Below, piece by piece: positions 1 through 64,000 of a DNA stretch of 64,000 nucleotides. The DNA is taken from the IMG/VR virus record IMGVR_UViG_3300001528_000425, positions 128,001 through 192,000 of that record, one strand, 5' to 3'. How positions within the stretch are numbered: the stretch's first letter is position 1; the number at the start of each line of letters is the position of its first letter. The notes beneath the pieces are model-generated. The model had not been told where the DNA came from. It saw only the letters and a program-made list of their open reading frames with translations, and searched no databases. Origin of the DNA: a virus. Lineage: Duplodnaviria; Caudoviricetes. The position numbers and the translations under genes are program-made.

Positions 1-672
1 GTTACGGCTGGTATCGATTCCTACACGGAATATGTATCCGGTCAGATCATTCTGGATGGCAACGGTAATCCGATCATCGATCCCAATGCGTATCCGTCTA
101 CGATCTATCTGATCGAGATGTTGCACCTGGATGCCAAGTTACTGGCAAGTACCACTACCTCTTACCGAAACTATCCGGAAGAGACTTGTGGTGTTCTCCG
201 GTCTTACTTCCAGACAACTCGTACGGTCAAGGATCAGTTGATGGAGAACACCAGACTGTTCTTCGAACCATTGCGATCGATCGGGAACGGATCGTATAAG
301 AACGCTGCCGGACAGACTGTTGAGATGTCGCTCGACATCACCATGAAACTGCGAGTCTACGTCAGTCAAGCGGCTGCCAGCGATTCCCAATTGATGGATC
401 TGTTGAAAGTCAAGATCGTCTCGATCATCGACAAACAGATCTTCAGTGGTACCGTGAACTGTGCGGACATCGCACAGATCCTGCAAGAGGAAGTTCCGGA
501 TACAGTTCAGTACGTTGATATCCTTGGTATCAATGATGATCCTGATCTGCAGACGTTGATCTTCGCTGACGAACATGTTCGTCCTCACTTGAAACACGAA
601 CTTGTGCTTCTTGAGGATGGAACAGTTGACGTCAATCGGGGATTGCATCTGGAAATCGTCGTTCAAGAATAA
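1..672 (+). CDS. 5'-truncated CDS, probable virion/baseplate structural protein (C-terminal part)
   Basis: Frame is open from base 1 (VTAGIDSY...) to TAA at 672 and is followed by a terminator hairpin. The function is a guess. Confidence 0.6.
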   Translation, partial: VTAGIDSYTEYVSGQIILDGNGNPIIDPNAYPSTIYLIEMLHLDAKLLASTTTSYRNYPEETCGVLRSYFQTTRTVKDQLMENTRLFFEPLRSIGNGSYKNAAGQTVEMSLDITMKLRVYVSQAAASDSQLMDLLKVKIVSIIDKQIFSGTVNCADIAQILQEEVPDTVQYVDILGINDDPDLQTLIFADEHVRPHLKHELVLLEDGTVDVNRGLHLEIVVQE

Positions 673-677
673 CTCAA

Positions 678-713
678 CAACTAGGATGAGGGATCATTCC
701 CTCATCCTAGTTG
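678..713. terminator. Intrinsic terminator hairpin
   Basis: 16-bp stem CAACTAGGATGAGGGA/TCCCTCATCCTAGTTG followed by a T-rich run. Confidence 0.85.
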
Positions 714-784
714 CCTTTATTTTTTATGAATCTTGTATATATTGTAACAAGAAGAATATACCAATTAACAGAGGAGATTTCTAA

Positions 785-1102
785 ATGGGTAAATTCATGA
801 ACGGATTGAATTGGGTACTCCAAGTATGCGAAGAGATCCGAAACAGTGATCGTGCACGTGAGGAAGAGGAACTTGATCGACAGAACCGACGCGATATCCT
901 CAAAGACGAGGTAACGGATATTGAATACGAAGCCATGACACGGGAACAATTGATCAGAGGGCTGAAAGACGCTCGTGCTATCAGCAAAACTATCGCTCTC
1001 GAAAATGCTGATCTCAGAACTAAGGTCGAAGAACTTACGCATAAAGGCCGTGAGCTCGAGAAAGAGATCAGAGAACTCGATCCAAATAGAGAAGAATACT
1101 GA
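785..1102 (+). CDS. Hypothetical coiled-coil protein
   Basis: GAGGAG RBS, 105 aa, charged heptads; GTATATATTGT upstream resembles the early promoter. Confidence 0.75.
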   Translation: MGKFMNGLNWVLQVCEEIRNSDRAREEEELDRQNRRDILKDEVTDIEYEAMTREQLIRGLKDARAISKTIALENADLRTKVEELTHKGRELEKEIRELDPNREEY

Positions 1103-1141
1103 TGCAATAATGAATTAACTTTTAGAAAGAGAATACGTGAC

Positions 1142-1471
1142 ATGGACTCATTTAAGCCGATGGAAACATCATCCGCTATCACAGAACACAAGAACCGGAG
1201 GCATCGTGTTCTGAAGTTCAGAAATATGCTTCGCAATAAGATCGATCTTCCCTTACAAGAACAATGCAAGTTCTTGATCAACACCGGAGAGATCTCGATC
1301 GCTTCCCTTGCTTCTATGGTGGACCTTACCGAGAACGATATCCGATATCTGCTCGAAGGTAAGGAATACCCTTACATACGATCCAACTGGTTCAGATATC
1401 TCCACGAACCAGAGGATCATGCCGTTCCAGCCGATACACGAAAGTACAAATACAAACGAAAGAATCGCTAA
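1142..1471 (+). CDS. Hypothetical protein, possible HTH DNA-binding
   Basis: ISIASLASMVDLTENDIRYLL looks HTH-like; basic C-terminus. Confidence 0.55.
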   Translation: MDSFKPMETSSAITEHKNRRHRVLKFRNMLRNKIDLPLQEQCKFLINTGEISIASLASMVDLTENDIRYLLEGKEYPYIRSNWFRYLHEPEDHAVPADTRKYKYKRKNR

Positions 1472-1483
1472 GGAGGACTCACC

Positions 1484-2647
1484 ATGCCTGTTAAGGAAAT
1501 ACGTCTCAACTTCCAGAAACACAACGACACCTTCAATGCAAAAGCAGTTCTGAATAATGAAGAGATCAAGAATCTTCAGTTCGGAAAAGGTCGTATCACA
1601 CAAGTCGGAATTCGGGTGGATGATCAAGTGTACCCGATGTCATTACCGAATCCTACAATGGAAGAATTCATACCGACGGTTTATGCGGTATATCGTACAG
1701 ATGAATTACCGGCTCTTACTCTATATACCAGGAGCCTCATGCTCAATCTGTGCCTGAACGCGGATTCACGTTCCATCATGGATGATAAGATCCCAGCAAT
1801 GGAACCGATTCCGTCTAAGTTGGATCTCCTCGCGTCCAATCAAGTTCTCAATATTGATTTGTGCGGATCTCTAACTCTACAGCATACCGTTCCAACACAG
1901 GGTGCTGCGGAACTTGAAGTCCGCAGCAGTTGTAAGTTGGTCTCAACGATCGATGACATCGAATGGATTGCTACCGCTCAGGAAGACGAAAAGCGTAAGC
2001 TAAGAGATCTTAAGTTGTCAGTTTCTCTGGAGTGGATGATTATCGAACTTCCTATGTATCACGAAGTGCTACGCGACTCACCCAAATGTGACGTCATTAT
2101 TCACGAGATCGATCCGGCCGAAGGACGAGTGTCGGCTATCCGAGAAGGAAGACTCTACGCACAAGGACATCAGATCAAGTTCTTCATGGAGAAAGGCTGC
2201 GAAGATCTGGCTCCTACCAGAGCTCATGATGATGACAGTGGTTTCGATGTGCGTGCATCTCTCGATATGACAGTTGATCCACATTCGGTAAGAGGAGTTC
2301 CCACTGGCGTTCATATGGAGATGGGAAGATCGCGACATTTCATGATGGAAATCCAAGTGAGACCGAGATCGGGATTGGCGATCAAACACATGATCACAGT
2401 TCTGAACACTCCGGGTACCATCGACAACGGCTATCGAGGAGAAGTCGTCATTATCCTTGCCAATCTGAGTGACAAGCCCTTCGAAGTCAAACGAGGAGAT
2501 CGTATCGCTCAATTGGTTCCGATCATGGTACCGATCGTCAAAGCGGACGTTCTCAATCTTTCTGACGAAGTAACTGCGCAGTACTGGGATCATATCTGTG
2601 ATACTCCTCGTGCTACCGGTGGATTCGGTTCTACGGGGTTGTCATGA
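1484..2647 (+). CDS. dut: Trimeric-type dUTPase with ~225-aa N-terminal extension
   Basis: Five motifs: DSGFDV, RPRSGLA, GTIDNGYRGEV, GDRIAQL, RATGGFGSTG; AGGAGG RBS. Confidence 0.93.
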   Translation: MPVKEIRLNFQKHNDTFNAKAVLNNEEIKNLQFGKGRITQVGIRVDDQVYPMSLPNPTMEEFIPTVYAVYRTDELPALTLYTRSLMLNLCLNADSRSIMDDKIPAMEPIPSKLDLLASNQVLNIDLCGSLTLQHTVPTQGAAELEVRSSCKLVSTIDDIEWIATAQEDEKRKLRDLKLSVSLEWMIIELPMYHEVLRDSPKCDVIIHEIDPAEGRVSAIREGRLYAQGHQIKFFMEKGCEDLAPTRAHDDDSGFDVRASLDMTVDPHSVRGVPTGVHMEMGRSRHFMMEIQVRPRSGLAIKHMITVLNTPGTIDNGYRGEVVIILANLSDKPFEVKRGDRIAQLVPIMVPIVKADVLNLSDEVTAQYWDHICDTPRATGGFGSTGLS

Positions 2648-3378
2648 AACAGAGACTCGCTATGACATTGGAAGATCCTCTGGATCATGCCACAAGAGTC
2701 GTTGGACTCGTTGGAAGGATGAAATCAGGGAAGGATACTTTAGCCGAATTTATCAAGGAAAACGCCACAGGTTCTGTCAAAATTATCCACATGGCAGATA
2801 CCCTCAAGGAGATTGGCTTGCTCTTCGGTTTTACCAAAGAACAGCTCAACGATCAATCCTTGAAAGAAGTGGTTGATCCTTACTGGGGCGTTACTCCTCG
2901 GTACTTCCTACAACTGGTTGGAACTGAGATGTTCCGTAACTTGTTCAGGCAAGATGTGTGGACGAAGTTACTAGAACGTCGTATTCGTGCCAACGAAGAC
3001 AACGTGGATCTCTACATCATCGCTGACATTCGATTCCCGAATGAGGCTCGTATGGTACAGGATCTTGGGGGAACAGTGATTCGGGTGTTTCGAGATACAG
3101 TGGAAAAGAAATTCCACCACGATCTTAAGCAAGCTCGATTCACTACGTTCTGTTCTAAGATCCCCCTTCTGAACAAACCTATCCTCTGGATACTGAAGAA
3201 GTGTGGAATGTATCACGCTCCTATCCATGCGTCTGAAGCATTGATGGATGAAATCGAATTCGATCTGGATGTACAGAACAATCGATCTTTATCTGATCTC
3301 AAACGTATTGCTCAAGCACTGATCAGTGATATCGAATGTGGTGTATTCGATCTTCCCAGATTTGATGACAAAAAATAA
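2644..3378 (+). CDS. Deoxynucleoside monophosphate kinase (T4 gp1-like)
   Basis: GRMKSGKDT P-loop, TPRYFLQLVGTE, DIRFPNEA, HASE; ATGA overlap with dut. Confidence 0.9.
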   Translation: MKQRLAMTLEDPLDHATRVVGLVGRMKSGKDTLAEFIKENATGSVKIIHMADTLKEIGLLFGFTKEQLNDQSLKEVVDPYWGVTPRYFLQLVGTEMFRNLFRQDVWTKLLERRIRANEDNVDLYIIADIRFPNEARMVQDLGGTVIRVFRDTVEKKFHHDLKQARFTTFCSKIPLLNKPILWILKKCGMYHAPIHASEALMDEIEFDLDVQNNRSLSDLKRIAQALISDIECGVFDLPRFDDKK

Positions 3379-3387
3379 AGACAAGTA

Positions 3388-3427
3388 CTAGGTAGGTGGA
3401 GCGGGATGCCCCGCTCCACCTACCTAG
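3388..3427. terminator. Bidirectional terminator hairpin
   Basis: 18-bp stem between convergent genes. Confidence 0.85.
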
Positions 3428-3429
3428 GT

Positions 3430-3690
3430 TTATGAAGTCGCTAATTGATAAACGGTCTGGTGTTTACCGAATCGATCTTTCACCGTAAGTGTCAGCCGAT
3501 AGTAAATCAAACGTCCGTTCTCAATCAATTCCAGATTCATCTGGTGAGTACTGAAACTCTTGCTGAACTTCTTGATCTCCTTATTCAAGAAGAACGTGAC
3601 AGAGTCTCTATCCTTCTGAGATTTCGCGGGAGTCTTGGCTTTCTCCCGCATATTCAGAAGGAACTTTTCGAACTCTACTTCAACCTTCAT
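3430..3690 (-). CDS. Hypothetical basic protein
   Basis: 86 aa, overlaps the upstream stop, GGAGGAAGG RBS. Confidence 0.7.
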   Translation of the reverse strand: MKVEVEFEKFLLNMREKAKTPAKSQKDRDSVTFFLNKEIKKFSKSFSTHQMNLELIENGRLIYYRLTLTVKDRFGKHQTVYQLATS

Positions 3691-3902
3691 GCAGTAGCTC
3701 CTTCCTCCTGTTTGTTGCTGATGGTTTCTTCATTCTCTTCAGCGTGATTGCCGTTGGCATATGCACGCAGTGCCTCGGTCGCGATGAGGTCCACCTTCTT
3801 GGCGAACCGATAACCTTCGATGATGTTCACGATTTTGGCAGCCAGGTAAACGGTACCCAGAACTCCACAGACGATTCCGACTCCTTTGGCGAAGTTGTTC
3901 AT
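3687..3902 (-). CDS. Small single-TM protein
   Basis: AAGGAG RBS; hydrophobic GVGIVCGVLGTVYLAA. Confidence 0.7.
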   Translation of the reverse strand: MNNFAKGVGIVCGVLGTVYLAAKIVNIIEGYRFAKKVDLIATEALRAYANGNHAEENEETISNKQEEGATA

Positions 3903-3914
3903 GATAATGACTCC

Positions 3915-4073
3915 TTATTGATTGTTGGATTTGCAAAGGTCGATTGCTGCTTTCGCAGCGGAAGCGAGGAGGATAACTCCTCCGATCAGTACGGCCGATT
4001 CTGCCGTTTTAACGGCGATCGTTCTCACGTATGCACTACGACATGCAGTGATTTCTTTGATTTCTTGTTCCAT
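3915..4073 (-). CDS. Small single-TM protein (52 aa, MEQEIK...)
   Basis: Start re-called at the ATG after AAAGGA; hydrophobic AVLIGGVILLASAA. Confidence 0.65.
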   Translation of the reverse strand: MEQEIKEITACRSAYVRTIAVKTAESAVLIGGVILLASAAKAAIDLCKSNNQ

Positions 4074-4089
4074 GATATCAGTTCCTTTA

Positions 4090-4281
4090 CTAGTTATTCC
4101 CTTTGAGTTTGTTGTAAGTAATGTAACTTCCCGCCGCGATAGCGGCGACACCGATAGCGGAAAGGGTTCCATAAATGAAACCACGTTTCGCTCCTTCCTG
4201 CTGGCCTTTGACGAATCCGTTGACGTATCCGCTGGCCCGAGTGGAATCCAGAATGCAATGAATGATGAACTCACGATCCAT
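4090..4281 (-). CDS. Small C-terminal TM protein
   Basis: AAGGAG RBS; FIYGTLSAIGVAAIAAG. Confidence 0.7.
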   Translation of the reverse strand: MDREFIIHCILDSTRASGYVNGFVKGQQEGAKRGFIYGTLSAIGVAAIAAGSYITYNKLKGNN

Positions 4282-4337
4282 AATAAAATCTCCTTGTTTA
4301 GGTTGGTTAGGTTTATCTTTGTATCATCTTCACCTAA

Positions 4338-4347
4338 GTAATCTATG
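4338..4347 (-). promoter_or_regulatory. Early promoter (phiKZ TATATTAC-type), CATAGATTAC
   Basis: One of 6 related motifs, each upstream of a minus-strand gene start. Confidence 0.65.
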
Positions 4348-4437
4348 CGTGAAACAAGATGAATAACACGATAACCATCGTATAGATTCACAATGGTATT
4401 TACCGATACTTAATCGTTTCAATTTAGGAGACTCCAA

Positions 4438-4611
4438 ATGGACGAAAAACCTCAAGTTGTCTGCAAGGACACTGTCTCGGCGTACGCGGTGGCGTTCGCT
4501 GTGGCCCGTGATGTCATCACGCTGGTGAAGAAAGATTCCCCGCAGGATGCTGTCAAAGTCGACGCCAAAATTTTCAACACCGTTGTTGCTGCCGGCAACG
4601 GACTCAACTAA
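4438..4611 (+). CDS. Small hypothetical protein (57 aa, MDEKPQVV...; absent from ORF track)
   Basis: TAGGAG RBS, ATG to TAA, codon usage like the next gene. Confidence 0.7.
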   Translation: MDEKPQVVCKDTVSAYAVAFAVARDVITLVKKDSPQDAVKVDAKIFNTVVAAGNGLN

Positions 4612-4623
4612 GGGAACCCAATC

Positions 4624-6189
4624 ATGAGTCAAATGGATAACTTCAAGGCTCTTCTCTCCGAGCGGTTCGCGATGGTGGAGGGTGGCGGTCTCGCTTATGT
4701 CGAACTGAAGGATAACACGGAACTCGGGCTTCTGCTCAACGACGTGATCGCCAATATCGAAGTCGAACCCGGTGAAACTCCTGGCGCCACTGCCGGTCGT
4801 ATCGTCGACGCGTTATTCGCCGAAATCGAGAACCCGGATCGTCCGGATCTCAAAGAAGCGTACATGGCAGTTGTCAAAGCATTCGCCGACAAAATCTCCA
4901 ATGCACTGTCTGATCTCAGTGCTTCCCAGAATGAAGCCAATCTCCTGGCTCAGAAGGTCACTGACCAGTACAACGTTTCCGTTGCCAACGATCCGTTCAC
5001 TCGGGAACATCTCGGCAAAGATCGTTCTGCAGCTGAAGTCAACTTCAAACCGTTCCCGTGGGATACCGTGACAGCTTGCCTCGGACCGGAGAAGTTCATC
5101 GTTCATAACGTGAACGATGTCGTGCTCACTCCCGACAGCGAACGGAAAGCCGTGGTGGATGCTTCTTACATGCATCTGGCTGCCAACAAAGTCGATCCTG
5201 CACAGTTCAGCGATATTACGCTGGAGCAGTTCAGCGAAGAAGGGCGCGCTCTGGTGGTCAAACAGATCGCTGGCACTCTGGAACGGTGTGAAGAGGAAGT
5301 GGCCAAAGGCCTGTCCGCTCTCACCTCGAAACAGTTCTTCACCAACATGCTCAGCCTGGTTCGGCAGTATCGTCAGAAACCGGAGATGGCGTTGGAGGAT
5401 CTTTTCAATTCCATCGAATACATCCGAGTGGTGTCTCCGGTGATCGATTGTCTGGAAACTTCCAGTGTCGAAATGAGCGGAGATATCAAGGCGATGCTTC
5501 TCGCCAACGCTCCTGCCGTTCGGCGCATCATGCAGATCATGGGATACTATTCCACCTTCATCCGTCACACCATGCTCAACGAAGCTTATCTGATCCGCGG
5601 AGGTTACACCAACCCGGATCTTCAGAAGGCATTTGAAGAAGCCAAGGGCGATGCGGCTATGCTGGCCACGTACGTGCTGGGTATGTTCCAGGGTAATGTC
5701 GACAGCATTCCGCTTACCGGTGTGACGGTCAATACGATCGTTTCCACTGCTTCCAGGATGGAAGAGATCGTCAAACAGGATACCCGGAACATCGAACAGC
5801 GGCTTACCATCGCGGTTAATACCTACCGCAAGGAAGCATTCAAACACCAGGGCGATATCTGGTTGAAGCAGCTCGCGGCAACGAAGACCGACGCCGAAGA
5901 ACGGGAGGACATCCTGGATGACGGCGATGACGCCATGGATATCCTGGCGACGAATATCGCCACGTTCAACATGCCGACGGTTGACGCTTGCATGGCTCTG
6001 GTCATGGAAGTTGCGAACAGCAACAAATTCTCCAAGATCCTCTGGAAGAAGTTCGGTGCCGCCTACACGAAACGGCTGGTCGAAGGCGGTGACGTCGATC
6101 AGGCTACGATCGATCTTCTGGAATCTGGTGTGATCTGTGATTTGGTTATCCAGTTCATCTTTAAGAAGATGGTAGCGAAACAAGACTAA
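4624..6189 (+). CDS. Hypothetical alpha-helical protein, 521 aa
   Basis: Long ORF with strong C-ending codon bias; no motif recognised. Confidence 0.8.
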   Translation: MSQMDNFKALLSERFAMVEGGGLAYVELKDNTELGLLLNDVIANIEVEPGETPGATAGRIVDALFAEIENPDRPDLKEAYMAVVKAFADKISNALSDLSASQNEANLLAQKVTDQYNVSVANDPFTREHLGKDRSAAEVNFKPFPWDTVTACLGPEKFIVHNVNDVVLTPDSERKAVVDASYMHLAANKVDPAQFSDITLEQFSEEGRALVVKQIAGTLERCEEEVAKGLSALTSKQFFTNMLSLVRQYRQKPEMALEDLFNSIEYIRVVSPVIDCLETSSVEMSGDIKAMLLANAPAVRRIMQIMGYYSTFIRHTMLNEAYLIRGGYTNPDLQKAFEEAKGDAAMLATYVLGMFQGNVDSIPLTGVTVNTIVSTASRMEEIVKQDTRNIEQRLTIAVNTYRKEAFKHQGDIWLKQLAATKTDAEEREDILDDGDDAMDILATNIATFNMPTVDACMALVMEVANSNKFSKILWKKFGAAYTKRLVEGGDVDQATIDLLESGVICDLVIQFIFKKMVAKQD

Positions 6190-6210
6190 GAGAAACAAAA
6201 AAATAAAAGG

Positions 6211-6244
6211 ACAGCCGGTGGAGGTCTACCCTCCACCGGACTGT
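6211..6244. terminator. Bidirectional terminator hairpin
   Basis: CCGGTGGAGG/CCTCCACCGG stem with A-run before and T-run after. Confidence 0.8.
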
Positions 6245-6265
6245 TCTTGTTTTGATGATGATTCT

Positions 6266-7585
6266 TTAGAACAACTGACGTTGTTTTTGAACAACCGGGC
6301 ATTCATCGGTATAATACCAGAAGTACCCGTCGATCTCTTCCCCATCAGGGAAGACTTGCTTGAGCTGATCGATGGTGACAGTGCTGTCAAGGGGTTTCAC
6401 ACAAACGCGATAGACTCCTTGCTTGATCAGTACATACCCGACCGCAACCTTCGCGAACTTTCCATTGATCGCAACAATATCGATTGTATATCGAATTGCG
6501 TCGTAGATACCCGGAAGATAAGGATGATTCATTGCCAAGGCGTGGATACCAGTGGGACCGAACTCAGTGAGATAACTCAACGATCTGAGCGCGATGGTAT
6601 CGTTCTTCGCCGCACATTGCCGAATGATAGCGTTCGTTGATTTGAACGCTTCGAGTTCCTGATAAGGAATCAGCACGTCCTTCAATGCAGGAGGATCTGT
6701 CTTCTTCGGCATAGTGAAAACTTGCGTGTCTGCTGTCCACCCGGCAGCGCCAGCATGCCCACCCCCGTTATACGCTAATGCGATATCGATCACAGGCTTC
6801 TCTTCCGTTGTGGCATATACCGAATACCGATATTTCCCAACATCAGAAGTCCAGGCATACATCATCAATCCGTCGTAGATGGACCGATCTTCAACACTGT
6901 CGAAGAACCAACTCACGGATTGTCTGGTGTTGGCTGCAAGGATCTGCTTCCCATTGACTTCAGTCGAGAAGGCCAGATCATGAGCCCATACCTTATCTCG
7001 TCTTACCTGATATTCTTCGATCGGTCTTCCGAGTTGAAGGATGGAACTGAGACGACGACTGCTCGTCGATAACAGGTCCTCCCATATGGCAGCGCCTTGT
7101 TTGGTGTTCGGTCGAGTGTCGAACAGGTCGATGCCGAAGAAGAACGCACGCGTATCCGTTTCGGTGAATTGCCACCGATCGTAATCGTCCACGAGCTTGA
7201 GAGCTCTCGGTACTTCTTTGCCTGGGAAGAAGAAATCCCAGCAAAGCAAAGCGCCACATCTGGAATCATCCCTGATACCCTTGATCTTGTCGAGGATTCC
7301 CATGGTCTTAAGCTCTTCTTCTATCGATTGATAGTTCTGCTTGTGATGATCAAGCCAAGCGATATTGCAGCCACGATCCAGCAACATCTTGAAGTCAGTT
7401 GCTGGAATGCTGAAGTCTGCAATAACAACATTACACCCAGCTTCGATGCGCTCGTACGGAATAGACCTTCCATAATTGGTCAGGATGATGACGACTTTGG
7501 AGTTATCTCCGAATCGCTTCAGGATTACTCCACCAGCCGCCGCTGCATCCATGTCGTTGTGTAAGATTGCGAAGATTGTTTTCAT
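6266..7585 (-). CDS. DHH/DHHA1 family phosphoesterase with C-terminal extension
   Basis: HNDMD, IADFS, WLDHH, DYDRW, GGGHAGAAG; start re-called at MKTIF after AAGGAG. Confidence 0.9.
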   Translation of the reverse strand: MKTIFAILHNDMDAAAAGGVILKRFGDNSKVVIILTNYGRSIPYERIEAGCNVVIADFSIPATDFKMLLDRGCNIAWLDHHKQNYQSIEEELKTMGILDKIKGIRDDSRCGALLCWDFFFPGKEVPRALKLVDDYDRWQFTETDTRAFFFGIDLFDTRPNTKQGAAIWEDLLSTSSRRLSSILQLGRPIEEYQVRRDKVWAHDLAFSTEVNGKQILAANTRQSVSWFFDSVEDRSIYDGLMMYAWTSDVGKYRYSVYATTEEKPVIDIALAYNGGGHAGAAGWTADTQVFTMPKKTDPPALKDVLIPYQELEAFKSTNAIIRQCAAKNDTIALRSLSYLTEFGPTGIHALAMNHPYLPGIYDAIRYTIDIVAINGKFAKVAVGYVLIKQGVYRVCVKPLDSTVTIDQLKQVFPDGEEIDGYFWYYTDECPVVQKQRQLF

Positions 7586-7673
7586 GATTCGTGTCTCCTT
7601 TATGGGTAAATTGTTGTGAACTAAAATCGTGCACATGGTAGTGCTGTCGTAAGGTAAGTAGATCTTCACATAA

Positions 7674-7683
7674 GTAATATATG
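7674..7683 (-). promoter_or_regulatory. Early promoter CATATATTAC
   Basis: Exact TATATTAC upstream of the DHH gene. Confidence 0.7.
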
Positions 7684-7765
7684 TGCAAGGACTGATCGAA
7701 TATGCCTTCCGTAGCATGGTCAAATTTCGTACTTAAATATTAACCAGATACAAAGGAAATGCTCG

Positions 7766-9655
7766 ATGGGTCAAGTTGTATATAACAACATTACCTCTCA
7801 GTATCAGTACGTGTATGGATCTGGTTCGAACCAGAAATCCTTACCACTGGTGAGAGTTTCCGATATCCCAGCCAGAGATCGCATCAAAGATCCAACTACT
7901 CCGGTTTACGTGGTAGATGCTTCCAGAGATCCCTCGGTCGGGAAAGGATGGGCTATCTATTACTGGGACGTAGAACTCGAACATTGGGTCAAGATGGCAG
8001 AAGAAGAGTCTATGGACTTGAATCTCCCACCCGAAGCCGAGTTATTCGATGCCGTCACAAAACGACATGTCCACATGAATTTAGACGTTCTCAATCAGTT
8101 CTCTATTTCCATCAACGGAAAGATCGCATGGAAAGATACCGAACTGGTCACTGAGACTGCACCTGACAATATCATCTACGGTTCGCTTGCAGATGTTCAA
8201 GGACGGTACAACGTAGCCAGTGGTTATGCTGTCAACATTACCGCTTATGATGCAGCAACCAACACGATCAAGATCGCTCTTCTCGGCGATCACAGTGAGA
8301 AGTTCGTTCCTGATACGTTCACTGCAGGAACTCCGATCCAGCTCAGACTTGGTAAGTCTGATCAGGAGACGAGTCGTCCTAATGTCGTCAAAGCTGTAAC
8401 CAGTGTGGACCAGGAAGGCGACGGCGAATACGCCTACGTCAAATCGATGACACTGGAACTGCAAGAACCTCTTGGGTATGAAGGAAATAAAACCTTCGAT
8501 CCAACAGAAGAAGGGGAATGTGCAGTTGCGGTTGTTCCTGACAACGATCGAGATGTTGCCTGTTTTATTTCAGGTGAGCACAACTGGGGCGTTGGCTGGA
8601 ACTCATCTACAACCGGACTCGGAAATATCAATGTCGGTGATTACAGTTCTGTGACAGGCGTTGACAACATCTGTACCGGTGAGAACTGTTGCGTTGGAGG
8701 ATGTTCCAATACAGTTACCGGAAGTGAATCTGCTGTCTATGGGGTGAACAACCTCACAGAAGGCCGAAATAACTTCGTGATCGGTGGAAACAATCGCTGT
8801 ACTTACTCGTTCATCGGCAAGGAAGCTGTTACACCCACATATGCTGACGATTGCATGATCGCCGGTATGGGTAACGAATCCACCGTGATCGGAGCCAGGA
8901 TCTTCGGGTTCCAGAACCGTGTCTACGGCTATATGGGAGCCACTTTCGGTTACAATAATGAAATTACTGTTACCGGTAAGTATGCTCTTGCACTGGGTTC
9001 GTTTCTGACGATCGCAGCTCCTGGCGCCATTGCATTTGGTCGTGGTGGAGATATTCCGGAATTCGAAGGAACCTTAGATTATTCTTCCTATGCTGCTGGT
9101 GATAAATCTGGCATCCACTACAAAGAGGCAGTTGTCTTCTGTGGCGGATTAGGCGGTAAAACACAAGCTGAGAGCAAGCAAATCGTTGCCGCTTACACGA
9201 AATATCGGTGGGTCAAGAACCCTGCCTACCCCTGGGGAACTGGAGCAGCGATAGAGGCCCTTCGTAAAGATACGAAGGAAGATCCGTATCTCATGGAACC
9301 CCATGATCTGTTCCGTGTATTCGGTTCACTCCGAATCGAAGGCACTGTCCAGGCTAAGGTTAAATACACTGAAGTTGCGCAGGATGCTCCGGAACTGGAT
9401 TATGAAACGAACAATCGATTCAAACTCCATATCGTGGATAATACCGGCAACACTTCGGTTTATCTGACCAACTGGGAAGACGGATGTGAAGGGGAACTCA
9501 TCGTGTATAACGGCGGTACGATCTTCTCTATTCCGGACAATTGGAATGTGATCGGCGAAATCCCTGCATTGCAAGGGAATGGCTACGATGTGTTCGAGAT
9601 CAGACAGATCGATACTGATGTCTTCATCCGTCACAAATTCGCAAAATCAAATTAA
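7766..9655 (+). CDS. Tail fibre/spike protein with beta-roll (YadA-head-like) repeats
   Basis: ~14-aa GxxN repeats (GLGNINVGDYSSVTGVDN...); N-terminal module shared with 11204. Confidence 0.7.
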   Translation: MGQVVYNNITSQYQYVYGSGSNQKSLPLVRVSDIPARDRIKDPTTPVYVVDASRDPSVGKGWAIYYWDVELEHWVKMAEEESMDLNLPPEAELFDAVTKRHVHMNLDVLNQFSISINGKIAWKDTELVTETAPDNIIYGSLADVQGRYNVASGYAVNITAYDAATNTIKIALLGDHSEKFVPDTFTAGTPIQLRLGKSDQETSRPNVVKAVTSVDQEGDGEYAYVKSMTLELQEPLGYEGNKTFDPTEEGECAVAVVPDNDRDVACFISGEHNWGVGWNSSTTGLGNINVGDYSSVTGVDNICTGENCCVGGCSNTVTGSESAVYGVNNLTEGRNNFVIGGNNRCTYSFIGKEAVTPTYADDCMIAGMGNESTVIGARIFGFQNRVYGYMGATFGYNNEITVTGKYALALGSFLTIAAPGAIAFGRGGDIPEFEGTLDYSSYAAGDKSGIHYKEAVVFCGGLGGKTQAESKQIVAAYTKYRWVKNPAYPWGTGAAIEALRKDTKEDPYLMEPHDLFRVFGSLRIEGTVQAKVKYTEVAQDAPELDYETNNRFKLHIVDNTGNTSVYLTNWEDGCEGELIVYNGGTIFSIPDNWNVIGEIPALQGNGYDVFEIRQIDTDVFIRHKFAKSN

Positions 9656-9667
9656 AGGAGACTTGCA

Positions 9668-10228
9668 ATGTCAAGATTTGTATTTCGCAAGATTGAGACA
9701 GGAGAAGAACTTCCTTACAGTACTGTCTCGATCACACGCACCATCATGGTACCACAGAAAGTCAAAAGTCCTCTCTGGGATAGTGAAGGAAATCGGTTAT
9801 CCAAAGCTCAGCTTGCTGAGTTGGGTCTGGTGGCTGTGGAGTATCCGGATCAATCCCAAGAGTGGAAAGAATGGAAGAGCTTCACCAGTATGTATGAGGC
9901 ATTCCCTGAAGCGATCGGACGTGTTGAGAAGTATCGTGATCTGATGAATCAGCTCGATATTCCTTACAGCGCTACAACCGATCAGATCGAAGCAGCTGTC
10001 CGCGAGAAGATCTCCGATCGTACAGCACAAGAAGAGATGATCGCTCGCATCAATGCTGCAATGCTTGACGTCAAAGTCAATTATCAGGCGTGGGCTATCG
10101 CTTCTGGTTTGGAGGCTTATGTCGGGAATGATTTCACGACTTGGCTCCACATGCCGATTCTGATCAAATATCTTCCATCCAGTAAACCTGTTGAACCGGA
10201 GTATCGCCAACCGATCGAACTGGATTAA
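9668..10228 (+). CDS. Hypothetical protein, possible fibre assembly chaperone
   Basis: AAGGAG RBS; directly follows the fibre gene. Confidence 0.55.
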   Translation: MSRFVFRKIETGEELPYSTVSITRTIMVPQKVKSPLWDSEGNRLSKAQLAELGLVAVEYPDQSQEWKEWKSFTSMYEAFPEAIGRVEKYRDLMNQLDIPYSATTDQIEAAVREKISDRTAQEEMIARINAAMLDVKVNYQAWAIASGLEAYVGNDFTTWLHMPILIKYLPSSKPVEPEYRQPIELD

Positions 10229-10241
10229 CCAGGAGGTTAGT

Positions 10242-11030
10242 ATGCTGATATTTTCCACGAAGAACTCAATTCCTTTTACACCATCAGAAGTTGTTCTAAC
10301 CAGGAAACTGATTGAATGTTATGTCAATTACGATCCCAAAGGTGGAGCTTTTCTGAGAGCATTGAATCTGAATGATTACATGCTCAAATGGAGTACTTGG
10401 ATGCGAGATGAATCGGATGGTGTTATGGGCTCCTGGAGTCCAGCCAAACCATTCGAGTTAAACCTTGTGGCTCCAATAGAGTCGCTCGGTATAACCTACA
10501 AACCTCCGATGATAGATACCAGAGTACTGGATCATCTGGTCACCGTATTTCCTACCTTACTTCATGAGTTTAATCATGCGTTTCAATTCATGCCGCACAA
10601 GTCATTTGAACAGATGATGGAAGAGGCTGGAGGAACGGTATTGGAAGGACAACGGATGACGAAGACAGATAAAGTTCTCGTCTGTACTTTGTCGATCTTC
10701 CGTATGGTTCAAGGGGTATTCAACCGATTCTTCACGTTATTCTTGGATCACAACAAGTATACGGAGAAATTCACGATCGAGTTCGATAGTCGAATCAATA
10801 CCGATCAGAGGGAACCGGTGAATACCTTCTCCGAAAAACTTGGTGGAGCTATCGCAGGAAGGAGTTTCCTTCATCGACTGGCACTGGGTTCTCAATCCAC
10901 TCCTCCGTGTTCGGAAGAAGAGTATAAATCGCAGGAACAAGAACAGATCAGAATGTATGGTGACAAGATTTGGAACTATGCTGGAATACTGTTTGGAACT
11001 GTGATTGAGTTGAACAAAATGGCAGAATAA
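10242..11030 (+). CDS. HEXXH zinc-metallopeptidase-like protein
   Basis: TLLHEFNHAFQ with a downstream IEFDS; start after AGGAGG. Confidence 0.65.
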   Translation: MLIFSTKNSIPFTPSEVVLTRKLIECYVNYDPKGGAFLRALNLNDYMLKWSTWMRDESDGVMGSWSPAKPFELNLVAPIESLGITYKPPMIDTRVLDHLVTVFPTLLHEFNHAFQFMPHKSFEQMMEEAGGTVLEGQRMTKTDKVLVCTLSIFRMVQGVFNRFFTLFLDHNKYTEKFTIEFDSRINTDQREPVNTFSEKLGGAIAGRSFLHRLALGSQSTPPCSEEEYKSQEQEQIRMYGDKIWNYAGILFGTVIELNKMAE

Positions 11031-11035
11031 CATCA

Positions 11036-11071
11036 GCATCAGGTAGATAGGATATCCTATCTACCTGATGC
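11036..11071. terminator. Terminator, perfect 36-bp palindrome
   Basis: GCATCAGGTAGATAGGATATCCTATCTACCTGATGC. Confidence 0.85.
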
Positions 11072-11203
11072 TTCCTTTACACTCATTGCTACCCGAAAAT
11101 CGACCATATTATGCGTTGAAATAGCTCATCGTACATATTTTCACTAAGAGGTTGTACGCCATTTCAATCAGCATTATTCACCGGAACAAACAAGGAACCA
11201 ATT

Positions 11204-12331
11204 ATGGCAGCAAGACTTGTTTACAACGGTACGACATCGAACTTCCAATATATCATCGACAATGGCTCTGGTGGTAGTTCGGGAGGGAATGTCAAAATCG
11301 TTGCAACGATCGCAGACCGCGATGCGATCGTACGCCCAAGCGGTCTCGTTTGGGTTATCGACGCCACGGCTGATCCAACGGTCGATCGTGGCGGTGCCAT
11401 TTACGGATGGGAAACTACCAGCAGTAAATGGATCAAATTGGCTGAGGAAGAGTCACTGGATATCGCGCTGAATCTTAACTGGAGCGATATCACTGGAAGA
11501 CCGAGTGCCTCCCCGGCCAACATCGACGATGCTGTGATCAAGAAACATGAACACGCTAACAAGGCTGCACTTGACAGCATCACTACGGCGAGTGTTCACA
11601 CTCACCCCAATAAGACGTTGCTCGATTCGATCACCGCTGACAATGGATACTACCACAAACACAGTAATCTGGCTGCGCTCGAAACTTTCACCGCGGAAGA
11701 GATCGCCAGACTTCGTGGTATCACTGCTAATCAGATCCTGAATTTCCACAAGCATGTGAACATGTCAGCGCTCAACCGTCTCGGAATTTCTGCCAACAGT
11801 GAACTTACGATCGATGGAATTCCGATTCAAGCAGGCGGAGCATCGGCAGGCATCCGTTACGCCTCTTATGAATTCACGAAAACAGCAGAGCTCGATGAAT
11901 ACAAGTTCAACCTCGAAGCGCTCAAGCTTAAGAAGGGGATGGAAGTAAGCATCTGGGAACGTACTGCAGACGGCACTGAATATACAGAACCGGACCACTT
12001 GTACAGCGATACCGAACTCATCGTCGATATGACAGGTTTCACCGCTGGTACCTACGTGCTCACCTACATGGTGATCGATGAGGACAACACAAGTGCTCAA
12101 CTTGGAGAGAAGCCGTTCACGCTGAGTTCAGGACAGTCTTCCGTCACATTCACTCAGGAGCAACTCGGAGTAACTGGAAAGATCGATCCTTCTGTTTGGC
12201 AAGTTCTGAACGGGGAGGAACATGCAGTCAAGGCGGATGTCAGTTATGACAATTCGTCGGTTCTGACTCTCGGACTTTCGAAGTTCCCTACCGGTAATTA
12301 CATCTTGCGTTACATCAAGATCGTAAGCTGA
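11204..12331 (+). CDS. Tail fibre-associated structural protein with HxH repeats
   Basis: KHEH, HTHP, HKHS, HKHV repeats; N-terminus like 7766; two C-terminal modules like those in 15480 and 18414; CCATATTATG late motif at 11104. Confidence 0.7.
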   Translation: MAARLVYNGTTSNFQYIIDNGSGGSSGGNVKIVATIADRDAIVRPSGLVWVIDATADPTVDRGGAIYGWETTSSKWIKLAEEESLDIALNLNWSDITGRPSASPANIDDAVIKKHEHANKAALDSITTASVHTHPNKTLLDSITADNGYYHKHSNLAALETFTAEEIARLRGITANQILNFHKHVNMSALNRLGISANSELTIDGIPIQAGGASAGIRYASYEFTKTAELDEYKFNLEALKLKKGMEVSIWERTADGTEYTEPDHLYSDTELIVDMTGFTAGTYVLTYMVIDEDNTSAQLGEKPFTLSSGQSSVTFTQEQLGVTGKIDPSVWQVLNGEEHAVKADVSYDNSSVLTLGLSKFPTGNYILRYIKIVS

Positions 12332-12353
12332 CAACTGAAGGAGGTCCGTCAGA

Positions 12354-13289
12354 ATGAAACATACAGGTTATCAGCTGGGAGATGGTACCGACATAGTTGA
12401 AAAGATCAAAGGCAAAGCAAGTAAGGAAGAGCTCAATGGAGCTATTTCAAGAACGACGGTCTTTACGAACCCGGAGGGAGTTGATCCTTCTGCCGGTATC
12501 GTGAATGGATTTGGAGGGTTGACTGCAGGTACTGTTGTGAACAACATGCCGTTGGTTGATCTTTTGTCCATGGCCATGTTCCCTTATCAACCGCCTCGGA
12601 TCACTTCGTTTGCGTCGGCCCAAGTTCCAGCCTCCCTGGAATGTGGAGCCACTCTCAATCCGACGAGTGGTGATCTCACATTCACCTGGAGTTATGCCAA
12701 CATAGGCAACATCGAAGATGATACCCCAGTGATCCTCAAAGACAAAACGGCCAATACCGAACTCTGGCGTGGCACGAAAGCCAACACCACATGTACGGTG
12801 CCGTTCGGAGCAATCACCAAGAACGCTGTGGGTAATCAACAGTTCGAACTCAGCACAGTTGACAAGAAGGGTTCCACCATCAGTGCACTTATCTCCACGC
12901 TGTGGCAATGGAGATATTACTGGACTGTGGACGAAAACGATGGAGCTGTTCCGACCCCGGAACAAATCGCTGATGGTTCGTATATCGATTCTGATACGTT
13001 GAAGACGTTCTCGTCGAAACTCAACGCCCAGAATGGTACGCAGATCGTCATGCAGATCCCGGTCGGCTCTCGTCGTATTCTGATCGCCTATCCTTCCAAT
13101 CTGCGCGATGTGACTTCGATTGCATCGAAGGCTCAGAATGGAGCGGATATGAAACAGGTTTTCGTTAAAGGTGTGACCGGATCGGTCATCGAAGGTGCAA
13201 CTCCAGACGCCAAGAACGCCTACAAGGTGTACGTTTACCAGACTTTGGCTCCTTATCCGTCAGCGGATACTTACACAGTAACGATTTAA
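12354..13289 (+). CDS. Virion structural protein (beta-rich, Ig-like)
   Basis: AAGGAGG RBS; PYQPPRITSF followed by a beta-sandwich pattern. Confidence 0.6.
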   Translation: MKHTGYQLGDGTDIVEKIKGKASKEELNGAISRTTVFTNPEGVDPSAGIVNGFGGLTAGTVVNNMPLVDLLSMAMFPYQPPRITSFASAQVPASLECGATLNPTSGDLTFTWSYANIGNIEDDTPVILKDKTANTELWRGTKANTTCTVPFGAITKNAVGNQQFELSTVDKKGSTISALISTLWQWRYYWTVDENDGAVPTPEQIADGSYIDSDTLKTFSSKLNAQNGTQIVMQIPVGSRRILIAYPSNLRDVTSIASKAQNGADMKQVFVKGVTGSVIEGATPDAKNAYKVYVYQTLAPYPSADTYTVTI

Positions 13290-13305
13290 GGTAAGGAGAT
13301 AAAGA

Positions 13306-13752
13306 ATGAGTAAATATGCATCGCAACCACTTGGGTTCGCACGGTTGGACAACCAACCTTTGGAATCCAATGTCAACTTTCCCGTTACAGATGGGAAATC
13401 GGGTTACCAGGCAGCTTCTGAGTACGTGGGATCAGATCCCACGTCCTACCCCGGCCAGATACTGGCGGCGGAACATGCCGACCACACATGGGCTCTGTAC
13501 ATGGTTACCGGAGCCAAACTCCTCCAACGAGTACTTACCGTAGCAGTTGCTTCGTTCACGAACGAAAGCTTGACGGCAGGTATTCTGTACGTTTCCGGAG
13601 AGCGTCCTCCTATCGGAGTGCAATCTCAGGAGACTGGAAAGTACTTCGCGGTGTCTCCATTGGAACTGGTTAAATCCGGTGACAATGCGGGTCTTTATAA
13701 ACTGGACTTTGGAAATTACAGTTTTGAAGGTAAATGGGACATCATCTGGTAA
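13306..13752 (+). CDS. Virion structural protein
   Basis: C-terminal module (LDFGNYSFEGKW) paralogous to the end of 13801. Confidence 0.65.
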   Translation: MSKYASQPLGFARLDNQPLESNVNFPVTDGKSGYQAASEYVGSDPTSYPGQILAAEHADHTWALYMVTGAKLLQRVLTVAVASFTNESLTAGILYVSGERPPIGVQSQETGKYFAVSPLELVKSGDNAGLYKLDFGNYSFEGKWDIIW

Positions 13753-13800
13753 TGAACCAGACCCAGTAGTCACTTCATCATACAGAAGGAAAGAAGACAA

Positions 13801-15390
13801 ATGAATTGTTTCTTGCTTCGTGCAGAAATGCTCCAATCGGATGCTACCATCCAAATCACTCAATCGACCGCTGGTCTTGTCAACTTCGCTGTCGGTGCCA
13901 TCGGCATCGAGAAGGTGACCAATCTGCAAAGCTCGCTGACCACGATCACCAACCGTATCGACGGTCTGGAACAGGGTTCGATTGACCTTGGCGATTACCA
14001 GGCTACTGCCGGTATCAAGATGACGGCCCAAGAGAAGGTTGAACTCTTCGGTACCGCGTTCGAATACAACGGCAAGACTGTTGTCGTCAGCGATGATATC
14101 ACTGACGTTCTCCGTACCACGGATAAGGACGTTGCCAACGGCGTTGCCGGTCTGACCGCCCAGCTCAAGCTGAAACCGGAACAGATCCCGTTCGACACCA
14201 ACACCATGGAACTCAAGAACGGTGTGATCACGGTCAAGACCGTTCCGATCGTCAACAACCACGTGGCTTCTGAAGTCACTGATGGTGTTCCGGTTCTCGG
14301 TGAAGGCGATGCTGTGGAAGTTGGCGACCTGCTTGCGATCGCTCCGGAAGCGACCAGCAACGCCGGTTCGGTCTACTACCGTTACCAGGAAACCGACGGC
14401 ACTCTGGCCGCCGACTATATCAATCTGAGTTACACGTTCAACCCGAACATGGACTCCATGACTCAGGGTACCAACAACAAGTTCCTGAGTGCCGCCGAAT
14501 ACAACGTTGTGTCGAAATTCTCTCTCGATGAGAACGCTGACGGCGTTAAGTTCGATGGTCAGCTCCTGCTCAGCGGTTCGCTGCTGGATTCCACGGTCTT
14601 CGCCAAGAATGGCAGCGTCTGGGGTCTCGCCGATGGTGGTGTTGCGTTCGCGAAACTGGTTCAGACTGGTGCTGTGCCGGCCGGCTGGACGATCGCTGCT
14701 TCGCAGGTCACCGGTCTCGATGTTGGCGTGAAATCGGTTGCGTTCCAGCTTAACGGATCGGCTGCTCCGAGCGATCTGGCTGAAGTTACCACCGAAGCCG
14801 GTGCTGTAACGATCAACCTGAAGCTGAGCAATGACTTCGATATCACCACGAATACCGAATTCGGCGTCGCGATCAATGCCGGTACCGGAGTTGGTCAGTT
14901 CCTGAAGTTCGCGACTGCAGCTACGCTGCCGGCGTTGAATGGTGCGGCTCTGACTGGTCTGAATGCCAGCAACCTGGCTTCCGGAACCGTTCCGGCTGGC
15001 CGACTGCCTGCGGCTGGTGCCACTGCGGCCACCAAGGGTGCCGTCTACACTGAAGCTGGCAGCGGTGTCGCTATCGCGGCTGACGGTAAGGTTACCGCCG
15101 ATACCAATGTGGTGGCGACCAAGGCTTCTGTTGACGAGCTGGCGACTAAGGTCACCGATCTGACCCAGGCTCCGATCCCGTTCAACGCGAGCTCCGAGAA
15201 CCTGGCCGAAGGCGTGCTGACGATCTCCGCTAAGCGGTTCCCGACCGGTATCAGCAAAACCGATTACACCAACTATCAGCCGGTGGCTCCGTCCGTTGTG
15301 GGCGCCCCGAATGAAGATGGCGTGATGGAGTTCAAGCTGAACTTCGGCAACTTCGAATTCACCGGCGAGTGGCAAGTCCTGTTCTTCTAA
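13801..15390 (+). CDS. Abundant fibre/whisker-like structural protein
   Basis: Gly/Ala/Thr-rich; fibre motifs VANGVAGL, NASNLASGTVPAGRLP, ATAATKGAV; strong codon bias. Confidence 0.75.
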   Translation: MNCFLLRAEMLQSDATIQITQSTAGLVNFAVGAIGIEKVTNLQSSLTTITNRIDGLEQGSIDLGDYQATAGIKMTAQEKVELFGTAFEYNGKTVVVSDDITDVLRTTDKDVANGVAGLTAQLKLKPEQIPFDTNTMELKNGVITVKTVPIVNNHVASEVTDGVPVLGEGDAVEVGDLLAIAPEATSNAGSVYYRYQETDGTLAADYINLSYTFNPNMDSMTQGTNNKFLSAAEYNVVSKFSLDENADGVKFDGQLLLSGSLLDSTVFAKNGSVWGLADGGVAFAKLVQTGAVPAGWTIAASQVTGLDVGVKSVAFQLNGSAAPSDLAEVTTEAGAVTINLKLSNDFDITTNTEFGVAINAGTGVGQFLKFATAATLPALNGAALTGLNASNLASGTVPAGRLPAAGATAATKGAVYTEAGSGVAIAADGKVTADTNVVATKASVDELATKVTDLTQAPIPFNASSENLAEGVLTISAKRFPTGISKTDYTNYQPVAPSVVGAPNEDGVMEFKLNFGNFEFTGEWQVLFF

Positions 15391-15408
15391 CGAACAGCTT
15401 ATCACTCG

Positions 15409-15446
15409 GTGAGGTAGGGGGGGGGGGCGGTTGCCCCCTCCTCATC
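15409..15446 (+). terminator. Imperfect hairpin containing a G11 run
   Basis: GTGAGGTA-G11-CGGTTG-C5-TCCTCATC after the 15390 stop. Confidence 0.55.
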
Positions 15447-15479
15447 TATCCTTTTGTACTCTTACAAAGAAGGACTAGT

Positions 15480-16231
15480 ATGCAGAGTATGATCTTAACA
15501 GGCAGCATGCTGGCCTCGACTCCTCTTTCTCTCGTACAAGACGGAGATAGAGTGAAATTGGCATGGACTGGTGGAAAGATCGCATCTTTTACTCTCCAGC
15601 ATCAACAGGAGATACGGTTCATACCGTTCCTGTCAACTTCGATACAGATGCGATCATCGTAGATGTATCTCTTTGGAAACGAATACAAGACAGCGAATCA
15701 TCCGCTGTTCAATATATCAAAACAAGTCCAGATATCACCATCGGCGACACGGCTGTAACGATCGATATGACTGGATTTCCTGTAGGTGAATATCTGGTAC
15801 GTGTTGTCGTTGACAATTTGTCACTGGAAGATGCCACGAAACATATCGTTCCGATCGTAGATCCCATCGTGGATCAGCAAGTCGTTGATCCAGATTACGG
15901 ATATTGTCGCTACCTCGATGATCTATATCCAATTATGAATTTCGCTCAACGATTTAAAAACGTTGAGAAGATCGTGTTGGATGTGGTGAGCGGGACCTCA
16001 ACGGTATCCGGAAACATATGTATCATCCCTATCGTAAATGGAGTGGACAGAGAGCCAGTTATTGTACCTGTAACAGGTACCTTGACCAGCATACAGCTTT
16101 CTATTTCATTCGATTTTGGGACTTTGTCGTTAAAACGAGATACTGAGAACTCTTTGGACACATTGAAAGGTGATACCACGATAACCGCGATCGTTCTTGG
16201 TGTCACATTGGAGACGAGCTATCATGCGTGA
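15480..16231 (+). pseudogene. Fibre adaptor protein, frameshifted near 15603
   Basis: MQSMILTGSML...FTLQH in one frame and TGDTVH... in another align collinearly with intact paralogue 18414; one base is missing. Confidence 0.8.
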
Positions 16232-17927
16232 TTCACTACTTCTAGCCGCACAGGATGAGTCTTGCGTCCTTTGTGTGACGCCATATCTGGGCGGCTCGTG
16301 GTGGAGTCGCTTACGTCCACCGATGCCGCGAAACTTCAGCGAAGGATATCAATGGAATGCTCTACAGACAGCCATGTATTCGTCGCTACCCTGGAAGAAC
16401 GACCATCACTTTACGTTTAACTTCACGGTTGCCGAAGATTTCGAAAACGGCAGCTACTGGATCATGTACCAGAGCAACGGTAGGATTGTGTTCTCTCTAG
16501 ACAAAGACGCTCGCGGCAGTCGGTTCGTATTTGGAAGTTACGCATTCAGCAACGGAGTGTTTGTTTATACTCCGTTCGCAGCTTCGCTAGCCGGGAGACA
16601 TGAAGTGATTTTGGCGGTCGTTGGAGATACGTTGAGAATCACGGTGGATGGTGTGTCGTACGAGCAGAGCGGCGAACGTGTGGAGTCATCGAGCTACAAC
16701 CGGGTGGTGACAACCTCAGCCCCGGTGACGCTTCACGCGGTTTCCCTGACCGACGATTCGACGGAAACGGATATCTGGCAAGCGACCTACTCCGATCTAT
16801 ACGACACGTCGAATCCGTGGCCATCTGCCGTTCCGCGCAACTTCGCGGAGGAACCTGAAACATGGAGAGATGTACCGTTAATCACTTCTGCGGTTGGATA
16901 TGATGACTGCGAATTTTCCATCCATTATCGGCTAGACGGTTATCTGGATGGTTCTACCATCACTCAGTTATTTTATCACATCTCTCACAATGGCAGTGTC
17001 AACATTGCATTTGCAGGAGATGGTACTGGTGGTAACTACAGTTATATCCAGTTGACTGACACGGACAGTCTTGTGATTCCTTTAGACCGGATTCGACAAC
17101 TTGGAGAGCATACGATCCGCGTTCGCCGCATTGGATCAACTGTTACCATCGAGTTCGATGATGAGGTTGCTACAACCTCATCTGGAATGGATAAAGTAGC
17201 AATCTATTCAATGAATGCTCCGACTTCCAATTTCAACGGTGTTATTTTCGAGATGTACTGGAAAAATCTGACCACAGGACGAATAGTCTGGAGCTATCCG
17301 ACTGAAGCAGAGCGTGTACGTCTTATTACGAAGTCGAATGTTCGTACCGATAGGAGTGCTTTCGAACCGGTCGATGACAACTACGTTTACTACGTAGATA
17401 CCAAATTGGATCTGCGAGGTTATATCGGTGATCTGTCTATGGTTGCCAATGTGCACATCGATCAGGAAAGCGCCACTCGTGCTGCAAATCCAGTGGTGCA
17501 ATATCACCTCATCACTCAAGGAGGCCCGACCACATCCAATACCCTGACCGTGTTCGCTATGTATCTGACTCGTTACCCAGATCGCAGCATAGGTTACAAA
17601 CTCTTGATCAGCGATGGATCGAAGTGGTTCGAAATTGAGAAGATTTACTCTGATGTACCTCTCGATCAGATACGAACTGTCGGAGTGGTGCTGATCAAAG
17701 CTACAAGAGAACAACGTTGGTTCGTGAATGGTAGTTATATCGGCTCTGTATTCGTACCGGCAGATTGGAATGCGTTCAATGGTTCAGATAATGCAGTACA
17801 GAATGTGCGCATTGGTCCTCATATCTTGAGCACGAGTTATTGGCCTACAAAGTTACCATCGGTCTTAAGCGCTTGTGTATTTACACGTGCGCTGAGTGAT
17901 GCTGAGATGATAGCGATCCACGGTTAG
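16224..17927 (+). CDS. Receptor-binding protein with tandem ConA/LamG-like domains
   Basis: Beta-rich, HEVILAVVGDTLRITVDG, WFVNG, C-terminal VFTRALSDAEM typical of LamG_3. Confidence 0.7.
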   Translation: MRDSLLLAAQDESCVLCVTPYLGGSWWSRLRPPMPRNFSEGYQWNALQTAMYSSLPWKNDHHFTFNFTVAEDFENGSYWIMYQSNGRIVFSLDKDARGSRFVFGSYAFSNGVFVYTPFAASLAGRHEVILAVVGDTLRITVDGVSYEQSGERVESSSYNRVVTTSAPVTLHAVSLTDDSTETDIWQATYSDLYDTSNPWPSAVPRNFAEEPETWRDVPLITSAVGYDDCEFSIHYRLDGYLDGSTITQLFYHISHNGSVNIAFAGDGTGGNYSYIQLTDTDSLVIPLDRIRQLGEHTIRVRRIGSTVTIEFDDEVATTSSGMDKVAIYSMNAPTSNFNGVIFEMYWKNLTTGRIVWSYPTEAERVRLITKSNVRTDRSAFEPVDDNYVYYVDTKLDLRGYIGDLSMVANVHIDQESATRAANPVVQYHLITQGGPTTSNTLTVFAMYLTRYPDRSIGYKLLISDGSKWFEIEKIYSDVPLDQIRTVGVVLIKATREQRWFVNGSYIGSVFVPADWNAFNGSDNAVQNVRIGPHILSTSYWPTKLPSVLSACVFTRALSDAEMIAIHG

Positions 17928-17943
17928 CAAAACGAGGAAAGAC

Positions 17944-18384
17944 ATGACCAGATATTTCAAAGATATCAATGGAGAAACCATCCGTTATGTCGGTATCCAG
18001 AAAGGATCTATCTGGTATGCTGAGAATGGATGGATTCCGTATGATGGAACCGAATCCGAGGATCGTATCAAGATCGTAGACGGTCAGATCACGATCCTTC
18101 CGATGCAGGTACCGGATACCACCGCATTTGATGAAGCTTGTGCATCTTTTCGTGCCATCTGTAAAGAAATTGGGGAACTGATCTCTGAACCTGATTTCAA
18201 AGGTGGTTTTGATGAGATTGCCAAATACCAAGCTTCTGAGCAGGCTACAACGACCGAAGGTATCATTCTGGGTCTCAAATGGAATACAGCTGATAAGCTG
18301 TGCACCTATGAAGCCAGCAAGCTCGGTATCGGACAGCCTGATTGGTGGTATCGTTGTTGGGAAACGACCACGACTGAGTCGTGA
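17944..18384 (+). CDS. Hypothetical protein, possible fibre chaperone
   Basis: GAGGA RBS; follows the RBP gene. Confidence 0.6.
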   Translation: MTRYFKDINGETIRYVGIQKGSIWYAENGWIPYDGTESEDRIKIVDGQITILPMQVPDTTAFDEACASFRAICKEIGELISEPDFKGGFDEIAKYQASEQATTTEGIILGLKWNTADKLCTYEASKLGIGQPDWWYRCWETTTTES

Positions 18385-18413
18385 TAACCCTAATAAACCA
18401 AAGGCAAGGAAAC

Positions 18414-19136
18414 ATGAATTGCTTTGTGTTGACAGCAGCCATGTTAGAGGGAACTCCTCTTTCTGTGGTGCAAAGCGGTAATGCCGTTAAGCTGGTGTGG
18501 GACGGAGGAGGGATCATCCCCTTCGACCTTCACCACACCGCTTCGGATACCGTTCACTCGATCTCTACGGTTACAATCGCCGATGCGATCATCGCGGATG
18601 TGACAGTATGGAAGAAAGCTCAAGGAGAGGGTGGTGAATTTGAATACACCAGAACTTCTCCTGATATCGTCGTTGGTTCGGATGAAGTGACGATCGATAT
18701 GACTGGATTTGAAGAAGGGGACTACGAGGTCAGATGTCTGACTCGTGCTGGTCATGGTTATTCGAAGACCGTCATCGCCGATCCTGCCTATGAAATGCCT
18801 GACCAGATGGAAGGGTACGGTATAGGCAAACAACTTACGGACACTGACAACACGATTTCCTTCCCAGTAAGGGCTTGGAAGATCAAAGGTTGTCGGATTG
18901 TATCACTCTCTGCCGATTCGAACGTTACGGGAAATGTTGTCATTGTCCCGTCGGTCGATGGAACGGATCTTGATCCGGTTGTTATCCCCGTGAAAGCGGA
19001 ACCCACTGAGTTCTTCTTTCCGTTGGACGCAACAGGCATGCTGTCTCTGAGACGGGATACCGCCTCTGAACATGACACCCTGAAAGACGGAAGCGTCGTT
19101 GGGATGTTCATCACTAACATTGAATTCGAAAAATAA
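18414..19136 (+). CDS. Fibre adaptor protein (intact paralogue of 15480)
   Basis: Shared TSPDI, TIDMTGF, GN..I.P.V.G.D, LSL.RDT....DTLK. Confidence 0.8.
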   Translation: MNCFVLTAAMLEGTPLSVVQSGNAVKLVWDGGGIIPFDLHHTASDTVHSISTVTIADAIIADVTVWKKAQGEGGEFEYTRTSPDIVVGSDEVTIDMTGFEEGDYEVRCLTRAGHGYSKTVIADPAYEMPDQMEGYGIGKQLTDTDNTISFPVRAWKIKGCRIVSLSADSNVTGNVVIVPSVDGTDLDPVVIPVKAEPTEFFFPLDATGMLSLRRDTASEHDTLKDGSVVGMFITNIEFEK

Positions 19137-19169
19137 CAAGCGAGTTATGCGCTTGGATAGGATGCAAAT

Positions 19170-20420
19170 ATGAACCACCCACTTCTTCACAAATTGGCGA
19201 AGTCGCCGTCATGCCTGATGGCACTATTTCCAGAGAATGGAGGCGGATGGTACGGTCCCAAACAGCCTACGTTGTTGACGGATCGTAATTTCAACACCCT
19301 TCCAATGTACTTTCTCGATGAACATTTCGCAACGGACAAACTTGGCACAGCACAGTGTACACTTGAAGTTGAATTCGTTTTGAAATCTTCTGTATCAGGT
19401 ACAACGTACTTTGTCTTTGGTCCGATGCAATTGACATTTACAGCAACACGAGTCACTCCGGTAGTCTCCATTACACGTGGTTCGACGCAAACGACTATAA
19501 CTCCGTTAGGTTCAGCGGCTTTTACATTGACGATCGGTACCAAAGTGAGAATCGTATTCAAACGTATTCTCAGCAACGGACTTTCGATCATGACTGGAGC
19601 CATCTATTACGACGATGTGCTATTTCGGCAGAACCAAGTTTCTCTCGGATCAACTACTACAACGATGCGCGGTCAATATACACAATCGACAGCTCCTATC
19701 GTTGTGTCCAAAGCCTTCATCAGAAATGATGAGACTGGAGAGATCGTTGGATCGTATCCCAATCCTGGAGAAGCCGCCAACCAGTACGCGAAGTTCAATA
19801 TCCGAACAGATCACGGATCGTTCGAAACTGCTTTATGGAACGGAACCCACATTCCTGGCCGTATCGATACCTGTCTGAATCTTCAAGGGAGGACCAAGGA
19901 CTTCACGTTGGCATTTGATTTCGGTATCAATGCCCAGGGAGGTGGTTTGACTCAAGTACAGAATATCGCAATACAGGGAGCAACGACTCGCACTGCTGTT
20001 AGTACGGCTGCTGTTTTCGTACTGCGATACACGAGAAGTCAGAATACGTTGTTTTGTTCGGTATTGATTTCTAGAGACGGTGCTACTGATATCGGTGTTC
20101 AACAGACCATGAGCTTACCTATTGCTATGGCCAACGGATCTCCGATACGATTTGTTGTGACAGTTTCTTTCACTCAGAGGTTAGTTGCTTACTTTATGAA
20201 TGGAAGACTTATTAACAAATCAACGTTGCCAACGAATGCTACCGGGATAGGGACACTCGGAACGACAGTAGCTCACAATACGTTCTGTTTGAAAGCATTT
20301 TACAACAATACATCGACCTCGACTGCAACGGATGGTGACAATTTGGTTACCATCAACTAGGCTTTAGCCTTAGACTACGCGATGACGGATACGGCAGCAA
20401 GTGCTATATCACGCGTTTAA
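19170..20420 (+). pseudogene. Second ConA/LamG-like RBP with an in-frame TAG at 20358-20360
   Basis: Paralogous to 16224 (GG.W, .SYP, N.RTD..SFE, L.L.G); the frame continues past TAG as ALALDYAMTDTAASAISRV-TAA, matching the paralogue's C-terminus. Confidence 0.7.
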
Positions 20421-20436
20421 TACCACGGAGTCATTT

Positions 20437-20883
20437 ATGAGACATGTTCGAAAGATCGCTGTGTTGTCGCCAGACGATGCTTCGACAGTAGCATATCAGA
20501 TGGAAGAATATTTCGGTCTGAATATGGGAAATACCTTCTACACCAAACATGGATATCATGCTTATCCTGGATCACTTCCGCTTGTCCGGTTGGACATACA
20601 AGGAGGTGAAGATGTGGATGGTGTGATCATGGGTGGTGAACTTGTGGAGTTGGAAGCTCCTGAAGAGACACCGCTTCCCAAGCGATACAGTCAACGTGCT
20701 ATCATCCGAGAACTGGGTGAAGGATGGGAATATGTCCGCGCACAGTTGGAAGAAGCAAAGGTTCTGGATATCTTCTTCGCGGCAGAATATCTGCAGGATG
20801 ACGATGAAGATTTCGTTCCTTGGTTGGCGAAACTTACGGATGAACAAAAGCAAATACTTGCTCGATGTGAAATTCCGTACTGA
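20437..20883 (+). CDS. Hypothetical protein, possible fibre chaperone
   Basis: Start re-called at MRHVRK after GGAG; acidic; follows the RBP gene. Confidence 0.65.
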   Translation: MRHVRKIAVLSPDDASTVAYQMEEYFGLNMGNTFYTKHGYHAYPGSLPLVRLDIQGGEDVDGVIMGGELVELEAPEETPLPKRYSQRAIIRELGEGWEYVRAQLEEAKVLDIFFAAEYLQDDDEDFVPWLAKLTDEQKQILARCEIPY

Positions 20884-20933
20884 AGTAAATGTTCAACTAC
20901 AAAGAAAGTGTGGTTGTTAAGGAGAACCAATAG

Positions 20934-21287
20934 ATGCAACATACAAAAGTTCAAATTGGCGACAAATCCTTACTTCCTGAAATCGAGAAACGGGTAATGC
21001 TACCCGCCATCGATGGTCAGGTAGGACAGGTTCTCGCCAAGGGTCCTGATGGCACTACGGTCTGGACCGAAGGTGGTGGTCTCCCGAGCGGAGCAAAGGA
21101 TGGGGACCTCCTGATAAAGAGTGCAGAGATCGTCGGTAATGATTACAACGACGATCACACTGTGCTCTTTATTCAAGGAAGTGCCTCCAATGCTGCTGCA
21201 GCGGATTCCCCGCTCCCGGTTACTTGGAACAACCAGCCGGCTGTTCAGGAGGACAATACTCTGCTGCTTACGGGCTTGCTTACCTGA
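20934..21287 (+). pseudogene. 5' fragment of a tail fibre gene
   Basis: AAGGAG RBS; GQVGQVLAK and LPSGAKDGDLLIK fibre motifs; start resembles 12354; ends abruptly at the junction. Confidence 0.65.
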
Positions 21288-21856
21288 AAACTACCGATAA
21301 GCCGTCTTTCGCGGCTTATGAGAAAGTCGTTATGGATAAGGCACAGGAGCTTGGTGTCAAAGAAGCCATGTACAAGAATCCCGTGGTTCTGGTCATGCTT
21401 CGCAAATGGTGGATCGGGAACAAGCTCACTCCGGTCATGATCCAAGATGCTATCGCCTATCAAGAAGCACATCCGCTGAAAGCGAATATGTTCGGTATCG
21501 CCAATATGTATTACGACCTCGGCGATTACGTCAATGCAACATCGTGGTTCGAAAAAGATGATCGCGGGTCCACCAATCTGATCCGCTGTTACATCAATCT
21601 CGGACAGAAGCAGAAAGCCATTGAGTACTATTACGACAAATTGAATAACAAGAAATTCTCTCCCGCAGCAGCACAAGAGATGTTCCCTGTTATTTGGAGT
21701 CTTATCTTGGATGATACAACTATCGATCTCCAAGCGGCGAAAGACCGGAATGCTCGTATGGCAAGTAAATACACCAGCTATCTTTACGAATCAGCAAAAC
21801 CAGCTGAATCCCCGTGGAGAGCATTGGTTACACTCCTGACGGCTCAGTCAAAGTAA
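21257..21856 (+). pseudogene. 3' fragment of a TPR-like secreted protein, paralogue of 21954
   Basis: YSAAYGLAYL...KAQELG...ESPWR aligns with 21954 but lacks the start and signal peptide. Confidence 0.7.
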
Positions 21857-21953
21857 GCATCAATTTCATACCGTCCTTGAATGGAAGGTGTTCAAGGATG
21901 ATACCGGTAGCAGTATGCCGGATAACCCATCTCTAAATGAAAAGCAAAACCAA

Positions 21954-22739
21954 ATGAAGCTCACCAAACTGTTCCTCGCACTCACCCTGACACTCATCAC
22001 CGGCGTTACCTTCGCCACCACTCTTCGTGATGTCCGTGACGCCAAAGTTTCCGACATGGCCGCGGTCGTATCGACCTGGACCAATGAACTCGGTACGGCT
22101 ACCGTCATGGACAAGATCGAGTACTCTGCTGCGCAGGGTCTGGTCTATCTTCGTTCCAACGAGAACGCCACCTTCGCCGAAGCCCGCTCCAAAGTGATGG
22201 CGAAAGCCAAAGAACTTGGCATCGAAAAGGAAATGGCCGCCAGCAGCTACATGTACGGTATCGTCCATCCTTGGTGGGTCGGCGAAACCCGCCCTGCTCT
22301 GCTGCAGGAAACTCTTGCTTACGCTGAAGCCAATCCTCCGGCCGATGGCGCCGGTGCTTATGCCGAAATCGGCCGTATCTATGCATTTGTGTTGAAGGAT
22401 TATGTGAAGGGTCTGGCGGCGTTCCAGAAGGGCAATTTCCAGAGTGATACTCTCCGTTGTTACATGGAAATAGGAGATACCGCCAATGCCGTCAAGTACT
22501 ACTATGAACTTGCCGAATCTGGCAAAATCAGCGCCGGTGCTGCTGCTGAATACTTTCCCACTGTGTGGGCGGCTCAGGCGAAGGGATTCAAGACTGCCGA
22601 AGAGCGTGATGCCGCGAAGTTCCGTCTCAGCAAGTTGGTTGATCAGTATACCAGTAAGCTCTACTCCGATGCCAATGTGAAGCCGGAGAATTCGCCGTGG
22701 CGCAAAGTGATCACGCTGTGGACGGCCAGCTCGAAGTAA
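21954..22739 (+). CDS. Secreted helical/TPR-like protein
   Basis: Sec signal MKLTKLFLALTLTLITGVTFA; TPR-like AYAEIGRIY and LRCYMEIGD. Confidence 0.75.
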   Translation: MKLTKLFLALTLTLITGVTFATTLRDVRDAKVSDMAAVVSTWTNELGTATVMDKIEYSAAQGLVYLRSNENATFAEARSKVMAKAKELGIEKEMAASSYMYGIVHPWWVGETRPALLQETLAYAEANPPADGAGAYAEIGRIYAFVLKDYVKGLAAFQKGNFQSDTLRCYMEIGDTANAVKYYYELAESGKISAGAAAEYFPTVWAAQAKGFKTAEERDAAKFRLSKLVDQYTSKLYSDANVKPENSPWRKVITLWTASSK

Positions 22740-22777
22740 CCTAAGGTTATCTTCAACAAAAAATAAAAGTGAATCAG

Positions 22778-22813
22778 GTAAGGTAACTAGGCATCAACGC
22801 CTAGTTACCTTAC
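22778..22813. terminator. Bidirectional terminator hairpin
   Basis: 15-bp stem GTAAGGTAACTAGGC. Confidence 0.85.
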
Positions 22814-22986
22814 TGCTCTTTTGTAAGTGTTATCATGATCCGATCCCATTACGATGCAGAACAGGTAATCTAATAAAATCAACTACAATATCACACCCTG
22901 TTCTATCGTTGTGCGATATCGTTCGACTTGAACAGTCTGTAAAGATCTACACCCTCATACCTTTCTATAGGTAGAGAGCGTGATCT

Positions 22987-23130
22987 TTAAACTGTTACAC
23001 GTCTAATCGTTGTAGTGCCGAAGTTCCTACGTGCAAGAACAAGTTGTCTTGCGATCGCAGGAGCCTGAGCACCATAACGAGGCCGAAGCAAGTCGACCAA
23101 CTCTTGGAACGAAAGATTTGTATAGTCCAT
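22987..23130 (-). CDS. Small hypothetical protein (47 aa, MDYTNLSFQ...)
   Basis: GAGGTGG RBS, ATG to TAA; not in the ORF track. Confidence 0.5.
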   Translation of the reverse strand: MDYTNLSFQELVDLLRPRYGAQAPAIARQLVLARRNFGTTTIRRVTV

Positions 23131-23149
23131 GGACCACCTCTTCTACTTA

Positions 23150-23185
23150 GGGATAGGGAAGGAGTGTCAGCTCCTTCCCTATCCC
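23150..23185 (-). terminator. Hairpin/terminator
   Basis: 15-bp stem GGGATAGGGAAGGAG. Confidence 0.7.
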
Positions 23186-23235
23186 GCATTCCTGGTAATT
23201 GCTTTCAAACGACCGATCGGATCATGAATAAAATT

Positions 23236-23490
23236 TCATTCAAGAACCAATTGGCCGGACTGATAAGCATCGCGGATCTCAGCCATCTGTTTGGCGCGAT
23301 CCTGCCAGAGTTTGGATTCCTTATCAGCTTCTTCCGGCGACACTCCCTTAACCGGAACCAAAGCGACGGACAGACTGTGTAAATTACACATCTCGATCGC
23401 TTTCTGGAGAAGCAGACCGACGTCGTACCCCTTGTCCTGGAATTGTTTCAGGATACGTTTCACTCTGGCACTCGAAGACAGTTTGCTCAT
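23236..23490 (-). CDS. Hypothetical early protein
   Basis: AAGGAGG RBS; early motif upstream. Confidence 0.75.
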   Translation of the reverse strand: MSKLSSSARVKRILKQFQDKGYDVGLLLQKAIEMCNLHSLSVALVPVKGVSPEEADKESKLWQDRAKQMAEIRDAYQSGQLVLE

Positions 23491-23568
23491 GATTAGACCT
23501 CCTTAGTTTATCATGATGATGAGTTTATGTGTGCACCGAATTATGCACACAGTTGGCATTACACCAAT

Positions 23569-23578
23569 GTAATGTATG
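23569..23578 (-). promoter_or_regulatory. Early promoter CATACATTAC
   Basis: TTCACGCATACATTAC is nearly identical to the 4338 copy (TTCACGCATAGATTAC). Confidence 0.65.
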
Positions 23579-23771
23579 CGTGAAGAATGTTGATCGACAC
23601 CCTTCGATTTAGTGACATCAAGGTAACCATACAGGGAATAATTAAAATGATCTGAATGATATCAAAACATAAGGAAATACTCGTATCATTTTGGAGATAT
23701 TTCGCTTCATGTTGAAACGTTATGGATCTTTAAATTACTTCAATTAAATCAAAAAGAATAAGAGAATGATC

Positions 23772-23803
23772 TGGGAGGTAGTGGTATGATCCACTACCTC
23801 CCA
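23772..23803 (-). terminator. Terminator hairpin
   Basis: 13-bp stem just after the 23809 stop. Confidence 0.8.
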
Positions 23804-23808
23804 TGATG

Positions 23809-24057
23809 TTAGCCGAGCAGAGCTTCGACGACATCCTGTGCCGTGTCGGTGGTCTCGTTGAGATCCACTTCTTCAACAGGATTCGAACCGCCTTTCACGA
23901 TCGCAACAACCGCTGCAACGATGCTGACCACACCGATGGCGGCTACCGCATACGTGAAGTATTTGGTACGCTTGGAGGCAGCTTCGGAACGAGCGATGGA
24001 TTTGTTGATGGCCTGATCAGCGAGTCCCGTGTTGGTGATGTCGATGTTCTTTTCCAT
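23809..24057 (-). CDS. Small single-TM early protein
   Basis: AAGGAG RBS; YAVAAIGVVSIVAAVVAIV. Confidence 0.75.
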   Translation of the reverse strand: MEKNIDITNTGLADQAINKSIARSEAASKRTKYFTYAVAAIGVVSIVAAVVAIVKGGSNPVEEVDLNETTDTAQDVVEALLG

Positions 24058-24129
24058 GATGAGATTCTCCTTATTTAAATTAGGTTAAGTTAAATGAATC
24101 AAGTGTCTCTCTTACACTGATTCACCAAC

Positions 24130-24139
24130 GTAATTTATA
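24130..24139 (-). promoter_or_regulatory. Early promoter TATAAATTAC
   Basis: Same flanks as the other copies (TTCA upstream, GGTG downstream). Confidence 0.6.
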
Positions 24140-24349
24140 GATGAAATAAATTGAATTACATCATGTGTATTATTTAACAGAGCGATGCAGTAATATAATG
24201 AAATCAAAATAAGTTTACCTCGTAGGTAGTTGGAATACTGGTGATGCTGTCATACACATTCATGATTCTACTCAAGACTCATAAATCACGACTCCAGCTA
24301 CCTACTTGGTTCTTTTACATTTACACCTTACATAAACAAGGAGAAACAT

Positions 24350-25603
24350 ATGATCCAGATCGTCGAACCATCGGTGCAACTGTATAAGGAGCACAACCCT
24401 CTCAAGAAGATCGAGTTCATGGCTCGTATCTGTACTGGCACGGAGAGTTCCGTGAAACAGGAACCGAATCTCAAGTTGATCCAAGCTCTGATCAACAGAG
24501 GACATGAATCGGTACTCGAGCATTACTACATCAAAGTGAAGTTCCCGTTTCGGTCCGTCACTATTCCTGCGGAATATCTCAACCCTGCGATGCTGAAGGC
24601 GTTCGCACTTGCGGATAAGTCGGAGCGCACGGAAGAAGAGCAAGTGGAACTCGATCGATACAAAGAAGAGTTCCAGCGTCTGACCATCGACAACAAGAAG
24701 AGTGATGTCAAGGAGTATACGGAACAGGAAACTGCTCTGAACGATCAGCTCTTCTTCCAGCTCTACACGATCTTCAATCCCAAGTTCACCAAACCGTCGG
24801 TGTCCTCTGCGGATGAGCTGCATACCGTCAACCAGCATCTCTCCATCCAGCATCTGGAGCTGATCGGCAACATCCGCGCCATGCGTGATGGCATCCGTAT
24901 CCTTTCCGAAGGCAATACGTTCGGTATGCTGAGAAGTGGAGATCCCGGGTTCTTCTCCTACTGCATCAGTCTGATCAAATCCCTCTACACCTGGCAACCA
25001 ATCCTCTTCGAAGATCTCGTGCAGGATTTCAAAACATACTGGGAAGCAGAAGATGCAGTTACCCTGCAGTCGTTCGGTATCGAAGAATGGGAGAATTACG
25101 CATCCTTCATCATCGAAACCGATCGCAATGTCTCGCATCAGTTCGTTCGTCATCGGAACGAGATCTCCTACAGCCAGCAGTCGCAGCGTTACTGCAAGTA
25201 CAAAGATGGAGTTCGCTATACTCGTCCAGTTGGATTCTCCTGGGCAGTGGATGGCAATCCCATCTACGAAGAGTGGAAGACCGACATGGAAGCGAATTCA
25301 GCGAAATATCTGAAGAAGCTCGATGACAGTCTTCCTCCGGAAGAAGCCAGACTCTGGCTGAACAGTTCCTGTTACACCAAACTCGGTGTGACGATGACTC
25401 CGGATGCACTTCAGCATTTCATGAAACTTCGCGATGCTGATGATGCATATGCTCCGATTCGGCATATCGCCAAAGAGATCCGCAAAGCTCTCACACCTGC
25501 TCCGATCGAGAACGATCATCCGTTCATCAATTTGAACGGTGAAGAGATCATGAAAGATTTCGGTGAAGAGATCGCCAAGATCGTCTCCGGAGAAAGTAAC
25601 TAA
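24350..25603 (+). CDS. thyX: Flavin-dependent thymidylate synthase, enlarged
   Basis: IEFMARIC, LINRGHESVLEH, RNVSHQFVRHR..SYSQQSQRY, PEEAR, HFMKLR. Confidence 0.92.
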   Translation: MIQIVEPSVQLYKEHNPLKKIEFMARICTGTESSVKQEPNLKLIQALINRGHESVLEHYYIKVKFPFRSVTIPAEYLNPAMLKAFALADKSERTEEEQVELDRYKEEFQRLTIDNKKSDVKEYTEQETALNDQLFFQLYTIFNPKFTKPSVSSADELHTVNQHLSIQHLELIGNIRAMRDGIRILSEGNTFGMLRSGDPGFFSYCISLIKSLYTWQPILFEDLVQDFKTYWEAEDAVTLQSFGIEEWENYASFIIETDRNVSHQFVRHRNEISYSQQSQRYCKYKDGVRYTRPVGFSWAVDGNPIYEEWKTDMEANSAKYLKKLDDSLPPEEARLWLNSSCYTKLGVTMTPDALQHFMKLRDADDAYAPIRHIAKEIRKALTPAPIENDHPFINLNGEEIMKDFGEEIAKIVSGESN

Positions 25604-25627
25604 GAGTTACATAAGACAAGAATGATA

Positions 25628-25665
25628 ACCTACCTACGTACTGGATCACCAGTACGTAGGTAGGT
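25628..25665. terminator. Bidirectional terminator hairpin
   Basis: 17-bp stem between convergent genes. Confidence 0.85.
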
Positions 25666-25677
25666 CTTTGTAAATTA

Positions 25678-26637
25678 TTAAGCGTACTGCCTCATAACAG
25701 CCTTGATGCCAGCCAACAGAACAGCATGCGCGGCGTTAAGAACCTTCGCGACAGCATTCAGCAGCTTTGCATTGAACATTGCTTTCTCCTTTTCCTCAGG
25801 AGTGAGCTCCTCATTGCCGATCTTCTTACCAGTCATGTCAAGGATGCCGTTCACTTGCTCATGCAATGCAAGCAGTTTCTTGGCAGCTGGTTCGAAGTCA
25901 GATTCCTTCCATCCTTCGTCGAACAGATCGGTATTCGCTCGTGCTCTGCCAGTCACTTGAACACCAGCTGCGAACAATGCCACCGGCAACAAAATACCAG
26001 TGACAGTAGTGGCCCCCAAAGTTATCGTAGTTGCGGTAGCGGAAGATACACCAACTCCCGCCACCCACAGAATATCGTCAATAGATAGACTTTTGTACTG
26101 ATAGGGAGTCCCTTCTACCTTGGTCCCTTTCACCTTGATACCCATCTTGTCGAGTACACTGATCAATCCGGAGGGATCGTATTTGGTCATATCCTGTTTC
26201 ACCGCCTTGCCGAGCTCGGAGCAGATCGCTTCCAGGTTCTTCACGCTGGTATCGAACTTGGACTTGGGAGGAAGTGCGTCGGAATACACAGCATCCTTGC
26301 CAGAGAACGTAGGCTTCTTGTTCAAGATGTCCTGAATTTGTGCAGCAGCTTTGTCGGAATTTCTGGAGAAGGTGAGTCCCTTCCACCAAGTGCCGTTAAA
26401 GATATCTGTTATCAGACCCTCTTGCGCAGCGACGATGGCACCTTCCAAGTTGTTCTGCCAACTGGCAGGATCATCTCCAAGAATCGGATGGATGAATTCA
26501 TCCCTCACCACGAACGGTACGCAGCCTTCAATGGCTTCGGATTCTGCCAGCATATTCCACCAACCTTCAAGTGCAACCAGCTGATCCAGATGGTTCATTT
26601 GGGGTTCCACAACTTGAGAAACAACGTTGAATCTCAT
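25678..26637 (-). CDS. Internal head (ejection-type) protein with hydrophobic segment
   Basis: ALE/AIE/AQE protease sites; LGDDP...L...VAAQE shared with 26794. Confidence 0.7.
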   Translation of the reverse strand: MRFNVVSQVVEPQMNHLDQLVALEGWWNMLAESEAIEGCVPFVVRDEFIHPILGDDPASWQNNLEGAIVAAQEGLITDIFNGTWWKGLTFSRNSDKAAAQIQDILNKKPTFSGKDAVYSDALPPKSKFDTSVKNLEAICSELGKAVKQDMTKYDPSGLISVLDKMGIKVKGTKVEGTPYQYKSLSIDDILWVAGVGVSSATATTITLGATTVTGILLPVALFAAGVQVTGRARANTDLFDEGWKESDFEPAAKKLLALHEQVNGILDMTGKKIGNEELTPEEKEKAMFNAKLLNAVAKVLNAAHAVLLAGIKAVMRQYA

Positions 26638-26690
26638 TTATAACTCCTTGCAAATACGTTAACTTTTTGAGGTCACACACAACCCTTCAT

Positions 26691-26718
26691 GTCTAACATG
26701 TTATGTAACATGTTAGAC
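26691..26718. promoter_or_regulatory. Palindrome between divergent head-protein genes
   Basis: GTCTAACATGTTA-TG-TAACATGTTAGAC. Confidence 0.5.
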
Positions 26719-26793
26719 TAGTTACAGATAATTATATGTATGTGTGTGTGTCGTCTATCAACCAGAACCTCTTAAGACAAGGATTTCTCACAA

Positions 26794-27783
26794 ATGAAAT
26801 TCAATGCTTCGCAAGAACCCAAGAAACTCTCCGATGCGGAGTTCCTCGCCCTGTGCTTCGATCTTGAAGATCACATGGACTCCGCCGAAGATGCCCAGTT
26901 CGACAGCGCGGACCTCGCTCTGAACCTGACCGCTGCCCAGGAATCTTTCCAGGAAGGCGGTGTGATCGGCATGCTCGCCCAGTTCGATGGCAATCCGGAA
27001 CTTATGGCCGTGCTTGGCGATGATCCGACCCAGTACGAAGCCCGTCTCGGTGAACATGTTGTCGCCGCTCAGGAAGCGTTCCTGCAGGATGTGTTCCGCA
27101 ACAGTCTGCTCGGTGCCCTGCTGGCCCGCAAACGCAAGACTGCCGAATACCTCAAGGACGTCATTCCGACGGTCAAAGAGAAGATGGCGGCCGACAAAGA
27201 TCTCACCCAGAATCGCATCAGTGCCACTGGCGACCTCAGCTCCAAGCTGAACCCGGTTCGCTCGGCTTATCTGCCGAACTACAAAGATTTCGTTTCCATG
27301 GCGGCTGCGCTGAAGAAGCTTTTCGCCACTCTGAGCTCCAAAGCCGGCACGGTCGAAAATCTGACCACGGATGACTTCGCTGCGGCGCTGAACGGCTCTC
27401 CGTTCATGACTTACGGCAAACAGAAGAAAGCCGCTTCCGGCAACGACTGGGTGCTCACGGTCTTCGGCAGCACCTGGGGCCCGCTGTCCCGTCTGCTGTT
27501 CGACAAGAACAAGACCATCGCGCAGCGTGGTTGGGATGCCGACAAGCTGATCGCCGCTTGCGACACTGTTCTGGAACTGACCAAACTGATGGATCAGGCG
27601 GATGCCGTTGTCGCCAAGGTCAAGGGCGATGAGAAGTCCAAGGAACAGCTGAAGCTCTATGCCCGCGGCATGAAGTTCTTCTGCGAAGAGGCCGGCTACC
27701 TCGGCCGCGGTGTTGTCACCGCCGGACGTCAGGCCACCTCTGGTTTCATCAAGCGCGGTCTGGAAAAGATCGTCGACAAATAA
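26794..27783 (+). CDS. Internal head protein, paralogue of 25678
   Basis: SQE, AAQES, AAQEA sites in an acidic propeptide followed by a basic mature part; strong codon bias. Confidence 0.75.
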   Translation: MKFNASQEPKKLSDAEFLALCFDLEDHMDSAEDAQFDSADLALNLTAAQESFQEGGVIGMLAQFDGNPELMAVLGDDPTQYEARLGEHVVAAQEAFLQDVFRNSLLGALLARKRKTAEYLKDVIPTVKEKMAADKDLTQNRISATGDLSSKLNPVRSAYLPNYKDFVSMAAALKKLFATLSSKAGTVENLTTDDFAAALNGSPFMTYGKQKKAASGNDWVLTVFGSTWGPLSRLLFDKNKTIAQRGWDADKLIAACDTVLELTKLMDQADAVVAKVKGDEKSKEQLKLYARGMKFFCEEAGYLGRGVVTAGRQATSGFIKRGLEKIVDK

Positions 27784-27804
27784 GCCACAGCTTATCATCG
27801 AATA

Positions 27805-27842
27805 AGAAGAGAGTACTCCGGTGATCCGGAGTACTCTCTTCT
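27805..27842. terminator. Bidirectional terminator hairpin
   Basis: ~17-bp stem between convergent genes. Confidence 0.85.
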
Positions 27843-27857
27843 CTTATATTGTTATAT

Positions 27858-28358
27858 TCATCGGACAGTTTTACTGAACTCTTCTATTCGTTGACCGTAT
27901 AACACACCGATCGTGATGATGGTGAGACATCCTTCTTGTACGGAGGTTGTGCTATAGTAACTTCCTGTCTTACCGTAGGGAATGGCGAGTTTGCTCCACC
28001 TGGATCGTTTGAACACTTCTGCGAAGGATGTAATCATATTGGACGACAGATGTGTTAAAAGTTTGTCCAGGAGGTTGATATCATTCCATACTTCGTCTGG
28101 TGGAGGTTCTCCTCCGATCACTCTCTTGAAGGAATGTATTCCTTGTACTACATCGGATTTTATTCCAAGTTGAATGACGAATTCAATCCCTATGGTTTCA
28201 TTAGGTTGGACGTATTCGTAGAGACCGTTACCCAGATCGTTCCAGGTCGCTTCTTCCAGATCATTTACGAAAGCATCTCTACCCACTATCTCCGCTAATG
28301 GCGAGTACCATATCTTCGGACAAGTGAGAACTCGTCTTGGTATTTTAACTGATTTCAT
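27858..28358 (-). CDS. Hypothetical protein
   Basis: GGGAG RBS, 166 aa. Confidence 0.7.
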   Translation of the reverse strand: MKSVKIPRRVLTCPKIWYSPLAEIVGRDAFVNDLEEATWNDLGNGLYEYVQPNETIGIEFVIQLGIKSDVVQGIHSFKRVIGGEPPPDEVWNDINLLDKLLTHLSSNMITSFAEVFKRSRWSKLAIPYGKTGSYYSTTSVQEGCLTIITIGVLYGQRIEEFSKTVR

Positions 28359-28524
28359 TGTGAACTCCCAATTGTTTTGTTAGTATGAAATGATCAAATT
28401 ATGTGAAAAATAACTAGCTGTAGGCTATAAAGACTATGCTATACAGATATTATTTATATTGATCTGATGGACTATACACAGGTCGATAATCAGTCCATCT
28501 ACACCCATATAAGGAGAACAAAAA

Positions 28525-28938
28525 ATGGAAGCGTACAAGAATCTGACAGTCAAGTTGGGTGAAGTCATTCCGGTCACGAATCAGGAGCGGAAACCATCCG
28601 AAGCGGAAGTTTATCTGGCGATGCATGTGGAAGACGCGGACGCCAAAGGCGATCGTTGTGTTCTTTTCACGCAGAAGGAGTTCGATGCTCTGTCGATCAT
28701 CGACAGCAAGGACTTCGCTGATCTGCTGGCTCCTGGTCGTCTGTACAAGATGACTCGTCACGACGGACAGATCACCTACATCGTTCGTACTCGGGTGTAC
28801 TACCCGAACACCAAAGAGTGGTACATCGTGATCAAACGAATCTCTGAACACGCGCTGCGGAAAGCGGAAGCTCGTGCTGCCGCGAATCAGGAAGACCAGA
28901 CCAAGCGTAACTGGTTCAATCGATTGCTCGACCGGTAA
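28525..28938 (+). CDS. Hypothetical protein
   Basis: AAGGAG RBS, 137 aa. Confidence 0.8.
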   Translation: MEAYKNLTVKLGEVIPVTNQERKPSEAEVYLAMHVEDADAKGDRCVLFTQKEFDALSIIDSKDFADLLAPGRLYKMTRHDGQITYIVRTRVYYPNTKEWYIVIKRISEHALRKAEARAAANQEDQTKRNWFNRLLDR

Positions 28939-28949
28939 AGGAGGTCTCC

Positions 28950-29804
28950 ATGAGTACTTCTGATAAACCGAATCGTGGGATCTATGTAGGGTTGTGCGGA
29001 GGAGGGTTCGCAGGTGTCGAATCTGCCATCGGTGCTTTGAAGGCCATGGATGAACTCGGTATCAAAGCCGACAAGATGGCAGGCGGATCGGCAGGCGCTC
29101 TGGTTGCCAGTCTATATGCCAGTTTCGATCTGAATGCCGAACGATTGGAACATCTGATCAAGACAGTGGATTCGGATACTTGGTTCAAGTTCAAACCTTG
29201 GCAACTGATCAAGTCGATCTTCGGAACCAGCAACTACTGTTACGATACTACTGGGTTATACCAGTTCTTGCAAGAGAACATGACTCCCAAGGCAACCGAG
29301 ATGGTTACAGTATCTGTGACTACTCTGCCCTGTTACGACAAAGAATTGCTTCCAGCTACTCCAGCACACACCTTGGCTTCCATGTCCATCCCGAAGGCTT
29401 GTCCTCCGGTACGATGGGATGGCAAACTCCATGCCGATGGCGGAGTTAAGGATCTTCTTCCAACACCAGACGGACATGAGATCGAAGAGTACGAACACAT
29501 CTATCTCGTTCTCTGCCCTGACACCAGTACCGGAGAAGTGAAAACGACTTGGAAGCTTCTCGGAGAACTGATCACTCTCCTGAATGCTGTGATGCAGCGT
29601 GAAGTAGACGAAATTCGTTCTACCTTCAAAACCTTTCCCAATGTGACAGTCATCGATCCTCCTGGAACGAGACTGTTCATCGATGGAGACAAGGATACCT
29701 TCTTATCAGGTGGATTACTCCAATGGTCGGATAACTTCGAACTGTTGGAGAGCACCTATCGTTACACCAAACACAAACTAACCACAGGAAAAGATGAACC
29801 GTGA
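28950..29804 (+). CDS. Patatin-like phospholipase
   Basis: CGGGFAG oxyanion loop, GGSAG nucleophile, ASMSIP, DGG. Confidence 0.9.
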   Translation: MSTSDKPNRGIYVGLCGGGFAGVESAIGALKAMDELGIKADKMAGGSAGALVASLYASFDLNAERLEHLIKTVDSDTWFKFKPWQLIKSIFGTSNYCYDTTGLYQFLQENMTPKATEMVTVSVTTLPCYDKELLPATPAHTLASMSIPKACPPVRWDGKLHADGGVKDLLPTPDGHEIEEYEHIYLVLCPDTSTGEVKTTWKLLGELITLLNAVMQREVDEIRSTFKTFPNVTVIDPPGTRLFIDGDKDTFLSGGLLQWSDNFELLESTYRYTKHKLTTGKDEP

Positions 29805-29992
29805 AACGTCACATATTGATCATGATGACTTCTTTCGTGTTGGCGACTGGTGGAACTGGTTGTGTGGATAGTTCCATCATCCACGAAAGCAAGGATGATG
29901 AGTGGTTCGAACGACATGTTGATTATCAGCCTGCTCGTTCTGAAATACAACCGGATTTCACAGCTGAAGAGTCGGCACTGGAAGGTGAATGA
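29801..29992 (+). CDS. Small putative lipoprotein
   Basis: MKRH + hydrophobic stretch + GTGC lipobox-like; 4-nt overlap. Confidence 0.6.
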   Translation: MKRHILIMMTSFVLATGGTGCVDSSIIHESKDDEWFERHVDYQPARSEIQPDFTAEESALEGE

Positions 29993-30222
29993 TGAAGTAT
30001 ATCATCTTCCTGTTGCTTTGTTTCACTATACTCGTATTGATGACAGGATGTCAAACGTACGAATACACCGAATACTACGACCCTCAAGTCAACGGTCAGA
30101 CGTTTGTCACTAAAGCCGGAGAGCTTGAGATATTCGGACCAGTGAAATCAAAGACAACTCAGAGTGGATACCGAGAATCCGATCTTGGCAACAATGCCAC
30201 GATCAAGGTTTCTGCTTTCTAA
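29989..30222 (+). CDS. Small lipoprotein
   Basis: MMKYIIFLLLCFTILVLMTGC lipobox. Confidence 0.7.
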   Translation: MMKYIIFLLLCFTILVLMTGCQTYEYTEYYDPQVNGQTFVTKAGELEIFGPVKSKTTQSGYRESDLGNNATIKVSAF

Positions 30223-30239
30223 CAAAAAAAACAAAGGAC

Positions 30240-30278
30240 CTAAGTAACAGGGACGCGTTTGGCGTCCCTGTTACTTAG
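30240..30278. terminator. Bidirectional terminator hairpin
   Basis: 17-bp stem. Confidence 0.85.
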
Positions 30279-30433
30279 TCTTCATCATCTTCGTCATCAC
30301 AATCCTCAAAAGGACCCTGTGATAACAGCTTCTTCAACCAATCGTACAACTCGAACATTGCGTAAATTCCGCCAAACAAGACAAGTACGATCATTATGGC
30401 CAATGTGAAAGATGCTCCATCAGGTTCATTCAT
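30275..30433 (-). CDS. Small TM protein with acidic tail (52 aa)
   Basis: MNEPDGASFTLAIMIVLVLFGGIYAMF...DDEDDED; weak RBS. Confidence 0.45.
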   Translation of the reverse strand: MNEPDGASFTLAIMIVLVLFGGIYAMFELYDWLKKLLSQGPFEDCDDEDDED

Positions 30434-30473
30434 GATTGTTCTGTTAAATTCAAGTTATAATTCCATTTGAAAG

Positions 30474-30507
30474 ATCTAGGGTAGGAGGAAATCCTCCTAC
30501 CCTAGAT
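30474..30507 (-). terminator. Terminator hairpin ending the PhuZ operon
   Basis: ATCTAGGGTAGGAGG/CCTCCTACCCTAGAT. Confidence 0.8.
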
Positions 30508-30523
30508 GGGTAAGTCATAGGAC

Positions 30524-31282
30524 TTACTTCACGATCGGGTTCCCGTTGTTCCAGTCGAGACCAGCGAACGGGTTATTCCCTTCCATCGGAGGACGAAAAT
30601 GATGTTCCTTACGTTCACGCGGAGTGCTGGACTTCTTCGGCGGTACAGTTGATTTGGATTTATCGAACTGTGCCCGCTTAGAAGGTTCGCGTTTACCGGA
30701 ACCCTCGGTGGGATGATCGTCGTCATGATGCGACTCATGACGAACATCTCGATGGTACCGGGCCAGACGTTCCTCCCTTGCTTCGGGAGATTCTTCGTGA
30801 TACTTGAATTCCAGGCAATTCGGGTTCTTGGTGAGCAATTCCAGGATCGCTTCACACATGTACCTGGTTTGTTTCTGATCCCGACAGAGTTGTCCCATCA
30901 GAGAGAGCACATAAGTCATCCCGTTCCGCCGTTCGAAGATATCGGTGAACGAAGGATCTTCGGTAGCATTGGTGTACCGGTCGCAGATGACTTTGAGCGC
31001 TTCCGTCAGTTCAGTGACAGTTTCCTGATTGAAGTCCCTGGCCCTGGCAGCGAATACAGGAAGTTTGGTCATCCAAAAGACCATCGCATCGCCTTCGTGA
31101 CGTTTGCTGTATCCTCGATGAGACATCGAGTAATTCACGATGGTGGCGATAGCCGCTGGATCGTAACCGGCGTCAGTGAGCCTGGCGGTACGTTCTGCAA
31201 CTTTTGCGGCGATGAACTCTTTGCGCTGTTTGACTTCTTCCGGGGTGAGTTGTTTCTTAGACTGAGATTTTGTCACTTCCAT
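30524..31282 (-). CDS. Hypothetical protein with disordered charged C-terminus
   Basis: Start re-called at MEVTKS after AAGGA. Confidence 0.75.
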   Translation of the reverse strand: MEVTKSQSKKQLTPEEVKQRKEFIAAKVAERTARLTDAGYDPAAIATIVNYSMSHRGYSKRHEGDAMVFWMTKLPVFAARARDFNQETVTELTEALKVICDRYTNATEDPSFTDIFERRNGMTYVLSLMGQLCRDQKQTRYMCEAILELLTKNPNCLEFKYHEESPEAREERLARYHRDVRHESHHDDDHPTEGSGKREPSKRAQFDKSKSTVPPKKSSTPRERKEHHFRPPMEGNNPFAGLDWNNGNPIVK

Positions 31283-31820
31283 TTTGGCCTGGTCCTTTTG
31301 ACTGTGGTGAGGGTCTACTCTTGATGAGATCCCTACGTTGTGTTCTGATTTGATCGTAGAATAATTCGCAAGCAGCTTGAAGATTCCGACACTGCATTTC
31401 GATCGTAGTGTCGCGAACCAATTCAAGCTCCTTAAGAATATCCGGTATTACCTCTGTAACTATGCGGAGGTGCGAATGATTGACGAGCTCCATCGGAAGT
31501 CTGCTACCCATGAATGGTGCAATCGTATCTAACGCTGCACTCGCGGTATGACAGAGCCGATCGGTTCGAATCATGAATATGGCGGACCGAACAACAGAAC
31601 CTTCCGGTAGTTGTACCACCTGTTGAAGAGTCATCCGTTCTGCAAGCATGAACAGAAGTGTGTTCTGAATCTGAACATCCGAAACATGTTTCTGCAACAG
31701 ATCAGATAAGATAACACCTTCTTCTCCTCGGAATGGTATCCCGATCATGCGATTGGGAGCTTCTCCTGGATCAGGAGAAGCTTTCGAGGGTTGTGGCTGT
31801 TCCTTCTTAAAAGGCCACAC
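31257..31820 (-). CDS. Hypothetical protein
   Basis: AAGGAGG RBS, GTG start. Confidence 0.7.
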   Translation of the reverse strand: MWPFKKEQPQPSKASPDPGEAPNRMIGIPFRGEEGVILSDLLQKHVSDVQIQNTLLFMLAERMTLQQVVQLPEGSVVRSAIFMIRTDRLCHTASAALDTIAPFMGSRLPMELVNHSHLRIVTEVIPDILKELELVRDTTIEMQCRNLQAACELFYDQIRTQRRDLIKSRPSPQSKGPGQNGSDKISV

Positions 31821-31844
31821 TTAAACACCTCCTTGTTAGTAGTA

Positions 31845-32954
31845 TCAGTTGATGATGCCGGATTTATCGATGTCTCCTTTGACTCCGGCGAATTTGGTTG
31901 CAATGTCGACAGCTTCTGCTTCGGCGGTATGACCGAACCGATCCGCCTTGGTGTTGAGGACATCGATCAGAGATTCACTGATCGGTGAACCGCAGATGGC
32001 GAGATAGTTGAGATCTTCCGACAGTCCGAGATACGTCACGTTGGTGAACATATCAGGAGCCGATCCTTCGTTGTTGATCACGAGTGCCGAGTGAACGATG
32101 CTGTCCGGATGGATGGAGATGAACTCTTCACCATTCTTGGTATTCTTGACGGGCTCGGGACTCTTCAGATCAACGATACCGAAAGACCACACTCCATTGC
32201 CGGCCAGTTTGATCAGGTCGGGGCGAAGGAAGTTCAGCCGGTCAGTGTAATCGAGTTCCGTCACCGTCTTGTTCAGGAACAGGTCGCAGATCTGCCGAAC
32301 GCGCAGAGCAATCGTGTTGTTGACGATGAATCGTCCGGTGCCGATGTTGCTGTAGATCATGGTCGGGATGTAGACGTTCTCCGTCTCGGCAGTGTGATAG
32401 AGGGTCCGCAGCGTGTTGATGCTGTTGACGCAGTCCATCTTGGAACATGCATCCACCACACCGATCGCGATGACGGCTTTCTTGCGCCGAGTCGCTTCCC
32501 GGATGATCATGGGACCGATCACCGAACCAGAGCCACCAGACATGCTGTAAATGATGATGTTGATGTCCTGGATATCGTCCATTACTCCACAGCGATCGAG
32601 CTTCGTCTGCATATCCTTGATCAAGATACCACGGTTCTTGCCAGCGCCGCTGTCGCCGAGGATGTAGGTTTGAACTCCGAGATCGTTCGTCTTGAGAGTT
32701 TCTGTATCGGCCGGAATAACCGGACCATCATGCCGGTCTGTCTCTTCACCAACCACAACCGCAGCCGGTTCAACCGGAGTCGCTCCAGCGAGTTTGGAGA
32801 TGTTGGACCGACTGGTGTCGATGGCGACGAGTTTGGGCTGCACGCTCCAGTTCTTGGTGATCTGAGGAGTGACATCTTTCATGTACTTGGCCAGTACGTT
32901 GATGCCACAGCCTCCGGCGGCGAACACGGTGATTTTGATTTGCTTTTCGTTCAT
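31845..32954 (-). CDS. phuZ: Phage tubulin PhuZ
   Basis: AGGCGIN, IDTS, GAGKNR, SMSGGSGS tubulin signature, LDYTD. Confidence 0.93.
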   Translation of the reverse strand: MNEKQIKITVFAAGGCGINVLAKYMKDVTPQITKNWSVQPKLVAIDTSRSNISKLAGATPVEPAAVVVGEETDRHDGPVIPADTETLKTNDLGVQTYILGDSGAGKNRGILIKDMQTKLDRCGVMDDIQDINIIIYSMSGGSGSVIGPMIIREATRRKKAVIAIGVVDACSKMDCVNSINTLRTLYHTAETENVYIPTMIYSNIGTGRFIVNNTIALRVRQICDLFLNKTVTELDYTDRLNFLRPDLIKLAGNGVWSFGIVDLKSPEPVKNTKNGEEFISIHPDSIVHSALVINNEGSAPDMFTNVTYLGLSEDLNYLAICGSPISESLIDVLNTKADRFGHTAEAEAVDIATKFAGVKGDIDKSGIIN

Positions 32955-32969
32955 TTCTTTCCTCGTGGG

Positions 32970-33452
32970 TTAGTTGGCATACGCCGGTTGAGTGAAATCG
33001 AATCCTTGCATCCGGATAGACGTATCGGTGGTTTCTCCGACTTCGATACCCGTATCCGAGTATTTGGCACAGAGAATCTCACCATTACGTACTGTCAACA
33101 GAAGCAGGTAATCTTCATTGATATCGTTCACCAGAAACTGATGACGGATCAGTTTCTCATGCTGAGCGGAAGGGAAAGGTTGGTCGTCTGGGATGGTCAT
33201 CCATTCGCCGAGGTATATGGTACGTCCTTGACTGCGGTTGAACTCCCGCTCAATGATGCGGTTAGCCTTCCAGGTACCACGGACGTGACCGAAGAGTCTT
33301 CGGATATCCCAGCGACTGGGTTCCGTGATCTGCAAGATGTAGACGTCACCCTTCCTCACTTGACCGAGCAGTATCCCTCCGGTAGCAACACGTTTCGATC
33401 CTTTGTACTTCAGCAATCGTTGTGTCACCTTTTGATGGATAAACACTCTCAT
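32970..33452 (-). CDS. JAB/MPN (Cap3-like) domain protein with degenerate active site
   Basis: TGGILLG, ITEPS..D.R, SQG..IYLGEW.T.P...P.PS. Confidence 0.8.
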   Translation of the reverse strand: MRVFIHQKVTQRLLKYKGSKRVATGGILLGQVRKGDVYILQITEPSRWDIRRLFGHVRGTWKANRIIEREFNRSQGRTIYLGEWMTIPDDQPFPSAQHEKLIRHQFLVNDINEDYLLLLTVRNGEILCAKYSDTGIEVGETTDTSIRMQGFDFTQPAYAN

Positions 33453-33469
33453 TCTGTTCTCCTTATCCC

Positions 33470-33943
33470 TTATTGGTGTTTTCCACAGGATGGCAGCTTT
33501 CTGTCATCCACGTGGAGATTAAGTTTAGCTGCACAATGCGGACAAATCGCTTTGGAGCATTGATGACAGGTAGTTGGTCGTACAGTCATGCCACCATGCC
33601 CAATACGTGACATGGTGAATTCCTGATCACATATACCACAAACATGAGTATCTTTACTTGCCGTTTGATCCGATGTATTCTTTTTGAAACTCATGCAATT
33701 CAAACAAGTTCCTTTCAGTGTTGATGGTTTAAAGAGTGAAATTTGCGGATAATCCAGGCATCTCCAACAGGTCCATCCACCACAACTGATACATCTTCCT
33801 CCTGAGAGATTCATCATCCAGAGAAAGATCCTTATTGGTAGGCTCCAAACCGTGATATGCGCTCCGCAAACGTGACATGTTTCAGTCTGACGATTCTTCT
33901 TTCCGAACAGACTCCTCCATAGTTGTTTCATTGGTTTCTCCAT
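33470..33943 (-). CDS. Multi-zinc-finger protein
   Basis: Seven CxxC pairs. Confidence 0.7.
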   Translation of the reverse strand: MEKPMKQLWRSLFGKKNRQTETCHVCGAHITVWSLPIRIFLWMMNLSGGRCISCGGWTCWRCLDYPQISLFKPSTLKGTCLNCMSFKKNTSDQTASKDTHVCGICDQEFTMSRIGHGGMTVRPTTCHQCSKAICPHCAAKLNLHVDDRKLPSCGKHQ

Positions 33944-34643
33944 TGATAGGATGAAATTCGATCACACGATCGTCTTCCGTGATAAAGTGTAGATGATGCT
34001 GGACGTCTTTGCCAACTTTAGTCGGTAACGACCAGGTGACCTCATCCAACCAAGAAGCGGGGATACCGTAACTTCCAGTCAAGTCGATCATCACTGACCA
34101 GTCTTCTTTGCCAGTGGCTTTCAGTTCTCTGATCTTCGGGATCAGCACAACATCCCGGAACCATTCGCCGCTGAAGTTACCATGCTTCATCAACCTCCCT
34201 CCAGGACAATCCGTGTAATGAAGAAGACTGAGAAGTTGTTGGTGGAAGATGCCATGGTCTCCCTGCAGTTCGTATTTGTTGAACACAGGTCCGATGTTGT
34301 ATGAAAACACAGCGGTGTGAGTTTTCGGAGTGATCCTCCAGATGATGTCACTCATGTCGGCATCACCGAACATAAAGACAAGTTCATCTTCCACGATTTC
34401 CAGTTGTGCTCCTTTGCACCAGGGCTTGCCGTAGGCTTCAACATGCTGTTCGTACTCTTCATCGAGTATGGATCGTATCAGTTGAAAGAGTTTATCCAGA
34501 TGGATACGATCTTGAGGGTTACTGAAGTTGGATAGATAATTTCCCATGACCCGATAGAGTTCTGGTATCGTTTTCACCTTGACTCGATTTAACTTGAGAC
34601 CCAAGGCGAATTCGATTGGTTCTGATGAAATCACTTCTTTCAT
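33882..34643 (-). CDS. Protein with C-terminal STAS-like (DUF4325-type) domain
   Basis: PGGR...G.FSGEWFR...LIP, IDLTGSYGIPASWLDE. Confidence 0.7.
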   Translation of the reverse strand: MKEVISSEPIEFALGLKLNRVKVKTIPELYRVMGNYLSNFSNPQDRIHLDKLFQLIRSILDEEYEQHVEAYGKPWCKGAQLEIVEDELVFMFGDADMSDIIWRITPKTHTAVFSYNIGPVFNKYELQGDHGIFHQQLLSLLHYTDCPGGRLMKHGNFSGEWFRDVVLIPKIRELKATGKEDWSVMIDLTGSYGIPASWLDEVTWSLPTKVGKDVQHHLHFITEDDRVIEFHPINGETNETTMEESVRKEESSD

Positions 34644-34748
34644 AACGAGAGTCCTTTTCGTCTATTTTGATAAGCTATACGCTTGTAATCATACAGGAAA
34701 TAGCCGCTCATTCGCTTCTCCTGTATGATGATACAGATCTGTTAAATT

Positions 34749-35144
34749 TTAACGTTTCACGGTGGTGATGACATCGAGTGAACGCTGCCCGAAACGATCT
34801 GTATAAACCGCAGTTCCGGTTTCACCTTTCTTGTCGATACGCACGGAATAGATCGTTATTTGTCTGATCATATTCGGATACAACCCCTTGGCGAATACAT
34901 CCAAGATAGGACCGTATTCATCGTCTTTCTCATAAGCCAGAAGTTCGAAATCCTTCACATCAGGGTGGGCAGTGGCGATCTCTTCGAAATGAGATATTGC
35001 GCGATTCCAGAAGTCTTTCACTCCCGGCTTAGTGATGTTCTCTCCCAGGAAGGACTTCACCTTCTCATCGATCTTCTTGAACGATTTGACGGGTTTACCG
35101 TCAACCGTCATGGAGAAGGTTTCATTCAGTTGTTTGGTTTTCAT
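34749..35144 (-). CDS. Hypothetical protein
   Basis: 131-aa ORF within the operon. Confidence 0.7.
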   Translation of the reverse strand: MKTKQLNETFSMTVDGKPVKSFKKIDEKVKSFLGENITKPGVKDFWNRAISHFEEIATAHPDVKDFELLAYEKDDEYGPILDVFAKGLYPNMIRQITIYSVRIDKKGETGTAVYTDRFGQRSLDVITTVKR

Positions 35145-35706
35145 GACATTGTTCTTTCAGTTTTTGTATGCAATTGAGATTGAAGTCCTTCACAGCCAAT
35201 AGCAGAGACTTATCGAGCAACTCATTGTGATAATGAGATTTGAGATGGGCGAGTACAGATACGATCTCGTTGTGAGTCAAGATCCTCATCAACTTAACGC
35301 TTTCTATCGAGGTTTGCTTACGATTGAAGTATGGTGCCAGCCATTCGATCCGGTGAACATCATCGTTCGTGAACTCGTTGATATCATGGATCTGTTCGTC
35401 TACTCCAAGATCAGCTGCAGTTTCACCTGCACATCCGTTGATGTCGTAATAACACTCATTGATGCAAGCGTAATAGTGATTGTAGGTTCCACGAAGGATC
35501 TCGGCTCTCAGATCGTGGTACTTAGTACCTTTCGGGATCGTGCCAGTACCAACAATACGTGCATCTTCTGCCGCAAATGCTCTGCATAGCATCTGAGCAA
35601 AACGAAAGCACTGCCCATGCGAATAGATGATATCGTTGATGGTACCAACCATCTCCTGTTCAGCGGGGTGAAAGAGATCGATGAAGTTCATGACGTCCGT
35701 GTACAT
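35122..35706 (-). CDS. Hypothetical protein with possible Cys-His-Asp triad
   Basis: YSHGQCFRFA...NHYY...YYDING; GAGGA RBS. Confidence 0.65.
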   Translation of the reverse strand: MYTDVMNFIDLFHPAEQEMVGTINDIIYSHGQCFRFAQMLCRAFAAEDARIVGTGTIPKGTKYHDLRAEILRGTYNHYYACINECYYDINGCAGETAADLGVDEQIHDINEFTNDDVHRIEWLAPYFNRKQTSIESVKLMRILTHNEIVSVLAHLKSHYHNELLDKSLLLAVKDFNLNCIQKLKEQCHENQTTE

Positions 35707-35744
35707 GATTACATATCCTCTTTATTGGTTAAGTGTACATATAC

Positions 35745-35754
35745 GTAATATATG
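35745..35754 (-). promoter_or_regulatory. Early promoter CATATATTAC
   Basis: Exact TATATTAC heading the 35706-30524 gene run. Confidence 0.7.
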
Positions 35755-35777
35755 TCCATTTCAATTAAGAAATAATA

Positions 35778-35817
35778 GCAAGTAGAGAGGGAGGTTTTGC
35801 CCTCCGCTCTCTACTGC
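35778..35817 (-). terminator. Imperfect terminator hairpin
   Basis: AGTAGAGAG-GGAGG/CCTCC-CTCTCTACT. Confidence 0.65.
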
Positions 35818-35825
35818 CAAGGTGT

Positions 35826-37049
35826 TTATTCGTAAAATGAATCAGGATCTTCCGGATCTTCAACAGCAGTCTCATACGCCAGTTGCCTGTCATCGTCGTG
35901 GAACGATTGCATGGTAGTGTCCGCGTAGTTGATCAATCCATATGCAAGCCGGATGTAAGCCAGCCGATCGGCCATTTCCTCTTTATCCTGTGAAGGAGCT
36001 GCCTTCAGGATTTGTTCGGTATTCGATCCGATCTTGGTGATAGCCGCCAACATGTTCTTGGTGTATGTATCCATGAACTTGTGCATCTCGTTCAAGGAGT
36101 ATGTACGTTCGGTGCCACTCGGAATAGGACGAAGATGATACCACTTGCTGTTAGGCCAGGTTACTGGCACAGCTTTTACATCACGGATGGTATCGGAGAT
36201 TGTACCGTTAACGTTTATCTTGATATTATCTTTGCCGAACTGGGAGATGAAGACTTTATCCATGATAGCCAGGCATCCTTTGCTGTCATGAATATCAGCG
36301 AATGCTTTGACAACATTGAATACCTTGCTGTAGTAAGCCTTCATATCCTCAGGAGGAAGCAGGACTATCTTGTCATGAGGTTCCGATTTATCCAGAAGCC
36401 ACCTTGGAGTACCATCCTTGTGCTTATCGGAAACCAACGGCCAGCCATGATAATCTCCGGCTATATCCTTGTGCAGTTTGACAACTCGGGCCGCCTGGAA
36501 AGCTGGATTCTTCTTTTCGCGATGGTCTCTGAGTTTGGTTATGATAGTCATGATCGGAAGACCGACGACCAGTAGTGCCAACGGAGCAAGCAAATGAACC
36601 GCTACCACCGTGGTAATGAAGCCTTCCTGTGCAGGTTCTGCATCAGAGACATTAACTGGAAGCAGAGTGTCGAGTTCTGGTTCCACCAGAAGATAAGCTG
36701 GTAATTCCGTCTTGTTCACACTCAGTGCTTTGATCACTCGATGTAAACCATCGATGACATCGATCTGATCCAGTACGATGATCGGATTCTCGAGGTTAGC
36801 CTTTTCGAATCTTCCAAGATGATCAGAAGCCATCGCATCGATGCTGATGTTCCACCGCTGAGCGATATTGATCTGTCGAATGAACTCCTGAGTGATGTCG
36901 TACATCACTGGTTCTTTCTTAGAGGTAGCAATGAATTCTTTGATCTTCTCCAGAGGAATCTGATAGCCCTTATAGAAGACAAGATCTTTTGGATCGTCTA
37001 CCAGAGATTCATTCCCAGCCACGATCGTGTTCTTAACTGCAAATCGCAT
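35826..37049 (-). CDS. Probable head protein with ParB/Srx-like N-domain, AQE site and TM helix
   Basis: NPIIV...VIDGLHRVIKA; GNE and AQE sites; start MRFAVK after AAGGAG. Confidence 0.7.
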   Translation of the reverse strand: MRFAVKNTIVAGNESLVDDPKDLVFYKGYQIPLEKIKEFIATSKKEPVMYDITQEFIRQINIAQRWNISIDAMASDHLGRFEKANLENPIIVLDQIDVIDGLHRVIKALSVNKTELPAYLLVEPELDTLLPVNVSDAEPAQEGFITTVVAVHLLAPLALLVVGLPIMTIITKLRDHREKKNPAFQAARVVKLHKDIAGDYHGWPLVSDKHKDGTPRWLLDKSEPHDKIVLLPPEDMKAYYSKVFNVVKAFADIHDSKGCLAIMDKVFISQFGKDNIKINVNGTISDTIRDVKAVPVTWPNSKWYHLRPIPSGTERTYSLNEMHKFMDTYTKNMLAAITKIGSNTEQILKAAPSQDKEEMADRLAYIRLAYGLINYADTTMQSFHDDDRQLAYETAVEDPEDPDSFYE

Positions 37050-37063
37050 GTGTTGTATCTCCT

Positions 37064-37758
37064 TTAAAGAACAGATTGGAGATATCGATCCGCACATGCA
37101 ACAACCTGTTCCATATCACGGAACGGCTCGTATTCAGGTCCAGCCAAACGCAGGAACTTGATCATGAGCGAGTATTTATCCATCTGATCTTGGTTATCTT
37201 TGAAAGCTTGAATCTTTTGGCGAAGCTCCGCTTTCCGCTGCTCCCCTCTCTGATGGAGTTGGAAATCTTGTGCAAAGTAATCGATGAGCTTCGCGAGTTG
37301 TTTTGGATCGGTATATCCAGAAGAACCAATCGAACGCGAAGAATCTTGCGGAAGGATCAACAGATCTTGGAATTCCAATTCAGGATCTCCGAACGATGTC
37401 TTTCCGTATCGAGCGATCAATCCGAGCACATGTCGCTGTAATGCATTGACATCGGAGAATTTGGCAGGATCGATCTGAAGAAGTTGCTCACGCAACTTGA
37501 TGAGTTTTTGGTAGAACGCCAACCATTCCGAAACAGTTCGTACCGATACCGTCATGGATGAAATTTTACCGATCTCACCACGCTTGATAAGCAGCATGAT
37601 AGCGGATAGTCCGAACTGATAAGCGACGGTAACGCCGTAGCGTAATCCTTCCGAAGGCTGCTTGATCCCGAGTAGCTCAAACACATCCTTCGTGGAGATC
37701 TTGCGAGCTTTCGGATCTATACGGTTGTGTCAATTTGTTTATTTAAAACGATTCTCAT
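37064..37758 (-). pseudogene. Hypothetical gene whose RBS-led start is out of frame with its body
   Basis: AAGGA+ATG at 37758 (MRIVLNKQIDTTV-stop); the body frame is open from ~37729 to 37064. Confidence 0.5.
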
Positions 37759-37843
37759 GATACATCCTTAGTGCGGATAAAGTTGTTTCCTTGTACACAT
37801 AAGATGTTTTACCGACTATAGCTTATATTTGCAAAATAAAGAA

Positions 37844-37877
37844 CAGGTAGTAGGTGGGTCCTCCCACCTACTACCTG
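37844..37877 (-). terminator. Terminator hairpin
   Basis: 15-bp stem after the RNAP stop, T-run on the minus strand. Confidence 0.8.
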
Positions 37878-37886
37878 ATGTGATGG

Positions 37887-39044
37887 TTATTCTTCCCAGA
37901 TCTTGATGAGGTCTTGTTCTACCTTTGCCAAAATTCCTGTAGGTATTCCCACGAGGAAAGGCGAAGTGATGATACGAGCGAGGATACCACGTGCCGAAGT
38001 ACATGCATCGATCGTGATGGATTTATCCTCCACTTCGATCGACTCCGGTACAACACGCGATACGACCGATTTCAGAGAAGAGTCATAGAAGACTTTATCT
38101 CCAACTCGCAACCCTTTGCCTTGCTTGATGTAGAACTTGAACACGACAGTTTCATCAGTCAGATCAACGATACCAACTCGATCACTGTCCACCAACGGTT
38201 TGTTGGGTTGGAACTTGTTCGCTGTAGCAGTATCAGCTGCGAACTTGGCACGTTCGTTCTTCAGCTTCGATACAGCTGCAACGATCGTCTGCAGCGACTT
38301 GCTCAGTTCGTTGAACGGACATTTGTAGAAAACGTCGATCTGGACAACTTCTCCACTGTGCTCTGCTTTCGGAGTGGCTTTGTTCAAGTCTCCCAGCATT
38401 TGGATCAGTTCAGCATCTGCTGTTCCATAAGAGGTATCACCGATCGCACTCTGGTCGAAGACCATGAGAGGTTCGGTACTTCTCACCATCGATCCGATCC
38501 GTGCGATCTGATGCACGTTGGTATCCTTAGTAAGAGTGATATCCTTGGTAGCGATTGGACTGAATCCAAGTTTGTCGCAGAGAGGTTGACACACGAAGGA
38601 ACTGTCCTCGATGGTATTGCCATTGTCAAGCAATGCCACGTTGGTAAGAACTCCGATATTCCAATCCACTTGCTTGGAGTAAGGATCGGGTGTGAAGAAT
38701 TGTCTGTTGTAGCAGACGATATCTCCACGTTTCACCTTATCTCCAGGTTTGAATCCGTTGACAGCGATCTCTTGATCGACGAAGAATCCGTTAGCGGCAT
38801 TGCTAGTATATTCAGAGCCGTAGTTGACACTGACCAATTTGCCATCCTTGTATCGGATCTTCACCATCTTGGTGTTCTCATCGATCGCTTCGATCTTACC
38901 ATCTTGTTCTGCCGCATATGCGAACGGCATCTTGGTACGATGGGCTACGATCTGTTCGTAACCAGTACGTACTCTGGAGACGTTGCTCTTTTCTGTGGGA
39001 ACATAGTGAGACATCTGGATGCTCACAAAATTAGCTCGCTTACC
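37887..39044 (-). CDS. Virion RNA polymerase beta subunit (phiKZ gp178-like), exon 2
   Basis: GKRANFVSIQMSH, VRTGYE, AEQDG, TIEDS, VGDK, KSVVS RpoB motifs. Confidence 0.88.
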   Translation of the reverse strand, partial: GKRANFVSIQMSHYVPTEKSNVSRVRTGYEQIVAHRTKMPFAYAAEQDGKIEAIDENTKMVKIRYKDGKLVSVNYGSEYTSNAANGFFVDQEIAVNGFKPGDKVKRGDIVCYNRQFFTPDPYSKQVDWNIGVLTNVALLDNGNTIEDSSFVCQPLCDKLGFSPIATKDITLTKDTNVHQIARIGSMVRSTEPLMVFDQSAIGDTSYGTADAELIQMLGDLNKATPKAEHSGEVVQIDVFYKCPFNELSKSLQTIVAAVSKLKNERAKFAADTATANKFQPNKPLVDSDRVGIVDLTDETVVFKFYIKQGKGLRVGDKVFYDSSLKSVVSRVVPESIEVEDKSITIDACTSARGILARIITSPFLVGIPTGILAKVEQDLIKIWEE

Positions 39045-39509
39045 CGTTTCTTCAATGTAGTTCGTTACTTCTACATCCGAATGTGGTATCCACGAATGGA
39101 CCTGCATTCAGCTGTGGGTGTTACCCACATGTCGAGACTATATCTTCTTCTTGTATACCAAGTGATGAACACTACGCGTATGTTGGATCATACGTTACTC
39201 GAATTGGTCATACACAAGAAGTCTCCCGTTTCCGCCCACTTAGGCGTACACCGCGACAAACCGGTTAGTCGTTGAGCACACTCCTCATTACAAAAAAATA
39301 GGGGAGCTTCGCTACTGGTTGCCCCCGATGCATCGTAGATCCAACTACGATACACGGAGTCCGAAAGGACTCGCATAGAACTTCTTAATCCGTCACGCTT
39401 GTCGTTTCCAACTACGTTGTGGCGTTCTACACTTGTAGGATGTTCCAGTGATTAGGTGAGAGTTCAACCGGCTGTCGCCAGCCGGCCGGACAGGTTAACA
39501 AGATTCCCG

Positions 39510-40508
39510 TTACAGATAACTGTAACTCCAACCATCTGGAGCGTTTCTTCCGTGACAGTACTTCAATCGATAATTGAGACAGGTGATAGAAATGTTCATA
39601 TCATCTGCGCACGATCTCGTGTTGAAATATTCACGGATCTCTCCAGTTGTAGAGTGAACTGCTTTTACAGCTTTCCATCCCATGGTGTTGGCATATTCCA
39701 CATTTGGATTGCCAGTTGGTCTCCATGGTCTTGGATCTTCTTTGTATTTAATCTGCCAGAAACCCTTTACGACCGGATGATATTTTCCGGATAAGAAGAG
39801 CGACATAGACGCCAGAGATATCTCCAAAAATTTGGAAGCATCCGTGATTTTGGCAAATTCTATCTGCGCATCGTAAAGTATATTTCTAGCCAACACCGGT
39901 TTAGATCTACCGTACGAATCCATCTGCTGAGAGATGCTATCTAGTAAATCTGTTCTAGCATTCGGGTGCAGAGCGCGTTTGTATATCTTTCGTTCAGGAA
40001 ATATCTTTCCTGGTGCTTTTGTGAGACGATACAACACAGCATCTTTACTGATACCGATTGCCTTCGCACATGCAACATGACTAGGATAATAATCAACGCG
40101 TCCGGTGTCTATGTCGAGAACGAAAAGCGGAATGCACTTTGGAGATATTCCCATCTTTCCGGCGTGTTCAGTGTTTTCTTTTGAAGTACACCATTCAAGA
40201 TTTTCAACTCTATCATCTCCGGCTTTCCCGTTGAGATGATTGACTTGTAGTCCTCTGATGTTATCTCTCGGTTTGAATACCAAACATAGAAGTCTATGAC
40301 GCAGAGGCATCGTACGTATTTCATACGGCGCGTCGTTGTCTTGATGAACGTGAAATTGATAGTACGGTCCTTTGGCCAGTAGATGTGGCTCAATAATCTT
40401 ACCATCACGTTTACGTAGCATCACTCCTTCTCGACTGAGTAAATACTTGCTGTATCCAGGGATCTCGTAGAATCCTGGATATTCTTCACTTTCTTTTGGT
40501 TGCTGCAT
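39510..40508 (-). CDS. HNH homing endonuclease (NUMOD4-HNH-NUMOD1-like)
   Basis: FYEIPGYSKY, VNHLNG...DRVENLEWCTSKEN..H, C-terminal HTH-like repeats; AGGAG RBS before ATG 40508. Confidence 0.9.
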   Translation of the reverse strand: MQQPKESEEYPGFYEIPGYSKYLLSREGVMLRKRDGKIIEPHLLAKGPYYQFHVHQDNDAPYEIRTMPLRHRLLCLVFKPRDNIRGLQVNHLNGKAGDDRVENLEWCTSKENTEHAGKMGISPKCIPLFVLDIDTGRVDYYPSHVACAKAIGISKDAVLYRLTKAPGKIFPERKIYKRALHPNARTDLLDSISQQMDSYGRSKPVLARNILYDAQIEFAKITDASKFLEISLASMSLFLSGKYHPVVKGFWQIKYKEDPRPWRPTGNPNVEYANTMGWKAVKAVHSTTGEIREYFNTRSCADDMNISITCLNYRLKYCHGRNAPDGWSYSYL

Positions 40509-40546
40509 AAATAACTCCTGCAATTGATGGTCTTATGTTCAATTTG

Positions 40547-40556
40547 GTAATATATA
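40547..40556 (-). promoter_or_regulatory. Early-type promoter TATATATTAC inside the intron
   Basis: Exact TATATTAC ~40 nt upstream of the HNH start. Confidence 0.65.
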
Positions 40557-40602
40557 CATAAAACCTTGCAGAAGATACTTACGCTATGAGCTCTTGTAGA
40601 CT

Positions 40603-43600
40603 ATCGTCGTTAGTGACGCACGGCATCAGAATCGAGCTAATAGACAGGATATTGGACGGTTTCAGATCAGCGATATTCGGTGGAGAAGACATCCCTCGGG
40701 CGTTGACGATAATGGGGTCGACAGGAGCAATTGCATTCATGCCAACCTTGTAGTTGTCAACAGTAGCCTCGGAGATAGTCCCCATGGAGTCCGCTGAATA
40801 CTGACGGTCCGGAATACGAAACGATTCACCTTGTCGACCACCTGCACCTGCATGTGAGAACTTGGTGTACTGTTTAATATCGTCGATCGGGTTGATGATC
40901 GAGACATTGTCCATCAACTGTTCGGTCATGATCCTCTGTTTGATGAGGTATTCGCTGATCGACCAGGTTCTCTTGGCACCGATCGAACGATTCCGGTAAG
41001 TAGCGAATGCTCTTGCCAGTTCGTTGTAGATGATGCCAGTGATCTGTTCTACGCCTCTCAGTCGATAGTTCACAACTGAAGATGCAGGAAGATGTTCTCT
41101 GGTGGTGAGAAGTGTTGTTGCTCGGATCAGAAGATCTCGAACATTCGTTGGTTCTCTCATCTGTCTCAAGATGTCTCTGGTCATGGGATCGATGAACAGA
41201 TCGAAGAAATCGTCGATACCTTTGATGTTGTTCATGCTCAGTCCCTTGGTCTGGATGAGATCGTAATAGACGTTCTTGTCGTCCATGTCTTCGAATAGAA
41301 CATTCTTCAGATCGAAGTTGTTCAATCCTGCGAACAAGAGAGAGTTGACCTGAGGTGTACGACTGATGATCAATCGTTTATCTTGGAACCGAATGATGAT
41401 ATCCGAAGCTTTCGCATCGATACGCGAACCAACTTCTTCCAATCTGAAATCCACATTGCAGTATTTCAGCATCGTAGAGAGACCGAATCGATAAGACAGA
41501 GCGAAGATGACCGGAATGGATTTGTTCAGGAGTTTCAGATCAACCCACTCATTGAGTGGAGATGCTTGAACATCCGACAATTCCGCCAGCTTGTCGATCA
41601 TCGTTCCGACGAAAGTCTCCTCCCCAGAAGTGAGGTTGACTGATGTCAGTGTACCATCGACATGGATGAAATGAGCCGTAGAAGTACGGTTACTGAACCC
41701 GCAGAGGACTCCATACTTCTTCTCTTGCTCTTCGATTCCAGTTCTGAATTTCTCAGGAATCTCTGATACTCGATCGTCGTATTTGAAGAAGAATCGATCA
41801 TCGGCTACATCTCCTCTGTGAAATTCGACGTAATGATACTTCAACCCGATCGTTGTGTAATCGCTTGCCAATGGTATCATCGGATACTCGTTGGTACCGA
41901 AAGTGGTCGTGATCACAGACGAGGTCATTTTGTCGAAATACTTATCGATGTAAGCAAGGAAACTGTGTGCAACGTTCGTGTTACGTTCAATCAAACACTT
42001 GTTGTAGTTGGAGTTCAACGTAACACGAGTCGGACTGACCTTGCAGATCGGGTTGGAGATGCGTTGCTTGCTCAGCGACTTGATCGATCCATTTACCAGA
42101 CAACGTCCGGTTTCATCGATGTTAGGGATCGTGAACCGAATGGTGTGGTTCTTGTGCCTGGAGTCTTCGTACCGGAAGACGTACTCTTTCAAGTCGTTCA
42201 TAGCATCAGATACCGTCTTCTCTTCCACATCCGTCAGGAACATGCCCTGTGGAGCGAAGGAAGTGGCAACTGCAGCTAAGTCTTTCTTGAAGACTCTCTG
42301 AGTGTAGACCTGATCCAATGTTTCGATCGTTGATCCAGTCATATCGGGCATGGGAACTTCTTCCTTAATGAAAGGAAGTTCGTTGTCCTCCACATGGATC
42401 TCTGCAGGTTTACTGAGAAGTTCACCGATCGGTTCTCCACCGATCTTGATCTCCTTGTATTTCTTGGATACCGTGACAGCATGCGTTGCTTGGGCTTTGG
42501 TTAGATCGGAAGTTTTCTCCACTGCAGTCTCTGCAGCTTTGTCCAACTCCTCAACATCCTTGGCAGCGAACTCGGTCTGATCCACTTCTGGAAGAGGTTT
42601 GGTGAATCCAGGAGTATTGGGTACGTCCTTATTGGTATTCACGGTAACTAACTCTTCCTGAGCGATGTCAGCTTCATCTTCTGTCACCACACCCTCTGCA
42701 CCACGATCAGCCAACCGATTGATCTGATTCATCAGACGCAACAGCAAAGCATTGCTTCTGCCGTTCAACTGTTTGAGGGTTTTCAGGTTGTAAGCGAGGA
42801 AGCTATCTCCAGCTGTAAAGATAAAGTTGACTTTATCCCAGTACTGGGTGGGGAGTAATTCGAAGATGGATGAGTTGAAGTTCTGCCATGTCTCGAACGC
42901 TTCCATGGCACCGACTACTTCATCTTCCATCTTACCCATCTCGTAACTTCGCAGGTAGGAGAGGAAATCAGCATCGGTGAGACCAGTCAGCTCGTTCTCT
43001 TCGTGCTGCCAGCCTTCCATGGCGGCATTGGCTTCATCTTCCTCTTCTTTGGTCATTTCGACAACTGGTTTATCGTCAACTTTGATGTTCCGGTTGGCGA
43101 TGATAGCGTAGAAGTGAGCCAAGAACAGATACTGGGGAATTTCTGGATAGACCAGAGAAACCTTATCCATCTGTTTGAACACTCGCATGAAGTGTTTCTT
43201 CTCGAATCGCATGGCCGCAAGCGGAATGTGGATGAAGTGTTGACGATTCGGTGCTTCTACCAACTTGTTCATGATGGTCGCAAGCATGAACGCCATGAAC
43301 TTCATCCGCCGTCGCATGCCAGTTACTCTGGCACGATAGAGCGGGTTGTAGTTGACGATGTCGATCGTAACAGCACGTTCTGGCATCTCGGTGATGCTGT
43401 TAAGGATACGGATACCTGGCATATTGGCTCGCTTATAAGCGGCCAGTGCTGTCAATAATCCAGCAGAAGGAAAGATGATGCCTTTGGTGTCGAACGGAAT
43501 GAGAGGTTCTTCTCCTCGTCCAGCGGGACCTGTGACGTGAACGACGAACTTCTTGTGATCGTTCAGATTGATGATTGGGTTGTCCGGTCGAGGAGCCATG

Positions 43601-43749
43601 GAAGGAGGATCGACCATCTGGAAGTTATCCAGCACATGCAGGATCGTCTCCAGTGGCATCTCCGGAACATCAGCCAACTGTTTTAACTCGTTGAACTGAG
43701 AAGCCCTCCAAATCATCTGTCGACGGACAAAGTTTGGGTATCTTATCAT
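40603..43749 (-). CDS. Virion RNA polymerase beta subunit (phiKZ gp178-like), exon 1
   Basis: KVSPTRVTLNSNYNK, YRLRGVE, INPI, GGR, GTISEATVD..KVG, MPCVTNDD; AME sites after an N-terminal propeptide; spliced length ~1434 aa. Confidence 0.88.
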
Positions 43750-43779
43750 GAGATAAACTCCTGAGGTTGAATGTTAAAG

Positions 43780-43794
43780 CATAAGATGGCGGGT
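43780..43794 (-). promoter_or_regulatory. Late promoter motif ACCCGCCATCTTATG
   Basis: TATG core; near-identical copies at 62805 and 47538. Confidence 0.65.
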
Positions 43795-43890
43795 TCCTTT
43801 ATTCCTATACTTATCTCCCCCATTGTATACAAGTAAAGACGGTGTGTGTCGTTTAGTTCGTCTACTTAATCCTTAACTAAAGGTGAAACA

Positions 43891-44979
43891 ATGCGATTTA
43901 TTGTACCTAAGGCCAGCAAGCAAGAGCTTGTTGTCACGGATAGCATGCTTGTTTCCGCCGCGGAAAGTCTCAGCGAAGAGCGGGAGGAACTCACTGCTGC
44001 CATCAATGAACATTCCGAGGCTGAACAAAAACTCGAGGCTATCAATGCCACCGCACTCGCCCTGGAAACCATGGGCTACACGGACACTTTCCTGACCATC
44101 TACAACCGCGACGGCGTTCTGCTGTCTGAGCTCGGCCTGGTCAATGTGGTCAGTGGATCGATGGAAGGCATGGACGAAGCCAGCAAGGCGGAAGATGCGA
44201 AGAAGGTCAAAGAAGGCCTCGATGAAGCCAAAACCAAAGCGGAAGGTGTGCGTTCTAACGCTGCCAAACGCATGGTCGAAGCCGCGATCACCTTCCTACG
44301 GAAGTGGTTCACGACCAACGAGTATCTGGCGAAATCCATCGCCAAGAACACCGAGAAACTCAGCTCTATGAATGAGAAAGAGTTCGCGGAGATGCCGGCA
44401 ACGATCTTCTCCGATGATCAGCTGCAAGCCGTCTTCGGTGCCACTGCTCCGGTCATGGCTCTGCTGAAGAAGGTTCTCGAAAAGGGAGTCGCCGCTTACA
44501 GCAAGAAGGAAGGCTCTCCGAGTGAAGTCGAGTTCTGGAAATCCATCGGCTGGTCCAACAAGATCTCTGCGATCGGCATCACGCTTGGCGATCATGGCAT
44601 CACCATCGATACTGCCAAACCCAAAGCCACCAAAACCACCTACGGCGAAGCCAGCTGGACCAAACCTTTCCTGACCAGTGCTTCCAAAGAAGCGCAGGCG
44701 GCTCTCCGCTGGAACCGTAAGGAACTGGCGACGATCATGAAGGCTCTGGACAAAGCTGCAGTTTCGGCTGTTACTCAAAACAGTGGTGAAACCGATCTCC
44801 CGACTCTGTTCAAGATCACTGGCACGGCGATCCGTATCGCCAAACGTCAGTCCACCCTGCTTTCTTCTGCCGCAACCCAGGTTGATCTCGCGATCCGACG
44901 AGCGGCTGGCGTCAGCAGCAAGGAAGCTGAACCGAAGAAGGATGACGAGGCTGCCAAGAAAGACGAAGCCAAGAAGTAA
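43891..44979 (+). CDS. Internal head protein
   Basis: AAES, ALE, SME sites; DTFL..YN..G.L..ELG segment resembles 52525. Confidence 0.75.
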   Translation: MRFIVPKASKQELVVTDSMLVSAAESLSEEREELTAAINEHSEAEQKLEAINATALALETMGYTDTFLTIYNRDGVLLSELGLVNVVSGSMEGMDEASKAEDAKKVKEGLDEAKTKAEGVRSNAAKRMVEAAITFLRKWFTTNEYLAKSIAKNTEKLSSMNEKEFAEMPATIFSDDQLQAVFGATAPVMALLKKVLEKGVAAYSKKEGSPSEVEFWKSIGWSNKISAIGITLGDHGITIDTAKPKATKTTYGEASWTKPFLTSASKEAQAALRWNRKELATIMKALDKAAVSAVTQNSGETDLPTLFKITGTAIRIAKRQSTLLSSAATQVDLAIRRAAGVSSKEAEPKKDDEAAKKDEAKK

Positions 44980-45000
44980 CACTTCTTATACACAAAGGAT

Positions 45001-45036
45001 CAGTTAGGGTAGGCGGATATCCGCCTACCCTAACTG
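45001..45036. terminator. Bidirectional terminator, perfect palindrome
   Basis: CAGTTAGGGTAGGCGGATATCCGCCTACCCTAACTG. Confidence 0.85.
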
Positions 45037-45049
45037 TATCTTATCGTTG

Positions 45050-47503
45050 TTATTTGAGATCTTCCGGATCAGGATCTTCTGTCATGTTGTACATGGTAAG
45101 AGACACCAAGTCATCGAAAGCAAGTAGAAGCTTGCCACTCGGTGACAGATAGTTATTCAAAGTCTTGAGATAACCCAAGGCTTCTTCATTGGCTTCCTTA
45201 CTTAAGATAGGAACCCAGTTGACAGTGTCATAGACGACTACACCTTCGTTAACAACAAAGACTTTCGTGGATTCCACAAGGAAGTCGTAGACTCTCTGCG
45301 GACCGAGAGTAGTGATGTTCTTCGGATAACTCCAGATGATATCCTTATTGTTCAATCGCTGCCACAGGGGAGTTTCTTTCCCGATATAGTCAGCGTATTG
45401 CATCAGTTCATCCCTCTGGATAAATCCTAAAGTCTTGACTCCCGTATAGGTTCTCAGATAGTTTTCTTCCTCTACGGTGAGAGGAATAACATCATCTTCC
45501 CGATCGTGTACAATGGGAGAGCTCCAATTGTCCGAATCTCCGAATAACGGTTTCCGTTTGAACACCGGAATCCTTGTGGTTGCGTTCGTATCCTTAGGAG
45601 CAATCCGTCGAAGACCTCCAGTATTCTGATCGAATACCGCCAAAGATTCATTGGTAGAAACTCCGATCTCACGATTTGCTACCGTACAAGACACAGCTTC
45701 GCAATCATCTTCGATTGTCACGCCAGAAATAGGTTCCCAGGAACCTTGGTTGGGACCGGATTGATAACTCATGATTTCGCAACCAGGAGCTACATCGAAG
45801 ACTCTCGCTCCATTTCTGTCGAGTTTGAACGGACCGGTGACCGGAAACTCTTGCATCTGGATCTCACAGTAGTTCCATCCATCTTTGGTGAGGAACGTCT
45901 TATCCTTCAGATTCTTGAGGATCGAATCTTTGTCGAGTTGACTTGCCGAATAATCGGCCGTCTGCAACTGAGTATACCAAAGATTGGTATATCTCAAGGT
46001 TACAGTCGTAGTACCAATAAGGCAGTTCCCATCGAAATCTCCCCCTAACGGCGCAAGTCGACTTGGGTGTAGAAGCAATGCATCGGTGAACGAACTGTTC
46101 AAGATCGGATACTCCGGCATCGTAACTGGTTCAGTTGATCCATTGATCAGTTGAACAACTCTGGAAGGTACCGTGGAGATCAGGTGGATCTTCGATACAT
46201 AGATACTGCCGGCATCCGTTACCGGATATCGAGTTACTGTTCCAGTCTTACCGATCGAAGACATCCAAGTTGCGATATACAAGATCTCGCAATAGGTGAT
46301 CGGTCGGAGTCTGGAAGGATCATACAGCAGGTTCATCTTCTCCAACTGTTGTTTCAGGGAGTTGACATCACGTACAAGGATGATCTGTTGATCCAAGTCA
46401 TAGATCATGAACATGTAGTAATGTTTCTTATTCTCTGTCTCAACTGTGAGAGGACGGAACCTGAAATCAGCATCCTGAAACAAATCGATCATCTTGACAA
46501 TACCTTCACTGGAGAGTAATCGGTCTTTCTCGGATTCAGTGATCGGCTGATATTCCAGCTGAAGGGTTTGCGGATTGATCAAACTCACTTGATCAGAACT
46601 GGCACTCAAGACAGTACTGAAGAAGAACTGTTTCAGGTTGTAAATGACCAGAGGTTGTAAGGCTTTGGCTGCTTGAAACAGAGGAACTTTGGTCTCATCG
46701 ACTTTATGGTACTGCGGATCTTTGGGATCTTTAGCAGCCATAATGGAAGATGCGATCACGTTACGAGTTCCAAGAGCAAGTGCACGTGCACCGTACTTCG
46801 ATTCCAGGAACCCTTTCTTCCCGGTCATCATACTGAGGATGTGAAGATAGATTTCATTCACTTTCCTCTGGATCGCGTAATGCACACTGTCGTAGATCGG
46901 ACGTTGCCAGGCCGAAGGCGGCATAGCCTTACAATTGTTCATCAACGACATGTAAAGGTTGTTGACAACATCTTTCTCTTGTTTCCCATCGGTGATCCGA
47001 ATGTCTCGGATACCAGCAGGGAGAACCAGGAATTTGTCGATCAGCAGCCGATCTGGGAATTGCAGGATCAGATCGATCTTGTCTTCCCGTTTAAGAGAGG
47101 CGTTCTTTCGCCAATTGATTTCTGGGAAGTGAGTGAGGAAGAAAGTGAATCCAGTGTCAGCTTCTGGATCATCTTCCGAAGCATGGTCGAAGTCACCGAG
47201 TTCCTTGTTCCAGGTAGCATATGACTTACCAGACATAATGTCAACATAGAAAGATTTCAGTGCTTTCAGGTTCTGGAAAATAAGCGGATGAAAGACTTTA
47301 CAGTTCAGGTTGATCCAGCCGAAGCGAATCAATCGAGCGTTGGTTCCGATCTGTCCGAAGATCTCCTCAGAGAATAAACCCTGAGGATGGAACATGTTAC
47401 TGGAAGGCTCACGGATCAGCGGAGAAGTGACCTCAAGCATGTTGTACTTGGCGATCTCTTTCTCCACATCCATGAGCGAAAGATTAAATGGATCTCTTGC
47501 CAT
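45050..47503 (-). CDS. Virion RNA polymerase beta' catalytic subunit (phiKZ gp180-like), intein-containing
   Basis: FHPQGLFSEEIFG, VLPAGIRD, GKKG, GTRNVI, TRYPV, LGGDFDG; ~551 aa without the intein. Confidence 0.9.
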   Translation of the reverse strand: MARDPFNLSLMDVEKEIAKYNMLEVTSPLIREPSSNMFHPQGLFSEEIFGQIGTNARLIRFGWINLNCKVFHPLIFQNLKALKSFYVDIMSGKSYATWNKELGDFDHASEDDPEADTGFTFFLTHFPEINWRKNASLKREDKIDLILQFPDRLLIDKFLVLPAGIRDIRITDGKQEKDVVNNLYMSLMNNCKAMPPSAWQRPIYDSVHYAIQRKVNEIYLHILSMMTGKKGFLESKYGARALALGTRNVIASSIMAAKDPKDPQYHKVDETKVPLFQAAKALQPLVIYNLKQFFFSTVLSASSDQVSLINPQTLQLEYQPITESEKDRLLSSEGIVKMIDLFQDADFRFRPLTVETENKKHYYMFMIYDLDQQIILVRDVNSLKQQLEKMNLLYDPSRLRPITYCEILYIATWMSSIGKTGTVTRYPVTDAGSIYVSKIHLISTVPSRVVQLINGSTEPVTMPEYPILNSSFTDALLLHPSRLAPLGGDFDGNCLIGTTTVTLRYTNLWYTQLQTADYSASQLDKDSILKNLKDKTFLTKDGWNYCEIQMQEFPVTGPFKLDRNGARVFDVAPGCEIMSYQSGPNQGSWEPISGVTIEDDCEAVSCTVANREIGVSTNESLAVFDQNTGGLRRIAPKDTNATTRIPVFKRKPLFGDSDNWSSPIVHDREDDVIPLTVEEENYLRTYTGVKTLGFIQRDELMQYADYIGKETPLWQRLNNKDIIWSYPKNITTLGPQRVYDFLVESTKVFVVNEGVVVYDTVNWVPILSKEANEEALGYLKTLNNYLSPSGKLLLAFDDLVSLTMYNMTEDPDPEDLK
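45227..46024 (-). mobile_element. Atypical 266-aa mini-intein in the RNAP catalytic motif
   Basis: Block A CLIGTT, block F/G RVYDFLVESTKVFVVNEGVVVYD followed by Thr; no LAGLIDADG seen. Confidence 0.85.
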
Positions 47504-47537
47504 AGAGCACTCCAATGTTATTTATTTAAGCAGTTTG

Positions 47538-47574
47538 TATAAGATGGCGTGTTCCTGTATCTGACCATTCTATG
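47538..47574. promoter_or_regulatory. Back-to-back late promoter motifs
   Basis: CGCCATCTTATA on the minus strand and ACCATTCTATG on the plus strand between divergent genes. Confidence 0.55.
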
Positions 47575-47620
47575 CAGATTTTACTACTACTGTAACGCCC
47601 CTTATAAGGAGATTATAACA

Positions 47621-49012
47621 ATGCTTTACGCCTTTATCAACGACACTGCGGCATGGAGACGTGCTACTGGTTTGTCGGAGCTGGTCAATTATGACCAAGG
47701 AGCGATGTTCCTCGATGAACAGATGGTGAACTACTTCAACGTTCCCGTCAAGATCGGCGATACACGCAAACAGCGTCTGGCGATCTCCGTGGACACTTCT
47801 TCCGGTGAATCGGTGAGCGGTGTTCCGGATGGCATGATGCATCTGATGTTGGACAAAGACAAACTCGGTGGAGTTGATTTCAATTCCGTTACGGCCAACG
47901 AATACGGTCAGTTGTTCAACATCATCGAATTGTGTTTTACTTCTCAGAATCGTACAGCGGCTTACCTCAACGCCCAGATGGAATCCAACTCCATCTACGG
48001 CGTTTACATGGTTGGCTCTCTGAAGATCTCAGGGTCGTATGTGACTCTGGACAACTACTATCTTCAGAACAACTTGATCGCTCGTCCGATGATCCGTTCG
48101 TGGATCGAATTCCGAGTTGCTCTGGCAGGTCAAGTTGTGGACTTCCACATCTGGGCGGAACGAGATCAATTCCGCGCCGACTACCCGTTCACCACGATGA
48201 CCGCTGTGGTGTATCCGTGCGAACCGGCACAGATCCTGACCCTGAACGATATGGAGAACGTCGCCAAGATGCTGCAGGAAGGATCACTGACCTCCACAGC
48301 GATCACCGCTACCGAGATGGCAGCTGATGACCACTCCGGTATGTATCGGTTCAAATGCAAATATAACAACTCAATCCTCGGGATCGGAAGATACTCTTTC
48401 TATTTCGGTGTGATGTATAAAGGTCGTGCGCCTTCTCGTGAAGAAGCGCGACAGTTCATCAAGACCGATCTGCTCGAGAAAACCAATACCACTGAAGATA
48501 TCTGGATCGATGTTCTTCCGGACCTGTTCGCCAGAGCTTCGTTCATGTTGGTTCCGATCTGGGGTAACTACTCCAGGAACGAGGCCAATGAGACGATCAA
48601 GTTCGGTGTTTATGATGCTCAGGTTTTTGCCAAGGCATTGAAAGCAACTTATCCGGATTACAATCAATCCAACATCGACGAGTATGCGGAAGTGCTGACA
48701 GTGGCATCTTCCGATATTCTGGTTGCTGCGATCCCGGGTACGGACAATGATGCTGCTAACAAACAGCTGTCCGCTATTCATCCGACTTACATGGGTGTCT
48801 CTAACGACGATCCTCTGTTCAGCAAACAATCCACCATCACTCAGCAGTTCAGTGAACAACTGAACGATACGATGGGAACATTGATTGCTGCTGGCAGTAG
48901 CAACGTCGTAGATGCGGATGTCGTATACGGATTACGGCATCTCTCGTTCTCGGTCAATGGTGTCGATTACCACGTGCTGATCAAGGCTGATTATCCGCTC
49001 AGTGGCATTTAA
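47621..49012 (+). CDS. Probable virion structural protein
   Basis: Start MLYAF after AAGGAG; heads a late operon. Confidence 0.7.
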   Translation: MLYAFINDTAAWRRATGLSELVNYDQGAMFLDEQMVNYFNVPVKIGDTRKQRLAISVDTSSGESVSGVPDGMMHLMLDKDKLGGVDFNSVTANEYGQLFNIIELCFTSQNRTAAYLNAQMESNSIYGVYMVGSLKISGSYVTLDNYYLQNNLIARPMIRSWIEFRVALAGQVVDFHIWAERDQFRADYPFTTMTAVVYPCEPAQILTLNDMENVAKMLQEGSLTSTAITATEMAADDHSGMYRFKCKYNNSILGIGRYSFYFGVMYKGRAPSREEARQFIKTDLLEKTNTTEDIWIDVLPDLFARASFMLVPIWGNYSRNEANETIKFGVYDAQVFAKALKATYPDYNQSNIDEYAEVLTVASSDILVAAIPGTDNDAANKQLSAIHPTYMGVSNDDPLFSKQSTITQQFSEQLNDTMGTLIAAGSSNVVDADVVYGLRHLSFSVNGVDYHVLIKADYPLSGI

Positions 49013-49023
49013 GGAGAAGTTCC

Positions 49024-49938
49024 ATGCAACAACTTAAACTCGGAAGTACCTATCGGGTAACATTCAAACCTGAGTTTGCCATACATGGATACCAGAAAGC
49101 CACGGAAGAGAATTCGGAACCAACTTTCCTACATGAAGGAAAGGGTGTAGCCAGAATCGAAGCGATGATGTCGTTCAACGATCTGGTGAAATCTGGTATC
49201 AACTTGTATGAGTCATTCTTCAAACCGTGTGGGATCACCGAGGAACAATACCTGCGATATTTTGATGGGAAACCCGACGATATCGCAGGTGGTACGGTAG
49301 AGGATGAAGAAGGCAATGTGGTGAATATCACGGAACGTGTCTTCTCTTCCGTTAACTATTCCAACTACCCCATTTACAAATTCGTGGATGCGATCGACTC
49401 CACCGATACGTATTACGTTCCTCAAGAGGCTATGGCCTCGTTCCCTGAAGTGGATATCAATCCATATCTGAAGTTGATGATGACTGTTGACTTCGGTGCG
49501 TGGGCTGATGTGTCCCAACTTCAGAACATCGAGAAAGTGATCGCCGATAACCTGAACCTCTTCGGTCTCAAAACCGCAGACGTTCGCATGATGGTCTATG
49601 ACACGGTTTTCATGACTACCAAAGAGTATGAAGAGATGGATGCTGAACGGAAACCGGAAGGTTCCGTTGTCGTGGAACTTACCACGGAGAACATCTCTCT
49701 CTACGTCAACACGAGATACATCCTCAGCAAAGACGGTACTCTCACGAAACTAACGGATGCCAATCAATCCGAGTACATCGGAAAGACGGTTACGTTGGTT
49801 TCGCTCAACTCTTCGTTTGCTACCAACTATTTCCTTCGTTGGAAACTTGCTGAGCAAGAACTGTTGGAAACACAAGCGCGCTGTCAAGCTCTTGAAGAAC
49901 TGGTGATCCAGTTGTCCAAAGGCGAGCAGAACCCGTAA
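49024..49938 (+). CDS. Probable virion structural protein with C-terminal coiled coil
   Basis: AAGGAG RBS; operon context. Confidence 0.7.
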   Translation: MQQLKLGSTYRVTFKPEFAIHGYQKATEENSEPTFLHEGKGVARIEAMMSFNDLVKSGINLYESFFKPCGITEEQYLRYFDGKPDDIAGGTVEDEEGNVVNITERVFSSVNYSNYPIYKFVDAIDSTDTYYVPQEAMASFPEVDINPYLKLMMTVDFGAWADVSQLQNIEKVIADNLNLFGLKTADVRMMVYDTVFMTTKEYEEMDAERKPEGSVVVELTTENISLYVNTRYILSKDGTLTKLTDANQSEYIGKTVTLVSLNSSFATNYFLRWKLAEQELLETQARCQALEELVIQLSKGEQNP

Positions 49939-49966
49939 TCGTTCTACTTAAACAAGGAATCTACCT

Positions 49967-52111
49967 ATGTCCCTTTCGTACGACCTTACCGGGAGAGATC
50001 CGAACTTTAAGAGGACGGATGCCCGGTTCGCGGTATTTATGGAAGAGCAGGTGATCAGCTTCGATGAACCCGTATACGTGGAAAGCATCGTGGTTCGCCA
50101 CTTGCTCGGTGGAAATACCACCGAACTGACCGCTGACATCGATTGGCTTATAACCAAGAATAGTTACGACTACGATGCCATTAGTCAAGCCAAGGTGATG
50201 GATGCAGCGTTCACCAGAACGCTGGTGAAGAACATCGTCTTGAAGATATTCAGAACAGGAGAAACGGAATCACAGGTGTCTGTTGACTATCAAAGATTCC
50301 AAAAATCCTACGTGGCCGAATATGATCCAGATGGTGATGGACCGGCATACAGTCCTTCTCTGATGAAGGACATGCTTGATCGAATCACTCAACTGGAAGC
50401 GATCAAGAACCCTGTCAACGATCTGGTAACAGACGACCTGAATAAGGTCACGTTCCTTGAAGTTGACAAAACTGGATTAGCTACTGCCAACTACGTGTTG
50501 GACGAACTGCAATCGATCAATGTTCCTGCTGGTCAGCCTTTCCTGCGACCCGCATATGGCTCGTTCTATGCTCACGATGTTGTGGTGAAATCGGTTGTCA
50601 CTCGATCCATCCCTATCTCCAAAGTAAAAGCAACTGGCTTCTACGATGTATATCGGACTGGTACGGTTGGATCTGGTTATCCGCTGCTCACCAGAGCACA
50701 ACAGATGTCGGAACAAGGAGTCGCGTTGTCAGGAGACGGAACTCGTATCCGTAACACGAGTGAAATCAACTCTCCGATCAAAGATGTGGCCACCGGAAGG
50801 TTGTTGATCACTTCTGCCGATATCGCTGCTGGGTTGGTGGCGGTATATGAAGAAGAGACGATGTTGACTCAAGGAGAGGACTACAACGTCTCCTATGCGA
50901 ACTTGTCCAAGACCAGGCAATCCACTCATCCGAGTGGAGTGTATGAAGTCATCTACTTCCTTGCACCTTTGGTTGGTAACGTCAAGGTATCGTACCACGC
51001 TTATGGCGGAACAGTTTCTCCGTTCGATGTCACCAAGTTGCAGAGTGCACTGATCGACATCATCACTGTTCTTCAGAACAATGGATACCTGACCCCAGAA
51101 GATGTGGATAAACTTACTGTCATCCAGACGATCATCAAACGTCTGGACAAGATGGAGGAGTTCCACCGTCATTTCTTGCAGATCGAACGAAATGTTGCTG
51201 TAGTTGACGAGAATCGGCACTGGTATCCGATCGCGTTCATCTACGATGACAGGTGGTCCGGTATCGATGATGGGACAGATGACATCGGACAATTCCGTGT
51301 GGAATCGTTGGAACGAGAATGGGTGTACGACTTTGTTGTAACCGCCAATCTCTCTGCGATCGGACACCGGAAGTTCATGCTCGACACGATGAAATCATGT
51401 GATCCTAACTACGTCTTCTCTCAGAACGACTATCGAGGAGCGTGCAATGGAGATATGATCCAAGCACGTTTGGTCTGGGTGGGTGATGGAAAGTCCAGTG
51501 GAGTTGTTCTCCAGCTTGGTATCAAATACGATAAATTGGTTGGCAAGAAAGACGTCGATCTCCTTGTTGTTACCAATAAGTCTGGTGGTGCCAGTCGCTG
51601 GAGATTGAGCGAGCCTTCGCTTAATGTAGTCCAACCACAGGATACGCAAGTCACTATGCCTGGACGAGTTACTGTATGGAACTCTGGTTCTGTGAACCAC
51701 AACTCCATCATCAAGACACTTGAACCTCCCAATGGTCTCCTGCTCTATGCTGGTTCTATGGCCATGCGTCCGTTCGGTACTCCGGCTCAACTGCCGTTGT
51801 TCAGTGAAGACATCACGGCTGATTTCCAGCCATGGCATGTCAAGGAACTGGAATTTGCATTCTTCGATCGCAAGGATGGGGAGTGGGTATATGCTCGACA
51901 AGCTGTTCACCTTGACAACTTCGATGGGTTAGGATCTACCGACTCAGAATCCGGGAACGAACTTGTGTTCTTCTTCCCTGATCTCTGTGGTATCCGTTAC
52001 CGTATGCTGCAACTGAATGGATTTGTCTTCTTTGTGGAAGCATGTCTTGGTTCCAGCAGCTTCTTCAACGATCGATTTGATTTGCGTCAAGTCGTGGCTC
52101 ATCTCAACTAA
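49967..52111 (+). CDS. Baseplate/tail-fibre-attachment type structural protein
   Basis: Two D.TG....N modules (YDLTGRDPNF; VDKTGLATANYVLDE..RPAYGSFY) typical of phiKZ-like tail proteins. Confidence 0.65.
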   Translation: MSLSYDLTGRDPNFKRTDARFAVFMEEQVISFDEPVYVESIVVRHLLGGNTTELTADIDWLITKNSYDYDAISQAKVMDAAFTRTLVKNIVLKIFRTGETESQVSVDYQRFQKSYVAEYDPDGDGPAYSPSLMKDMLDRITQLEAIKNPVNDLVTDDLNKVTFLEVDKTGLATANYVLDELQSINVPAGQPFLRPAYGSFYAHDVVVKSVVTRSIPISKVKATGFYDVYRTGTVGSGYPLLTRAQQMSEQGVALSGDGTRIRNTSEINSPIKDVATGRLLITSADIAAGLVAVYEEETMLTQGEDYNVSYANLSKTRQSTHPSGVYEVIYFLAPLVGNVKVSYHAYGGTVSPFDVTKLQSALIDIITVLQNNGYLTPEDVDKLTVIQTIIKRLDKMEEFHRHFLQIERNVAVVDENRHWYPIAFIYDDRWSGIDDGTDDIGQFRVESLEREWVYDFVVTANLSAIGHRKFMLDTMKSCDPNYVFSQNDYRGACNGDMIQARLVWVGDGKSSGVVLQLGIKYDKLVGKKDVDLLVVTNKSGGASRWRLSEPSLNVVQPQDTQVTMPGRVTVWNSGSVNHNSIIKTLEPPNGLLLYAGSMAMRPFGTPAQLPLFSEDITADFQPWHVKELEFAFFDRKDGEWVYARQAVHLDNFDGLGSTDSESGNELVFFFPDLCGIRYRMLQLNGFVFFVEACLGSSSFFNDRFDLRQVVAHLN

Positions 52112-52123
52112 GGAGGAATTGAA

Positions 52124-52462
52124 ATGGTCTATGCTGTGATCAGATATGATTCCGTTTCAAGGAATATCCTTGGTGTCGGGATCAGATACGTGCGGAGTGG
52201 CATTGCACAAGGAGCTGGTGAACTCTGTCTCCGGTGTGACAACGAAGAGAACGGATTGCCTGACGGCATGTCGATTGAATCGTTCATGAACAACTTTCAC
52301 CACTGGATGGTTACTACCGATGGAGGTGGTCTGATTAAAGTCAGTGAAACTTCTCCTGGTGGAAGAACTTACACGAATGCCGAATGGAATGCATTGACAT
52401 ACAGTCATCTTCCGTTGGCATATCGTAGAGCGAATGAGATCAAGAACTTCAAATTCGTTTAA
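52124..52462 (+). CDS. Hypothetical protein
   Basis: AAGGAGG RBS, 112 aa. Confidence 0.75.
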   Translation: MVYAVIRYDSVSRNILGVGIRYVRSGIAQGAGELCLRCDNEENGLPDGMSIESFMNNFHHWMVTTDGGGLIKVSETSPGGRTYTNAEWNALTYSHLPLAYRRANEIKNFKFV

Positions 52463-52475
52463 CAACTCAAAATAC

Positions 52476-52512
52476 CCTAGAGGGAAGGAGCGTAGTGCTC
52501 CTTCCCTCTAGG
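52476..52512. terminator. Bidirectional terminator hairpin
   Basis: 16-bp stem between convergent genes. Confidence 0.85.
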
Positions 52513-52524
52513 TGATATTTGTCT

Positions 52525-53565
52525 TTATTTTTTGGTTTCGTCTTTCTCAGTGGGAGGACGCCAGTCTCTTGCCGCGTTGCAGACGAACAACAACGCACGT
52601 GCAACCGCTCCATTATTCACAGAGGATTTGCGAAGAACTGATCGGAAGAAATCCGCTTCCTTCTTGATAGATCTGGCCAAATCTTGATCACCGTCACTCT
52701 GAGCAGCTTGTTTGGCGGTGTTCATCTTCTTGAGAACTTCGTTCATCGCCCGATTCATTGTCTGATCGTCTTTCAACATACCGATTGTGGTTTCACAGTA
52801 TGTCTGAAGGTCTCCCAGTTTCCATTGTGCTACACCGAGTTTGAACACTCGACGTTCGGGACCACGATTGGAAGAATGAACTCCGTCAGCAGTGATCGTC
52901 TGTCCAAAGTAGGCAAAGCTCTTCTCCAGGACATTGATGTGCTTCTTGACATAGTCTCCTTGATCCTGGTTCAGATCGGAGTAAGTCTCCGTAACGGAGA
53001 TAGCTGCAGCTTGCAGTTCACGCCACACCAGATTGTGATAGGTGTTGACTGAAAGCTGGGCAAAGATGTTCTGATCCCCACGACAGTAGATGTTGATACT
53101 GTTCTGAAGCATCGCCGCATGCTTCTGCAGCTGGAATCGATACCGTCGGTTATGGACGATATAATCCATCATGAACTCTTTGAATGCTTCCATCAGCTGA
53201 GTCAGGATACGAATGAAGTCTTCTTTCCATCCTTCCATGCTCGCTTCTGCTTTCTGCAGATAGAGATCACGGAGCTCCGGATTGTACGATTCCATTGTAA
53301 CGATTTCGAGTGGTTGACCGATAAGAGATTCCATCTCTCCGTTGTAGTCGAAAGCACTCAAAAAGGCCGTATCAACCCGGTAGCCTTCGACTGCCTTTTT
53401 AAAGGCTAAAACTCGGTCATACTTAAGCAATTGGCTGTCCAAATCAGCCATAATTGCATCACACTTCTGAATGGCCAAAATTTGATCGAACTCAGATTGA
53501 GTCAAATCAGCATCGGCACTCTCAAGTGTTGGTCCAACCGGATGACCCGGCATGGTGTACTTCAT
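52525..53565 (-). CDS. Internal head protein
   Basis: Start MKYTM after GGAG; TLE, TME, SME sites. Confidence 0.7.
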   Translation of the reverse strand: MKYTMPGHPVGPTLESADADLTQSEFDQILAIQKCDAIMADLDSQLLKYDRVLAFKKAVEGYRVDTAFLSAFDYNGEMESLIGQPLEIVTMESYNPELRDLYLQKAEASMEGWKEDFIRILTQLMEAFKEFMMDYIVHNRRYRFQLQKHAAMLQNSINIYCRGDQNIFAQLSVNTYHNLVWRELQAAAISVTETYSDLNQDQGDYVKKHINVLEKSFAYFGQTITADGVHSSNRGPERRVFKLGVAQWKLGDLQTYCETTIGMLKDDQTMNRAMNEVLKKMNTAKQAAQSDGDQDLARSIKKEADFFRSVLRKSSVNNGAVARALLFVCNAARDWRPPTEKDETKK

Positions 53566-53588
53566 GTTACATATCTCCAAGTTTATAC

Positions 53589-55487
53589 TTAGTTCTTGTT
53601 CACTCGATGCCACGGGAAGATAGACATCAACGATTTGATTGGAGCGCTCATGCCCATCATGGTTGCCCAGTAAGTTGAAGATCCCCACGTGTTACGTTTC
53701 ATCAACAGAAGCGCTTGTGTTCTTCTCATCATGGTATCCCATCGGAAGTATCTTTCCTTCAAGCCGATACCGGCAAGTGTGTCCAGATACATATCGAGTT
53801 TCGTTGTATTCAAGTTATCGATCGTCCCATCACACAAGTGTGTATAAAGCACAGGAGAAAGATCCTTGATCGAGAAACTCACTTTAACGACAGTGGGCAT
53901 GTCTGTATGGTTCCACCCGAATTCCTGATCGCCTCGCTCTACACTCAGGCTATCGATGATTCCGTAGGGAACGGCGAACATACCCTTGACATATGCCCTT
54001 ACCATAAACGGTGAGGTGAATGTTGAGTTACCGGTACCTCGAGGAAGAGTACCAGCCAACAAACAAGACAACGGGATGTAGATGGATTGGTAGATCGAAA
54101 CCGGATCTCCATACTTGGCACGTAGTACCATATTGAAACTGTAGCTTTTGCTGAAGCTACTTCCAGCCCATACTTCTGGTAAGTCGAAATATCCGTTACC
54201 GGTGTAGATATTCATAGCGGCCTTTTTGAAACCGCTAGAAGCTGCTTCCCAGAATTGCTTAAATCCAGAAACCAATGCATCCAAAGTTCCGATAACACCA
54301 GTGCCACCGGCACTGTTCATGGAGATGTCACGTTTCTGCCCAACGAATCCGTTCAAGTCCTGTGCCAACTGAGTTTCCTTGGTGCTGTTGCTGAAACTTT
54401 CGGAGGCGTTGGTACCCTTTTCGATGCGGAACCCGATGAAGTCGTTGCCACCAAGTGCAGAGCCCTTAAACGCACCAGTGAATCGATCGAAGATCGTAGA
54501 TTCTTGTCCACCATCGATCTCATCTTTGTTGGTTTTCTCGTTGCGTTTGATACCCTTGCCCATTGCTTTCGCTTGCTCGTCATTTAGATCGTCAGTAGAC
54601 ATATTGAGTAGCTTCTGATCCTTGGCGTCTGGGTCCAATCGAGCAGCACGTTTGTTCAGGATACGAAAGATATCCGGACCGTCTTTGATGATCTCTGGGA
54701 GATTATGTCGATACATAGCTGCTATTTCTGGATTCTGCAATCCTTGGGAAGTAGTGTTACCCCAAATACCCATATTAACTGCAAGCTTAGATGCTATGAC
54801 GTTCACCAATCTCAGATACAAGGGCATGGATTGATAGAACTTGATGTAGTCGGTAACCTCAAATGTGTTACCAAGCGACAGTAACTTCGATGTCCAGATG
54901 ATCGGATACCATGGAAGTTCGAATGCGATCTTCAAACCTTCTCCAAGCAGATGTCCAATGGAATAGGCTGCGCTCGCATAACCGTTCTCCATGGTAACAG
55001 CCAACTTAGCTGCTGTCGCTTTACCAAGGTAATCTTCCAGCTTATTGAAGTGAGGTACTCCGAAGGTCATCCACAAGATGCGTTGTTGTCCGTCGAAGAT
55101 CTCACTATACACTCGACCCATACCAGAGTATCCATATCCAGCAGCTCTACCAGCCTTGCTGTTCATGATAGGAACAATGTCATCATCCAACCCGAAGGAC
55201 GGATAAGGATTGATAGCATCGTTACCACCTACACTTGAATCAGACACGATCGGACGTTCTCCGATCGATTTGTCTTTCTTTTCAAGATCTTTCAATTGCT
55301 CCCTGGCACGAGCTCTTGCTGTATCCACGTCCATATTTTCATCAGCTTCCATGAAACCCTTAGCGAATACATCAATAAGAGAATCTCTGTAGTTCTGATA
55401 ACTCTTACCAAGGATGACTCCGTAGGGGGATTTGAGCCAGTCTGGATTCTGGTCCATCACAGTTTCGGGTCTTTTAACCGAAGCCAT
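53589..55487 (-). CDS. Conserved tail/baseplate protein (phiKZ gp182-like)
   Basis: DSSVGGNDAINP, GMGRVYSE, FGVP.F, SESFSNST, PEVWAGSSF; next to the gp181-like gene. Confidence 0.75.
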   Translation of the reverse strand: MASVKRPETVMDQNPDWLKSPYGVILGKSYQNYRDSLIDVFAKGFMEADENMDVDTARARAREQLKDLEKKDKSIGERPIVSDSSVGGNDAINPYPSFGLDDDIVPIMNSKAGRAAGYGYSGMGRVYSEIFDGQQRILWMTFGVPHFNKLEDYLGKATAAKLAVTMENGYASAAYSIGHLLGEGLKIAFELPWYPIIWTSKLLSLGNTFEVTDYIKFYQSMPLYLRLVNVIASKLAVNMGIWGNTTSQGLQNPEIAAMYRHNLPEIIKDGPDIFRILNKRAARLDPDAKDQKLLNMSTDDLNDEQAKAMGKGIKRNEKTNKDEIDGGQESTIFDRFTGAFKGSALGGNDFIGFRIEKGTNASESFSNSTKETQLAQDLNGFVGQKRDISMNSAGGTGVIGTLDALVSGFKQFWEAASSGFKKAAMNIYTGNGYFDLPEVWAGSSFSKSYSFNMVLRAKYGDPVSIYQSIYIPLSCLLAGTLPRGTGNSTFTSPFMVRAYVKGMFAVPYGIIDSLSVERGDQEFGWNHTDMPTVVKVSFSIKDLSPVLYTHLCDGTIDNLNTTKLDMYLDTLAGIGLKERYFRWDTMMRRTQALLLMKRNTWGSSTYWATMMGMSAPIKSLMSIFPWHRVNKN

Positions 55488-55551
55488 ATGACGTTTCCTC
55501 CTTTAGTTGTTCTTAAATTTGCTATATTATCGTCCATAACGAATAAAAAGA

Positions 55552-55589
55552 ACTAGGTAAGGAGGGGGATATCCCCCTCCTTACCTAGT
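55552..55589 (-). terminator. Terminator, perfect palindrome
   Basis: ACTAGGTAAGGAGGGGGATATCCCCCTCCTTACCTAGT with T-run on the minus strand. Confidence 0.85.
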
Positions 55590-55596
55590 GGATGAG

Positions 55597-58500
55597 TTAC
55601 TTCTTACGAAGATCGACTCCATCTCGATCCGACTCTTTTCCAGTCTGCTGCATAACAGCAACAGGGGAATTGTTCATAACAACAGGCGGCGGCATTTCCT
55701 TCTTGGCGGTTTCTTGCGAAGCCTTGACCAGGTCAGACATACCATCGATCTTGATGCCTCCTCCGTTGGTAACCAACTTGGATAGCAACTGAGCGATCTG
55801 AGCGCTGTTCGCTGCATTTTGAGCAGCAGCAGATTCATTCTTCTTAAGGCTCTCAGCGAGACCCTGCTGAAGTTTATCAACACTGTTGTTAAGATTACGC
55901 GCACCTTGCAGTTGAGTAGAAGGTGCAGTCTGTGCTGCATTCTTCACCTCTTCCTGGGTAGATGCCATCGGATTGGGATCGGAACCCATGATGTCACGAC
56001 CAGTAGTCGTGAGCTTCGGTGCATTGGTTGATGCATCTTTGATGATGTCAGATGCTGGTGGTTCTGGTTGGATTTCTGCATTCTCCACGGAAGCAGCTGC
56101 ATCCTTCCCTTGTTCCAGGGCGGCTTTTTCTTGTTCAGCTTTAGCAGCTTGCGCCTTGCTGTACTCAGCCTCGATGGCTTTGGAGATAGCGAAGCCTTCT
56201 TTACTACCAGCTTTAGTTCCCAAGAACGCGGCGGCTTTGTCCGCCAGAGATTTGCCCTCGGGGGTGTTCATACCGCCAAGCTTCTGAACAAGCATCTGGT
56301 GACGTTTGTTCTTAAGCTCCCACATCTTCTTATCATCACTATTACCACGGAAGAAGTTCTTCATGGACAACCAACCGGTTTCACCTGCAGAACGAGCAGC
56401 AGCTACGATCACACGACCTTGTTCGACTGGGTTGAGACCAACGTCAATTGCATTGTTGACGAACCCTCTCCAGCTCACTCCGCCACGGTTAGCGACCTGT
56501 TCCTCGTATTCTTTTCTGCGTTCTCCGGTCATGAGCGCACCATCGATAGCACCTGCACCGATCGCTGCCAACTGGAGTGGACCAAGTGCTTTGGACGCTA
56601 CACCAGAAGCAGCTTTCAGACCGACAGTAGCTGCAGCCTTGGGAGCTGCTTTAGCGGCGACCTTACCAGCTAAGCCGAGAATCGGCGCTGCCGTATAGCC
56701 AACGTTAACTGCCGTATCAGCTGCAGATGCGATACCAGACTGATTCTCAGCGGTGGTATCATCCCCGAGAGCCGTCAGCCAAGGACCTTTCTGTTGAGAA
56801 GATGCTGGTACCGGAGGCGGAGCTCCACCTGCTTTCAGCTTCTCCAGCAGAGCATTATTCGGTGCATTGGTTGATGCATCAGCGTTCTGCATCGGATTGG
56901 GATCGGGAGTATCTCCAGGAGATTTCACTTCCGTTCCTACTTGTTCCAGGGCGGCTTTTTCTTGAGGAGTAGTTGGAGAGCCTTCTTCCTTCCCTTCTTC
57001 ACCGGGAATTAATCCAGCATCCTTCTTCATCTGAAGTTCTTTGATACGATCGGAGATATCCTCATCATCGTTCAAATCCACTCCAAGTGCATTCAACTCC
57101 TTGATATCACGTTCTTCTGGCGCTTTGTTTCGAAGTTCCTGAAGTCTGGAAATCTGCTGATCAGTAGTCATAAGGGCGGACGTTGCCGCCTTCTTATCAT
57201 CTTCCGATGCAGCTTCTCCGTCTTCTGTCTTTTCGATGGCACCGCCAGCTGCATCCGCAACTGCCTGTTGGAACATGTTGTAAGCTGCCTGGCATTCCTC
57301 GATAGACTTCGCCTCCGTGATGTTCATCATAGCGGCAGCTGCCGCTTTCTTCTGACGATCATTCATGTCTGGCATCGTACTATCGATGGTATCGAGCAAC
57401 TGCTTCTTGTAATCGGCTAATTGCTTTTCTTGATCATCATCACCTCCGGACATCCCGTAGGCAGTACCAGCGATAGCAGCGGTTCCGATACCAAGCACAG
57501 CCAGCTTCTTCCCCCAACCACCAGGAGTCTTAAGGGCCTTCATTAACATTTTGCCGCCAGCCTTCCAAACGCTAGGTTTGAAGAGTTTGCCAGCTGTTTT
57601 GGTAGCAGAGGCGATACCCTTACCGTAGTTCTTGAACGCTTTGCCGCTGGTAAACATCCGACGTGCGGTGTTCCACACCTTTGATCCTCTGGTGAGCATG
57701 CCTCCAGAGGTCTGAGATGCACGACCAGCGCGCTGAAGCACTCGTGCTCTGGCGTAGAGACCTTTGCCAAGCTTAGAGCCCTTGCTCCAGCCCCCCTTCG
57801 CCATGGTTCTGCCTTTGTACCAGTTAGCGAACTTACCGGCTCCAGCAGCCAGACCCAATCCACCTAACGTGTATTTGACTGTCTTGCTGAGCCAACCTTC
57901 GCCTCCCTCACCAGTATTGTTGGTGACGTTATTGATGACTTGAGGTCCATCATCACCGCCTCCTCCACCTGCAGCCATGGCAGCGAGTTCCTCGCGACGT
58001 TCCTTCTCGGCTTGACGCTTCTCCATGATGTCTTCGTAACTTCCATCACGATCTCCATCACCATCGGCATCGCCGAACATCGGTCGTTTTCCACCAGGCC
58101 CGCCACCATAGAACCCATCTTCAGGAAGTCTCGCATCCAACAACTTGTAGATCAAATCCAACCGATCTGTGATCGGTGCGTACTTCTTCTCTGGGTTCTT
58201 ACCGGCTCCGAATAGCCATTTGAGACCTGCACCCGCACCATCGAACAATTTCTTGTAGATGTGCGTGTACATCTCAACTACGCTACCGCCACCTTTGAAG
58301 AGGGTCTTCAGCATGTCAGAACCATTGCCGAGAAGTTTCTTGGCAAGACCTCCCCCACCTCCGGCTCCAGATCCGAGTGGACGGTTATCCACATCTACCA
58401 ACCCATGCTTAATATCTTCTTCAGTGATCAGACACTCTTTGGTTTGAGGATCGAACACCGGTTCGATGATATCTTCACTACGCTTGACTGTGGTACCATC

Positions 58501-61500
58501 TTTGAACACGACTCCGCTTTCTTGCTTCCGTCGTGACAGGATCGGTTTACCGGGATCGATCTGATCCTTGAGATAGATGTTGACATAAGGTCTGTCAGCT
58601 GCTCGTCTGCCACCGAGGATATTGGAGATACCCTTGATGGCCGCACCGTAAACACCGAAGTAACCTTTCAGCAATCCGGTCGCTCCTTTGACAGCATTGT
58701 TAGCCAAGAGCAACCCACCTTGCACCATCTTGGACAGAGGACGATTAGACACCGTCACCAGGCCATGTTGCAAGTCTTCTTCACTGATCAGTACTTCTCC
58801 GGTAGCTGCATCGATCACAGGACGATCGATATCCTTACTGTTGAGAACACGTTCTTGTGTATCTGCGAACAGTACGCCAGGTGCTCTCGCTTGTTTCTGG
58901 GCACTGAGCAGCGGATGTCCGAGATCGACGTTATCCTTGAGATAGATGTCGTAGTACGGTTCCTTAGCACCCAATACACCACCAGCTATCTTGCTGGCTA
59001 ACCCGAAGGCTCCTTTGATCGCTGAACTGTAGACGTTGAAGTAGCCTTTCGCGATGGTGCCACCAGCACCTACGAGTTTACCCGCAAGTCCTGTCAGACC
59101 CCCACCACCTTGGCCTCCTATACCTTGGAGTCCTGCGACCAACTCGAGCATCGTGTCAAGTTGTTCGTCGCGTTTGGTCTGACGTTCGTCCCAACTAACG
59201 TTCCATGCCTTGAACGCATCGAGCATTGAGTTGGAGTTGGTAACACCAAGACCAGGATCATCGATACTGGGAGAAGCTGGATCTTGAACCGTACTGGTTT
59301 GCACGGTAGAAGAAGGTGCTTGAACTTGCGGCAGAGGAGCTGCTTCAGGTCTCAGTCGGTTGAGCTGAGTCAGTTTTCTAGCCATCACCATACGCAACTG
59401 CAGCACATCGAATTTCTTACCGGATTTGGATTCCAGTGTATCCAGTAAGGCACCGAAATCGTTCCGATATTGAAGGATCAATGCTCCAAGTTGATCAGAA
59501 TCCATACCTGCCTGGTTGGCAAGATCTTCAGCCGAACTGATAGGAGTAAGTTGCGGAGAAGATGGAGATGGTGCAGCACCTGTGGGCGATGGTATCCCCG
59601 ACGGAGGTGGTGTCTCTGGGATGAAGGACTCCCGTCTCGGTGCTGGTGCCGTCTGGCTTTCATTACCGATGTGGATACCACGTTCGTGTAACCTTGCAAC
59701 GATTCTATCTTTGAGATCACCTTTGGCCACACGAGTCAACGTCTCTCCGGTTCCTTGGAGAAAATCATCCACAGGCTGGAAAACGCTGGAACTGGTAACA
59801 GAGCGAAGTTTATTCGCTCCAGCAGCCAGTGCTCCAGTGACACGACTCCCTACTGTAGAGATCTTCTCCGTGGCAACTTGTCTTACTTCATCAGAATGCT
59901 GTAAGCCACGAAGTGTGGACTCGTAAGCGTCATCAACAGCGCTTCCAAATGTTTTCTCGTCTTTCTTCCGCAATTCAGCGGCGATGGGATCGAGATTGAT
60001 CTGGTCGTTTTTATTGATGATGTCGGTCAAATACCGACGCATGCCACGAGCTTCAGCGAAGATCGGCAATTCGGTTTTGAAGGCATCGCGTGCAGATTGA
60101 CGATTGACCGCTTGTTGGATCATGTCCACCATGCGCTTGTCATATACACCATCCGGGAAGCAAGAGTCGTAGATCACTCGCAACACTGCTTTTGGATTAC
60201 GTGTCCCCTTGGTGATCGTTGCGATGTACTTGTCCGGGTCCGGATAGGGATCATTGGGATCTTCGTTGATATAAAGTCCGATCGTGTCCAAGTCCAGCGC
60301 CTCCATACGGAGCGCCATATTGACGATCACTTTACTAATGTCGTCCTGGACATTATCGAAGTTCATCTTATCTTCTTCAGATGCTTGAGACTTCGAGTGA
60401 CCAGCTTTGATTGTACCGATCGCCGCAGACAAATCCTTGGATCGTTGCTCTGCAGTACCCATGATACGATCGAACATGTTAGAACGCATCTCGGACACAG
60501 GGACAAAAGAGCGACTGTAATAGTCGTAAGCTTCTTCCTCTTGAGGTGATCCGGCTCTCAGCTGAGCGATCTCATTGTGGATCTTACCGAGCCATCCAGG
60601 GATGATCTCCACGATCGATTGTCTGGTGATGTTGTCGTAGATAGCGGCATCGGTGCCATTGGTCAGAAGCTTGTTGGTTCCAACTGAAGCCGCTTCAAAA
60701 CCCGGGATGATATCCGCCAGGAAACCCATAAGACCAGGCTGGTTCGCAGCGCGTTTACGCCACTGGGCCACTTTCATCAAGGTATTGGTTTTGATATCAC
60801 CGAAGGCGCCTTCCATGTCAGACGCGAATGGCTGAAGCTTATCAGCGATACGTCGAGTACCAGCAACGCCAAGGAATCCACCCAATCCTCGAGCAAGGAG
60901 ACCGCTGATTTGGCTTCCGATCCCCTGGCCTTCCATGCCAAGTTCACGCCCCATCTCAGCAGCATCAGCTTGTTGTTCAAGTTGTCCTGCAAAACTTCCA
61001 AGCATCCCTTGAGTACGTTCGAAGACTTTGTCTCGAATGTTTCCAAGGAGTTTGTCACGGAAGGTAGAAATGTATCCAGAAAGTCTCTGACCCCACTGTC
61101 CGTAGGTGGACTTCAAGTATTCTTCCTTCATACGTTCGATCTTGGTGATCTTATTCACTTCCGGCAATGCCGTATTGTGAGCGATGATCTTCAAGTTCGA
61201 TTCCATGACTTGCGACATCGTGCTGATCGCTCCAAAGATGTCTCTGGATACAAACAGATGTCTGTATTTCAGTTCCAGGGATTTCTTCAAATAAGCGGTG
61301 TAAGTCGTCTTCACGAAAGCAGCCACGTAGCGATTCGCTACATAGATGTCAGACAACCGATTCTCAAGCTGACGATTCCGGGTGGAAGCGAGTGCTTGAT
61401 TCAACATGTTGGTCTGACGTTCTTCCGCCTTCTGGGCTGCCATATACTCGATCTGAGCACTGGAAGTATCAGCGAAGACAGAACTCAATTCCGCTGCAAT

Positions 61501-61989
61501 ACTCTCCGATTCGATCGATTCTTTCGATCTGGGAGAATACGCCCAACGAGCATCGATGTCACGACGTCTCTGGCGGTCCTGCAGCTTCTTATTGATCTTA
61601 TCATAGATTCGTTTCGGGACCAATCTCTTCGCTTGAGGTAACAGCTTACTCGCTGAGACCTCGAGACTGATCAACGTGGGCTGGAGTTTCTGGGAGAACT
61701 CCCTTCGCATGTCGTTGAACTCACTGTAAGTCTGTGAGAGTTCACTCGCCATAGCGGATGTCTTGGGAAGACGACGTCCGATTTCCACACTGAGAGCATC
61801 ACCTGCTCCAGTTGCGGTATCTTTCAGGAACTTGCTAACGAATTTCTTAGTAGGACCAGACGGTTTACGTCCGGTTACCTTCGGTTCTTCGATATCGAAG
61901 TTACCAAGTCCAGATTCCCATTCGTCAGCATTGTCGAATGGTTGGAAATCTTCTTCCCGCAATGATTCAAGACTTTTATCAATAGCCAT
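55597..61989 (-). CDS. Large tail tip/tape-measure-like protein (phiKZ gp181-like), 2130 aa
   Basis: KKSLELKYR, NTALPE, TRQSIVEIIPG.L, two D/NIYLKD...I..P..D...LI.EED repeats, DADGDGDRDGS. Confidence 0.8.
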   Translation of the reverse strand: MAIDKSLESLREEDFQPFDNADEWESGLGNFDIEEPKVTGRKPSGPTKKFVSKFLKDTATGAGDALSVEIGRRLPKTSAMASELSQTYSEFNDMRREFSQKLQPTLISLEVSASKLLPQAKRLVPKRIYDKINKKLQDRQRRRDIDARWAYSPRSKESIESESIAAELSSVFADTSSAQIEYMAAQKAEERQTNMLNQALASTRNRQLENRLSDIYVANRYVAAFVKTTYTAYLKKSLELKYRHLFVSRDIFGAISTMSQVMESNLKIIAHNTALPEVNKITKIERMKEEYLKSTYGQWGQRLSGYISTFRDKLLGNIRDKVFERTQGMLGSFAGQLEQQADAAEMGRELGMEGQGIGSQISGLLARGLGGFLGVAGTRRIADKLQPFASDMEGAFGDIKTNTLMKVAQWRKRAANQPGLMGFLADIIPGFEAASVGTNKLLTNGTDAAIYDNITRQSIVEIIPGWLGKIHNEIAQLRAGSPQEEEAYDYYSRSFVPVSEMRSNMFDRIMGTAEQRSKDLSAAIGTIKAGHSKSQASEEDKMNFDNVQDDISKVIVNMALRMEALDLDTIGLYINEDPNDPYPDPDKYIATITKGTRNPKAVLRVIYDSCFPDGVYDKRMVDMIQQAVNRQSARDAFKTELPIFAEARGMRRYLTDIINKNDQINLDPIAAELRKKDEKTFGSAVDDAYESTLRGLQHSDEVRQVATEKISTVGSRVTGALAAGANKLRSVTSSSVFQPVDDFLQGTGETLTRVAKGDLKDRIVARLHERGIHIGNESQTAPAPRRESFIPETPPPSGIPSPTGAAPSPSSPQLTPISSAEDLANQAGMDSDQLGALILQYRNDFGALLDTLESKSGKKFDVLQLRMVMARKLTQLNRLRPEAAPLPQVQAPSSTVQTSTVQDPASPSIDDPGLGVTNSNSMLDAFKAWNVSWDERQTKRDEQLDTMLELVAGLQGIGGQGGGGLTGLAGKLVGAGGTIAKGYFNVYSSAIKGAFGLASKIAGGVLGAKEPYYDIYLKDNVDLGHPLLSAQKQARAPGVLFADTQERVLNSKDIDRPVIDAATGEVLISEEDLQHGLVTVSNRPLSKMVQGGLLLANNAVKGATGLLKGYFGVYGAAIKGISNILGGRRAADRPYVNIYLKDQIDPGKPILSRRKQESGVVFKDGTTVKRSEDIIEPVFDPQTKECLITEEDIKHGLVDVDNRPLGSGAGGGGGLAKKLLGNGSDMLKTLFKGGGSVVEMYTHIYKKLFDGAGAGLKWLFGAGKNPEKKYAPITDRLDLIYKLLDARLPEDGFYGGGPGGKRPMFGDADGDGDRDGSYEDIMEKRQAEKERREELAAMAAGGGGGDDGPQVINNVTNNTGEGGEGWLSKTVKYTLGGLGLAAGAGKFANWYKGRTMAKGGWSKGSKLGKGLYARARVLQRAGRASQTSGGMLTRGSKVWNTARRMFTSGKAFKNYGKGIASATKTAGKLFKPSVWKAGGKMLMKALKTPGGWGKKLAVLGIGTAAIAGTAYGMSGGDDDQEKQLADYKKQLLDTIDSTMPDMNDRQKKAAAAAMMNITEAKSIEECQAAYNMFQQAVADAAGGAIEKTEDGEAASEDDKKAATSALMTTDQQISRLQELRNKAPEERDIKELNALGVDLNDDEDISDRIKELQMKKDAGLIPGEEGKEEGSPTTPQEKAALEQVGTEVKSPGDTPDPNPMQNADASTNAPNNALLEKLKAGGAPPPVPASSQQKGPWLTALGDDTTAENQSGIASAADTAVNVGYTAAPILGLAGKVAAKAAPKAAATVGLKAASGVASKALGPLQLAAIGAGAIDGALMTGERRKEYEEQVANRGGVSWRGFVNNAIDVGLNPVEQGRVIVAAARSAGETGWLSMKNFFRGNSDDKKMWELKNKRHQMLVQKLGGMNTPEGKSLADKAAAFLGTKAGSKEGFAISKAIEAEYSKAQAAKAEQEKAALEQGKDAAASVENAEIQPEPPASDIIKDASTNAPKLTTTGRDIMGSDPNPMASTQEEVKNAAQTAPSTQLQGARNLNNSVDKLQQGLAESLKKNESAAAQNAANSAQIAQLLSKLVTNGGGIKIDGMSDLVKASQETAKKEMPPPVVMNNSPVAVMQQTGKESDRDGVDLRKK

Positions 61990-62762
61990 TACTGATCAGT
62001 TCCTGTAATAATCTTGTTGCGGATGAAAGTGAAGTCACATACAGCTGCCATGTGGATCTGTTGGTTCTCGATCCTCTGTTCGATGTCATCTGTATGTGTT
62101 ACTTGTATACGACTGAAGACGAACTTGGTGAGAAACTCGTTAGCCTCACCCAGTCTAGCACAAGTCGATCCTTTCCGGAAGAAATTCAGAATATCGTACA
62201 CTACAAAATAATCCAGTGTTTCGATAAACGACTCAGGATAGGAGTTGATTTCTCTATCCAAGAATTCAACTCGCATGAATGGATCGATTCTGGTTTTCAA
62301 CTGATGTTTGATCATCAACTTGGCATCTTCATGCAGATGAAGTGATGTACAGTTGAAGTAATAGGTTACAGGATCGTTGGTATCTTTGTGTTTGTTGAAT
62401 GTGTTAATCCCTTGGATCATAGAATCGATGGTTCTCCAAGATTCCGTAATGGGAGATCCAAGGCAAAGATTCCGGTTGAACTTCGGGTTGTTCAGTACTT
62501 CCAAGATTTGGCTCTCTTTCAGCCTTAACTGAGGGAAATACTTCGCTGTCTCCAGATCGATCGCTTTCTCATACATGGGAAGTCGATACAAGATGTATTG
62601 ATATTCCACATCTGTAGAGATAAGCTGTTGTATGATTGCTCCAAGCTTGTAATCGAAGCAACATTCCAGATCAATGTAGACGTTCCTGATTTGCTTGAAA
62701 TAAGGAGACATCATAGCGGTTCCCAGTGCAGAATATTCGCTGAATGATGCGGGTGGCTGCAT
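61989..62762 (-). CDS. Conserved hypothetical protein, degenerate HAD-like start
   Basis: VYIDLECCFDYKLG; AGGAGGAG RBS; stop overlaps the next start. Confidence 0.7.
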   Translation of the reverse strand: MQPPASFSEYSALGTAMMSPYFKQIRNVYIDLECCFDYKLGAIIQQLISTDVEYQYILYRLPMYEKAIDLETAKYFPQLRLKESQILEVLNNPKFNRNLCLGSPITESWRTIDSMIQGINTFNKHKDTNDPVTYYFNCTSLHLHEDAKLMIKHQLKTRIDPFMRVEFLDREINSYPESFIETLDYFVVYDILNFFRKGSTCARLGEANEFLTKFVFSRIQVTHTDDIEQRIENQQIHMAAVCDFTFIRNKIITGTDQ

Positions 62763-62804
62763 ATAAGCTCTCCTCCTATTTGATTCATATAGACCTTATT
62801 TTAA

Positions 62805-62819
62805 CATAGGATGGCGGGT
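62805..62819 (-). promoter_or_regulatory. Late promoter motif ACCCGCCATCCTATG
   Basis: 14/15 identical to the 43780 copy. Confidence 0.65.
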
Positions 62820-62914
62820 AGCTGTAGGTATTTAATTAGAGTACCTTAGCTATTATATGTGTGTACGTGATAACGTGTATGTCGTATCAACAAGTCAAGT
62901 ATCTAGGAGTTAAC

Positions 62915-63970
62915 ATGAAATTCACCCAACCGACGAACGAAGAACCGGTCGTCTACAACCTGCCGAATACCGACGCTGTCGTCGGTGTGCTCGCCAGGAT
63001 TGCCGCCGGCGTGGAAGGTGATTCTGTCACGATGGTCGTCAACAACGTCCTGACCGACACGATCACCGTGGAAGGTGTGACGCTGGCTGAAGGAGAGGCC
63101 AAAGTCCTCTTCGACTTCTGTCAGGAATTCCGCAAGCTGAACGAAAATGTTCAGTGGAACGTCATGAATCTGACCTACACCAAAGCCGTGGGAGATGCCG
63201 ATGCTTTCGTCGACATCACCGTTGCCTGGGATCAGGCGAAGTACGACGAGACCAAGAAGGCGCTCGAAGAGACTCCCGACACCCAAGCCGAACCGCAACC
63301 TGAAGCTCCCGCTGCCCCGGCCGCGCCTGAGTCCCCGGCTCCCGAAACGGAAACCCCGACCGAACCTGCCGCTGAGCCCGCTCCGGCGCCGGAACAGCCG
63401 TCTCTGCCCGCTACCATCGATGTCCCGGAACCGACGAACGTCTACCGTGCTCCGCATGCTCTGAAGCTCTTCGGTGCTGATGGTCAGCCGGTGTTCGCCT
63501 GTGATGTCACCTGGGGTATGGAAGGTCTGTATCCGGCCGAGAACGTCAAGGTGGAAGATCGCGCCTGGTGGGTGCACATCGACACCGTCGCTCTCTTCGG
63601 CAAGAAGTACGACATCAACGCCTGCATCGCCTGCGATGTCCCGGGCGGCAAGATCGTCGAAGCTCAGGTCAAACTGTACAATGAAACTGTCGAGAAGCTG
63701 GACGAAATCGTCGAAGCGTTCATCGGCAAGGAACTGCTGCAGTATCTGACCGAAGCTATGAAGGAAGTCGAGAACGCTCCGGAACTGACCGCCGAATCCA
63801 TCAAGGAAGCCATCGTCGATCTGAAGAAGATCAAGATCACCTCCGTCGATGGCAAATACGATGCGGTCATCGGACTGTGCCTCAGCTTCTGCCCGGACTG
63901 CTGCATCGGTATCAAGCTGGTTGACGGCAAAGTTGACGAGATCGACAAGATCGAAGTCATCGCCTGCTAA
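62915..63970 (+). CDS. Acidic two-domain protein with Pro/Ala/Glu linker
   Basis: Start MKFTQP after TAGGAG; strong codon bias. Confidence 0.8.
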   Translation: MKFTQPTNEEPVVYNLPNTDAVVGVLARIAAGVEGDSVTMVVNNVLTDTITVEGVTLAEGEAKVLFDFCQEFRKLNENVQWNVMNLTYTKAVGDADAFVDITVAWDQAKYDETKKALEETPDTQAEPQPEAPAAPAAPESPAPETETPTEPAAEPAPAPEQPSLPATIDVPEPTNVYRAPHALKLFGADGQPVFACDVTWGMEGLYPAENVKVEDRAWWVHIDTVALFGKKYDINACIACDVPGGKIVEAQVKLYNETVEKLDEIVEAFIGKELLQYLTEAMKEVENAPELTAESIKEAIVDLKKIKITSVDGKYDAVIGLCLSFCPDCCIGIKLVDGKVDEIDKIEVIAC

Positions 63971-64000
63971 CAGCAGCTACAGATGAAATAGAAGAGTCAG

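Follow-up and report, generated by a model that had tools for sequence, protein, structure and literature searches.

A jumbo phage gene beside phuZ encodes a Cap3 homologue with replaced JAMM residues, a candidate decoy against type II CBASS

The closest described counterpart of the protein reported here is Cap3, the JAB/JAMM isopeptidase of type II CBASS, which acts on the CD-NTase and is known from V. cholerae and E. coli (PDB 9ild). The role of the Cap2/Cap3 cycle in this defence is disputed, the two proposals being priming by conjugation and activation by release. Overexpressed wild-type Cap3 abolished CBASS defence, and the catalytically dead Cap3 HTH101ATA did not counteract CBASS and left conjugates in place (Ledvina et al., bioRxiv 10.1101/2022.03.31.486616). 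In other work, cGAMP induction was found to need the activity of both Cap2 and Cap3 (Jenson et al., PMC10097602), a catalytic mutation of Cap3 restored phage growth in an E. coli CdnG system (Kranzusch-laboratory preprint, PMC12991175), and Cap3 was proposed to release the cyclase from PspA on infection (Kruger et al., PMC11153139).

The anti-CBASS proteins described so far either remove the cyclic nucleotide, by degrading or sequestering it, or attach to the cyclase or the effector; they include Acb1 (a nuclease), Acb2/Vs.4 (a cyclic-nucleotide sponge), Acb3 (a CD-NTase binder) and Gp15 (which acts on CapV). None is known to act against the Cap2/Cap3 conjugation cycle, and a search of the anti-CBASS literature found no described phage inhibitor of this layer; likewise, no description of a phage-encoded Cap3, either active or dead, was found in the Cap2/Cap3 and anti-CBASS literature. 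Viral mimicry of a host defence component is reported for a phage-encoded DarG-like antitoxin (bioRxiv 10.1101/2023.12.14.571748).

The gene considered here belongs to the virus record IMGVR_UViG_3300001528_000425, a complete genome of 235,559 bp (235.6 kb) with terminal repeats, which encodes the phage tubulin PhuZ (jumbo phage). The window is the whole stretch of DNA that was analysed, 64,000 nucleotides at positions 128,001 to 192,000 of the record, and all coordinates of the phage genes refer to it. The gene, termed pseudo-Cap3, is found in the following setting:

37844..37877, minus strand: strong terminator-like hairpin of 15 bp, upstream of the minus-strand block
33470..33943, minus strand: upstream gene for a 157-aa cysteine-rich (zinc-finger) protein with eight CxxC pairs
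33453..33469, minus strand: 17-nt spacer between the zinc-finger gene and pseudo-Cap3, with an AAGGAG ribosome-binding site (sequence)
32970..33452, minus strand: pseudo-Cap3 gene, an intact ORF of 160 aa plus stop, encoding protein P0001
31845..32954, minus strand: downstream gene for the phage tubulin PhuZ (Pfam Tubulin, 1.1e-10; phrog_4733 'tubulin PhuZ', 1.1e-32)
30240..30278, minus strand: strong terminator-like hairpin of 17 bp, at which the minus-strand block with pseudo-Cap3 ends

The AAGGAG ribosome-binding site lies 7 nt before the ATG of pseudo-Cap3, the PhuZ gene starts 15 nt past the pseudo-Cap3 stop, and no minus-strand terminator-like site was found between the two hairpins. A scan for sigma-70-type promoters returned 12 sites against 12.6 expected, which is the level of chance and tells nothing about a phage that brings RNA polymerases of its own. 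The product of the upstream gene gave FYVE/RING matches in Pfam, all of them below threshold, and no firm family was obtained for it from Pfam, PHROGs or the atlas search; a partial homologue (50 residues, 44% identical) is encoded before PhuZ in a related phage (L033:2280-2429). PhuZ itself is very isolated, with a best metagenomic relative that is 50% identical and no tblastn match at 1e-5 in 50,697 GenBank phages, so that the phage represents a poorly sampled branch of nucleus-forming phages. On the plus strand, a 490-aa open frame (32091-33563) runs antisense to PhuZ and pseudo-Cap3; it has no family match and is a shadow ORF that could mislead gene callers. Further along the same window, positions 28950-29804 (plus strand) encode a patatin-like phospholipase of 284 aa in which both the GGSAG serine motif and the DGG aspartate motif are intact. 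This patatin was considered as a captured CapV and rejected, having neither BLASTP similarity to CapV nor a PADLOC match.

Profile and structure searches assigned P0001 to Cap3. Pfam Prok-JAB gave no match to P0001 itself; its three close homologues (P0002-P0004) all match PF14464, with E values of 1e-11 to 1e-13. The PADLOC CBASS JAB model PDLC00896 matches P0001 at 1.9e-26, and the best NCBIfam family is NF050170, 'CD-NTase/cGAS isopeptidase Cap3' (2.4e-17, 63.6 bits); this score is below the equivalog cut-off of 200 bits, as is that of the genuine operon Cap3 P0003 (97.7). In a sequence search of the PDB the sole match was the Cap3 chain 9ild_A (4.5e-10). The AlphaFold (AF2) model, based on 90 homologues, has a pLDDT of 92 and a pTM of 0.87, and its top Foldseek match is 9ild, 'Complex structure of Cap3 and CD-NTase' (E 1.4e-11, TM 0.74/0.77), with archaeal JAMM enzymes and MPN subunits of the proteasome lid, the COP9 signalosome and eIF3 next in rank. 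An earlier note on this DNA, made from the letters alone, had recognised the scaffold of prokaryotic JAB peptidases in the gene and suggested a Foldseek comparison with Cap3. Both points held: the motifs ATGGILLG, ITEPSRWDIR, YLGEWMTIP and PFPSAQH are present, and the model has the JAB/MPN fold with a Cap3 chain as its nearest structure. P0001 matches none of the described anti-CBASS families in Pfam (Acb3 model PF25187 included) or PHROGs, and BFVD contains only generic viral JAB proteins with 7-16% identity to it.

The search for relatives covered 5.8 billion proteins and returned just three, P0002-P0004, with 45-49% identity over 95% of the length. P0003 is encoded in operons of patatin, CD-NTase, ThiF-E1 and JAB genes on several contigs, the JAB gene standing immediately behind Cap2, and P0004 in an operon of the same layout, which was the only one recovered by a metagenome scan for further relatives. 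The cyclase of the sister operon is a cGAMP synthase by NCBIfam NF041078 (260 bits vs a cut-off of 150), and PADLOC classes its patatin as a CBASS phospholipase effector (7e-93). P0002 (L032:1657-2154) follows directly behind a long gene of Cap2 length, with an overlap of 4 bp. This cellular Cap3 has Ala at the general-base Glu position, as does P0001, and retains HxH, Ser and Asp. Among species-representative genomes the nearest matches are Bacteroidota (Tenacibaculum, Croceitalea, Maribacter, Dysgonomonas and others), and the gene order CD-NTase, Cap2, Cap3 was found in every locus of this set that extends far enough upstream.

On a quick maximum-likelihood tree (IQ-TREE), P0001 clusters with the operon Cap3 proteins P0002-P0004 (SH-aLRT 99), at the end of a long terminal branch (1.49 vs 0.11-0.36). 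By sequence and phylogeny P0001 belongs to the Cap3 family, and on these grounds it is judged to be a true descendant of Cap3 and not a generic JAB protein. As to the partner, which the earlier note had given as either a CD-NTase or a Ubl, the relatives in operons and the best Cap3 models favour the CBASS side, and the Bil side finds no counterpart in the 12 near-relative loci examined, all 12 of which have CD-NTase and Cap2 and are without a Ubl. With all near relatives located in CD-NTase/Cap2/Cap3 operons, the target is likely to be CBASS and not Bil.

The catalytic site of Cap3 is nearly invariant in the family. Over 154 aligned members the JAMM columns hold E in 146, H in 152, H in 151, S in 153 and D in 150, and the Glu, His, His and Asp are conserved at 96-99% among the 150 relatives. 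P0001 has A23, M85, I87, S95 and H98 at these columns, of which only the Ser is kept, and it lacks the motif E...HxH...S..D. The corresponding positions, together with that of a preserved segment discussed below, are as follows:

33384..33386, minus strand: codon GCT of Ala23, at the position of the JAMM general-base Glu (codon read on the DNA)
33300..33326, minus strand: residues 43-51, TEPSRWDIR, at the topological position of JAMM insert-1 (9/9 identical to sister-clade cellular Cap3; clade-specific)
33192..33200, minus strand: codons ATG-ACC-ATC of Met85-Thr86-Ile87, in place of the zinc-binding H-x-H (codons read on the DNA; Met85 at 33198-33200, Ile87 at 33192-33194)
33159..33170, minus strand: Ser95 (kept) to His98, where His98 stands for the zinc-binding Asp of S-x-x-D (family alignment and codons; Ser95 at 33168-33170, His98 at 33159-33161)

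Zinc binding is not possible for Met and Ile, and P0001, as judged from its residues, is a protein that cannot cleave as a JAMM peptidase. The replacement of all four catalytic residues in an intact ORF, as the earlier note had it, is seen both in the alignment of the 154 members and in the codons on the DNA. P0001 is thus like Cap3 of type II CBASS in fold, length, family by descent and the blocks of the groove, but differs in that the JAMM Glu/His/His/Asp are all replaced and in that it stands alone in a phage without CD-NTase or Cap2: homologues of CD-NTase, Cap2 and CapV are absent from the window, and the 235.6-kb genome has no ThiF or SMODS match. A JAB fold without zinc ligands and with a non-catalytic role is also the mark of the inactive MPN subunits (Rpn8, CSN6, eIF3f/h, Abraxas), which rank just below Cap3 in the fold search and, at 10-20% identity to P0001, show no kinship beyond the fold. 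These subunits pair with an active MPN partner in large complexes, whereas no second JAB gene was found in the phage genome.

Preservation of the remainder of the protein was assessed over 24 conserved columns, defined as those conserved at 80% or more in the 150 outgroup members, 4 of which are catalytic. All four catalytic columns are changed in P0001 vs 3 of the 20 others (F56H, I120T and G122R), 17 of the 20 being kept, and the hypergeometric probability that all four catalytic columns would be among the seven changes is 35/10626 = 0.0033. When the catalytic columns are left out, the sister-clade consensus is kept in P0001 at 76% of positions in the most conserved third, 50% in the middle third and 34% in the most variable third, and retention tracks family conservation (Mann-Whitney p 9e-5). 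Unconstrained drift would give flat retention, and this gradient therefore speaks for constraint. A further result is that three blocks of 9-10 residues framing the active site, GGILLGQVRK, TEPSRWDIR and GRTIYLGEW, are 100% identical to cellular Cap3 (alignment A1). The ratio dN/dS is not measurable on the P0001 lineage, which is a singleton (one phage in two assemblies, the second contig, L026, being identical in DNA), and is not usable for P0001 vs P0003, where synonymous sites are saturated (pS 0.78).

The second of these blocks, TEPSRWDIR, sits between strand 3 and helix 2 in the secondary structure of the model. In solved deubiquitinase complexes (AMSH-LP, Rpn11), the insert-1 hairpin pairs with the ubiquitin tail. 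In the Cap3 family, the segment at this position covaries with the C-terminus of the CD-NTase: TEPSRWDIR is found with ...KANARSANA, and [F/V]PSxxDK with ...SDNSRSA (L002, L027, L017-L024). The covariation suggests a readable specificity code between the Cap3 segment and the CD-NTase tail. We infer that the segment may serve as a specificity element and that the phage protein would still 'expect' a KANARSANA-like tail.

Loss of the catalytic site is not confined to P0001. Among 150 listed representatives, one other protein, P0086, is without the whole site (T/F/T/S/Y at the five motif columns), and P0159, 56% identical to P0086, is also without the Glu and both His ligands. This dead lineage is found at the following places:

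L005:1086-1616, phage-like contig: P0086/P0159 dead lineage
L029:786-1349, phage-like contig: P0086/P0159 dead lineage
L030:15-578, phage-like contig: P0086/P0159 dead lineage
L031:14-577, phage-like contig: P0086/P0159 dead lineage

Both proteins match the CBASS JAB model at about 1e-12, and their neighbours are a phage-type acetyltransferase, a DUF3307 membrane protein (phrog_2470) and mobile HNH endonucleases. Comparison of P0086 with P0159 gave a dN of 0.31 and a dS of 1.35, and the ratio of about 0.23 indicates that a protein incapable of acting as a JAMM peptidase is under purifying selection. In the tree they fall at another place than P0001, albeit with a long branch, and they form a second dead lineage, probably independent of P0001. 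Other phages have lone Cap3-like genes that retain HxH. Those seen in clear phage contexts in IMG/VR lie before terminase and portal genes (L009:4465-4866 and L012:8001-8366), between primase and helicase genes (L013:7866-8444) and beside a Zot-like gene (L007:698-1252), and no recognisable CD-NTase or Cap2 was found near any of them. From sequence and context, these HxH-bearing proteins may be enzymatic anti-CBASS deconjugases.

The pseudo-Cap3 gene has a GC content of 49.5%, compared with 48% for the phage and 36-37% for the nearest CBASS operons. This full amelioration implies that the capture is old and that the gene has resided in the phage for a long time without deletion. In the nearest related phage fragment that was found (L033), in which PhuZ has 50% identity and the downstream gene is also shared, a zinc-finger remnant and a 48-aa ORF precede PhuZ, and a Cap3-like gene is absent from this place; its absence there marks the gene as accessory. 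No close relatives were found in 50,697 GenBank phages (megablast and tblastn, with the region, P0001, PhuZ, P0159 and P0003 as queries) or in IMG/VR (scans with alignment A1 and with PhuZ).

By alignment and model, P0001 has lost its active site selectively and is maintained as a folded protein, which fits selection for a non-catalytic role. The reading preferred here, with a probability of about 0.42, is that P0001 would trap the CD-NTase by its C-terminal tail without cleavage, so that the Cap2/Cap3 cycle would be blocked. A Cap3 gene of a type II CBASS operon (capV/cGAMP-synthase/cap2/cap3), probably from a Bacteroidota-like host, would have been acquired in the distant past and, once its zinc site and general base had been replaced (A23, M85, I87, H98), would have been retained by the phage as an accessory gene. 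With the JAB core and the groove flanks of a highly tail-specific enzyme preserved, the simplest role would be to bind either the CD-NTase tail or the isopeptide junction stoichiometrically. As a substrate trap without turnover, P0001 would bind this tail in the host CD-NTase, whether or not the cyclase is conjugated, and shield it so that priming by Cap2 and/or release or maturation by host Cap3 would be prevented. The outcome would be damped cGAMP signalling and damped CapV-type killing, against which the phage nucleus would give no protection.

Published data on Cap3 bear on this trap in two ways. The dead HTH101ATA mutant was without effect, which means that a Cap3 does not turn into an inhibitor simply by losing catalysis, and an active copy would look like the more effective weapon. 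The natural protein would have to exceed that mutant in affinity or stability; speculatively, the Met and Ile that occupy the vacated metal site may contribute to this. On the other side, in hosts that need Cap3 activity for signalling, CBASS would be disarmed by a competitor that keeps Cap3 away from the junction. When P0001 was co-folded with the cGAMP synthase of the sister operon, the score was 0.58 vs 0.00 for the best of 3 controls, which the method rates as weak support; a like complex has already been solved, and the value may reflect prior exposure of the method to it. The runs agree in at least 86% of contacts, with a partner pLDDT of at least 77, and the co-fold shows likeness rather than binding.

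The proposals of the earlier note on selection can be judged from these results. Neutral decay, which it had named as the outcome that would speak against it, is at odds with substitutions that shun conserved columns. Its proposal of selection for binding without cleavage stands in so far as targeted loss, constraint and a second dead lineage fit a non-catalytic role, and is weakened by the published dead Cap3 mutant, which was no inhibitor. Its suggestion that phage homologues be examined for the dead site met with a divided answer, the site being dead in P0086/P0159 and the HxH being retained in the lone phage Cap3-like genes.

The tight transcription unit with PhuZ, with its gap of 15 nt, and the common use of inactive MPN domains as scaffolds leave some room for a re-purposed peptide-tail-binding or scaffold module in a phage process apart from defence, for instance one acting on a phage protein such as PhuZ. 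This is nevertheless unlikely, because the nearest related phage has PhuZ without the Cap3-like gene, which is therefore not part of the PhuZ machinery, and because exact retention of clade-specific, substrate-side Cap3 residues would be unexpected after a change of ligand. P0001 might also oppose CBASS through its enzymes, with the dead Cap3 taking the place of Cap3 on Cap2 or pairing with host Cap3 and so poisoning the conjugation machinery. Some Cap2 carry a fused C-terminal JAB (forms in L014-L016), and P0001 matches the PADLOC E1-E2 models in their C-terminal part, which implies that the two modules operate close to each other; the inactive subunits CSN6, Rpn8 and eIF3f are high among its fold matches, which recalls the Rpn8-Rpn11 and CSN6-CSN5 pairs. 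However, the strongest conservation surrounds the substrate groove, we know of no Cap2:Cap3 or Cap3:Cap3 complex, and such poisoning is distinctly unlikely.

A captured Cap3 that is inactive, drifting and without function would agree with a singleton on a long branch from which all catalytic residues are gone. Such a remnant is improbable given the intact ORF with a good ribosome-binding site, the confident predicted fold, the avoidance of conserved columns by substitutions (p 9e-5), the ameliorated GC content and the parallel dead lineage under purifying selection. It is quite improbable that the decoy is directed against another ubiquitin-like defence, such as Bil, 6A-MBL or a similar E1/E2/JAB system; related JAB peptidases occur in such systems and the NCBIfam 6A-MBL cap2_3 model gives a weak match (1.1e-5), but the near relatives and the best models are all CBASS Cap3. 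Continued peptidase activity through a non-canonical site, for example D89, D90 and H98, is hardly credible: acidic residues and a His are left near the old site, but the site has lost its general-base Glu and both His ligands, and we know of no JAMM enzyme that does without these.

The non-cleaving trap would share its purpose with Acb1, Acb2/Vs.4, Acb3 and Gp15, and its proposed action is like that of Acb3, in which the cyclase is targeted by protein-protein contact. P0001 is not homologous to any of these proteins and would act on the Cap2/Cap3 ubiquitin-like layer. With the DarG-like mimic it has in common that a defence component is borrowed against its own system; the mimic is kept active, while P0001 is catalytically inert by its residues. 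As a candidate viral decoy derived from a host immune component, P0001 is firmly established as an object, while its function is a proposal.

Taken together, it is proposed tentatively, with somewhat less than even confidence, that phages may have captured and disabled Cap3 at least twice, giving a tail-specific CD-NTase clamp that would be the first class of inhibitor at the ubiquitin-like layer of CBASS instead of the nucleotide signal, and that other phages may use a lone active Cap3 to strip conjugates. If this is true, the natural dead Cap3 would be a ready-made probe of the disputed cycle, since a block of Cap2, a block of Cap3 or stabilised conjugates would show which step matters. It would also be a clear case, in a virus of bacteria, of a pseudo-enzyme decoy built from a host immune component. 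A need for such a tool would be expected in jumbo phages that form a nucleus, since this structure is bypassed by the membrane-attacking effectors of CBASS.

Follow-up and report, generated by a model that had tools for sequence, protein, structure and literature searches.

An apparently undescribed intein family in the Mg-binding motif of phage RNA polymerase beta' and the asparagine that accompanies it

We describe a large and apparently undescribed family of inteins specific to the DxDGD↓T site (the arrow marks a splice junction or insertion point) of beta' in two-barrel multisubunit RNA polymerases (RNAPs). The copy studied here lies in a window of 64,000 nucleotides (positions 128,001 to 192,000 of IMG/VR virus record IMGVR_UViG_3300001528_000425) and is predicted to be a functional mini-intein. 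Hundreds of natural RNAP genes encode Asn in place of the 'invariant' third Asp of this motif, and they do so only when the intein is present. The polymerase of this family either works with Asn or regains Asp through splicing. Our search of the literature brought up no description of an intein located at the DFDGD site of RNAP.

Host gene, insertion site and fold of the insert

The host gene is an ORF at 45,050-47,515 of the window (P0001, 821 aa) with a likely ATG at 47,503. It lies on the minus strand, as do all the features given below. The feature so delimited (45,050-47,503) corresponds to the N-terminal part of a virion RNAP (vRNAP) beta' subunit of the phiKZ gp180 type which, judging from the ORF and from tblastn, would be translated as an intein-containing precursor. 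Only residues 9-511 of P0001 match phage records in tblastn. The 313 records concerned (29-35% identity) are annotated as vRNAP beta/beta' subunits and belong to phiKZ-like jumbo phages. The complete host record is a 235,559-bp IMG/VR virus with direct terminal repeats, and the beta' gene is present there as a single copy. A second RNAP Mg motif was also sought in this genome: there is no match to PF00623, six-frame regular expressions returned no further DxDG[DN] whose context resembles an RNAP, and the motif of the non-virion RNAP was not located.

The junctions in P0001 read ...LGGDFDGN↓CLIGTT...(266 aa)...VYDFLVESTKVFVVNEGVVVYD↓TVNW.... The catalytic motif, D-F-D-G-N (residues 493-497; 46,025-46,039), has its third metal-binding Asp encoded as Asn, with the codon AAC at 46,025-46,027. 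This residue, Asn(-1), is followed by the 266-aa insert (Cys498 to Asp763; 45,227-46,024), which opens with the N-terminal nucleophile Cys1 (codon TGC, 46,022-46,024) and closes with Tyr762 and the terminal Asp763 (codon GAC, 45,227-45,229). The C-extein begins with its nucleophile, Thr+1 (Thr764, codon ACT, 45,224-45,226). The remaining 57 aa and the stop codon (45,050-45,223) correspond by homology to the C-terminal end of beta'N proteins without an intein and include a conserved ...VPILSKEA... tail. Block B (45,644-45,658) reads S-T-N-E-S instead of TxxH, with Glu in place of His B:10 next to a conserved Asn622 (family alignment). The two junction codons, the penultimate Tyr and the STNES sequence are exactly as reported in the initial annotation of this DNA.

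Three intein-free phage homologues carry ADFDGD followed by T or M, those with T reading ADFDGD↓T(G/S)S.... They stay in register with the C-extein of the window, which places the insertion site exactly at DFDGD↓T. More widely, 73 intein-free homologues run uninterrupted across DxDGD↓T, as expected where an in-frame insertion coexists with alleles that lack it. The site of insertion and the Asp expected before it had therefore been placed correctly.

The AF2 model of the insert, based on an alignment of 111 sequences, has a pLDDT of 91 and a pTM of 0.88 (a single-sequence run reached a pLDDT of 33, and the alignment-based model was used throughout). The top 50 Foldseek matches in the PDB are all inteins, BIL or hedgehog HINT domains, 48 of them at E<=0.001, with target TM-scores <=0.77. 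Sequence relatives are found at E values as low as 1e-105. The Pfam Intein_splicing model (PF14890) matches the C-lobe only and, at 17.4 bits against a cut-off of 35.8, does not reach its gathering threshold. The modelled fold, the relatives and the intein-free DFDGD↓T alleles together confirm the earlier proposal that the insert is an intein in the Mg-binding active site of RNAP.

Block F of the insert aligns with block F of solved DnaB inteins, which puts Lys751 at the position of His F:13. Blocks F and G (45,227-45,292) read VYD(F:4 Asp744)FLVESTK(Lys751, F:13)VF...VVVY(Tyr762)D(Asp763). Thus, of the features of class 1 inteins, the window copy has both nucleophiles (Cys498 and Thr764) and the F:4 Asp744, and it lacks the block B TxxH with its His B:10 and the His-Asn of block G, where it has Tyr-Asp. 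It is not of class 3, for Cys1 is present and F:4 is Asp, not the Cys of the WCT motif.

Compared with P0003, a full-length relative of 64-70% identity, about 205 aa including a LAGLIDADG homing endonuclease are missing from the window copy. The scar of this deletion (residues about 659-674; 45,494-45,541) is visible in the alignment with P0003 and as a dip in pLDDT. With its endonuclease deleted, the window copy is a mini-intein that is no longer able to home.

Conserved residues and the splicing register

A first search returned 12 metagenomic relatives, and all those that span a junction read D.DGN↓C ... [YWF]D↓T. With a profile of the splicing lobes, 696 clusters were obtained at E<1e-3, 138 of them at E<1e-30, from 1.84 billion representatives. 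The family is found in the beta'N proteins of jumbo phages and in beta-beta' fusions of 1.7-3.4 kaa (with Rpb2_6 and Rpb1_2 domains), and the C-exteins of these hosts carry TMxxHVPV, which resembles DQMAVHVP of Escherichia coli. Most relatives include LAGLIDADG domains (PF14528/PF05204). No match to the intein region was found among 50,697 GenBank phage records using tblastn, or in IMG/VR using sequence patterns from the window intein.

Residues were counted in 176 aligned representatives with full-length inteins (with separate lobe fragments, MAFFT placed the C-lobe VVVYD onto the LAVFD of block B). At position -1, 140 have Asn and 8 have Asp; position 1 is Cys in 142 of 148 and Ser in the other 6. 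Within block B, the Asn equivalent to Asn622, adjoining the His B:10 position, is retained in 168/176, and His B:10 itself is present in 6/176. The C-lobe is equally constrained: F:4 is Asp in 173/173, F:13 is Lys in 153/173, the penultimate residue is aromatic in 169/173 (Tyr 112, Trp 42, Phe 15) and the last residue is Asp in 172/173. The first C-extein residue is Thr or Ser in all 173 intein-bearing alleles (Thr 168, Ser 5). It is more varied in alleles without the intein, with Thr in 63/73 and Q, M, V, E, N or S also present. The near-invariance of Cys1, F:4 Asp, terminal Asp and Thr/Ser+1, where +1 is free to vary without the intein, supports the canonical register and a class 1-type route. 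It also bears out the earlier view that canonical splicing would produce DFDGN-T.

Nine distinct relatives for which DNA is available use both synonymous codons at each of the two unusual positions (AAC 6 and AAT 3 for Asn(-1); GAC 5 and GAT 4 for the terminal Asp), indicating that both residues are under purifying selection at the protein level. Given this variation and the conservation throughout the family, sequencing error is untenable as an explanation of the odd residues, and the initial annotation was right to discount it.

The same data bear on the idea that the insert does not splice at all, being an inactive intein that persists as a permanent domain, a pseudogene or a product of assembly errors. 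The deleted endonuclease, the loss of three canonical histidines together with the terminal Asn, and the Pfam score below its cut-off could all be read in this way. We nevertheless regard it as very unlikely: the same residues are kept over hundreds of clusters with synonymous codon variation, the splicing nucleophiles are invariant, and the complete genome holds no second gene for this essential subunit of the virion RNAP. In addition, a 30-kDa domain lodged permanently within the buried Mg loop would seem sterically implausible.

A shift in register had also been suggested, in which N-C...Y would be removed and the terminal Asp kept as the third catalytic Asp. This has the merit of giving a correct DFDG-D-T for every member of the family, whether its -1 residue is Asn or Asp. 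Such a reaction would, however, begin at an Asn, which is not a nucleophile, and end at an aromatic residue, which cannot cyclise, with Asp as a +1 nucleophile for which there is no known case. Moreover, Cys/Ser1 and Thr/Ser+1 are invariant where the intein is present, +1 varies where it is not, and blocks F and G match the solved DnaB inteins in the canonical register. We consider the shift improbable in the extreme.

Asn(-1) and the fate of the third metal ligand

To our knowledge, the third Asp of NADFDGD counts as an invariant and universal residue of multisubunit RNAPs. It is kept in all the intein-free RNAPs examined here and, with its textbook universality, this means that an active DxDGN enzyme would be unprecedented. 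DxDGD is found in 73/73 intein-free homologues, and Asn in 0/73. A degenerate DNA pattern for ADFDGNT matched 43 loci in IMG/VR, none of them in an RNAP context (in most cases the match is out of frame or falls within a conserved but unrelated protein). The corresponding pattern for ADFDGDT matched at least 107 loci, and the contexts inspected were two-barrel polymerase motifs. Intein-free relatives natively carrying DFDGNT, which the initial annotation had named as evidence against its reading, are thus absent from both sets.

Asn(-1) travels with the intein. In a FastTree phylogeny of the N-exteins of 113 jumbo-phage proteins, calculated without the motif columns, the intein is gained or lost at least 18 times, and the N/D state likewise changes at least 18 times. 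Among 13 independent pairs on supported branches, Asn tracks the intein in about 11 and shows the opposite pattern in none (sign test, p ~0.001). Since it is gained and lost together with the intein, the Asn codon acts like a component of the mobile unit, as co-conversion during homing predicts. This is a mobile element that carries a change in a host codon along with it. Within the clade that has Cys1 and lacks His B:10, there are 140 Asn and 3 Asp at -1 (first codon position A in 140 and G in 3, with the third position free to vary). Asn is therefore preferred over Asp with the intein and Asp is fixed without it, a case of sign epistasis between the element and a host residue. The existence of the three His-less members with Asp(-1) (P0025, P0199 and P0228) indicates that Asn(-1) is not chemically obligatory.

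Other clades at the same site show which residues vary together. A sister clade (P0148, P0153, P0155, P0156, P0158, P0272-P0274 and P0275-like proteins) reads DFDGD↓S(C/V/A).., retains the block B His as SxDHS and ends in ..[YW]D↓T. L208 combines Asp(-1), Cys1, a block B His and a terminal Asp. A further clade reads DFDGD↓[EQRS]Q.., with ITDDDPRAV as block B and ..LSN↓T at its end, that is, with no nucleophile at residue 1 and with the canonical terminal Asn. In a midpoint-rooted intein tree without an outgroup, whose polarity is not trusted, the His-bearing Asp(-1) pair falls inside the Asn-Cys radiation. The features that vary along with Asn(-1) are Cys1, the loss of His B:10 and Lys at F:13; the terminal residue is not among them. 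As the terminal Asp also occurs in Asp(-1) clades and in the three His-less members with Asp(-1), it is independent of Asn(-1). The initial annotation had suggested a search for DFDGNC...[YW]DT homologues in which Asn(-1) and the terminal Asp co-vary. The pattern is indeed common in the family and the co-variation is not there. The idea of a reciprocal, coupled exchange of Asn and Asp between the two junctions is thus not supported.

The explanation in full that we prefer, although tentatively, is that of a functional class 1-type mini-intein that resolves through cyclisation of its terminal Asp and yields a DFDGN-T product with Asn retained in the polymerase. Taken alone, retention of Asn is the likeliest outcome and on balance slightly favoured. 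Splicing would start with a thioester between Cys1 and the carbonyl of Asn(-1); the N-extein would then move onto Thr+1, the intein would be released by cyclisation of the terminal Asp, and an O-to-N acyl shift would give ...DFDG-N-T.... The usual histidines at B:10, F:13 and G:6 would be replaced by Glu, Lys and Tyr, respectively. Inteins with a terminal Asp or Gln are able to cyclise these residues (PMC4031507). Of all the residues in inteins, His B:10 shows the highest conservation, and two inteins without it are listed in the same paper, one of them compensated by a Lys (PMC4031507). Against a background of just two such cases, a whole family lacking the histidines at B:10, F:13 and G:6 is unusual.

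Asn could be preferred at -1 because an Asp beside the (thio)ester would promote off-pathway N-terminal cleavage. A further or alternative reason may be that its carboxamide helps the junction in the absence of His B:10. PolD offers a parallel: this two-barrel polymerase shares homology with the core of RNAP, its native motif is NCDGD and either N or D works at the first position (PMC7708050). An intein sits directly after this Asn (PMC7708050). According to the title of a study cited there, the PolD intein cyclises an Asp that flanks it, which causes N-terminal cleavage of an atypical kind (PMC7708050). In the RNAP of E. coli, the third Asp ligates Mg-A only and the first two also hold Mg-B (PMC13198411). 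Together with the PolD precedent, this makes a D-D-N triad conceivable. The mature virion RNAP would then have D-x-D-G-N, the side-chain oxygen of Asn serving as third ligand of Mg-A. Two observations weigh on the other side: the PolD case relates to the first residue of the triad and not the third and, if Asn were costly to the polymerase, Asp variants would be expected to be commoner than 2%.

It is also possible, if rather unlikely, that Asn(-1) loses ammonia during or just after splicing and that DFDGD-T is restored. One way of achieving this would be a succinimide joining Asn(-1) to the backbone N of Cys1, which would activate the scissile bond in place of His B:10. In that case exact deletion of the intein would leave a defective DFDGN gene, making the intein an obligatory maturation step. 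Such a deamidation agrees with the fact that -1 is only ever Asn or Asp, with the co-variation of Asn(-1) and His B:10 loss, and with the absence of Asn without the intein, both in the homologues and in the RNAP contexts of the IMG/VR matches. The failure of the existing Asp(-1) variants to displace Asn is also easier to explain if Asn is no burden to the polymerase, and Asn cyclisation in other proteins normally leads to deamidation (PMC4031507). However, no precedent for this chemistry in an intein was found in the literature searched, and the PolD intein natively has an Asn(-1) that intein-free PolD species share (PMC7708050). The imide route would, moreover, leave the intein joined through the Asp side chain, so that an extra cleavage would be needed. 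Spontaneous deamidation of Asn-Thr is far too slow, and a deamidase homologue was not found in the genome. A gene labelled 'Gln_amidase (weak)' near the RNAP gene of a relative (L012) was considered as a deamidase lead and dropped, its homologue being absent from the genome of the window. The more specific proposal, in which splicing goes hand in hand with a change of Asn(-1) to the catalytic Asp by way of an Asn-Cys1 cyclic imide that replaces the block B His, and in which the intein is obligatory and not precisely deletable without killing the enzyme, appears to us clearly unlikely.

Each outcome would be of interest. With Asn retained, as we prefer, this would be a natural RNAP working on a D-D-N triad, which would be new and informative both for the two-metal mechanism and for the link with PolD. 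With Asn converted, it would be a protein-splicing reaction that edits an extein residue, which would also be new. If the imide proposal were true, the intein would be a selfish element whose precise deletion kills the polymerase. The family is, in addition, a natural model of an intein without any of the three canonical histidines and may serve protein engineering.

Comparison with known inteins

The family is closest in organisation to class 1 inteins with a nested LAGLIDADG endonuclease (for example, TliVMA/PhoVMA and PI-PfuI) and to their mini derivatives. It shares with them the HINT fold, Cys1, F:4 Asp and Thr+1, an in-frame position in the catalytic motif of an essential enzyme, LAGLIDADG domains in most relatives and a sporadic distribution consistent with a homing cycle. 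It differs from them in lacking His at B:10, F:13 and G:6, in ending with Asp and not Asn, in its long N-lobe, where blocks A and B are separated by about 122 aa, and in that the host codon at -1 changes along with the element.

The intein of PolD DP2 (Pol II) of Pyrococcus/Thermococcus also occupies the acidic Mg loop of a two-barrel polymerase, with Asn(-1), Cys1 and an end other than Asn, in this case Gln (PMC7708050; PMC4031507), and the polymerase that hosts it is active with an Asn among the triad residues (PMC7708050). Unlike the present family, it lies behind the first residue of the triad (N↓CDGD), which is natively Asn even without the intein, and it retains the block B His. No specific sequence relationship between the two was found, and 2lcj ranks 17th in the Foldseek search.

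The Tko CDC21-1 intein is likewise a functional class 1 intein that lacks His B:10 and has a compensating Lys (PMC4031507). That Lys is located elsewhere (Lys58), its terminal Asn is normal and its extein is unchanged. Finally, some known inteins, CIV RNR and Pab Pol II among them, end in Asp or Gln and show that such a terminal residue can cyclise and so resolve the branched intermediate (PMC4031507). These known examples are scattered, whereas in the present, very large family the terminal Asp is fixed, along with an aromatic residue at G:6 and Lys at F:13.

Introns and inteins at the catalytic motif

The DFDGD motif is a hot spot for introns and inteins alike. In several close relatives the beta' gene is interrupted within the DFDGD codons by a group I intron (Rfam RF00028) that precedes the intein by a few codons (for example, L013:1855-2193 and L014:488-848, with scores of 60.9 bits and 37 bits). 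The contig encoding the full-length relative P0003 also carries a group I intron within these codons of its beta' gene. Because the intron lies inside the motif, gene callers begin the downstream piece at (M/L)FDGNC. Seven homologues (P0159, P0161, P0162, P0172, P0196, P0227 and P0248) break off after GGD or DFD and then run into junk sequence.

Other occurrences of the motif

The ADFDGNT sequence is also present in an unrelated, highly conserved phage protein beginning MPPANQASVGNDALIRN..., found at loci L018-L021, L027, L028 and L034-L037 and at other IMG/VR loci. This protein is responsible for approximately half of the IMG/VR matches to the ADFDGNT pattern. A second DxDG[DN] in an RNAP-like context was not found in the whole virus genome using Pfam PF00623 and six-frame regular expressions, so these searches did not locate the catalytic motif of this phage's non-virion RNAP, which may be split or may have diverged.

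Features neighbouring the beta'N gene

Between the beta'N and beta genes, on the strand opposite to both, lies an ORF of 362 aa (window 43891-44979, + strand) that matches no Pfam family. In the cultured relatives (L001-L003) beta'N and beta adjoin. The contig of a close relative includes a 370-aa opposite-strand gene at the equivalent place. Downstream of a 1056-aa ORF (window 40579-43749), there is a group I intron match (RF00028; window 39112-39525, - strand; E=5e-8) whose score of 41.6 bits is below the gathering score of 50.

Another intein clade at the same site

Nine metagenomic RNAPs (P0279, P0287, P0297, P0299, P0300, P0303, P0306, P0307 and P0310) carry inteins of a different clade at the DFDGD|T site. 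Here residue -1 is Asp, and the first intein residue, which is E, Q, R or S and precedes a Q, is not a nucleophile; block B is ITDDDPRAV and the terminus reads ..DGVILSN|T. Their mechanism may be class 2/3-like or otherwise atypical.
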